A stretch of DNA of 32,000 nucleotides from assembly GCA_031316235.1 (NCBI GenBank), contig JALDRA010000001.1, forward strand, positions 1,800,001 through 1,832,000, written 5' to 3'. The notes below the pieces were generated by a model. It had not been told where the DNA came from. It searched no databases and was given only the letters and a program-made list of their open reading frames with translations. The position numbers were made by a program, and so were the translations under genes. The stretch is from Candidatus Scalindua sp. (lineage in GTDB: Bacteria > Planctomycetota > Brocadiia > Brocadiales > Scalinduaceae). Below are positions 1 to 32,000 of the stretch, piece by piece. Every line of letters starts with the position of its first letter. Position 1 is the first letter of the stretch.

Positions 1-386
1 GGGGAGTAACCAGTGATTGTCGCACAGGATGGTGAAATATAGAGAAAAGATTTGTCTAAACCTTCCCAATACTCGCAATCGTATGAAAATTCTGCAATTA
101 GACGAAATTTTTGTTCGCTTTCGAATAGCTCATTTTTCAATATATTAAAATCTTCATTTAATTTTAAATTATTATTTGTATAGGCTGATAGTGGTTTATA
201 AACAAACAGAAAAAGAAGTGGAACTAAAAGGAGTGCATGAATAGTTACGGCAATAATAACCAGATTTGTTTTAGTGGTTACTGTCTGATAAGCTATAAGT
301 AAGCCAATTGCTTCAGCTACGAGTGCAGAAAGAATTATAATTAAAAGCGTACATCTCGGGAGTTGCTCAATACGTTTTAGAAACAT
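1..386 (-). CDS. Membrane-anchored PAS-domain sensor protein, N-terminal part (3' end runs off the window)
   Basis: Absent from the ORF track because it is open at the window edge. Reading the minus strand from the ATG at 386 gives MFLKRIEQLPRCTLLIIILSALVAEAIGLLIAYQTVTTKTNLVIIAVTIHALLLVPLLFLFVYKPLSAYTNNNLKLNEDFNILKNELFESEQKFRLIAEFSYDCEYWEGLDKSFLYISPSCATITGYSP with no stop. This shows two hydrophobic helices, a short linker, then a PAS-like start (FRLIAE ... LYISPSCATITGY). Confidence 0.5.
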   Translation of the reverse strand, partial: MFLKRIEQLPRCTLLIIILSALVAEAIGLLIAYQTVTTKTNLVIIAVTIHALLLVPLLFLFVYKPLSAYTNNNLKLNEDFNILKNELFESEQKFRLIAEFSYDCEYWEGLDKSFLYISPSCATITGYS

Positions 387-684
387 GCAGGTATTCTCGT
401 TTTTATCTATTTGTCGGGATTCTGATCAAACTGCCGGCTCTTTGGCATCACTTACTTCTAACTCTGACAAATTATTAAGTTTATAGATAATACCGTACAG
501 ATTTATCAATTGCAGATTGCTTTTTGGAATTTCTGTGCCGGAGTTTTCGTGAAATTTTAATTTTTCGATTGAACAAAACCAGAGACTTGGTAATGCCAAG
601 TCGAGGATTTAGTGCTTGAGAAAAATGTAACGTCCGGGTGGAATCTGGTTCTGAAAACCAATTTGTAATAGATATTAAAGATGC

Positions 685-740
685 GTAGAAATTCCGGAAC
701 CGGAACGCACTCACGTACGTGAGGAATGCGGAATTTCTAC
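685..740 (-). terminator. Nested palindrome downstream of the radical SAM gene (putative terminator)
   Basis: A perfect 12-bp inverted repeat, gtagaaattccg (685-696) / cggaatttctac (729-740), encloses a perfect 14-bp palindrome, ctcacgtacgtgag (710-723). It lies 41 nt past the stop of the minus-strand gene ending at 781. There is no clean U-tract, so terminator function is only inferred. Confidence 0.35.
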
Positions 741-780
741 AGCAGCGCAGCATATGGGTTGTTTCCGTTCGACCGTGGGA

Positions 781-2262
781 CTACATCACATGCAGTTCGC
801 TCACCTTGCGAAAATGGTAACCGTAAATTGCAAGTTTTACCGAGAGCGGGAACAGCTCCCGATGATGAATGCACGTCCACAGCAAGAGATTCCAGAATTG
901 AAAACGTTCCTTCCCCATGATCCCGAGATGAAATACAGAACGAACCAACGCCAAGATATGATCCCGATCAACTTTGACCTTAATCTTTGGCGCTTTGTAC
1001 TCCCGGAGGAAGGTCTTGACTCGCCGATAGTAGTTTTCGGGAGAATAAATGTATTTCAAAATAGCCTTATACCCATTTTTACAGGTATCGGCATCCATGT
1101 TATTAGGGATAATGTTCGTTGTGCCGTCAACGTTATCACCTGACATCCGCCCAAGCAGACGCCCTTCTTTTTTAAGACGGTCGTAGAGTTTTGTACCATA
1201 CGGGGCCTGAAGCAGGCCGATCATGGCCATTACGACCCCGCTTTTCTGGATAAAATCAATTTGACGCTGAAATATGGAAGGGGTATCACTGTCAAAGCCA
1301 ACAATGAAACCTGCCTGTACCTGTAAACCTGCCCGCTGAATGCGTTGTACGTCTGCGACAAGTTCGCGATTATTGTTCTGTTTTTTTCCGCATTCAACCA
1401 AGCTGTCAACATCCGGAGTTTCGATGCCGACAAAGACCGCGTCAAAACCCGCATCAGACATCATCTTCATCAACGGTTCATCATCGGCCAGATTGATAGA
1501 GACCTCTGTATGAAATGGCAAAGAGACATGTTCCGCCTGCCACTTAATCAATGCAGGCAGCAGTTCCTTCTTGAGAGCCCTTTTGTTTCCGATGAGATTA
1601 TCATCAACAAAAAAAACAGGGCCACGCCAACCCAGCTCATAAAAACTATTCAACTCACCGATAATCTGTTCAACATTTTTCGTGCGCGTACGCTGTCCGA
1701 AAAGAGCCGTTACGTCGCAAAATTCACATTGGTACGGGCAGCCCCGTGAATACTGTATACTCATTGAGGCGTACCGTTTCATATCAATCAAATCCCATTG
1801 AGGCGCTGGAGTTTCACGGATATCAGGAAACAGCTTAGTAGTATACACCCGTTTAGGACAACCATTATGCAAATCTTCCAGGAAACCCGGAAGAGTCAGT
1901 TCCGCCTCATTGAGGACAAAATGATCAACATCCTCAAATTGAGTATATTCACTTGTAAATAACGGTCCTCCGGCAACTACTTTGACCCCTGCCTTCTTAC
2001 ACCTTTCAATTAACTGGAGAGCCGAAGTCCGCTGTATAACCATGCTGCCAATAAAAACATAATCAGCCCATGCAAGATCTTGATCCATAAGCTTTGATAC
2101 GTTGGTATCAATAAGGCGTTTTGACCAGCCTGATGGCAGCATTGCCGCAACTGTCAACAGGCCTAATGGAGGGAAGGATGCTTTTTTCCGCGTAAACTTG
2201 AGAGCGTGCTTGAAACTCCAAAATGTATCGGGAAATTCCGGGTACAATAATAATACGTTCAT
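781..2262 (-). CDS. B12-binding domain / radical SAM protein (DUF4070-type C-terminus)
   Basis: 493-aa ORF. The N-terminus (MNVLLLYPEFPDTFWSFKHALKF..PPLGLLTVAAMLP) is typical of the cobalamin-binding domain of class B radical SAM enzymes. The CxxxCxxC cluster motif is present as GCPYQCEFCD. The C-terminal 100 aa are alpha-helical, as in DUF4070-containing members. Confidence 0.85.
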   Translation of the reverse strand: MNVLLLYPEFPDTFWSFKHALKFTRKKASFPPLGLLTVAAMLPSGWSKRLIDTNVSKLMDQDLAWADYVFIGSMVIQRTSALQLIERCKKAGVKVVAGGPLFTSEYTQFEDVDHFVLNEAELTLPGFLEDLHNGCPKRVYTTKLFPDIRETPAPQWDLIDMKRYASMSIQYSRGCPYQCEFCDVTALFGQRTRTKNVEQIIGELNSFYELGWRGPVFFVDDNLIGNKRALKKELLPALIKWQAEHVSLPFHTEVSINLADDEPLMKMMSDAGFDAVFVGIETPDVDSLVECGKKQNNNRELVADVQRIQRAGLQVQAGFIVGFDSDTPSIFQRQIDFIQKSGVVMAMIGLLQAPYGTKLYDRLKKEGRLLGRMSGDNVDGTTNIIPNNMDADTCKNGYKAILKYIYSPENYYRRVKTFLREYKAPKIKVKVDRDHILALVRSVFHLGIMGKERFQFWNLLLWTCIHHRELFPLSVKLAIYGYHFRKVSELHVM

Positions 2263-2507
2263 TGTTTTAGTTTCCTTTATTTAACACACATATACCTGAA
2301 ATTTCAAAAAACCTCTTACTTGGATTCTCAGTATAGGGCTGTTTACCATTCTAAAAAAATACACTATAAACTTTCCTTATACCATAAATAACCACAATTT
2401 AAAAGCGAAAAAATGCTTTTGTCGTTGATTATTATCACAGCCGGAGGTAGAATGAGGCGTTGACAGACTCAGCTTTCAGCCCCGCGCTTCCCTCACCCCG
2501 CTTGAGT

Positions 2508-2549
2508 TTCAGCAAGGTATATTCAGCAAGGTATATTCAGCAAGGTATA
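2508..2549. repeat. Perfect 14-bp direct repeat x3 (ttcagcaaggtata)
   Basis: Three head-to-tail identical copies at 2508-2521, 2522-2535 and 2536-2549. The last copy runs into tataat (2546-2551). The repeat sits in the 735-bp non-coding gap between the radical SAM start and the 3' end of tRNA-Gln(UUG). Confidence 0.95.
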
Positions 2550-2997
2550 TAATGACAATCAGCGTAATGCGTGAGGTACTCAACGTCGTCACATGAATAA
2601 ATAGCGGATTATTCAGACAACAGCTTCTGCTTATGAACTCTGGCCTACGACTGGGACTACTTAATAACTTATCAAGAATCTGGCAGAATTTTAAAAAAAA
2701 GGCGTTCATTGTGATTTTTCCAGGAGGGAGCCAATTGACAAACCCCTCAAAGTCCGGGGGGAATGGTTTACGTTATCGGCAGAAAACTTGATTCTCTGTC
2801 ACCATGCAGTCACATCACTCTTCAGGACATGAATATTTTCATTCAAATAGTGTTCCATATGTGTGTTACTTATTGCCCGGGGAGATTAAAGGGGTCCCTG
2901 AATTTTCAAAAATCATTTTGCGGCGGACAGCATGAATATCTCTCCCCACCAAACCACCCTGAACTGTCACCTCGCCAACATCAGCAGGTTCAGGTTA

Positions 2998-3071
2998 TGG
3001 TTACCCGGGGAGGACTCGAACCTCCAATGAGAGAATCAAAATCTCTAGTGTTGCCATTACACTACCGGGTA
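2998..3071 (-). tRNA. tRNA-Gln (anticodon UUG), CCA encoded
   Basis: The minus strand reads TACCCGG TA GTGT AATGGCA ACAC T AGAGA TTTTGAT TCTCT CATT GGAGG TTCGAGT CCTCC CCGGGTA A CCA. This gives a full cloverleaf with a 7-bp acceptor stem including U1-A72, a GTTCGA T-loop and anticodon TTG in a 7-nt loop. Confidence 0.9.
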
Positions 3072-3618
3072 TTTCTCACTACTCCAGAAGCCTCTTTTCT
3101 GTGCAGTGCTACCGGCCCCGATACCATACCAATCAATTCTGATCGAAAATTCGGATACAATTCAAAGCCGGGGATCCGGCATGAATTATATCCGAAGGTT
3201 TGATGTTGTCAATTCTAAACTAACACTAATGGCCCGCAAGCCACAACAAGACATCGATACCTCCCCCATTACGGCCAGCATCATATCTCTCATACCGATC
3301 AGTGCTTACCGTTAATTCTGCAAATTCACAACGAGATACCTTCCGACAAAACAGACCAAAAAGCAAACCATGATATTCCATGAAAATTTTTACCTTGATT
3401 TCATCTCTACCCTCAGTAGAATACGCTACAATAATAAAGGCGGAAAGAACAACTACCTGCATACTGCATCGTGGCAACAAATCCGTAATCATCAAGTACA
3501 GCAGTAGATTCCGGTTACAAAGGCAGCACACCTTGTATCCGTGAATCCGTGAGGTTTTTTTAACTCAACCACAGGTTTTCCGTTCAAGCACTAACCAAGC
3601 GGTTTTAGAGGTTTCCAG

Positions 3619-6273
3619 ATGCAGACAAATGAGATCAGAAAAAGATACCTGAGCTTTTTCGAAAAAAAAGGACACACAATACTTCCCAGCGATTCACTTG
3701 TCCCGGAAGATGACCCCACCCTCCTGTTTACCGGTGCAGGGATGAATCAGTTCAAGGATATGTTTTTAGGAAAGGGAACACTCAATATTAAAAGGGCAAC
3801 AACATGTCAAAAATGTATCAGAACCGGTGATATTGAAAATGTGGGCAGGACACCAAGCCATCACACCTTCTTTGAAATGTTAGGAAATTTCTCTTTTGGG
3901 GACTATTTCAAGACAGGGGCGATAGAGATGGCCTGGGAATTTATGCTTCAGGAGATGAAGCTTCCGGAGGAAAAGCTGGCAGTAAGTGTCTTTGTTGACG
4001 ACGAAGAGTCGTACCGGATCTGGTCAAAAAAGATTGGTGTTCCAGAAGATAAAATATACCGGTTCGGCGAGAAAGACAACTTCTGGCCTGCCAGTGCCCC
4101 TTCCCAGGGACCAAATGGTCCCTGCGGTCCCTGCTCTGAAATCTATTATGACCGAGGCCATGAGGCTGGATGCAGACGAAAGGAATGCGCTCCCGATTGT
4201 GACTGTGAACGTTTCGTTGAAATCTGGAATCTTGTATTTACTCAGTTCGACAGAAAAGAGACAGGCGTCCTTGAACCGCTACCAAATAAGAATGTTGATA
4301 CGGGAATGGGCCTAGAAAGAATGGCCAGCGTAATGCAAGGCACCCCCACGAATTTTGAAATTGATATCTTTCAACCAATCATTCAGAACATCTCCGAGCT
4401 CGTTCAAGTCCCCTATGACGGACAAAGAGAAAGCGGTAAAATGATGAACAGGATAGCTGACCATTTAAGGGCTATCACTTTTTGTATCGCTGATGGCGTC
4501 CTTCCGAGCAACGAGGGGAGAGGGTACATTGAAAGAAGGCTTCTAAGAAAAGCCGTCCGCGATGGCCTGAATCTAGGAAAGGAAGATAGCTTTCTTTACA
4601 AACTCGTTCCTATCGTAGCCGAAGTGATGCATGCCCAGTACCCTGATATCAAGGGTCGCTGCGAAAATATCGCAAGGATCATAAAGAACGAGGAGGAGAG
4701 GTTTCACGAGACTCTCTATCTGGGAAGCAGACGGCTAGGAGAGCTTATGGAAACTCTTCGCAGGAACAGACAAGAGGTATTAACGGGACCAGATGCCTTT
4801 CTTCTCTACGACACGTATGGCTTTCCCTTTGAAATGACAGAATCAATCTTGCGTGAAAACAACCTGAAGATAGACAGGCCCGGATTTCAAAAAGAGATGC
4901 ACCTGCAACGGCAAAGAGCAAAGGAATCATCAAACATGAAGGGGAATATTTTTGACGAAGGCCCCCTGGACAAAATAAAGAAAAGCACAAGTGAGACAGT
5001 CTTTCTCGGCTACAATAATCATGAAATTGAAGGAAAAGTGACAGGACTGATCGTCAATGAACAATTAGTTCATTCTGCCGAAAGGTACCAGGACGTGCTT
5101 ATTGTATTGGATCAGACCCCTTTTTATGGAGAATCTGGAGGCCAGATAGGGGATACGGGTACGATACAGACAAAAGACACGGAGATTGAAGTCAAGGATA
5201 CCAAGGTCAGCAACAACCTCACCGTGCATATGGGTACTATTGTGAAGGGTAAGATTGTCACACATGAAAATGTTATTTCAAAGATTGACAGAAAGCGAAG
5301 GGCAGCCATCAAACGCAATCACACAGCCACTCACCTGCTTCACTATGTCCTTCGCAAGGTGATAGGGGACCATGCAGAACAATCCGGGTCTTTAGTGGCC
5401 GCTCACAGGCTGCGCTTTGACTTTCACCATTTTGCCGGAGTCAAAAAAGAGGAACTTGAGAAAATTGAAGAGTTGATGAATGAAAAGATTATGGAAAACA
5501 GCGATGTTACCACAGAAGAGATGAGCCTAAACGAAGCAAAAGCGATAGGGGCCGTTGCTTTATTCGGCGAAAAATACCGTGAAAATGTGAGAGTTGTCAC
5601 TATTGGAGACTTTAGCCGTGAGCTCTGCGGGGGGACACATGTTGTTTCAACGGGCGAAATTGGCCTGTTTAAGATCGTACATGAATCTTCTGTTGCTGCG
5701 GGAATACGGAGAATAGAAGCAGTAACAGGGCAGGATGCAATGGCGAGAACAAAACATAAGGAGGAGATTCTGGGAAAGTTATGCCATATTCTTGACACCC
5801 ATGAAAATGCTGTCCTTGAACGTGCTGAAGAACTGGTACTGCAGATAAAAGAGTTAAAAAAGGAGCTGCAAAAGACGAAAAAGGAAAGCTCCCGGGTGAA
5901 CATTACAAATATCATTGATCATGCCAGAAAAATTGAAGGTGTAAGTATCGTAACAGAAATGGTAGAGGGTGTTGACAAGGGAGATCTGAGAAAAATTGTG
6001 GACCTGTTGAAGAAAAGCCTGCGTTCAGTAGCAATAGTTTTGGGGACTGTTGATGATGGGCGTGTAACTATGGTGACAGCTTTCAGCAATGATCTGGTTA
6101 AATCGGGTCTCCATGCAGGTAATCTCGCGAAAGAAATTGCGGAAATTGTTGGCGGCGGGGGCGGTGGAAGAGCTGATATGGCTCAAGCCGGTGGCAGATT
6201 CCCAAAAAAGGTAGATGAAGCTTTTGATTTTGCTTTCACGTTTTTACGCAATGCAATTAAAGAAAACCGATGA
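3619..6273 (+). CDS. alaS: Alanine--tRNA ligase
   Basis: 884-aa ORF. The class II AlaRS N-terminus is present (MQTNEIRKRYLSFFEKKGHTILPSDSLVPEDDPTLLFTGAGMNQFK, FFEMLGNFSFGDYFK). The editing-domain HxxxH motif reads NHTATHLLH, with CGGTHV downstream. The C-terminal DHHA1-like tail includes GGGGGGRADMAQAGG. Confidence 0.97.
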   Translation: MQTNEIRKRYLSFFEKKGHTILPSDSLVPEDDPTLLFTGAGMNQFKDMFLGKGTLNIKRATTCQKCIRTGDIENVGRTPSHHTFFEMLGNFSFGDYFKTGAIEMAWEFMLQEMKLPEEKLAVSVFVDDEESYRIWSKKIGVPEDKIYRFGEKDNFWPASAPSQGPNGPCGPCSEIYYDRGHEAGCRRKECAPDCDCERFVEIWNLVFTQFDRKETGVLEPLPNKNVDTGMGLERMASVMQGTPTNFEIDIFQPIIQNISELVQVPYDGQRESGKMMNRIADHLRAITFCIADGVLPSNEGRGYIERRLLRKAVRDGLNLGKEDSFLYKLVPIVAEVMHAQYPDIKGRCENIARIIKNEEERFHETLYLGSRRLGELMETLRRNRQEVLTGPDAFLLYDTYGFPFEMTESILRENNLKIDRPGFQKEMHLQRQRAKESSNMKGNIFDEGPLDKIKKSTSETVFLGYNNHEIEGKVTGLIVNEQLVHSAERYQDVLIVLDQTPFYGESGGQIGDTGTIQTKDTEIEVKDTKVSNNLTVHMGTIVKGKIVTHENVISKIDRKRRAAIKRNHTATHLLHYVLRKVIGDHAEQSGSLVAAHRLRFDFHHFAGVKKEELEKIEELMNEKIMENSDVTTEEMSLNEAKAIGAVALFGEKYRENVRVVTIGDFSRELCGGTHVVSTGEIGLFKIVHESSVAAGIRRIEAVTGQDAMARTKHKEEILGKLCHILDTHENAVLERAEELVLQIKELKKELQKTKKESSRVNITNIIDHARKIEGVSIVTEMVEGVDKGDLRKIVDLLKKSLRSVAIVLGTVDDGRVTMVTAFSNDLVKSGLHAGNLAKEIAEIVGGGGGGRADMAQAGGRFPKKVDEAFDFAFTFLRNAIKENR

Positions 6274-6292
6274 ACGTTATATTGTTTTTTGC

Positions 6293-6321
6293 TTGACAAG
6301 AATAAGTGACAAATATACAAT
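6293..6321 (+). promoter_or_regulatory. Sigma70-type promoter candidate for rpmF-plsX-fabH
   Basis: TTGACA (6293-6298), a 17-nt spacer, then TACAAT (6316-6321). It sits 20 nt after the alaS stop and about 180 nt before the rpmF start. Confidence 0.45.
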
Positions 6322-6377
6322 ATGCCTTTCCATGTGAGACACATGTAACTTTCTAATATTTAAAGGGATAGGTAAAC

Positions 6378-6464
6378 AAAGGGAAGAATAAGAAAGTAAC
6401 GGGAGGCTCAGTAATTATGGAGATGATTCCTAATAATTTCCCTTTCTTTCTTTTTCTTCCCTTT
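6378..6464 (+). promoter_or_regulatory. Long hairpin in the putative rpmF 5' leader
   Basis: aaagggaagaataagaaag (6378-6396) pairs with ctttctttttcttcccttt (6446-6464). That is 19 bp with a single U-U mismatch and a 49-nt loop. The 3' arm is followed by ttattt, and the structure ends 35 nt before the rpmF ATG. Confidence 0.4.
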
Positions 6465-6499
6465 TTATTTATTGACCCTGATTATCGAGTTATACAAAA

Positions 6500-6730
6500 A
6501 TGCCAAATCCGAAAAGGAAACATTCAAGTTCAAGAACGAGAAAAAGGCGTGCACATGATGCACTGACGCCTCCGAATATTCCGAACTTTGAATCTTCAAA
6601 AAAAGCTTCAGGTTTTCAAACAAACAAGTTTATTTGTCCGAATTGCAAACAGATAAAATTGCCACATACAGTCTGCCATAACTGTGGCCATTACCGCGGT
6701 CGTCAAGTGATTGCTGTAGAGAGAGTTTGA
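6500..6730 (+). CDS. rpmF: 50S ribosomal protein L32 (extended, zinc-ribbon form)
   Basis: The N-terminus MPNPKRKHSSSRTRKRRAHDAL is the L32 signature. CPNC..(11 residues)..CHNC gives four Cys. At 76 aa it is longer than the usual 55-65 aa because of an insert (NIPNFESSKKASGFQTNKFI) before the first CxxC. Confidence 0.9.
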   Translation: MPNPKRKHSSSRTRKRRAHDALTPPNIPNFESSKKASGFQTNKFICPNCKQIKLPHTVCHNCGHYRGRQVIAVERV

Positions 6731-6732
6731 TC

Positions 6733-7749
6733 ATGCGTATTGCTGTTGATGCCATGGGTGGTGATGCGGCTCCTTCCGCGATTGTACAGGGGGCTGTAAA
6801 TGCTGCCAATAAATTTTCTGATCATGAGATTATACTCGTAGGTGATAGTGACCAGATCCGTGATGAGCTAAGCAAGGCCAATTCATCTTCAAGCAATGTT
6901 TCCATTGTACATGCTTCGCAGGTGGTCGGGATGAATGAATCTGCAACCGTTGCTTTACGGAAAAAGAGTGATTCTTCAATAACGAGAAGCGTTGAACTCG
7001 TAGCTAAAAAGAAGGCAGACGCAATAGTGAGTGCGGGTAACACCGGTGCGACAGTAGCAACAGCAGCTTTGCTTCTTGGCACCCTTGAAGGGGTAAAGCG
7101 TCCTGGAATAGCTGTTTCAATTCCAACCCTTCACGGCGTATGTCTTGTAATTGATGCTGGTGCAAACATTAAATGCAAACCAGTGCATTTTTTACAGAAT
7201 GCAATAATGGCTTCGGTCTTTTGCAAATATATTTTAAATATTGAAAAACCAAAGGTCGGCCTCCTGAATATTGGCGAGGAGGATGCAAAAGGCAATGATC
7301 TCGTTAAAGAGGCCTATACGCTGCTTTCGAATTCTCATTTGAATTTTATTGGGAATGCCGAAGGCCGCGATGTTTTTGATGGTAATTTTGATATAGTGGT
7401 TTGCGAAGGCTTTATCGGTAATGTCTTGTTGAAATTCGCCGAAGGTCTCTCTATTAGTCTGTTATCTGCTCTTGTATCTGAAGCAAAAAAACGCCTTTTA
7501 TCTAAATTTGGTGTGTGGCTCTGCAAACCGGCACTAAAACATCTCATTAGCAGCATGGACTATTCTGAATACGGCGGGGTTCCGCTCCTTGGGATTGATG
7601 GGATTTGTATAATAGCACATGGAAGATCAGATTCTAAGGCAATTCAAAATGCAATAAGAGAAACAATTCGGTTTGGAAAATATCAAGTAAACAAGCATAT
7701 TATTTCCGAACTTGACAGTTCTGGCTCTTCTCTTATAACTGCTTCTTAA
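6733..7749 (+). CDS. plsX: Phosphate acyltransferase PlsX
   Basis: MRIAVDAMGGDAAPSAIVQGA is the PlsX N-terminal signature, and SAGNTGA and GICIIAHGRS are also present. The ORF track starts at TTG 6727. The ATG at 6733 is preferred, leaving a 2-nt gap after the rpmF stop (6728-6730). Confidence 0.93.
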   Translation: MRIAVDAMGGDAAPSAIVQGAVNAANKFSDHEIILVGDSDQIRDELSKANSSSSNVSIVHASQVVGMNESATVALRKKSDSSITRSVELVAKKKADAIVSAGNTGATVATAALLLGTLEGVKRPGIAVSIPTLHGVCLVIDAGANIKCKPVHFLQNAIMASVFCKYILNIEKPKVGLLNIGEEDAKGNDLVKEAYTLLSNSHLNFIGNAEGRDVFDGNFDIVVCEGFIGNVLLKFAEGLSISLLSALVSEAKKRLLSKFGVWLCKPALKHLISSMDYSEYGGVPLLGIDGICIIAHGRSDSKAIQNAIRETIRFGKYQVNKHIISELDSSGSSLITAS

Positions 7750-7780
7750 GATATTTACCTAATTTTAATTAGGATGGTTA

Positions 7781-8770
7781 ATGAAAAAAGCGTTTAAGGC
7801 CGCAATCACCGGGATAGGATCCTTCTTACCAGAAAAAGTTCTCTCGAATGATGATTTGCTGAAGATGGTTGATACCAGTGATGAGTGGATCACTAAGCGA
7901 ACCGGAATTAAAGAAAGGCGTATTGTTGAAAATGGCATCGCAACCTCAGACCTGGCGGTTGAGGCATCATTGCGTGCTCTTGAAGATGCTAAGGTATTAC
8001 CTTCTGAATTGGATCTTATCGTCACCTCAACCATTACACCGGATTGCCTGTTTCCGTCCACTTCTTGTTTTGTACAAGAAAAACTCGGTGCAACCAGGGC
8101 AGGAGCCTTTGATATATTAGCTGCGTGTGCAGGGTTTATCTATGCGCTCTCCATTGCAAAAAATTTTGTCCTTTCTGGTACGAGACAAACGGTTCTGGTT
8201 GTTGGTGCTGAGTGCCTGTCAAAGGTTACTGATTATACGGACAGGACAACGTGTGTTCTTTTTGGTGATGGAGCTGGCGCTGCAGTCGTTCAAAAAAGTA
8301 AAGGCAGACGCGAAATAGTTAAAACTCTTTTAGGTGCTGATGGTAGTCAGGCAGATCTGTTAATGCTTCCCGCAGGTGGCTCCCGGATGCCCGCATCCCA
8401 CGAAACAGTTGATTCCCGTTCCCACTATATCAAGCTCAAGGGAAAATTGTTGTTTAAGCTTGCCGTTACCAACATGGTAGAAGTAATCTTAAAGTCCGTC
8501 AAAGATCACAATATTACCATTAACGATATCGACCTGATTATCCCTCATCAAAGTAATATCAGGATCATTGAGGCAGCAATGGAACGGCTCAATATGCCAA
8601 AGGACAAAGCGTATGTAAACATTGATAGATATGGCAATACCTCATCTGCATCTATTCCGATTGCAATAGATGAAATTGATAAAAATAATATATTGAAACC
8701 TGGAAGCACTGTACTTCTGGTGGCATTTGGTGGTGGCCTGACGTGGAGTTCCTCCATCATCAAGTGGTAG
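7781..8770 (+). CDS. fabH: Beta-ketoacyl-ACP synthase III
   Basis: 329 aa. The motifs are ITGIGSFLPEKVLSNDDL..TSDEWITKRTGIKERR, active-site Cys in ILAACAGFIYAL, His in IPHQSNIRI, and Asn in YGNTSSASIP. Confidence 0.93.
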   Translation: MKKAFKAAITGIGSFLPEKVLSNDDLLKMVDTSDEWITKRTGIKERRIVENGIATSDLAVEASLRALEDAKVLPSELDLIVTSTITPDCLFPSTSCFVQEKLGATRAGAFDILAACAGFIYALSIAKNFVLSGTRQTVLVVGAECLSKVTDYTDRTTCVLFGDGAGAAVVQKSKGRREIVKTLLGADGSQADLLMLPAGGSRMPASHETVDSRSHYIKLKGKLLFKLAVTNMVEVILKSVKDHNITINDIDLIIPHQSNIRIIEAAMERLNMPKDKAYVNIDRYGNTSSASIPIAIDEIDKNNILKPGSTVLLVAFGGGLTWSSSIIKW

Positions 8771-8792
8771 TGCGATGTGGCTTAATTGTTTT

Positions 8793-8830
8793 GTACCTAA
8801 AAACACCACTTATCATGTGCTTTTAGGTAC
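8793..8830 (+). terminator. Hairpin just after fabH (possible attenuating terminator)
   Basis: gtacctaaaaacac (8793-8806) pairs with gtgcttttaggtac (8817-8830). That is 13 of 14 positions paired, with a 10-nt loop, beginning 23 nt after the fabH stop. No U-tract follows. Confidence 0.3.
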
Positions 8831-9111
8831 TTATAGTTGAAAAAATATATGACACCTGTAATTTACGATATTCGTTCTGTTAATAATACTCTGCAAATTG
8901 TCTCGAAACGGAGAACAGCTCATTTACCGCTAGTTGCTGCCAGCTGATTTTTCAGGCTTCGCTTGTGTATATGCTGAACTGCATTTCTGCGTTGATGAGC
9001 TGAACAATCGATACTCTGGCACGAAAATTTGAAGAACCGGTGATTTAAAAAGTTATATTTTATCGTTACTGTTTGAAGCTTCAGAAAAATTTGATTTAAG
9101 GAGGAATAGAC

Positions 9112-9357
9112 TTGTCCACAAAGGAAGAATCAGTAGAAGAGAGAGTAAAAAAGATAATTACAAAGCAGATGGATGTCAGCAAGGAACAGGTGACTCTGGA
9201 ATCATCATTTGTGAACGATTTAGGAGCAGATTCTCTTGATACCGTAGAGCTTGTTATGGAATTTGAGGACGAATTCAACATTAATATTCCGGATGAAGAA
9301 GCTGAAAAAATTCAAACGGTCGGGGATGCAGTTAAATATATTGAGGAGCACAAGTAA
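9112..9357 (+). CDS. acpP: Acyl carrier protein
   Basis: 81 aa with the phosphopantetheine-attachment motif [16 protein letters not shown]. The start codon is TTG at 9112, preceded by aaggagg (9098-9104) at 7-nt spacing. Confidence 0.93.
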
Positions 9358-9362
9358 CGACA

Positions 9363-10607
9363 ATGGAGCGTCGAGTAGTAATTACAGGTCTTGGCGCGAT
9401 AACTCCCTTAGGCCAGGACAAGAAAGAGCTGTGGACTTCTCTGTGTAACGGGAAAAGCGGGATCGGTTATGTGACAGCTTTTGACACATCGCAACACGAA
9501 ATCTGCATTGCTGGTGAGATAAAGGATTTTGACCCGGGCAAATGGTTTAATGTTAAACAAGAGCGGAGACTGGACAGGTTTACCCAATTTGCCACTGCTG
9601 CTGCAATCCTCGCAGTCGAGGACTCAGGAATAGATTTTGAGAAAGCTGATCGCAACAGAGTAGGTACCATTATTGGTACCGGTATTGGTGGCATACTCGA
9701 AATAGAGGCGCAGCACAAGATTCTCCTTTCAAAAGGTCCATCCAGGGTCTCTCCTTTCATGATTCCCAAGCTCATGGCAAATGCTGCCCCCGGGCAGATA
9801 GCGATACAGTTCGATATCCGTGCCACCAACTTTTCCATTATTACGGCATGCGCTTCCGGTACGCATGCCATAGCTGAAGCGTTCCGAACTATCCAAACAG
9901 GAAAAACTGACGTAATGGTCACTGGCGGAACTGAAGCAACAATCACACCTCTTTGTATGGGTGCCTTTCAGAACATGAAAGCGCTATCCAGACAGAACAG
10001 TACTCCACAGAAGGCAAGCAGACCATTTGATAAAGAGAGAGACGGGTTTGTCATTTCAGAAGGTTCCGGTATCGTCGTATTAGAAGAACTGGAATTTGCA
10101 AAAAAGAGGAATGCCCATGTTTATGCTGAGATCCTTGGATACGCCATGAGCGATGATGCTTATCACATCGCCGCACCGCACCCTAGTGGGAATGGTGCTA
10201 TTGTGGCAATGCAAAATGCCCTGTGTGATGCAAAACTGAATCGGGAACAGATATCTTATATCAATGCTCACGCAACCTCTACACCAATGGGAGACGAAAT
10301 CGAAGTTGATGCTATCAAGAGGGTTTTCGGCGACCATGCTAAAAACCTCTCCGTCAGTTCAACAAAATCAATGCTCGGTCACCAACTGGGCGCTGCCGGT
10401 GGTACCGAAACATTAATATCTGCCCTGATACTGGAAAACAACATTATCCCGCCAACGATTAATTATGAAAACCCTGATCCTTCCTGTTGCGGACTGGATT
10501 TCGTTCCGAATGAGGCGAAAGAGAAGAAGGTTGATTATCTTATGTCTAACTCTTTCGGATTCGGAGGGCACAATATCAGCATTGTCTTGGGAAAGTTTTC
10601 AAAGTAA
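9363..10607 (+). CDS. fabF: Beta-ketoacyl-ACP synthase II
   Basis: 414 aa. MERRVVITGLGAITPLG is present. The active-site Cys is in IITACASGTHAI, the His residues are in INAHATSTPMGD and SSTKSMLGHQLGAAG, and the C-terminus reads SNSFGFGGHN. Confidence 0.95.
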   Translation: MERRVVITGLGAITPLGQDKKELWTSLCNGKSGIGYVTAFDTSQHEICIAGEIKDFDPGKWFNVKQERRLDRFTQFATAAAILAVEDSGIDFEKADRNRVGTIIGTGIGGILEIEAQHKILLSKGPSRVSPFMIPKLMANAAPGQIAIQFDIRATNFSIITACASGTHAIAEAFRTIQTGKTDVMVTGGTEATITPLCMGAFQNMKALSRQNSTPQKASRPFDKERDGFVISEGSGIVVLEELEFAKKRNAHVYAEILGYAMSDDAYHIAAPHPSGNGAIVAMQNALCDAKLNREQISYINAHATSTPMGDEIEVDAIKRVFGDHAKNLSVSSTKSMLGHQLGAAGGTETLISALILENNIIPPTINYENPDPSCCGLDFVPNEAKEKKVDYLMSNSFGFGGHNISIVLGKFSK

Positions 10608-11066
10608 ATACCGTGCTTCAAATTGAACTCCACCCTCTTTCGACATTAACCGGTAACCGTTGAGTCAATTATCCTCCATGCAATCCCTGCTTCGCTACCC
10701 CTCCAGCACCTCAGCAACAACCAATGTCCGTTAAATCTTTTGCCCTATGATAGATTAATTCCTGCTGAAATGGTGGCAAGGCTTCACCTCTGTAACGGTT
10801 TTTTCAGCCTCCTGAGGCTTTTGATTCAATTATAAGATGATGTATAAACGTACGCTAATGTAAATTGATTAATCATTTTACAGAGGAATCACTTTTCAGA
10901 ATAAGTGCTTTTTCGTTCTTCACCTCTATCATCAGAGATAAATCAAAGTCCCTGTCAAGAATTGCTTTGAAGATACTAAAAAAGATAGTATACTGGCGTT
11001 TTTCCACCTTTACTAGTGACTGACAGATATTCGTAAAATTATCGTATTTAATTCGAGGGTAAATCA

Positions 11067-11726
11067 ATGAGAATTACTGACGTAATAAAGCACTTGACAG
11101 ATATAACCGGGGTAAAATATCTCCCTTTTCACGGTTTTAACTATTCATACTCTTCATATGCAGAAAGAGGCAGGAGAGCACATAAAACCTTTTATGCCGC
11201 ATCTGGACTTTGCCTCTCTTTTTCCCTGGTATGTATACTCCTCGGAATTTTACTCCCTGATATTCAGGCTCAATCATTCGAATTTTTTAAAAATGAAAAC
11301 TGGTGTTATTTTAAAGGTAATAAAACCCCTGATCCCAACTGGAAGGAGCTTGATTTTGACGATTCAAAATGGAAGAGTGGCTCCGGTGGTTTCGGCTATG
11401 GAAATAGCGATGGCAAAATCATACTGAATGATATGAAAGGTAATTATGATAGCCTCTTTATCCGCCGCAGATTCAGGGTTGATAATCTCAACACGATAAA
11501 AGAGATATTACTGCACATAGACACTGACGGCCCCTATGTTGCCTACCTTAACGGAATCAAGGTGTGTCAGAATATCTGTAGATCAACTGCACCAACCGAT
11601 ATAACAGGATTTGCTCTCGAACTACTTACCCGCGGTATGAATGTTCTATGCATCAAGGGGTCGAACGATGCTCTTGACAGCGATGATTTTACTTTTAAAG
11701 CCTGGTTGGAAATCATTGAAGAATAA
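11067..11726 (+). CDS. Hypothetical membrane-anchored/secreted protein with a galactose-binding-like jelly-roll domain
   Basis: 219-aa ORF with gaggg 9 nt upstream of the ATG and a hydrophobic segment ending in an AQA-type site (LCLSFSLVCILLGILLPDIQAQ). The pattern NWKELDFDDSKWKSGSGGFGYG...LFIRRRFRV...DGPYVAYLNGIKV resembles the sugar-binding jelly-roll found N-terminal to many secreted enzymes. The function call is weak. Confidence 0.55.
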   Translation: MRITDVIKHLTDITGVKYLPFHGFNYSYSSYAERGRRAHKTFYAASGLCLSFSLVCILLGILLPDIQAQSFEFFKNENWCYFKGNKTPDPNWKELDFDDSKWKSGSGGFGYGNSDGKIILNDMKGNYDSLFIRRRFRVDNLNTIKEILLHIDTDGPYVAYLNGIKVCQNICRSTAPTDITGFALELLTRGMNVLCIKGSNDALDSDDFTFKAWLEIIEE

Positions 11727-11783
11727 AAAATAAGACTAGAAGAGAATATTTTTACACATACTTTTTAGAAAAGCGGGTTTCCC

Positions 11784-14717
11784 ATGAAAATGAACAGATT
11801 AACCAGCAAGCACAATAAATCAAAAACTTTCTTTCACATCTTTCCTCAATATTTCGTACTGTGTATTATTCTCTTTCTTTTTGTACCCCGCACCTATGCA
11901 GGCGATGCAAAATATATCATTCTCATGATTGCAGACGGCTGCGGAATTAAACACCACGAGGCTACGAATGCCTATACAGGTTCTACACCTGCTTATCAGT
12001 CGGGAAGCTCCTGGAAAAAGCACTGGATGTCAACCTATCCCAGCGGGGGAAGTTATGACGGCAACGCCGCCTGGTCAAATTTCGATTATGTAATACAAAA
12101 TGGTTCCACGACTGACAGCGCAGCAGCAGCTACAGCACTCTATACCGGTGTCAAGACTGCAAACAAGCGAATAAGTGTCTCCAGTGGAGGAATCCGCCTG
12201 TTCAACATTGGTGAGAAAGCGAAAGCAAATCAAATGGCTGTCGGTGCCATAAGTTCTGTACCGGTTTCACATGCAACACCCGGCGCCTGGATGTCCCATA
12301 ATAATGACCGTAGCAACGGCTACGCCATTGCTGATGAGAGTTTTTTCGAGAATCCGAATACAACCGGATCCGGCAGTCTCTACAATGGTGGTAAGGGACC
12401 AACCGCCCCGCGTTCTGATGTCATCATCGGGGATGGATTTAATACCTCATATGTCAATGCGGCTATTAGAAATTTACTGGCAAGTGAAAGTGGTCAACTG
12501 GGAAAGCACAAGCTTGTCACCTGGTCAGCAGGCCAGAATGGTAGCAATGCCTTAATGGCTGAAGCCAATAAATCAAGCGTCACCAGATTGGCAGGTCTGT
12601 TCAAACATGTCTATCACCAAGCAAATTTTTCCGGCTTTGACTCAAGAAATCCAACGCTTGCAATCAGCACCAATGCAGCCTTGACAGTCCTGAGTCGTAA
12701 TCCAAACGGTTTTGTACTGATGATTGAGGGGGGAGCCGTTGATTGGGCCGGCCATACCAACATCATGGATGACATGATAGGTGAGCAAAAAGATTTTGAC
12801 AACGCTGTTCAAGCGGTCATCAACTGGGTAACGAATTCAGGCAACGGCAGCAACTGGAATAATTCCCTTGTTATAGTAACCTCAGACCATGAATGTGGCC
12901 ATCTCACTGCAGGACTGAATCTATTCCCTGATGACGCAAATCCGATAACCAATGTAAACAACGCCACCCTGGCTAAGGAAAAGGTTTATACCAATATAGG
13001 CGGCAATCTTCGTGCAAGCTGGGAGGATTCAGATTCTGACAACTTTATAGACGCTGGGGAAACAGTTTACTGGGCGTGGCATTCCCGTGGACATTCAAAC
13101 AGCCTTGTACCTCTCTATGCCCGGGGTGTCGGTGCTTCGCAGTTTGCAGCATATGCAAATGGTTTTGACCCGACTGGCCGTACCTATCTGGACAATATTG
13201 ATGTTTTTACGGTAATGGATAATGCAATTGCCGCTGTGTCGCACTCAGAAGATCCGCCTGGAATAACCAGTCCGGCACCCGGCGCAACAATAACGACATC
13301 AACTGTTACCTTTCAATGGAGTGCCGGTACCGGAGTCAGCAGGTACTGGCTGGGTGTGGGGACAAGCTTCAACTCAGTAAAAACCTCACCATTTGGAAAC
13401 ATCTATAGTGCAGCAACCGGGACGAATACCACTCAACAGGTAACAGGAATACCCATAAACGGGAATCCGGTGTATGTACGATTATGGTGGAAAATCGGCG
13501 CGACATGGACTACTGCAGACTATACGTTCCAGACACAGGGAACCGGCAATCAAACGCCGATTGCGGTAAATGATTCAGCGGTGACGGCAAAGAATACGCT
13601 GGTAAATGTTAACGTGACCGCCAATGATACCGATCCAGACGGGACAATTGATCCTGCTACTGTAGTGGTAAGAAGTAATCCTGCCCATGGTACCGCTGTG
13701 GCCAGGGTAGACGGTACAGTGAATTACACGCCTCTCACCGGGTACACCGGCCAGGACACCTTTACCTATACGGTAAATGACACTCTGGGTGCAACCTCTA
13801 ACGTTGCAGCGGTGACGATAACTGTCAACTCTTCGGGAGGTACACCCGGCATGACGAGTCCGGCACCCGGCTCAACAATAACAACATCGACTGTTACCTT
13901 TCAATGGAGTGCCGGTTCCGGAGTCAGTAAATACTGGCTGGGTGTGGGGACAAGCTTTAACTCAGTAAAAACCTCTCCATTTGGAAACATCTATAGCGCT
14001 GCAACCGGGACGAATACCACTCAACAGGTAACGGGAATACCCATAAACGGGAATCCGGTGTATGTACGATTATGGTGGAAAATCGGCACGACATGGACTA
14101 CTGCAGACTATACATTCCAGACACAGGGAACCGGCAATCAGACGCCGATTGCGGTAAATGATTCAGCGGTGACGGCAAAGAATACGCTGGTAAATGTTAA
14201 CGTGACCGCTAATGATACCGATCCAGACGGGACAATTGATCCTGCCACTGTAGTGGTAAGAAGTAATCCTGCCCATGGTACCGCTGTGGCCAGGGCAGAC
14301 GGTACAGTGAATTACACGCCTGTCACCGGGTATACCGGCCAGGACACCTTTACCTATACGGTAAATGACACTCTGGGTGCAACCTCTAACGTTGCAGCGG
14401 TGACGATAACTGTCAACTCTTCGGGAGGTACACCCGGCATGACGAGTCCGGCACCCGGCGCAACAATAACGACATCAACTGTTACCTTTCAATGGAGTGC
14501 CGGTACCGGAGTCAGCAGGTACTGGCTGGGTGTGGGGACAAGCTTTAACTCAGTAAAAACCTCCCCATTTGGAAACATATTTGGTGCATCAACCGGGACA
14601 AGCACAACTCAACAGGTAACGGGAATACCCATAAACGGGAATCCGGTGTATGTACGATTATGGTGGAAAATCGGCAGTACATGGTTTACCGCAGACTACA
14701 CGTTCCAGACGCAGTGA
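11784..14717 (+). CDS. Secreted alkaline phosphatase (PhoA family) fused to a repetitive A-B-A-B-A C-terminal array
   Basis: 977 aa with a signal-like N-terminus (FVLCIILFLFVPRTYAG). PhoA-type motifs are ILMIADGCG, TDSAAAATALYTGVKT (Ser nucleophile context), GGAVDWAGH, TSDHECGHL and WHSRGHSNSLVPLYARG. The C-terminal 485 aa alternate an about-95-aa module A with an about-100-aa cadherin-like/VCBS-type module B (PIAVNDSAVT..VTANDTDPDGTID..VNYTP..GQDTFTYTVND). Confidence 0.85.
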   Translation: MKMNRLTSKHNKSKTFFHIFPQYFVLCIILFLFVPRTYAGDAKYIILMIADGCGIKHHEATNAYTGSTPAYQSGSSWKKHWMSTYPSGGSYDGNAAWSNFDYVIQNGSTTDSAAAATALYTGVKTANKRISVSSGGIRLFNIGEKAKANQMAVGAISSVPVSHATPGAWMSHNNDRSNGYAIADESFFENPNTTGSGSLYNGGKGPTAPRSDVIIGDGFNTSYVNAAIRNLLASESGQLGKHKLVTWSAGQNGSNALMAEANKSSVTRLAGLFKHVYHQANFSGFDSRNPTLAISTNAALTVLSRNPNGFVLMIEGGAVDWAGHTNIMDDMIGEQKDFDNAVQAVINWVTNSGNGSNWNNSLVIVTSDHECGHLTAGLNLFPDDANPITNVNNATLAKEKVYTNIGGNLRASWEDSDSDNFIDAGETVYWAWHSRGHSNSLVPLYARGVGASQFAAYANGFDPTGRTYLDNIDVFTVMDNAIAAVSHSEDPPGITSPAPGATITTSTVTFQWSAGTGVSRYWLGVGTSFNSVKTSPFGNIYSAATGTNTTQQVTGIPINGNPVYVRLWWKIGATWTTADYTFQTQGTGNQTPIAVNDSAVTAKNTLVNVNVTANDTDPDGTIDPATVVVRSNPAHGTAVARVDGTVNYTPLTGYTGQDTFTYTVNDTLGATSNVAAVTITVNSSGGTPGMTSPAPGSTITTSTVTFQWSAGSGVSKYWLGVGTSFNSVKTSPFGNIYSAATGTNTTQQVTGIPINGNPVYVRLWWKIGTTWTTADYTFQTQGTGNQTPIAVNDSAVTAKNTLVNVNVTANDTDPDGTIDPATVVVRSNPAHGTAVARADGTVNYTPVTGYTGQDTFTYTVNDTLGATSNVAAVTITVNSSGGTPGMTSPAPGATITTSTVTFQWSAGTGVSRYWLGVGTSFNSVKTSPFGNIFGASTGTSTTQQVTGIPINGNPVYVRLWWKIGSTWFTADYTFQTQ

Positions 14718-14729
14718 ACCGGCAATCAG
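13253..14729 (+). repeat. 588-bp tandem repeat, about 2.5 copies, inside and just beyond the phosphatase gene
   Basis: The anchor tccggcaccc recurs at 13271, 13859 and 14447, giving an exact 588-bp (196-codon) period. By eye the copies differ at only a few percent of positions. Homology continues 12 nt past the stop codon (accggcaatcag, 14718-14729). Confidence 0.95.
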
Positions 14730-15269
14730 GATCGGTGGGAGCAAATACCGATGTTCCCTATTGCACTCAATAAAATTATCACCCATATTTTTTCGCCTGT
14801 CTTTAAGATGGGCTTAATATATCAGATCTCTTGCCTTCTTTCATTTCTTTTGGGGAACGATAGGGTTTGTGCAACAGGCGTTAAGATCGTATCATTAACA
14901 GACTCTCTTTGAATCCCAAAGCGCTTACCCCTTTTTATGTATAAAAAAACATTTTATACAGATCTTTCTAAATCCTATTATTTCAGATAATTATAATTCA
15001 CGTGCCTTACCCTGCCATAGTTTGTCATATTGACAGATCCAATATATATTTGTATAAGATTCAGTACAAACTGGATTTAGCTATCAGAATCCCACAAGGC
15101 CACGCTTCAGACTATCAGAGTACATGAAGTGCAGGGTCTTGAACGATATCTTAAAAGCAGCTTTACTACCGCAAACAGTTAAATGCTCTATTCCCGTGAC
15201 TGGATTTGTTTCACTTGGTTTTGGGACGTCTCCGGTCTGAAAACATATTCTTAAATGAGGGTCTTTCGA

Positions 15270-15600
15270 TTAATATGTACTACTGTAACCATCCACAAAA
15301 AAGCTTCCCTCTGACTCGTGATATTCGTCGGTAAAAGCGAAAAGTAAATTCATCGGGATAGTATTCCTGGCAGCTCCGTGACAGGTGCCCCCGCAAGCAT
15401 CTTTTGTGTAAAGAAGTGACGCTGTGAACACGTGGCAAGAAAGAGGAGAGGCAGACTCTTTACGTTTTCTCATAACGGTGGCTTCATGACGATAACCTTG
15501 CAAGCACAACTGGGACATTTAAAAAGAGTCTTGCACCTGGCCATGCCCTGGTGCCCCCACAGCGAGGGCAGTAAAAACTCTCGGTCCATCATATGTGAAA
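15270..15600 (-). pseudogene. Degenerate zinc-ribbon transposase-like remnant (possibly IS1595-like N-terminus)
   Basis: The minus strand carries FYCPRCGGTRAW in one frame and LFKCPSCACKV in another frame about 10 codons later. Together these are the two halves of a CxxC..CxxC ribbon split by a frameshift. The 82-aa track ORF (15270-15518) follows. There is no intact ORF and no detectable DDE region. Confidence 0.25.
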
Positions 15601-15764
15601 AAGGTAATTACGGCATTGTCCCTCTGCAGAGAACTGTTTCTCAAAGGCTATCTGGGGGACGGGGATATTTTCCCATAGCTCATATATATATGTATTACAT
15701 GCAGGCCGGAGGCCGGTCAAGTGAACAGGCCTTATAATAAATTTGAATAAATAGGGAGAAAAAA

Positions 15765-16160
15765 ATGAAAGCAAAATTAACACGACTCTTAATGATTGCA
15801 GGAATTCTTCTCTTAATGTTTGGATTATATTCGACACATAAACAAGCCCGGGCCGCCAGCCCGATCAAGCTGACCAACAGCCTGATCAGATGGGGAGGAT
15901 TCAACGACTATCGGATCAGCCCGGACAGCAGCCGGGTTGTCTACCGGGTAGACCATGATACGGAAGATGTCTATGAGCTCTACAGTGTACCGCTGGATGA
16001 CAGTCCACAGATTATACATCCAGCACCGGGGACATATTTCATTAAAATCAGCTACTCTGGCCTTCATAACCAATATGAACCGTACGAACTATCGGGGGAC
16101 CTGGCTAGGTGGAGTTGCGGCCCCCGGGATAACGAGTCCGGCACCATATTCGAAATTTGA
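15765..16160 (+). CDS. Signal-peptide-bearing N-terminal fragment of a split secreted protein
   Basis: agggaga lies 8 nt upstream of the ATG. The signal peptide reads MKAKLTRLLMIAGILLLMFGLYSTHKQARA. A PD40/TolB-like strand motif follows (YRISPDSSRVVYRVDHDTEDVYELYSVPLD). The last 20 or so codons, after the G5 run at 16094-16098, look out of frame. Confidence 0.55.
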   Translation: MKAKLTRLLMIAGILLLMFGLYSTHKQARAASPIKLTNSLIRWGGFNDYRISPDSSRVVYRVDHDTEDVYELYSVPLDDSPQIIHPAPGTYFIKISYSGLHNQYEPYELSGDLARWSCGPRDNESGTIFEI

Positions 16161-17001
16161 TTGTGGTGATGCGACCTTTCACTGGACAGACAACGGAACC
16201 GCAGTAAGTCAGTGGTGGCTCCATGTTGGAACTAAACGTGGCGGGAAGGATATTCTTAACAGAGATATGGGAGGACTTACCTCCTGCACCGTAAGTGGAA
16301 TTCCAGAAGATGGAAGCACGGTTTACCTGCGGCTCTGGTATAAATCGGAAGGTACCTGGAAATCTGCTTATTTCCAATATACGGCTTGTGGAGGTGGTGG
16401 ATGTGCTGGCTTTGAAGAATACTGGTCCGACAATGATAATGCGCCAGACTGGATTCGTGATTCCGGTACCTGGAGAGTTGATGACGATGGTTGTGGACGT
16501 GGAAGTGATGATAGTTGCTGGTCTTATTATTATCATACAGATGGTGTGAGTAACAAGTCATCCACATCCACTTATAACGCTACCTATTCAAACTTTGATT
16601 TCAGTGCAGAATTAAAACGCGGTTCAATTGGGAATAATAAAGCTGTCCGGCTTTTAGTGAGGGCGAGCGGAGCCGTTATGAGTAATGGCAAACCGTCTAA
16701 CTCTTATTCGTTTCAGATCAGAAATTCAGGTAAATATTCCATATATAAGACTCTAGGTGGAGTCACCAAAGAGCTTCAGGGCTGGACGTTATTATCTGCC
16801 ATAAACAAAAAAGAACATAATTCGAATATACTGCGGGTCGTTGCACACGGTGACAGCTTGACGTTTTTTATTAACGGCACACTTGTCTGGTGTGGCCACG
16901 ACACCTCTCTTGCATCAGGCAGGGTAGGGTTTGGCTTTGCCAGTGATACTTCAACAGACGGCCTCTCGGTAAACTGGGCAAAACTGGATTGCCTGCAATG
17001 A
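15955..17001 (+). CDS. C-terminal part of the same split protein: module-A copy plus concanavalin-A-like (DUF1080/LamG-like) domain
   Basis: Only the part from about 16093 looks genuine. It starts with GITSPAPYSKFDCGDATFHWTDNGTAVSQWWLHVGT...VSGIPEDGSTVYLRLWYKSEGTW, which is a module A. A jelly-roll domain follows (WRVDDDG..YSNFDFSAELKR..YSFQIRNSGKYSIYK..ILRVVAHGDSLTFFINGTLV..GRVGFGF). The first 46 or so codons of the track ORF overlap the previous ORF, and the track ORF has no signal peptide. Confidence 0.6.
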   Translation: MIRKMSMSSTVYRWMTVHRLYIQHRGHISLKSATLAFITNMNRTNYRGTWLGGVAAPGITSPAPYSKFDCGDATFHWTDNGTAVSQWWLHVGTKRGGKDILNRDMGGLTSCTVSGIPEDGSTVYLRLWYKSEGTWKSAYFQYTACGGGGCAGFEEYWSDNDNAPDWIRDSGTWRVDDDGCGRGSDDSCWSYYYHTDGVSNKSSTSTYNATYSNFDFSAELKRGSIGNNKAVRLLVRASGAVMSNGKPSNSYSFQIRNSGKYSIYKTLGGVTKELQGWTLLSAINKKEHNSNILRVVAHGDSLTFFINGTLVWCGHDTSLASGRVGFGFASDTSTDGLSVNWAKLDCLQ

Positions 17002-17035
17002 TCAGGCCCCTTCGAGCCGGATGAAGTAAGCGCTA

Positions 17036-18253
17036 GTGTCACGTCAAGCTAGAATTGTCGTATATAATAGATTATAATATCTTCATAATTAAATTTTTTT
17101 CGGGAGATTTAGATTATGAAGAAATACATAGTAACTCTTGATTGCGATGAACGTAACAGGCTTGTTGCTTTAACGTCTAAAGGGATGCATAGATCCCAAA
17201 GATACTCAATGCATTACTATTATTAGCTTGCGACCAGGGTGAGTATCAGGGCAAACGTTCGACCAACGTTGAAATTGCCCGTGTTCTTAAAATAAGCATG
17301 AAGAAAATTGACCGGGTAAAGAAAAGATTTGTTGAAGAAGGTTTTGAAGTTGCGCTTAATGGACGCAAAGGCAATCGAGTATATGAAAAGAAGACAGATG
17401 GTGACTTTGAAGCCCACCTGGTAGCGTTAAGTTGTAGCGAGCCGCCAGAAGGTTTTGCAAGATGGTCTCTGCGATTATTAGCAGACAAGGTAGTAGAACT
17501 TGAATATACTGACAAAATTTCCCACGAAACAATACGCCGTATATTAAAAAAACGAAATTAAGCCCTGGCAACGAAAAGGTTGGGTAATACCGCCAAAAGA
17601 AAACGGCAGTTTTGTCGCTAACATGGAAATGGTGCTGGATGTATACAAACGTCCATATGACGCTAAGTATCCAGTAATATGTATGGACGAGTCACCAAAG
17701 CAACTTATATCAGAGACAAAGATGCCAATTTCTGCTTCACCAGGGCAACCGGCTAAGTATGACTATGAATATAAGCGTTGTGGAGTGTGTAATATTTTTC
17801 TGGCCTTTGAACCATTGGCCGGGAAACGTATAGTAAAAATAACAGAAAGAAGAACTAAACAAGATTGGTCCTATTTTCTGGAAGACGTTGTTAATACATA
17901 TGGTCATGCGAACAAAATAACATTAGTAATGGACAACTTGAATACTCATGATGCTGGATCGTTGTATGAAACGTTTGTGCCGGATAAAGCAAAGGAAATT
18001 TTAGATAAATTTGAGTTTGTCTACACCCCAAAGCATGGTAGCTGGTTAAATATGGCAGAAATCGAGTTGAATGTACTTGCTGGACAGTGTTTAAACAGGC
18101 GGATTGATAATATTACAAAGATAAAAAAGAAGTACAGTCATGGCAGAAATTTAGAAACAATAAGAAATCAAAGGCTAACTGGCAGTTTACTACGATTGAT
18201 GCCAGGATAAGATTATCTAAACTTTACCCGACACTTGATGATTGACGTGACAC
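17036..18253 (+). mobile_element. IS630-family insertion sequence, 1218 bp, with TA target-site duplication in a CTAG target
   Basis: The terminal inverted repeats are gtgtcacgtcaa (17036-17047) and ttgacgtgacac (18242-18253). They are flanked by TA (17034-17035) and TA (18254-18255), in the contexts cTAg on the left and cTAg on the right. Size and transposase sequence are typical of IS630/Tc1-mariner elements. Confidence 0.9.
17116..18245 (+). pseudogene. IS630-family DDE transposase, interrupted by three frame changes
   Basis: The pieces read as follows:
- MKKYIVTLDCDERNRLVALTSKGMHRSQ, then a -1 shift;
- KILNALLLLACDQGEY..KKIDRVKKRFVEEGFEVAL..ETIRRILKK, then a +1 shift;
- NEIKPWQRKGWVIPPKENGSFVANMEMVLDVY..VICMDE..LVMDNLNTH..PKHGSWLNMAEIE, then a -1 shift;
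- EVQSWQKFRNNKKSKANWQFTTIDARIRLSKLYPTLDD.
The breaks map to A3 (17198-17200), A7 (17546-17552) and A6 (18123-18128). Confidence 0.85.
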
Positions 18254-18608
18254 TAGGCAGCTGATGACTAACGATGCAGTAACACCAGCCCGGTTGGCAC
18301 CATGGACGGTTTGCTGGACTCGGGGCGTTACTTTTCGGTTTCAGTCTACTCAGGAGATTACAAGTCCAACAACGGGTATGAGTAGTTTCAGTGGTGCACC
18401 ATCTACTTGCTGCTGATTGATCGTTGAAAAGATAGCCTTACTGCCGGAGATAATTCTATATGAATAGCTTTAGAGGTAATGCTTTTTTTATTTTACAAAC
18501 GATTGAGAAGGAGGTGATGTTCTGTGAGCTGATAACAAAAAAATATTTGCGATTTTAATAGTGGTGTTATTCTTAGAAAAAATTTAACTGCAAAAGGGGG
18601 AGTACTTT

Positions 18609-19775
18609 ATGATTATGGAAACTATTCGAACCATTTTAACGATGTTTATGCTTTTATTGTCTTTAACGATTTCACCCTGCTCGGTTCAGGCCGATCAACC
18701 TGAACCAATTGCGCAATGTGATCTAGAAGGAGATAGGAAGATACCTACTATTAAGTGTGGAGAACACACCGAAGGGTGCAGGCTTGAAAAAAGCAATGAT
18801 TTAGACCAATTCTACTTTAATGGTATTGCGGGGCAAACAAAAATAAAGATTAAGATTTCTGATATTGAAAAAGATGGTGATGATAACTTAGCTTTACTGT
18901 TGCAGATTTGGGATCCAGATGGTGTTAAAATCGTAGACTATTATAATCATGGTAATATTTTGAAAGAATTCACACTTCTTAAGACGGGAAAATATGTTAT
19001 GGGCATCAGCGATGTGCTCCATGGCATTGGTGGGTATACGCTTCAATTTGATTGTCTCCCTCCCGGTGATGATGCGCCATGCCTTACATGGGGAATTACT
19101 GAGAGTGATACTCTTAACCAGATAACAGATCATGACTTTTTCACTTTTCAGGGCGCGCCATCTAATGAGATCACAATTGTAGTCAATAAGACAACAAATC
19201 CTGATATCGAATTAAAATTAGAGGTTTGGGATCCAGATGGTGATCTAATTGTTAACCAATGGTCGAATGGCAGTATTATAAAAGATTTAGAACTTGAGAA
19301 ACTAGGAACCTATGGTATAGGCATCAGCGATTATCAACTTGATGAACTTGGTGGATATACCGTACTGATAGAGTGTCCTTTCGGTGACTGTCCTCCATGC
19401 GAAGTTGAACCGTTGGTCAAGGTAGTGATTGATCAGTTGTGGAGCGCTACTTTTGGTGGTCAATTTTTGGGTGAATTTAGTCCAGGTGACGGCTTAATCA
19501 TTAACGACATGTGCACGGTAATAGATGAAAATAACCTTGAGTATAGTTTGTGGCAATTCTACAATTTGGTCGATCATAATAAGAAAATATTCCCCCTGGG
19601 CAGGCAGCGGACGAGAAACAGCCCGGGACACCACTATTTTGTGTTCAACGATGCAACCATCCCAGCTGATGCTACCCCCGGCAAGGGAAAAATACAAGTC
19701 AATGTACGATTAAAGAAAAGTGGTGAGCTCATTGGCAAAGGAAACTCCAGGGCAATTCCCATTTATATAAAATAA
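18609..19775 (+). CDS. Secreted protein with two tandem PPC (pre-peptidase C-terminal)-like domains and an unknown C-terminal domain
   Basis: 388 aa. ggggga lies upstream of the ATG, and the signal peptide is ILTMFMLLLSLTISPCSVQA. Two homologous segments are present: DLDQFYFNG..LLLQIWDPDGVKIVD..GKYVMGISD..GGYTLQFDC and DHDFFTFQG..LKLEVWDPDGDLIVN..GTYGIGISD..GGYTVLIEC. A 17-nt identical core, tttgggatccagatggtg, occurs in both. Confidence 0.7.
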   Translation: MIMETIRTILTMFMLLLSLTISPCSVQADQPEPIAQCDLEGDRKIPTIKCGEHTEGCRLEKSNDLDQFYFNGIAGQTKIKIKISDIEKDGDDNLALLLQIWDPDGVKIVDYYNHGNILKEFTLLKTGKYVMGISDVLHGIGGYTLQFDCLPPGDDAPCLTWGITESDTLNQITDHDFFTFQGAPSNEITIVVNKTTNPDIELKLEVWDPDGDLIVNQWSNGSIIKDLELEKLGTYGIGISDYQLDELGGYTVLIECPFGDCPPCEVEPLVKVVIDQLWSATFGGQFLGEFSPGDGLIINDMCTVIDENNLEYSLWQFYNLVDHNKKIFPLGRQRTRNSPGHHYFVFNDATIPADATPGKGKIQVNVRLKKSGELIGKGNSRAIPIYIK

Positions 19776-19787
19776 ATCTAACAGGCT

Positions 19788-19840
19788 GCAAGGAAAGGGT
19801 ATAGAGTGAGGAGAAAAAAGCACTCTACCCTTTCCCTTGC
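19788..19840 (+). terminator. Strong imperfect hairpin after the PPC-domain gene
   Basis: gcaaggaaagggtatagagtg (19788-19808) pairs with cactctaccctttcccttgc (19821-19840). About 19 bp pair in three blocks with two small bulges, around a 12-nt loop. The structure starts 13 nt after the stop at 19775. Confidence 0.5.
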
Positions 19841-20279
19841 ACCATTCAATTGTTTTCCTGAGTGGCAACCTTGTATGAATTGGCCAGCCCCGGGAAAGAT
19901 CCCTTCTATTAAGACCGATCGCCGCAGGTTATTTGATTCGAAAGAAATAGACACATTAATGGAAAGCCTGAAATGTCATTACCACAAGCATGAAAAAACA
20001 GCAAATAAAATCGTTGGAGATATCCGTGACAGAGATCTCTAATTCTTCTGACAGCATCATGCAGGCACGATCAGGTTTCGTGAAAGGAGAGGTGAAAGAG
20101 TAAAACCAGCTACCATCAATCGTGAATTAGCCATGCACCAAAAGGCTTTCAGTTAAGAAGTTGAAGAATGGGAATGGCTCAAGGATAAACCTTTTCGTAA
20201 AATAAGAAACGAGGAGGAGAAATCACAGCTCTTGACTACAATTGGGAAAACAGGGTGTGTCCTGAAAGCCCAGATATGA
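19806..20279 (+). pseudogene. Tyrosine recombinase (phage-type integrase) N-terminal fragment with in-frame stops; catalytic domain missing
   Basis: A single frame reads ..KIVGDIRDRDL*FF*QHHAGTIRFRERRGERVKPATINRELAMHQKAFS*EVEEWEWLKDKPFRKIRNEEEKSQLLTT.., with stops at 20040, 20049 and 20154. The segment R..G.....TINRELA....AF..A..EW.WL..NP is the SAM-like core-binding domain signature of integrases. Nothing resembling the R..HxxR..Y catalytic domain follows before the tRNA. The apparent GTG start lies inside the hairpin at 19788-19840. Confidence 0.5.
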
Positions 20280-20299
20280 CGTAACCTGTTGTTATTAAA

Positions 20300-20373
20300 T
20301 GGCTGGGGAACAAGGATTCGAACCTAGACTAATTGAGTCAGAGTCAATCGTGCTACCATTACACTATTCCCCA
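20300..20373 (-). tRNA. tRNA-Gln (anticodon CUG), CCA encoded
   Basis: The minus strand reads TGGGGAA TA GTGT AATGGTA GCAC G ATTGA CTCTGAC TCAAT TAGT CTAGG TTCGAAT CCTTG TTCCCCA G CCA. This gives a cloverleaf with U1-A72, G73 and anticodon CTG. There is one U-U mismatch in the T-stem. Confidence 0.9.
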
Positions 20374-20434
20374 GTAATAGTATAGTGACAGTATTTTAAT
20401 TCATGTAAATATAATATCAATAGAAAAATTCTCT

Positions 20435-21205
20435 TCATGTAGCGGCGATTGAGGTAGCGGGAGGCTTCCTGCCTATATGGATGGTAACAATGCCAAATGT
20501 TCTTTGAAAAAATTTTACCTCTATCAAGCCACACTCTTCCATCTTCCTCTTCAACTCTTCCTTATCCGGAAATGCCAGGACCGAATCGGGTAAATATGAA
20601 TATGCATCAAACTTACTTTGAGATATTATCTTCCCAATTACCGGCAAAATCTTCCTGAAGTAGAAAAAATATATATACCTGAAAATAAAGTTGGTTGGTT
20701 GTGAAAATTCAAGGATAATGACCTTTCCGTCCGGCACAACTACCCTTGCCATCTCTTTAATCCCTGCCATTAAGTCTGTAACGTTTCTTATCCCAAACCC
20801 GACAGTAGATATTTCAAAGGCATTATCATGGAATGGTAGTTTCAGCGTATCCGCCTCAATAAGCGTTACTTTATCTTCTAAATGCCTCTTTTTAATCTTC
20901 GGTTTTCCGTAGCGCAGCATATCGTGACAGTAATCGCTGCCGACAACAAGCCCGTTTCCATTTAATTGCTGGGAAAATGAGATTGCAAGGTCGCCTGTTC
21001 CGGTACAGACATCAAGTATTTTCATATCTGACCTGATACCGCTCAGTGTTACGGCAGATTTCCTCCAGGACTTATCTCGATTAAGACTCAGAAAAGAGTT
21101 GAGAAAATCATACACTCTCACAATGGAAGAAAACATACTTTTTATATTTTCTGCTCTCTCTTTCAGCACTTCCTGCTCTGTTGGCGGCTCATCACCAGTA
21201 TTCAT
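20435..21205 (-). CDS. ubiE: Demethylmenaquinone / ubiquinone-precursor C-methyltransferase (UbiE/MenG family)
   Basis: Motifs are FSSIVRVYDFLNSFLSLNRDKSWRK, the SAM-binding motif ILDVCTGTGDLA, FGIRNVTD and GKVIILEFSQP. The track ORF starts at 21322, inside the upstream gene. The ATG at 21205 (MNTGDEPP..) is preferred, 4 nt after the upstream stop. Confidence 0.85.
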   Translation of the reverse strand: MNTGDEPPTEQEVLKERAENIKSMFSSIVRVYDFLNSFLSLNRDKSWRKSAVTLSGIRSDMKILDVCTGTGDLAISFSQQLNGNGLVVGSDYCHDMLRYGKPKIKKRHLEDKVTLIEADTLKLPFHDNAFEISTVGFGIRNVTDLMAGIKEMARVVVPDGKVIILEFSQPTNFIFRYIYFFYFRKILPVIGKIISQSKFDAYSYLPDSVLAFPDKEELKRKMEECGLIEVKFFQRTFGIVTIHIGRKPPATSIAAT

Positions 21206-21209
21206 TGTT

Positions 21210-22277
21210 TCAATCAAATTTAAATCCCTCTTTACGGAAATCAAGCAGGCAGGCATCCACCACCCTGGTATCATAAAGTATTCCTTTATTCTGCACGATT
21301 TCATCCAGTGCCTGGTCCACACCGAGGGCAGGTCGATAGGGCCGATGCAGCGTCATTGCCTCGACGACATCTGCCACACACAAAATTTTCGATTCCAGGA
21401 GTATCTCATCCCCCTTTAGCCCTAAGGGGTATCCAGAACCATCTATCTTTTCATGATGCTGGTATACAATTTTTGCAATTGGCCACTTGAACTCAATTTT
21501 CTTCAATATATCATAACCGACTTGCGGGTGTGTCTTAATCATGCTGAGTTCGATTTCTGATAAAGGCCCGGACTTATTGAGAATCTCAGCCGGTATCTGG
21601 ATTTTTCCGACATCATGAATTATCCCAGCCATTTGAATTCCTTCAATCTGATCCTTTGACAGATTCATTTCTTTTGCAATGACGCAGGCGAGATCTGCCA
21701 CTCTCAACTGGTGACCAGCGGTATATGGATCCCTTATTTCCACCGTCAAGGCCATGGCCTGTATCGTTCCCTCCATATTTGTTCTCAGCTTGTCAGAACT
21801 CTGCTGGAGTTCTTTATAGAGATCTTCACTGAATCTGACATTTCTGAGGATATTTCCATATGATTCAACAGCACTTGCCACAGTATCAAGCAGTTGTTCC
21901 GGATCACTCCCTTTTATGACATATGCATGCGGTTTAAATTGCCTCCTTATGTCTCTCCTGTCTTCTCTTTTTGTCGCAACACCCGTATGGAAAATTATGG
22001 GTACGTAAGGATTTTTCGCCTTGATTTTTTCAAACACTTCAAGACCTGTAATATCAGGCATGTCAATATCTAAAACGACAGCGTGAATGCCTTTGTCTAA
22101 TTTATCAATTGCCTCCTTGCCCGTTGGACACAGTTTCACCAGATAGCCCTCTTCTTCAAGTAAAACCTCCGTAGTCTTGAGAACGGAGCCTTCATCATCA
22201 ACTACCATAACTGTCGGTTTTTCTCTTTCAAAGTTGCTAAGGTTATCAACAACTTTTATACCAGCATACTTGTTCAC
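21210..22277 (-). CDS. Response regulator with HD-GYP output domain (putative c-di-GMP phosphodiesterase)
   Basis: 355 aa. The receiver domain reads TVMVVDDEGS..AVVLDIDMPDITGLEVF..IIFHTG. The HD-GYP domain has an intact HD (IIHDVGKIQIP) and an intact HHEKIDGSGYPLGL. Confidence 0.9.
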   Translation of the reverse strand: MNKYAGIKVVDNLSNFEREKPTVMVVDDEGSVLKTTEVLLEEEGYLVKLCPTGKEAIDKLDKGIHAVVLDIDMPDITGLEVFEKIKAKNPYVPIIFHTGVATKREDRRDIRRQFKPHAYVIKGSDPEQLLDTVASAVESYGNILRNVRFSEDLYKELQQSSDKLRTNMEGTIQAMALTVEIRDPYTAGHQLRVADLACVIAKEMNLSKDQIEGIQMAGIIHDVGKIQIPAEILNKSGPLSEIELSMIKTHPQVGYDILKKIEFKWPIAKIVYQHHEKIDGSGYPLGLKGDEILLESKILCVADVVEAMTLHRPYRPALGVDQALDEIVQNKGILYDTRVVDACLLDFRKEGFKFD

Positions 22278-22663
22278 TTTTCCTTCCCCTCTTTCCCGAT
22301 CGCCCTATCTACCAGCTGTAACAATTCAGCTCCATCAAAAGGTTTCGATATACATGCAAATGGACCCTGGGAAACCACTTTGTCTGAACATTGATCAGAA
22401 TCGAGTCCCGTCATCATTATTACGTTTGTATCAGGATTTATCTTTTTTACCTCTCTGGATGTTTTCCAGCCATCGATCCCCGGCATTCTTACATCTATAA
22501 AGGCCACATTAAAATTTAACTTTCTCGCCGCATTTATCCCATGATAACCATCCTCTGCCACTACAACATGGTAGCCGGCATACTCCAGTAACCCGGCGAG
22601 AGCCATCCTCATCCCCGGTGCATCATCAATAACGAGTATGTTGATTTTCTGCTGCATCCTCAT
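22274..22663 (-). CDS. Stand-alone CheY-like response regulator receiver
   Basis: 129 aa: INILVIDDAPGMR..VAFIDVRMPGIDGW..VIMMTG..KPF. ATGA overlaps occur at both ends (22660-22663 and 22274-22277). Confidence 0.85.
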   Translation of the reverse strand: MRMQQKINILVIDDAPGMRMALAGLLEYAGYHVVVAEDGYHGINAARKLNFNVAFIDVRMPGIDGWKTSREVKKINPDTNVIMMTGLDSDQCSDKVVSQGPFACISKPFDGAELLQLVDRAIGKEGKEK

Positions 22664-24294
22664 CTCTCCAACGGCAACTTTATCATAATACTGGTACCTT
22701 CTCCTACCTTACTCTTCACATCTATTGTCCCTTCGTGTTTCTGAATAATCCAATGACAAACTGCCAAACCCATTCCTACACCATCAGGTTTTGTTGTAAA
22801 CAATGGATCAAAAATCTTCTTGGCCTCTTTTTCAGAAATGCCACATCCAGAATCTGCAAATTCAATTTCTATGTAATTTTTACTTTTCCTGGCGCTTATT
22901 GTCAGGGTACCGCCATCTGCCATGGCCTGGCACGCATTTTCAATGAGATTTATGAAAATTTGCCCCACCTGGTTTGCGTCTATCTCAACCAGAGGCAGGT
23001 TGGGTTCAAAGTTTCTGGACAGTACTATTTTTTCTGTCATCTTCGCTCTCAACAATGCTTCTTCAATGATTTCGGTAATATCAAATGGAATCTTTTTTAG
23101 TTTGGCAAAACTGGCAAACCCCAAAAGGTCATTAATAATCTTGTTGCTTCTATCTATTTCGTCATCCATAATATCAAGGAACTGCAGGACCCGTTTATCA
23201 ACACCCGGCATGTCATTGTCTGCGAATTTCCTTTTTAGAAAGAAGACAGCGTTCTTTATCGCCCCAAGGGGATTTCTGAGTTCATGGCTGATACCAGAAG
23301 CTAGTGTACCGACAGCTGCTAATTTCTCTGTCCGTATTAAACGCTCTTGCGTCTCATTCAGCTGCTCGTTTGTCTGAACCAGCTCTTTATTGATTGTGGA
23401 TAACTCCCGGTTTAAATCCCGGAGTGTAGTCATAACATTTTCCTTGTCACCCATAAGTTTTCTTAAACTTTTTGTCATTTGATTAAAACGGGAAGCAAGC
23501 ATTCCTATTTCGTCTCCTGACCGTATTTCGACCGTCTGATCCAAATCACCGGATGCAACCCGGTCCGTCAGTTTGACCAGATCTTCAACAGGTTTTACAA
23601 CGCTTCTTGCTATGAAATATGAAACACTGATACCTACGAGTACAATAATAAAACCTAGCGGGATACTGCTCGTCCATAAAACGGCATTCATTTTTTTATT
23701 AATTCTTTTTGGGGACAGACCAATCTGAACAACACCGAGCAGTTTGTTTTCTTCTTCAGCATAGTCTTCATCCACACTAAAAATCTGTGCCGCAAATTTT
23801 TCTTCAGATATTGTACGCTTTTCATGAACAGGAGCAACGAAATTGTAAAATTGTTCACCTTTATCTGTAGAGAATATATCAAAAACGGGTTCCGATATAT
23901 TCTCCGGATTGAAAGACACGGGCATGCTGGCTACGTTTGTATCTATCCAGGATTCTTTTTCTTCCAGCAGGATGTTATCCGGAACAAGTAAGACACGCCA
24001 AAAGGCCAACTCTTTATCCCTGTCAAGTGCTCGCAACCTGTTGATGGGATCTTCAAAAAATGCCTTTTGAGCTACGCTCATGGAATCTTTTACTTCTCCG
24101 TCCTGCGCAAGCTGAACTATTAACGAATATCCCCGTTTCTTCAATTCATCTTCAAGCTGTTTCTTTATTTGTGTAGAAAAAAACCAGCAGCTGGCTATAC
24201 CAATAAAGACAATCAGCAGACTGGTAAATACGATGAACTTAATTCTAAGGCTAAATCTATTCATAATTTGCACTTTCTTATCCAAAAAAATCAT
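22660..24294 (-). CDS. Sensor histidine kinase with periplasmic domain, HAMP, HisKA and HATPase_c
   Basis: 544 aa. TM1 is FIVFTSLLIVFIGIASCWFF, followed by an extracytoplasmic region of about 170 aa, then TM2 (SSIPLGFIIVLVGISVSYFIA). The HAMP domain reads PVEDLVKLTDRVASGDLD..EIGMLASRFNQM, followed by a coiled coil. The H-box is SGISHELRNPL, the N-box is IFINLIENACQA, and the G-boxes are DSGCGI and GVGMGLAV. Confidence 0.9.
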   Translation of the reverse strand: MIFLDKKVQIMNRFSLRIKFIVFTSLLIVFIGIASCWFFSTQIKKQLEDELKKRGYSLIVQLAQDGEVKDSMSVAQKAFFEDPINRLRALDRDKELAFWRVLLVPDNILLEEKESWIDTNVASMPVSFNPENISEPVFDIFSTDKGEQFYNFVAPVHEKRTISEEKFAAQIFSVDEDYAEEENKLLGVVQIGLSPKRINKKMNAVLWTSSIPLGFIIVLVGISVSYFIARSVVKPVEDLVKLTDRVASGDLDQTVEIRSGDEIGMLASRFNQMTKSLRKLMGDKENVMTTLRDLNRELSTINKELVQTNEQLNETQERLIRTEKLAAVGTLASGISHELRNPLGAIKNAVFFLKRKFADNDMPGVDKRVLQFLDIMDDEIDRSNKIINDLLGFASFAKLKKIPFDITEIIEEALLRAKMTEKIVLSRNFEPNLPLVEIDANQVGQIFINLIENACQAMADGGTLTISARKSKNYIEIEFADSGCGISEKEAKKIFDPLFTTKPDGVGMGLAVCHWIIQKHEGTIDVKSKVGEGTSIMIKLPLER

Positions 24295-25238
24295 GGATAA
24301 ACAATAACATGCGGAATCCCTCGAATTGTATCTAAATTCAACCCGAGTTTCTTAGCCGTGAGAGAATTTACAACCAGCTTAAAGGTATCAGGATAAATGA
24401 TACCCAATGAATTCGTCGAAGGTATCCTTAATATTTTGTTAGCTATTTGAGCGGCCTGCATTCCAATCTCAACATAATCTGAAAATACCGCCATCAAGGC
24501 CCCCGCTTTTACAAATACATCATTGGTGCAGAGGAGAGGGATATTATTTTCGAGCGTCCTGGTCTTGATCAGATTAAAAGAGTCTTTCGTTACTACAGTT
24601 CTATCGGGCAGTATCCACAGAGCATCAATTTTTCCACTTATGTCATCAAGTGCCTTATCAATCATGTCAGAGGATTTAATCTCATATTTAACTAAATGTA
24701 TCCCGATTCTTTCCATTTGCAGCCCAGCATCCTCAATGATGTTACCCGTGTTGGAAGGATCATAGATGACACCTATATTCCTCAGAGTCTCCACAATGGT
24801 TTGATACCCCATTACCTGATTTTCTATAGGAACCTCATTAGAAATGCCAGTTACATTTTGTTTTACCAACTGGTATCTCTCATGATTAATTACCATACAG
24901 AAAAGTATTGGAATATCTTCAATCTCTTCCTTTGCTATGGTAGTTGCCAATACACCAATTGTTAAAATGATGTCGGGCTTTTCTTTCTTAATCTTACGAA
25001 CCATTTTGCGACCAACCTTCATTTTACCGTTTAAATTGTAAATGGAACGAATGGTAATGTTGTTGTTGAGACACTCTCTTTTAAAACCAGCGACAACGTT
25101 ATTATAAGCAGAAAGGTTCTGGCTCTTTATGATTATTGCTGTATCTTTTGAAAATGCGTACTTTGCACCTGGAAAGAGGACAAAAAAGACGATGAGGAAA
25201 ACATACAATGGATGGGTTTTCTTAATCATGAAAAGCAA
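24291..25238 (-). CDS. Orphan periplasmic substrate-binding protein, ABC_sub_bind (PF04392 / COG2984)-like
   Basis: 315 aa with signal peptide LYVFLIVFFVLFPGAKYAFS. The layout matches the COG2984 family: PDIILTIGVLATTIAKEEIEDIPILFCMV, NVTGISNEVP, LRNIGVIYDP, IDALWILPDRTV, NNIPLLC..VKAGALMA, and LVVNSLTAKKLGL. No permease or ATPase gene is present in the window. Confidence 0.72.
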   Translation of the reverse strand: MLFMIKKTHPLYVFLIVFFVLFPGAKYAFSKDTAIIIKSQNLSAYNNVVAGFKRECLNNNITIRSIYNLNGKMKVGRKMVRKIKKEKPDIILTIGVLATTIAKEEIEDIPILFCMVINHERYQLVKQNVTGISNEVPIENQVMGYQTIVETLRNIGVIYDPSNTGNIIEDAGLQMERIGIHLVKYEIKSSDMIDKALDDISGKIDALWILPDRTVVTKDSFNLIKTRTLENNIPLLCTNDVFVKAGALMAVFSDYVEIGMQAAQIANKILRIPSTNSLGIIYPDTFKLVVNSLTAKKLGLNLDTIRGIPHVIVYP

Positions 25239-27365
25239 TTAAAAACTATAGCGTAATTCAACGTTAAAGGACCTCTCTGCCTGGGGATAATCGGTAGGAA
25301 CGGTGTTTTTGGGAGAGGGGTCATCATACCCTTTATCAAAAAGATTAAATACAGAACCACGTATCTCAAAGTTATCTATGAAATTTGTCCCGATAAATGT
25401 CATATCCACCACCGTATGTGATGGCAGGTCTTCCCTGGCATCACCATTTTCTCTTGGTCTTGGTCCGCTTATAAAGGTGTGTAAATTTGCATTTACGTAC
25501 TTCCACAACCCCAGGTTAACACCAAAATTTGCCTTGTGTATCGGAACATCAGGAATCCGATTTCTGCTCCTTGTCTCCTCCGTATCCTGAAAGGTATAAT
25601 TAGCATAGGCATAGCTGTTATTACCGAAATCTGCCTTTAACTCAACCTCGACACCCTTGACCCTTACACCTCCCGAGTTAACATATTGCTGAGGGCTTCC
25701 ATCGCCAGCAACTACAATCCTGTCCCGTATTCGATTATAAAAATAATTTATGTTTCCCCTTACATGCTTTGAAAAGTTGTAGCCCAGGCCAACCTCAAAG
25801 GTATTTATCTTTTCCGGGTCAAGACCGGGATTACCTATTACAACGGTGTTATTTGTAAGAAACAACTCGTTAAAGTTGGGCGCCCGGAAGGCTGTGGCAA
25901 AGAGAAGTTTCAGGTTGGCATTTTCTAAAAATCTCCAGATGAACCCGATTCGCGGATTGGTAGTACCGCCAAATCTCGGAAACTGATCATGCCTGACCCC
26001 GACTGTCAGATCAATATCATCTGTAATATTCCACTCATCCTGTAGATAGAACGACCAAATCTGCCTTGTAACCCTCCTGGTAAATGGAAGGGAGTGGGTA
26101 AAATCGGTCATTGAGGAGAGCCCTACCGGAGGTGTTGTATTGGGGATAAAATTAAACGAGGATTTTATATCGCCCTGGTGTATCCATTCGTACTGGAAGC
26201 CAAACGTGAGCTCATTTCCATCGAAAATATTGTAATTGATCTGGTTCTCGAATCCGATGGTCCTCTCTTTCAGTCTTAATCGCCCCTCCAAACCATCAGG
26301 ATATACAATATCGAACGGTCCAAGGGGGGGAGGGACTGTTACGGTAAAACCATCTGGACGCCTCTCAAAAAGGGGGTCAAAATTGTACTGATCATAATAG
26401 AGTCTAGGTATTATCGTTATTTTTTCTCCAAGCGGAAACTGATACAGAATTTCGCCAAAGAGATAGGTATCTTTCAACTCCGTTTCATCATTGAGGGCGT
26501 CACCGATTCCTATATACCCTTCTCTCCTTTTCTTCATATATTTACCCTTAATCTCCAGATTATTATACCCAATCTTCAGATTAAGATCTGTTTTTTCTTT
26601 TCTGTTCTGAGACCTTCCAGGGCTTTTTGAGAACGAGTTCGGGAATAGAACGTCTTGATCTACTGTTTCACTGAAACCTTCAGTATCAAAGAAATCAAAA
26701 AATCCGGAAATCTTCAGAGCACCAATTTGCTTTCCAAACAGCATGTTATAATTCTGCGTGTCAAAGCTCCCTCCGCTCAAAGTCCATTGAAACCCATCAA
26801 TATCTTCCGTGTCTTTTGTTATAACATTCACAACTGCAAGAAATGCATTCTGGCCATGCAATGCAGACCCAGGCCCTCTGATAATCTCTATCCTTTTTGC
26901 ATTTTCAACAACCAGATCACTGAAATTATAAGATCCCCCACCTGATAACGCATCATTGACCGAATGTCCGTCTATCATCAATTTTACCTTTTCTGAATTT
27001 ATGGTAAGGAGACCTCTGGCAGAAATTTCCTTTTCCCCTGTTCTGTCCATAGATATATCAAAGCCTGGAACGGTCCTTAACACATCAGCCAATGATCTGA
27101 ACCCCATCTGTTTTATCTGTTTGGCTGTAACAACACTCATTATTGCCGGTGACTTCAAGACTGTTTGAGGTCTTTTCAGGGCGCTTATAACTATCTCTTC
27201 CTCAGTAAAGATGGCGAAAAGATCGGCAAACTCTCCTTCTAAAACCTGGGCATATGAAGAAGCGGAAGTGAATGAAAACAGTACCAGAAACAGAAAAAAA
27301 TTGAGTTTTAGGGGATTTTTAACTATAGTACAGATCTTTTCTTCCTCCTTTACCCGATCAGGCAA
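25239..27365 (-). CDS. TonB-dependent outer-membrane receptor
   Basis: 708 aa. The plug region reads VISALKRPQTVLKSPAIMSVVTAKQIKQMGFRSLADVLRTVPGF and IEIIRGPGSALHGQNAF. A long beta-barrel ends in NVELRYSF with a terminal aromatic residue. The start is uncertain: the track uses TTG at 27365, but a strong aaggagg lies inside the ORF (codons 5-7) with no canonical start codon right after it. Confidence 0.9.
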   Translation of the reverse strand: MPDRVKEEEKICTIVKNPLKLNFFLFLVLFSFTSASSYAQVLEGEFADLFAIFTEEEIVISALKRPQTVLKSPAIMSVVTAKQIKQMGFRSLADVLRTVPGFDISMDRTGEKEISARGLLTINSEKVKLMIDGHSVNDALSGGGSYNFSDLVVENAKRIEIIRGPGSALHGQNAFLAVVNVITKDTEDIDGFQWTLSGGSFDTQNYNMLFGKQIGALKISGFFDFFDTEGFSETVDQDVLFPNSFSKSPGRSQNRKEKTDLNLKIGYNNLEIKGKYMKKRREGYIGIGDALNDETELKDTYLFGEILYQFPLGEKITIIPRLYYDQYNFDPLFERRPDGFTVTVPPPLGPFDIVYPDGLEGRLRLKERTIGFENQINYNIFDGNELTFGFQYEWIHQGDIKSSFNFIPNTTPPVGLSSMTDFTHSLPFTRRVTRQIWSFYLQDEWNITDDIDLTVGVRHDQFPRFGGTTNPRIGFIWRFLENANLKLLFATAFRAPNFNELFLTNNTVVIGNPGLDPEKINTFEVGLGYNFSKHVRGNINYFYNRIRDRIVVAGDGSPQQYVNSGGVRVKGVEVELKADFGNNSYAYANYTFQDTEETRSRNRIPDVPIHKANFGVNLGLWKYVNANLHTFISGPRPRENGDAREDLPSHTVVDMTFIGTNFIDNFEIRGSVFNLFDKGYDDPSPKNTVPTDYPQAERSFNVELRYSF

Positions 27366-27774
27366 AATGAGACAATGAGATAGTAGTATACGGTCCTATG
27401 TGAACCTTAATTGGTTTCTTCGCACAAAGACAAGGATTTATTGCAATCTTTAAACTCTTTATGGTGGGTTTTTATTTGAGTCTTTAATGAATTTCCTGCT
27501 TCAAGAAATTTTTTGATACGTAAAATAAATACAAATTTGCAACCAGAATTATCTTCTTTTTGTTGTATCAGGGAAAACAGAGCAGGCTGAAGTAAAGAGA
27601 AAAAAACCATTTGTATACTTCCTCTTTCGACCGATTACTCCCTCAACAAATGAGATTGTCAAAAATTTATAATTATTTTTCCTGGGCAATGCTAAAGTGG
27701 GATGGAAACAAAACCGCATTATATACAGAATATTTTTGTACTGCAACTCTTAAAATAGGCTTGTCAAGCCAAAA

Positions 27775-27835
27775 TATACCTTCACCAAGATTTGATTTCC
27801 GGTTTTACCGGAAATCAAATCTTGGTGAAGGTATA
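27775..27835 (-). terminator. Perfect 29-bp stem / 3-nt loop hairpin (possible terminator of the FAD oxidase gene)
   Basis: tataccttcaccaagatttgatttccggt (27775-27803), ttt loop, accggaaatcaaatcttggtgaaggtata (27807-27835), with no mismatch. On the minus strand it is followed by tttt. It is flanked by two small hairpins, ggcttg-t-caagcc (27758-27770) and tcggat-ttt-atccga (27852-27866). Confidence 0.5.
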
Positions 27836-27961
27836 CTCGCTCAATTTTATCTCGGATTTTATCCGAAAACCATTATGAGATGAGTATAGCAATGTCCTGC
27901 CATTTCACCGCTGGTCCACAAAGAGGTATTCCGGGAAACGATATCACGGTTCTGAAACAAC

Positions 27962-29656
27962 TTACGGGTCTCTTTTCTCCTGAACTGGTTGATACCGACC
28001 CATGGAGATAATCTGATGCGGGTCAAGAGCTTCCTTGATATCATTTACTACATCCCAGAAAACATTTGATCCGTATGCCAATTTACTCATACTCTGAATA
28101 CCTGATCTATATGGATTATACCCCGCATTCATGAGTGCATAAAAGAGTTCATCATAACATTGGGATGCTTTTTCAGTTTCATGAGTGTTTTGTTTATCAA
28201 AGGATATCGCAATCACAGAAACCATTGCCCGTTCCGTAATCAACGAGATTGTTACGATCGGCTCGAAACCATACTGACAGAAAATAGGATTTACAATCTC
28301 CATCAAGTCCAGTGCCGCAGTTCCTGTCATTGGCAATATGGGAGATATCCACATCAGCCCGGCATTGTTATCGAGAGGATCCAGGGAATCGGCATCATGG
28401 ATATTTTTTGTCCTCCAGAGTGTGCCGAAAAGGAAAGCATTCGTCGGAACTCCTTTCATAAGCTTGAACGTTTCCTCCAGGGACCTGAGTATCTTCACTA
28501 ATCCATCTCCCCTGCCAAAACGGTTACTGATTTCCGCTATCCTCTTTGTAATTGAAAGCTTTTTATTTCCAACAAACTGTACCCTTCTCAGAAACTGGAT
28601 CCGTGCAACATTACCTACCGCTCTTTTTATCTGCTTCCGGCAATAAGCAACTTGTTTTTTTGTACCAAAAATACCGCCAGACACATTCCAGGCACCAAAA
28701 TTACTGCGCTTTCTAAAATTTTCTCGGACGCTATCCGGCAGAGGTACCGCACCCTTGGTTTCTTCCCAGGGGTATCTATAAAAGGAAGAGATAACACGGA
28801 GATCATTCGCAACATGAACAAGGCTATTTAAGACCCCTTGCATTTTGAGTGGTCTTAAAACTTCTATAACTGAATAGATCTCCTTTTCCTCTGAAACCGT
28901 AAAGAAAAAAGCATTAAAACATTCAGGTTCGGGCAGAAGCCAGATTCCCAGCTTTGTGACAACTCCCAGATTTGACTGGGTAAAAATCCCATCCAGGTAG
29001 GGCCCAATTCCCCACTTGTAAACATTTGCTGACTTTGCATTTCGATAATGCCCGAATCCTGTTGAAAGCACCCTTCCGTCAGCAAGCACGACCTCCATGC
29101 CACAAGATGTAAGAAAATGATCGCCATATGGTGTATGGCCAAAGCCACGCTCCAGGACGTTACCAACTATACTGGCATCCGGTCCGGCACCGGTACAATC
29201 CAACCACAGTGGCAGTCGGTTATCCTGGAGATACTCATACAGCTGCTGCTGGGTGACACCGGGTTCAATGACAGCATAGGCTAATGTAGTGTTTACTTCT
29301 AAAATTCTATTCATCCTGCCAAGGTCAATAAGAACCTGGCCACTTTCAACGGCACAGGTATCTCCATATCCCCAATTCTTACCACAACTGTAGGGGTAAA
29401 CCTTTATTCTCTGCCTGTCGGCTATTTGAAGGATAAGCCTGACGTCATCAACTGAACCAGGTCTTACTATCGCTGCCGGTGACGTACCTTTCGGGAGTGT
29501 GTTTCGCGAATTACGAGAAATCGTTTGATCATCAAATAAAACATTCTCTTCACCAATGGCTTCAACCCATTCTGAGATCGCCTGGTCCAGATTGTCTTCT
29601 CCGTTTTCAGGCAAGAGGTTTCCCTTCAAAAAAATACCTTGACAAGGGCCATTCAT
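27962..29656 (-). CDS. FAD-binding oxidoreductase, VAO/PCMH (FAD_binding_4) family
   Basis: 564 aa. PAAIVRPGSVDDVRLILQIADRQRIKVYPYSCGKNWGYGD and LIDLGRMNRILEVNTTLAYAVIEPGVTQQQL match the PCMH-type FAD-binding domain. The C-terminal cap domain is of the vanillyl-alcohol oxidase / p-cresol methylhydroxylase type. The substrate is unknown. Confidence 0.8.
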   Translation of the reverse strand: MNGPCQGIFLKGNLLPENGEDNLDQAISEWVEAIGEENVLFDDQTISRNSRNTLPKGTSPAAIVRPGSVDDVRLILQIADRQRIKVYPYSCGKNWGYGDTCAVESGQVLIDLGRMNRILEVNTTLAYAVIEPGVTQQQLYEYLQDNRLPLWLDCTGAGPDASIVGNVLERGFGHTPYGDHFLTSCGMEVVLADGRVLSTGFGHYRNAKSANVYKWGIGPYLDGIFTQSNLGVVTKLGIWLLPEPECFNAFFFTVSEEKEIYSVIEVLRPLKMQGVLNSLVHVANDLRVISSFYRYPWEETKGAVPLPDSVRENFRKRSNFGAWNVSGGIFGTKKQVAYCRKQIKRAVGNVARIQFLRRVQFVGNKKLSITKRIAEISNRFGRGDGLVKILRSLEETFKLMKGVPTNAFLFGTLWRTKNIHDADSLDPLDNNAGLMWISPILPMTGTAALDLMEIVNPIFCQYGFEPIVTISLITERAMVSVIAISFDKQNTHETEKASQCYDELFYALMNAGYNPYRSGIQSMSKLAYGSNVFWDVVNDIKEALDPHQIISMGRYQPVQEKRDP

Positions 29657-29966
29657 AAATCAATTATCGACCTGACCCCACTTTTACAATTCTCCCCACC
29701 GCAGTAAGTAAGTAGTATCCACTTCCAGATCCGGCCATCCTGATCAGTTCCCTTTCTGACTTCCTGACACCGAAATAGTAACTTTTAATTTAACGGGAAG
29801 ACGTTTTGAGTTGAAGAGAGAGAAGAAACAATCCAACAGTTTCCTCAGTTATTTATCGTGACCGCACCACTTTTGAAGATACTACAAAGTGCAATATGTA
29901 AGATTCTGATCGTATGCCCAGGAACAACAAAAAGGAAAAAGCAGCAGATGCTGATGTTAAGGAGCA

Positions 29967-29988
29967 AATTTCAGAGGTCTCTGAAATT
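29967..29988 (-). terminator. Short hairpin overlapping the coaD stop
   Basis: aatttcagag (29967-29976), gt, ctctgaaatt (29979-29988). The arms are 10 nt with a 2-nt centre, so the effective stem is about 8 bp. The structure overlaps the TAA at 29987-29989, and the downstream U-tract is weak. Confidence 0.3.
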
Positions 29989-30490
29989 ATATTTCAGGCA
30001 AAGAATTATTTACCCCGGCAAATTTCTGCTTAAGAAGTTTTTCCACTTCAGACGGTACAAATGAGGACACATTTCCCCCCAGGCTGATAGCTTCTTTTAT
30101 CAAGCTGGAATCAAGATACGAATATTCGAGACTCGCCATTACAAAGACCGTTTCTGCATCTTTTTTCAGCACTCGATTGGTAAGAGCTCTCTGGAATTCA
30201 TACTCAAAATCCGATACAGTTCTAATACCTCTCAGGATTACGTTAATTTTTTTCTCTTCCATATAATCAACCAGCATGCCTTCAAAACAGTCGACCTTAA
30301 CATTTGAGAGTTCTTTTGTGTATCGTGTGATCAATTCCATTCTTTCCTTCAGGGTAAATATCGGTTTCTTAAAAGGATTGTGACCGACGGCCACAATAAG
30401 GTTGTCGAATATATCGCTCCCACGCTTAACAAGATCAAGATGCCCATACGTAACCGGATCAAAAGTACCGGGGTAAACAGCATTCCTCAT
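29987..30490 (-). CDS. coaD: Phosphopantetheine adenylyltransferase
   Basis: 167 aa. MRNAVYPGTFDPVTYGHLDLVKRGSDIFDNLIVAV carries the T/HxGH nucleotidyltransferase motif, and ILRGIRTVSDFEYE is also present. Confidence 0.93.
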   Translation of the reverse strand: MRNAVYPGTFDPVTYGHLDLVKRGSDIFDNLIVAVGHNPFKKPIFTLKERMELITRYTKELSNVKVDCFEGMLVDYMEEKKINVILRGIRTVSDFEYEFQRALTNRVLKKDAETVFVMASLEYSYLDSSLIKEAISLGGNVSSFVPSEVEKLLKQKFAGVNNSLPEI

Positions 30491-30508
30491 TACACATTTC
30501 CCAATCCA

Positions 30509-32000
30509 TTAAAACATAAACATGTTTCTTATATTCTGTGTACCCCCCCCGCGAGGGACAATATCAAAACGGGCAACGTTATTTGTTCGGACTTCATCTA
30601 CCGCTAGCGTCATGCTTCCAATCCAGTCATGGAAAAATCTAGAAATCACAATACTGGTATTGAGATTTGAGCTCTCTTCGGAAACAAGGGTTCCCGCCAC
30701 ATTTGTTTTTCTTGTCTTAAAGTCAAATAATTCAAAGAAACGCACCTCCCATTTTTCGCCGAGAGATACGGCTGATGAAACTACCACAGAAGAACTGATG
30801 TTTTCAATGAACCTGTTACCGAGATAGAAACTCCATTTTGGCATATTATTATAATTAACACCTAAATTAAACACATCAATACCCCCTCTATCCAGGTTAA
30901 ACTCATTATGTTCTGAAAGAATTGAAATTTTATCGCTCAAATTAAACCGCATATCCAATTTAATATAATCATCACGTTTTCTATTTAAACCCGCATTACC
31001 TGGAAATAAGTTAAATTCAATATCAAAATCAGCAATGTCCACGGGTATCTCACTGCCTGTCTGCCCTCGTTTTGTTTGAAACCTGTTACGGACGCCAAAT
31101 GAGACCGACTGATACGTGTCCAATGCATCCACCCCATCAAACTGGTTTAAATCTTCCGGGTCCTGTGATACGATCGGGATAAAATTAAAACGCATTTCCG
31201 GGGTAATTATATGCCTGAGCCTGTTTATGTTGAGAAATTTATTATAAGTGCTGTAAGTTCTTGAGATGGTGGTGTTTGCTTCAATACCAAGCGTGCCTGC
31301 TATTCTCAGACGGGGGGTACCACCCCCTATGTTCTCAGACGTAACAGGGTCTCTCTTGACACTCTCGCTGTAGCCGGTAAGACGAGCTCCTACAAAAGGG
31401 TTAAACCTTACCCCAAAAAAACGAAACGGTGCGCTGAGCAAATGATCAGTATCAAACCTGATCGTTTCCTCCGGCTCCAGCCTGACAGGCACTCTGTCAA
31501 AGACTCTTTCTGCGGTCAATAAAGCCCCACGACCAAGAAATCTTTCCTCCGCCCTCTTCGGAGAAATTCCATCAAACATTCTGCTTTGATAAGCAAGTCC
31601 CGTTTCAGCTGTGTAATTCAGCCTACCCTCCCATAAGGGTTCCCCTATCATACGATACTTGAATTCCGGCAATGATTCATTTTTCCTGTTGAGCCTTGTT
31701 GAATCAACATAGGTATCATATGTCCTCAGCTGACGCTCTGCCCGCACAGTCATTCCCCTGTTATCAGAAATTTTCCTTAGATACAATAACGTTTCCCTGT
31801 CTTTATCTGTTTTAAACTCCATAACGTGAAATTCTCGAAAATAACTTCTATCGCTTACTTGTGAGACTTCAATATCAGCTCTCCAGCCATTCCGCAGCAA
31901 TTGTCTGTGCCGCCAGAGAAAGTGCCCTCTATCGTTATCCTCAACGGGAACACTATTAATATCAAAATCCTCTTTGTCCTGAATATAATAGGTCCTTGCC
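30509..32000 (-). CDS. lptD: LPS-assembly outer-membrane protein LptD (OstA family), C-terminal part; 5' end outside the window
   Basis: The frame stays open upstream of the track's TTG at 31900, all the way to 32000 (ARTYYIQDKEDFDINSVPVEDNDRGHFLWRHRQLLRNGWRADIEVSQVSDRSYFREF). The W..H.Q......W......VSD..YF.(D/E)F pattern and the long beta-strand-rich C-terminus fit LptD. Confidence 0.65.
   Translation of the reverse strand, partial: ARTYYIQDKEDFDINSVPVEDNDRGHFLWRHRQLLRNGWRADIEVSQVSDRSYFREFHVMEFKTDKDRETLLYLRKISDNRGMTVRAERQLRTYDTYVDSTRLNRKNESLPEFKYRMIGEPLWEGRLNYTAETGLAYQSRMFDGISPKRAEERFLGRGALLTAERVFDRVPVRLEPEETIRFDTDHLLSAPFRFFGVRFNPFVGARLTGYSESVKRDPVTSENIGGGTPRLRIAGTLGIEANTTISRTYSTYNKFLNINRLRHIITPEMRFNFIPIVSQDPEDLNQFDGVDALDTYQSVSFGVRNRFQTKRGQTGSEIPVDIADFDIEFNLFPGNAGLNRKRDDYIKLDMRFNLSDKISILSEHNEFNLDRGGIDVFNLGVNYNNMPKWSFYLGNRFIENISSSVVVSSAVSLGEKWEVRFFELFDFKTRKTNVAGTLVSEESSNLNTSIVISRFFHDWIGSMTLAVDEVRTNNVARFDIVPRGGGTQNIRNMFMF

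Follow-up and report, generated by a model that had tools for sequence, protein, structure and literature searches.

Sensing through a receptor, a binding protein and a kinase is not unprecedented: the Pah pathway of Cycloclasticus sp. P1 (PahS/PahP/PahK/PahR), dedicated to cell-surface sensing, was characterised in 2023 (Wang et al., iScience 2023; PMC10570129). In the Pah model, the signal runs from the ligand to the receptor, the binding protein, the kinase and the response regulator, with SPR, co-IP, two-hybrid and FRET data (PMC10570129). The preliminary description of the Candidatus Scalindua locus analysed here knew of no characterised system with its architecture, a statement corrected by the three-tier logic shared with PahS/PahP/PahK/PahR. 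By their published and annotated descriptions, both systems have the order TonB-dependent receptor (687 aa in Pah), periplasmic binding protein (318 aa) and histidine kinase, and neither includes an ABC transporter. They differ in their output, as the gene for PahR, a GacA-like DNA-binding protein of 215 aa, lies elsewhere whereas Scalindua possesses adjacent REC and REC-HD-GYP genes, and in the kinase, PahK (771 aa) being described without a periplasmic sensor domain while a conserved one of ~172 aa is present in that of Scalindua. A further difference is the ligand, which for Pah is a polycyclic aromatic hydrocarbon.

Binding-protein-dependent sensor kinases also include LuxP-LuxQ, TorT-TorS, ChvE-VirA and CBP-ChiS (review PMC8050422). 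In these systems, a periplasmic binding protein encoded beside the membrane kinase forms the ligand-binding half of the sensor, as it would in Scalindua; the periplasmic PAS/Cache-like domains of LuxQ hold LuxP, and the LuxQ domain was among the Scalindua fold matches. However, their binding proteins belong to other families and no dedicated outer-membrane receptor takes part; PF04392, TonB and the outer membrane are not mentioned in that review. In FecA-FecR-FecI, a TonB-dependent outer-membrane protein heads the signalling pathway as well, but the Scalindua receptor had no Pfam match to the STN N-terminal signalling extension and neither an anti-sigma factor nor an ECF sigma factor accompanies it, the signal presumably being carried by the imported ligand and the soluble binding protein. 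RpfC/RpfG of Xanthomonas exemplifies two-component systems that control c-di-GMP with a REC-HD-GYP protein; its input is a diffusible fatty-acid signal and a hybrid kinase instead of a receptor and a binding protein. As in Scalindua, one protein combines REC and HD-GYP domains, its HD and HHExxDGxGYP motifs are complete, and its gene lies beside that of the presumed kinase. Canonical PF04392 importers (TrpXYZ-type; KEGG K01989/K05832/K05833) share the fold and family of the Scalindua binding protein, with only ~23-28% identity, but there the binding-protein gene is followed by permease and ATPase genes, which are absent at the Scalindua locus.

The window (the whole 32-kb stretch analysed, within a genome of 4.15 Mb) contained six back-to-back minus-strand ORFs, at 25239-27365, 24291-25238, 22660-24294, 22274-22663, 21210-22277 and 20435-21322 (the last with an internal ATG at 21205). 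This arrangement agrees with the preliminary description, and the domain assignments proposed for all six ORFs scored far above the Pfam gathering scores. The features of the block and of its 5' flank are the following:

27782..27828, minus strand: hairpin, perfect 20 bp, with a T-rich tail (terminator scan, sequence read)
27718..27746, minus strand: candidate sigma-70-type promoter, TTGCAG, 17-nt spacer, TATAAT (consensus match only, read from the sequence)
25239..27365, minus strand: TonB-dependent outer-membrane receptor, 708 aa (Pfam Plug 76 bits, TonB_dep_Rec_b-barrel 178 bits)
24291..25229 (alternative TTG start at 25238), minus strand: secreted PF04392 (ABC_sub_bind) solute-binding protein, 312 aa (Pfam 114 bits, cut-off 25.9)
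22660..24294, minus strand: sensor histidine kinase, 544 aa, TM1-periplasmic domain-TM2-HAMP-HisKA-HATPase_c (Pfam, hydropathy, PDB kinase-core matches)
23665..24180, minus strand: periplasmic domain of the kinase, ~residues 39-210, divergent single-Cache/PDC-like (profile comparison, family Pfam matches, AF2)
22274..22663, minus strand: stand-alone receiver (CheY-like), 129 aa (Pfam Response_reg 87 bits)
21210..22277, minus strand: REC-HD-GYP response regulator, 355 aa, GTG start (Pfam HD_5/HD, HD_5 135 bits; Response_reg 69 bits)
20435..21205, minus strand: UbiE/MenG-family C-methyltransferase, 256 aa (Pfam Ubie_methyltran 224 bits)

At the first junction, base-by-base reading placed the receptor stop TAA at 25241-25239 with a TTG start directly after it (25238), and the abutment reported earlier holds for that start. 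The deposited binding protein (P0001, 312 aa) begins at ATG 25229, the more likely start, which leaves a 9-nt spacer. Among the three ATGA overlaps previously listed, those at 24294-24291 (binding protein/kinase) and 22663-22660 (kinase/receiver) were found as such, while 22277-22274 (receiver/HD-GYP gene) reads GTGA, the HD-GYP gene having a GTG start preceded by a Shine-Dalgarno-like run (GGGGAAGGA). The 4-nt gap (21209-21206) ahead of the methyltransferase ATG (21205) was correctly described. The 27782..27828 hairpin, likely the terminator of the upstream FAD_binding_4 gene, sets the block apart from that gene and forms its 5' boundary. The candidate promoter lies within the ~400-nt leader of the receptor gene, scores under the -35 threshold of the promoter scan, and no riboswitch was matched in this leader with Rfam. 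Internal sites that could split the block, a concern of the preliminary description, did not exceed their frequency in shuffled sequence (terminator-like, 8 vs 8.6; promoter-like, 26 vs 25.2). We infer that the six genes are co-transcribed.

With a probability of about 0.65, the locus represents a trans-envelope sensing system of this marine anammox bacterium, in which receptor, binding protein and kinase most likely act together to detect an external molecule and lower c-di-GMP. An external ligand would enter the periplasm across the outer membrane by way of the TonB-dependent receptor and be captured there by the PF04392 protein, which would serve no ABC importer and is proposed to act as ligand carrier and co-sensor. 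Once loaded, it would dock on the divergent Cache-like domain, the proposed docking site, and alter kinase activity; the kinase would then phosphorylate both the stand-alone receiver and the REC-HD-GYP regulator, resulting in changed c-di-GMP hydrolysis. This core model, already put forward in the preliminary description, is well supported at the sequence level because conserved sensor pairing, absence of a permease, receptor adjacency and co-divergence (r ~0.95) recur among ~158 related loci from genomes and metagenomes.

The binding protein matched a Ca. Scalindua sp. protein at 100% identity and had 3lkv, 6hni and 3lft as PDB relatives. Using the permease and ATPase genes of canonical PF04392-permease-ATPase operons (Pseudomonas and Salinivibrio plasmids) as references, no cognate homologue of either was detected in the window by tblastn and no cognate permease across the related loci (0/158), where only weak generic ABC ATPase similarity occurred, at least 4 kb away. 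The missing permease noted previously is shared by these loci, although one may be encoded elsewhere in the 4.15-Mb genome. In 71/76 genome and 44/57 metagenome instances, the binding protein was followed by a sensor that shares the periplasmic domain of the window kinase. It was encoded directly 3' of the binding-protein gene in all 27 Scalinduaceae orthologues and, elsewhere, in 55 of 60 genome loci (mostly Brocadiales) and 33 of 46 metagenome loci. The neighbourhood survey that had been suggested recovered a recurrent association of permease-less PF04392 proteins with such sensors, complemented in Scalinduaceae by a receptor upstream of the binding protein (27/27). The cytoplasmic outputs of the partner sensors varied (HK, PAS/GAF-HK, hybrid HK, HAMP-GAF-HD-GYP, HAMP-PAS-GGDEF-EAL, MCP), and the binding protein stayed paired with this periplasmic domain throughout. 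A B12-binding radical SAM gene was also a frequent neighbour, and in some relatives a UbiA-family prenyltransferase and a B12-radical-SAM gene were located upstream.

In the window kinase, which has an intact H-box (SHELRNP), hydrophobic segments at residues 20-38 and 211-229 enclose ~172 aa, close to the ~170 aa estimated earlier. Its periplasmic domain remained under every Cache threshold (best Pfam match sCache_4, E 0.14), and two family members (L096 and L101) exceeded the Pfam sCache_3_2 and sCache_4 cut-offs. Profiles of anammox and non-anammox members matched each other with an hhalign probability of 98.7% (E 4e-16), and an iterative profile search converged on sensors partnered with PF04392 proteins only; the periplasmic domains of the partner sensors (~175 aa) constitute a single family. 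The AF2 model was poor (pLDDT 59, best TM-score 0.38), with Cache, PDC and LuxQ sensor domains as top PDB matches, the best fold matches including the ligand-binding domains of KinD, PctC and CitA.

For Cache-like domains, direct binding of small ligands is the usual mode, and the binding protein might therefore not be the sensor's input. The kinase could instead sense the ligand directly, while the receptor and binding protein take up or scavenge that compound or one related to it, by means of a transporter encoded elsewhere or without one, and adjoin the two-component system only through co-regulation. Such direct sensing fits the classical role of Cache/PDC domains and the fold matches above, as well as the solved PF04392 proteins, all of which bind L-Trp, L-Tyr or L-Phe on behalf of a transporter (PMC10443332; PDB matches), and the canonical operons with permease and ATPase. 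It is nevertheless considered unlikely given the missing permease across the related loci and the many partner sensors ending in HD-GYP, GGDEF-EAL or MCP, with which no direct transcriptional control of uptake genes is possible. Moreover, distances of the binding protein and the periplasmic domain were more tightly correlated (r = 0.95, n = 103) than those of either with the HAMP region (0.78). Shared descent alone would produce some degree of co-divergence among adjacent genes.

Under the preferred reading of joint sensing, the signal would be delivered to two receivers. The stand-alone receiver had an intact phospho-acceptor pocket (D13, D14, D57, T85, K107), and proteins with two or three REC domains occupied its position in relatives; it probably either competes for phosphate or opens a second branch. 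The REC-HD-GYP protein, encoded in 13/15 Scalinduaceae loci, is the predicted c-di-GMP phosphodiesterase output: its receiver residues (D27/D28/D70/T98/K122) were intact in the translation, and so were the catalytic HD and HHEKIDGSGYP motifs, as stated in the preliminary description. It falls outside the NosR family because it scored only 167 bits against the NCBIfam NosR-family REC-HD-GYP model (cut-off 400).

The methyltransferase passed the NCBIfam cut-offs of TIGR01934 (236 vs 158) and NF001244 (234 vs 216), which rules out the generic class I methyltransferase considered as a possibility earlier. In 15/15 Scalinduaceae loci it was the last gene of the block at the 3' end, mostly preceded by larE, but it was missing from all 128 modules outside this family, so that its conservation at the operon end, raised as a question previously, is confined to Scalinduaceae. 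A functional role for ubiE (and larE in deeper relatives), through signal control of quinone methylation and cofactor sulfur insertion or through a quinone- or prenyl-related ligand, would account for its terminal position despite at least six different downstream contexts, for its close coupling to the preceding gene (4 nt in the window; -4 overlaps with larE in eight relatives), for the equivalog-level larE match (343 bits, cut-off 150) and for the UbiA-family and B12-radical-SAM genes upstream in some relatives. This role is doubtful: besides the 0/128 count, larE was lost from the window's own clade with the other block genes kept, HD-GYP and larE-ubiE lie 150-270 nt apart in several relatives, and without an inner-membrane importer a periplasmic ligand has no route to a cytoplasmic methyltransferase. 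Since the score is that of an ordinary UbiE/MenG and menaquinone-7 is the quinone used by Scalindua (PMC13253579), a housekeeping role suffices. In our reading, ubiE encodes the cell's demethylmenaquinone methyltransferase, riding on the operon 3' end in Scalinduaceae and not a signalling component; for the quinone-linked signalling suggested earlier, gene order is the sole support.

The receptor possessed a signal peptide, a TonB-box-like EEIVISA, plug, barrel and a C-terminal Phe, and scored far under the cut-off of all specific NCBIfam receptor models. Outside Scalinduaceae it was adjacent in 17/50 and 17/33 cases (~40%), in some relatives divergently oriented or downstream of the binding protein, and it is not obligatory for the module, as about half of the non-Scalinduaceae modules have none within reach. 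That it is an ordinary nutrient transporter (corrinoid, haem, metal chelate) with no part in signalling, simply located beside a binding protein and kinase that signal as a pair, which its best sub-threshold NCBIfam similarities (haem, B12 and siderophore receptors), the modules without a receptor and the nearby B12-binding radical SAM gene would suit, is improbable in view of the repeated adjacency in unrelated lineages and differing orientations, the stop and start that abut or overlap in most orthologues, the correlated receptor and binding-protein distances (r = 0.96, n = 42 pairs) and the PahS-PahP interaction reported experimentally (PMC10570129).

The receptor, the binding protein and the sensor domain show conserved co-occurrence and diverge together, and three-tier sensors of this type are common, though hardly studied. 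In a cultured organism, the plasmid pSD of Geobacter anodireducens carries genes for a receptor, a PF04392 protein, a HAMP kinase and a REC protein that overlap or nearly abut.

All six minus-strand ORFs listed in the preliminary description of the block (20435-27365) were recovered by ORF calling, and the domain claims for all six genes scored well above the Pfam gathering scores. Their products carried Plug and TonB_dep_Rec_b-barrel (receptor), PF04392 ABC_sub_bind (binding protein), HAMP, HisKA and HATPase_c (kinase), Response_reg (stand-alone receiver), Response_reg and HD_5 (fifth gene), and Ubie_methyltran (sixth gene, ubiE). When all junctions were read base by base, two of the ATGA overlaps (24294-24291 and 22663-22660) and the 4-nt spacer ahead of ATG 21205 were found as described, but the third supposed ATGA overlap reads GTGA, GTG being the start codon of the HD-GYP gene. 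The binding-protein start, previously placed directly against the receptor stop, is more likely ATG 25229, which lies 9 nt past that stop and is also the first codon of the deposited protein. An identical 8-kb assembly contig held the same six genes, and promoter-like and terminator-like sites within the block occurred at the level expected by chance. A leader of ~400 nt precedes the receptor gene, following a hairpin (27828-27782):

27782-27828, minus strand, perfect inverted repeat, 20-bp arms around a 7-nt loop, closing the upstream FAD_binding_4 gene

At 20 bp, the stem of this repeat far exceeds those usual for intrinsic terminators, and the repeat draws spurious microRNA-precursor matches in Rfam at lax thresholds. 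The leader had no Rfam match; a riboswitch (e.g. cobalamin) was considered there and rejected, searches at gathering and lax thresholds having returned hairpin noise only.

The binding protein matched PF04392 with 114.1 bits (gathering score 25.9). The 24291-25229 product was 100% identical to a Candidatus Scalindua sp. protein encoded on a 4.15-Mb contig, and the window therefore belongs to the chromosome of a marine anammox planctomycete. The solved relatives of this product in the PDB search were 3lkv, 6hni and 3lft. The ligands of solved PF04392 proteins are L-Trp, L-Tyr or L-Phe (PMC10443332). Against the TrpX equivalog of NCBIfam, the window protein scored 100.7 bits, below the cut-off of 390. 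A reference permease and its cognate ATPase, taken from canonical PF04392 operons of Pseudomonas and Salinivibrio, had no homologue anywhere in the 32-kb window, which agrees with the earlier view that the protein is an orphan; a permease homologue was found with none of 158 binding-protein instances, unlike in a canonical PF04392 ABC importer (TrpXYZ-like). Public records name the proteins of this PF04392 branch (2,884 representative clusters, E <= 1e-10) "ABC transporter substrate-binding protein", yet here they look like sensor subunits. In the protein search, a profile of 50 diverse binding proteins led again to the Scalindua orthologues. Four of the closest representatives of the window protein (P0169, P0177, P0232 and P0250) are ~1,240-1,260 aa long and contain four tandem PF04392 domains each.

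Gene neighbourhoods were surveyed in 80 loci from species-representative genomes, mainly anammox and gathered with the binding-protein alignment, and in 77 metagenome loci gathered with an alignment of non-anammox relatives from the exhaustive representative search; for annotation, the window proteins and the reference ABC components were run as phmmer and hmmsearch queries. Directly downstream of the binding-protein gene, a membrane sensor was encoded in 27/27 Scalinduaceae orthologues, 55/60 other genome loci and 33/46 other metagenome loci. These partner sensors possessed two TM segments ~160-190 residues apart, followed by HAMP, and ended in varied outputs, including plain kinases, PAS/GAF-array kinases, hybrid kinases, HAMP-GAF-HD-GYP, HAMP-PAS-GGDEF-EAL and MCP chemoreceptors. 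A TonB-dependent receptor gene ended at most 2.5 kb upstream in all 27 Scalinduaceae orthologues and in 17/50 and 17/33 loci elsewhere, and additional loci had the receptor downstream or divergently oriented. Among the 80 genome loci, anammox genomes possessed at least two to four such modules each. What the data show is which genes are present, that they lack a transporter, and that binding protein and sensor stay paired. In some non-anammox modules (L089, 11286-13064; L156, 3380-5080), the same periplasmic domain and HAMP were joined to an MCP signalling domain, so the binding protein and its Cache-like input also feed chemotaxis. An apparent binding protein-sensor fusion in L140 was discarded as an artefact of the ORF caller, corresponding to an alternative frame of a high-GC contig.

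Co-divergence was assessed from pairwise distances over 103 binding protein-sensor pairs with 500 permutations. The binding protein and the periplasmic domain were correlated at r = 0.95, a value reached by 0/500 permutations, compared with r = 0.78 for the HAMP region against either of them; for binding protein and receptor, r was 0.96 (42 triples). Shared descent accounts for part of this co-divergence. The set contained many same-genome paralogues, and the receptor, binding-protein and sensor genes therefore duplicate and diverge as one unit.

The window kinase is a class I (HisKA) transmembrane kinase according to Pfam, hydropathy and translation, with TM segments at residues 20-38 and 211-229, HAMP, HisKA with a SHELRNP H-box, and HATPase_c. 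The 172 residues between the TM segments fit the periplasmic domain of about 170 aa reported before. No Pfam or NCBIfam model matched this domain, the only Pfam hit obtained with the domain alone being sCache_4 at E 0.14. A profile built from 71 anammox sensors matched the equivalent region in non-anammox sensors and, when iterated, converged solely on sensors adjoining these binding proteins among 1,801 ORFs. A second profile, built independently from non-anammox sensors only, aligned to the anammox profile over 163 columns (hhalign probability 98.7%, E 4e-16), and two members of a second, non-anammox group (L096 and L101) passed the Pfam cut-offs for sCache_3_2 and sCache_4. The AlphaFold2 model of the window domain was poor (mean pLDDT 59); in it, a long helix at the N-terminus leads into a sheet of five strands that has a helix inserted, and a further helix forms the C-terminus. 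The PDB structures it matched best were the sensor domains of KinD, PctC, CitA, TlpA and LuxQ (E 7e-4 or weaker, TM-score <= 0.38), which for a model of such low confidence lends weak support to a Cache/PDC-like fold. On the basis of the profile-profile link, the sCache-passing members and the fold matches, the periplasmic domain is treated here as a putative divergent single-Cache-like domain, the window protein itself scoring below the Cache cut-offs.

The receptor is a TonB-dependent transporter by its Pfam scores (Plug 76.4 bits, cut-off 23.9; TonB_dep_Rec_b-barrel 178.4 bits, cut-off 27). As read from its translation, it begins with a hydrophobic leader ending SSYA/QV, carries EEIVISA ahead of the plug and terminates in ...RYSF; the plug begins at residue 70, immediately past the leader and TonB box. 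A FecA-type transducer would signal mechanically through an STN extension and would have an anti-sigma/ECF sigma pair encoded next to it. As Pfam returned no STN match in the receptor at E <= 0.01, such signalling is not expected, and no sigma or anti-sigma factor was found among the window proteins scanned (the six cluster genes and ten flanking ORFs). In NCBIfam, likeness to haem, B12 and siderophore receptors was only generic. In several relatives, a B12-binding radical SAM gene flanks the receptor gene or separates it from the binding-protein gene (L002, 8008-9420; L003, 4363-7804; L013-L015). L003, L083 and L021 also have genes for a UbiA-family prenyltransferase and a PHP-domain protein immediately upstream. 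The window ORF at 781-2262, grouped with the receptor-neighbouring B12-radical-SAM gene in an initial clustering, proved to be a distant paralogue only (56 bits).

Both receivers were CheY-like, with Pfam scores of 87.3 and 68.6 bits and pockets D13/D14/D57/T85/K107 and D27/D28/D70/T98/K122. The fifth gene possessed the intact HD-GYP motifs attributed to it (HD_5, 135 bits; IHDVGK and QHHEKIDGSGYP in translation), and its domain, HD and HHExxDGxGYP motifs would make it a c-di-GMP phosphodiesterase. No catalytic residue is missing from the H-box of the kinase, from either receiver pocket or from the HD and HHExxDGxGYP motifs, and regulated hydrolysis of c-di-GMP is therefore predicted as the output. 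Across the survey, cognate regulators comprised REC, two-REC and three-REC proteins, REC-HD-GYP, REC-adenylate/guanylate cyclases and REC-sigma54 activators. In relatives, proteins carrying two or three REC domains in tandem stand in for the single 129-aa receiver of the window, and Brocadia paralogues have REC-adenylate/guanylate cyclase or REC-PAS-sigma54 regulators in place of REC-HD-GYP. Loci with variant regulators were as follows:

L003, 12569-13306, variant regulator
L010, 10029-11117 and 11129-12304, variant regulators
L048, 12620-13762, variant regulator
L028, 7447-9150, variant regulator

The terminal gene encoded a UbiE/MenG protein (PF01209, 224 bits; TIGR01934, 236.2 against 158.35; UbiE equivalog NF001244, 234.4 against 216), scoring just under the cut-off for the MenG-only model NF001243 (230.1 against 235) and failing to reach that for MpqE (242.7 against 335). 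Menaquinone-7 is the quinone of Scalindua (PMC13253579). Conservation of ubiE at the end of the block, raised earlier as a question, was seen within Scalinduaceae, where it was present in 15/15 loci with enough sequence, together with the receptor, binding protein and kinase (15/15) and the HD-GYP regulator (13/15). Outside the family, the 8 kb downstream of each of 128 binding proteins contained no ubiE homologue on the same strand, and the general module thus does not include ubiE. In 11 of the 15 loci, larE (TIGR00268, 343 bits, cut-off 150) directly preceded ubiE, often with a 4-nt overlap. The window's clade has lost larE, and ubiE now starts 4 nt past the HD-GYP stop. The genes past ubiE differ in at least six ways across Scalinduaceae loci; upstream, some deeper relatives add genes for a UbiA-family prenyltransferase and a B12-radical-SAM protein. 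Most likely, ubiE is a housekeeping menG carried along at the operon end, and a functional tie between ubiE and the signalling genes, for all their constant company in this family, is the less likely explanation. That the sixth gene is a generic class I methyltransferase was ruled out by the curated TIGR01934 and NF001244 cut-offs. An upstream "UbiE-like" gene in L005, L006 and L008, considered as a second ubiE, is a generic class I methyltransferase with a partial PF01209 match. In deeper Scalinduaceae, larE encodes an ATP-dependent sacrificial sulfur transferase and precedes ubiE by 45 nt in L003 (14534-16159), and the 4-nt larE-ubiE overlap occurs in L010, L012, L014, L097, L100, L102, L114 and L115.

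The core interpretation of the preliminary description, in which a ligand passes from receptor to binding protein to kinase, appears to be the simplest reading and is well supported by the comparative sequence evidence. We infer every physical step of this pathway. The receptor would admit the ligand to the periplasm, where the orphan PF04392 protein would capture it; the loaded binding protein would then act on the kinase periplasmic domain, and the kinase would phosphorylate the adjacent receivers. As the output, c-di-GMP hydrolysis would be regulated, and the single receiver would serve as an additional acceptor.

The statement that no system of this architecture had been characterised is outdated, as the Pah system of Cycloclasticus sp. 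P1, with consecutive genes for a TonB-dependent receptor (pahS), a periplasmic binding protein of 318 aa (pahP) and a kinase (pahK) (Q91_0825-0827), has been published (PMC10570129); that paper assigns its proteins to no family. The window block has this layout of consecutive receptor, binding-protein and kinase genes with no ABC transporter, the comparison being one of architecture. The Scalindua system belongs to another lineage, has a recognisable periplasmic domain and acts through adjacent REC and REC-HD-GYP proteins, whereas the Pah output is a DNA-binding regulator. LuxP-LuxQ and TorT-TorS are mechanistic analogues but have no outer-membrane tier. The architecture has one published precedent, that of Cycloclasticus. 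The broader pattern, in which a transporter-less PF04392 branch goes with its own Cache-like sensor domain and, in many cases, with a TonB-dependent receptor dedicated to it, appears unrecognised in the literature searched: no paper there paired PF04392 with TonB-dependent receptors, neither PF04392 nor TonB is mentioned in the main review on signalling by binding proteins, and the anammox literature searched contained nothing on a comparable system.

The locus may represent a widespread, unnamed type of trans-envelope signalling, in which a dedicated receptor imports a molecule solely for sensing and a transporter-less PF04392 protein delivers it to a cognate Cache-like domain whose output may be of any kind (kinase, chemoreceptor or c-di-GMP enzymes), expanded in anammox bacteria to several paralogous modules per genome and, in Scalinduaceae, welded to larE-ubiE so as to tie an external cue to c-di-GMP and quinone maturation. 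This full reading is tentative, with a probability of roughly 0.3. If the proteins are sensor subunits, the annotation of this PF04392 branch would be corrected and an unannotated periplasmic partner domain defined; the single published case of a receptor, binding protein and kinase in series (Cycloclasticus) would be widened to many phyla and to non-transcription outputs. To our knowledge, genetic manipulation of anammox bacteria is impossible and little has been published on their signalling. c-di-GMP governs aggregation in other bacteria. The modules are candidates for how anammox cells perceive external compounds and set c-di-GMP, and the conserved ubiE/larE tail offers a concrete, testable oddity.

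A plasmid collection contained mostly canonical ABC operons, which served as controls, and one true module, in Geobacter:

CP014964.1, 5475-10221 (L166), Geobacter anodireducens plasmid pSD, module of receptor, PF04392 protein, HAMP kinase and REC, all annotated as hypothetical

The annotated pSD kinase lacks TM1 and did not match the periplasmic-domain profile built here. The host is a Geobacter in culture, pSD itself is of conjugative type (MPF_F), and the module could serve as an experimental model.

The DNA flanking the Scalindua block, on its downstream side, contained the following features:

20393-20420, minus strand, promoter-like site of the tRNA-Gln(CTG) gene itself (TTGATA, 16-nt spacer, TAAAAT)
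20300-20373, minus strand, tRNA-Gln(CTG), 62 nt past the ubiE stop, where the block ends
18609-19775, plus strand, 388-aa ORF, unmatched in Pfam and NCBIfam
17623-18210, plus strand, DDE_3 transposase fragment of 195 aa, followed by the 388-aa ORF
11784-14717, plus strand, 977-aa protein with an alkaline phosphatase domain, bacterial Ig and cadherin-like repeats
2998-3071, minus strand, second tRNA-Gln (TTG)

The transposase fragment and the 388-aa ORF lie close behind the tRNA at the block's end and suggest a rearrangement point.
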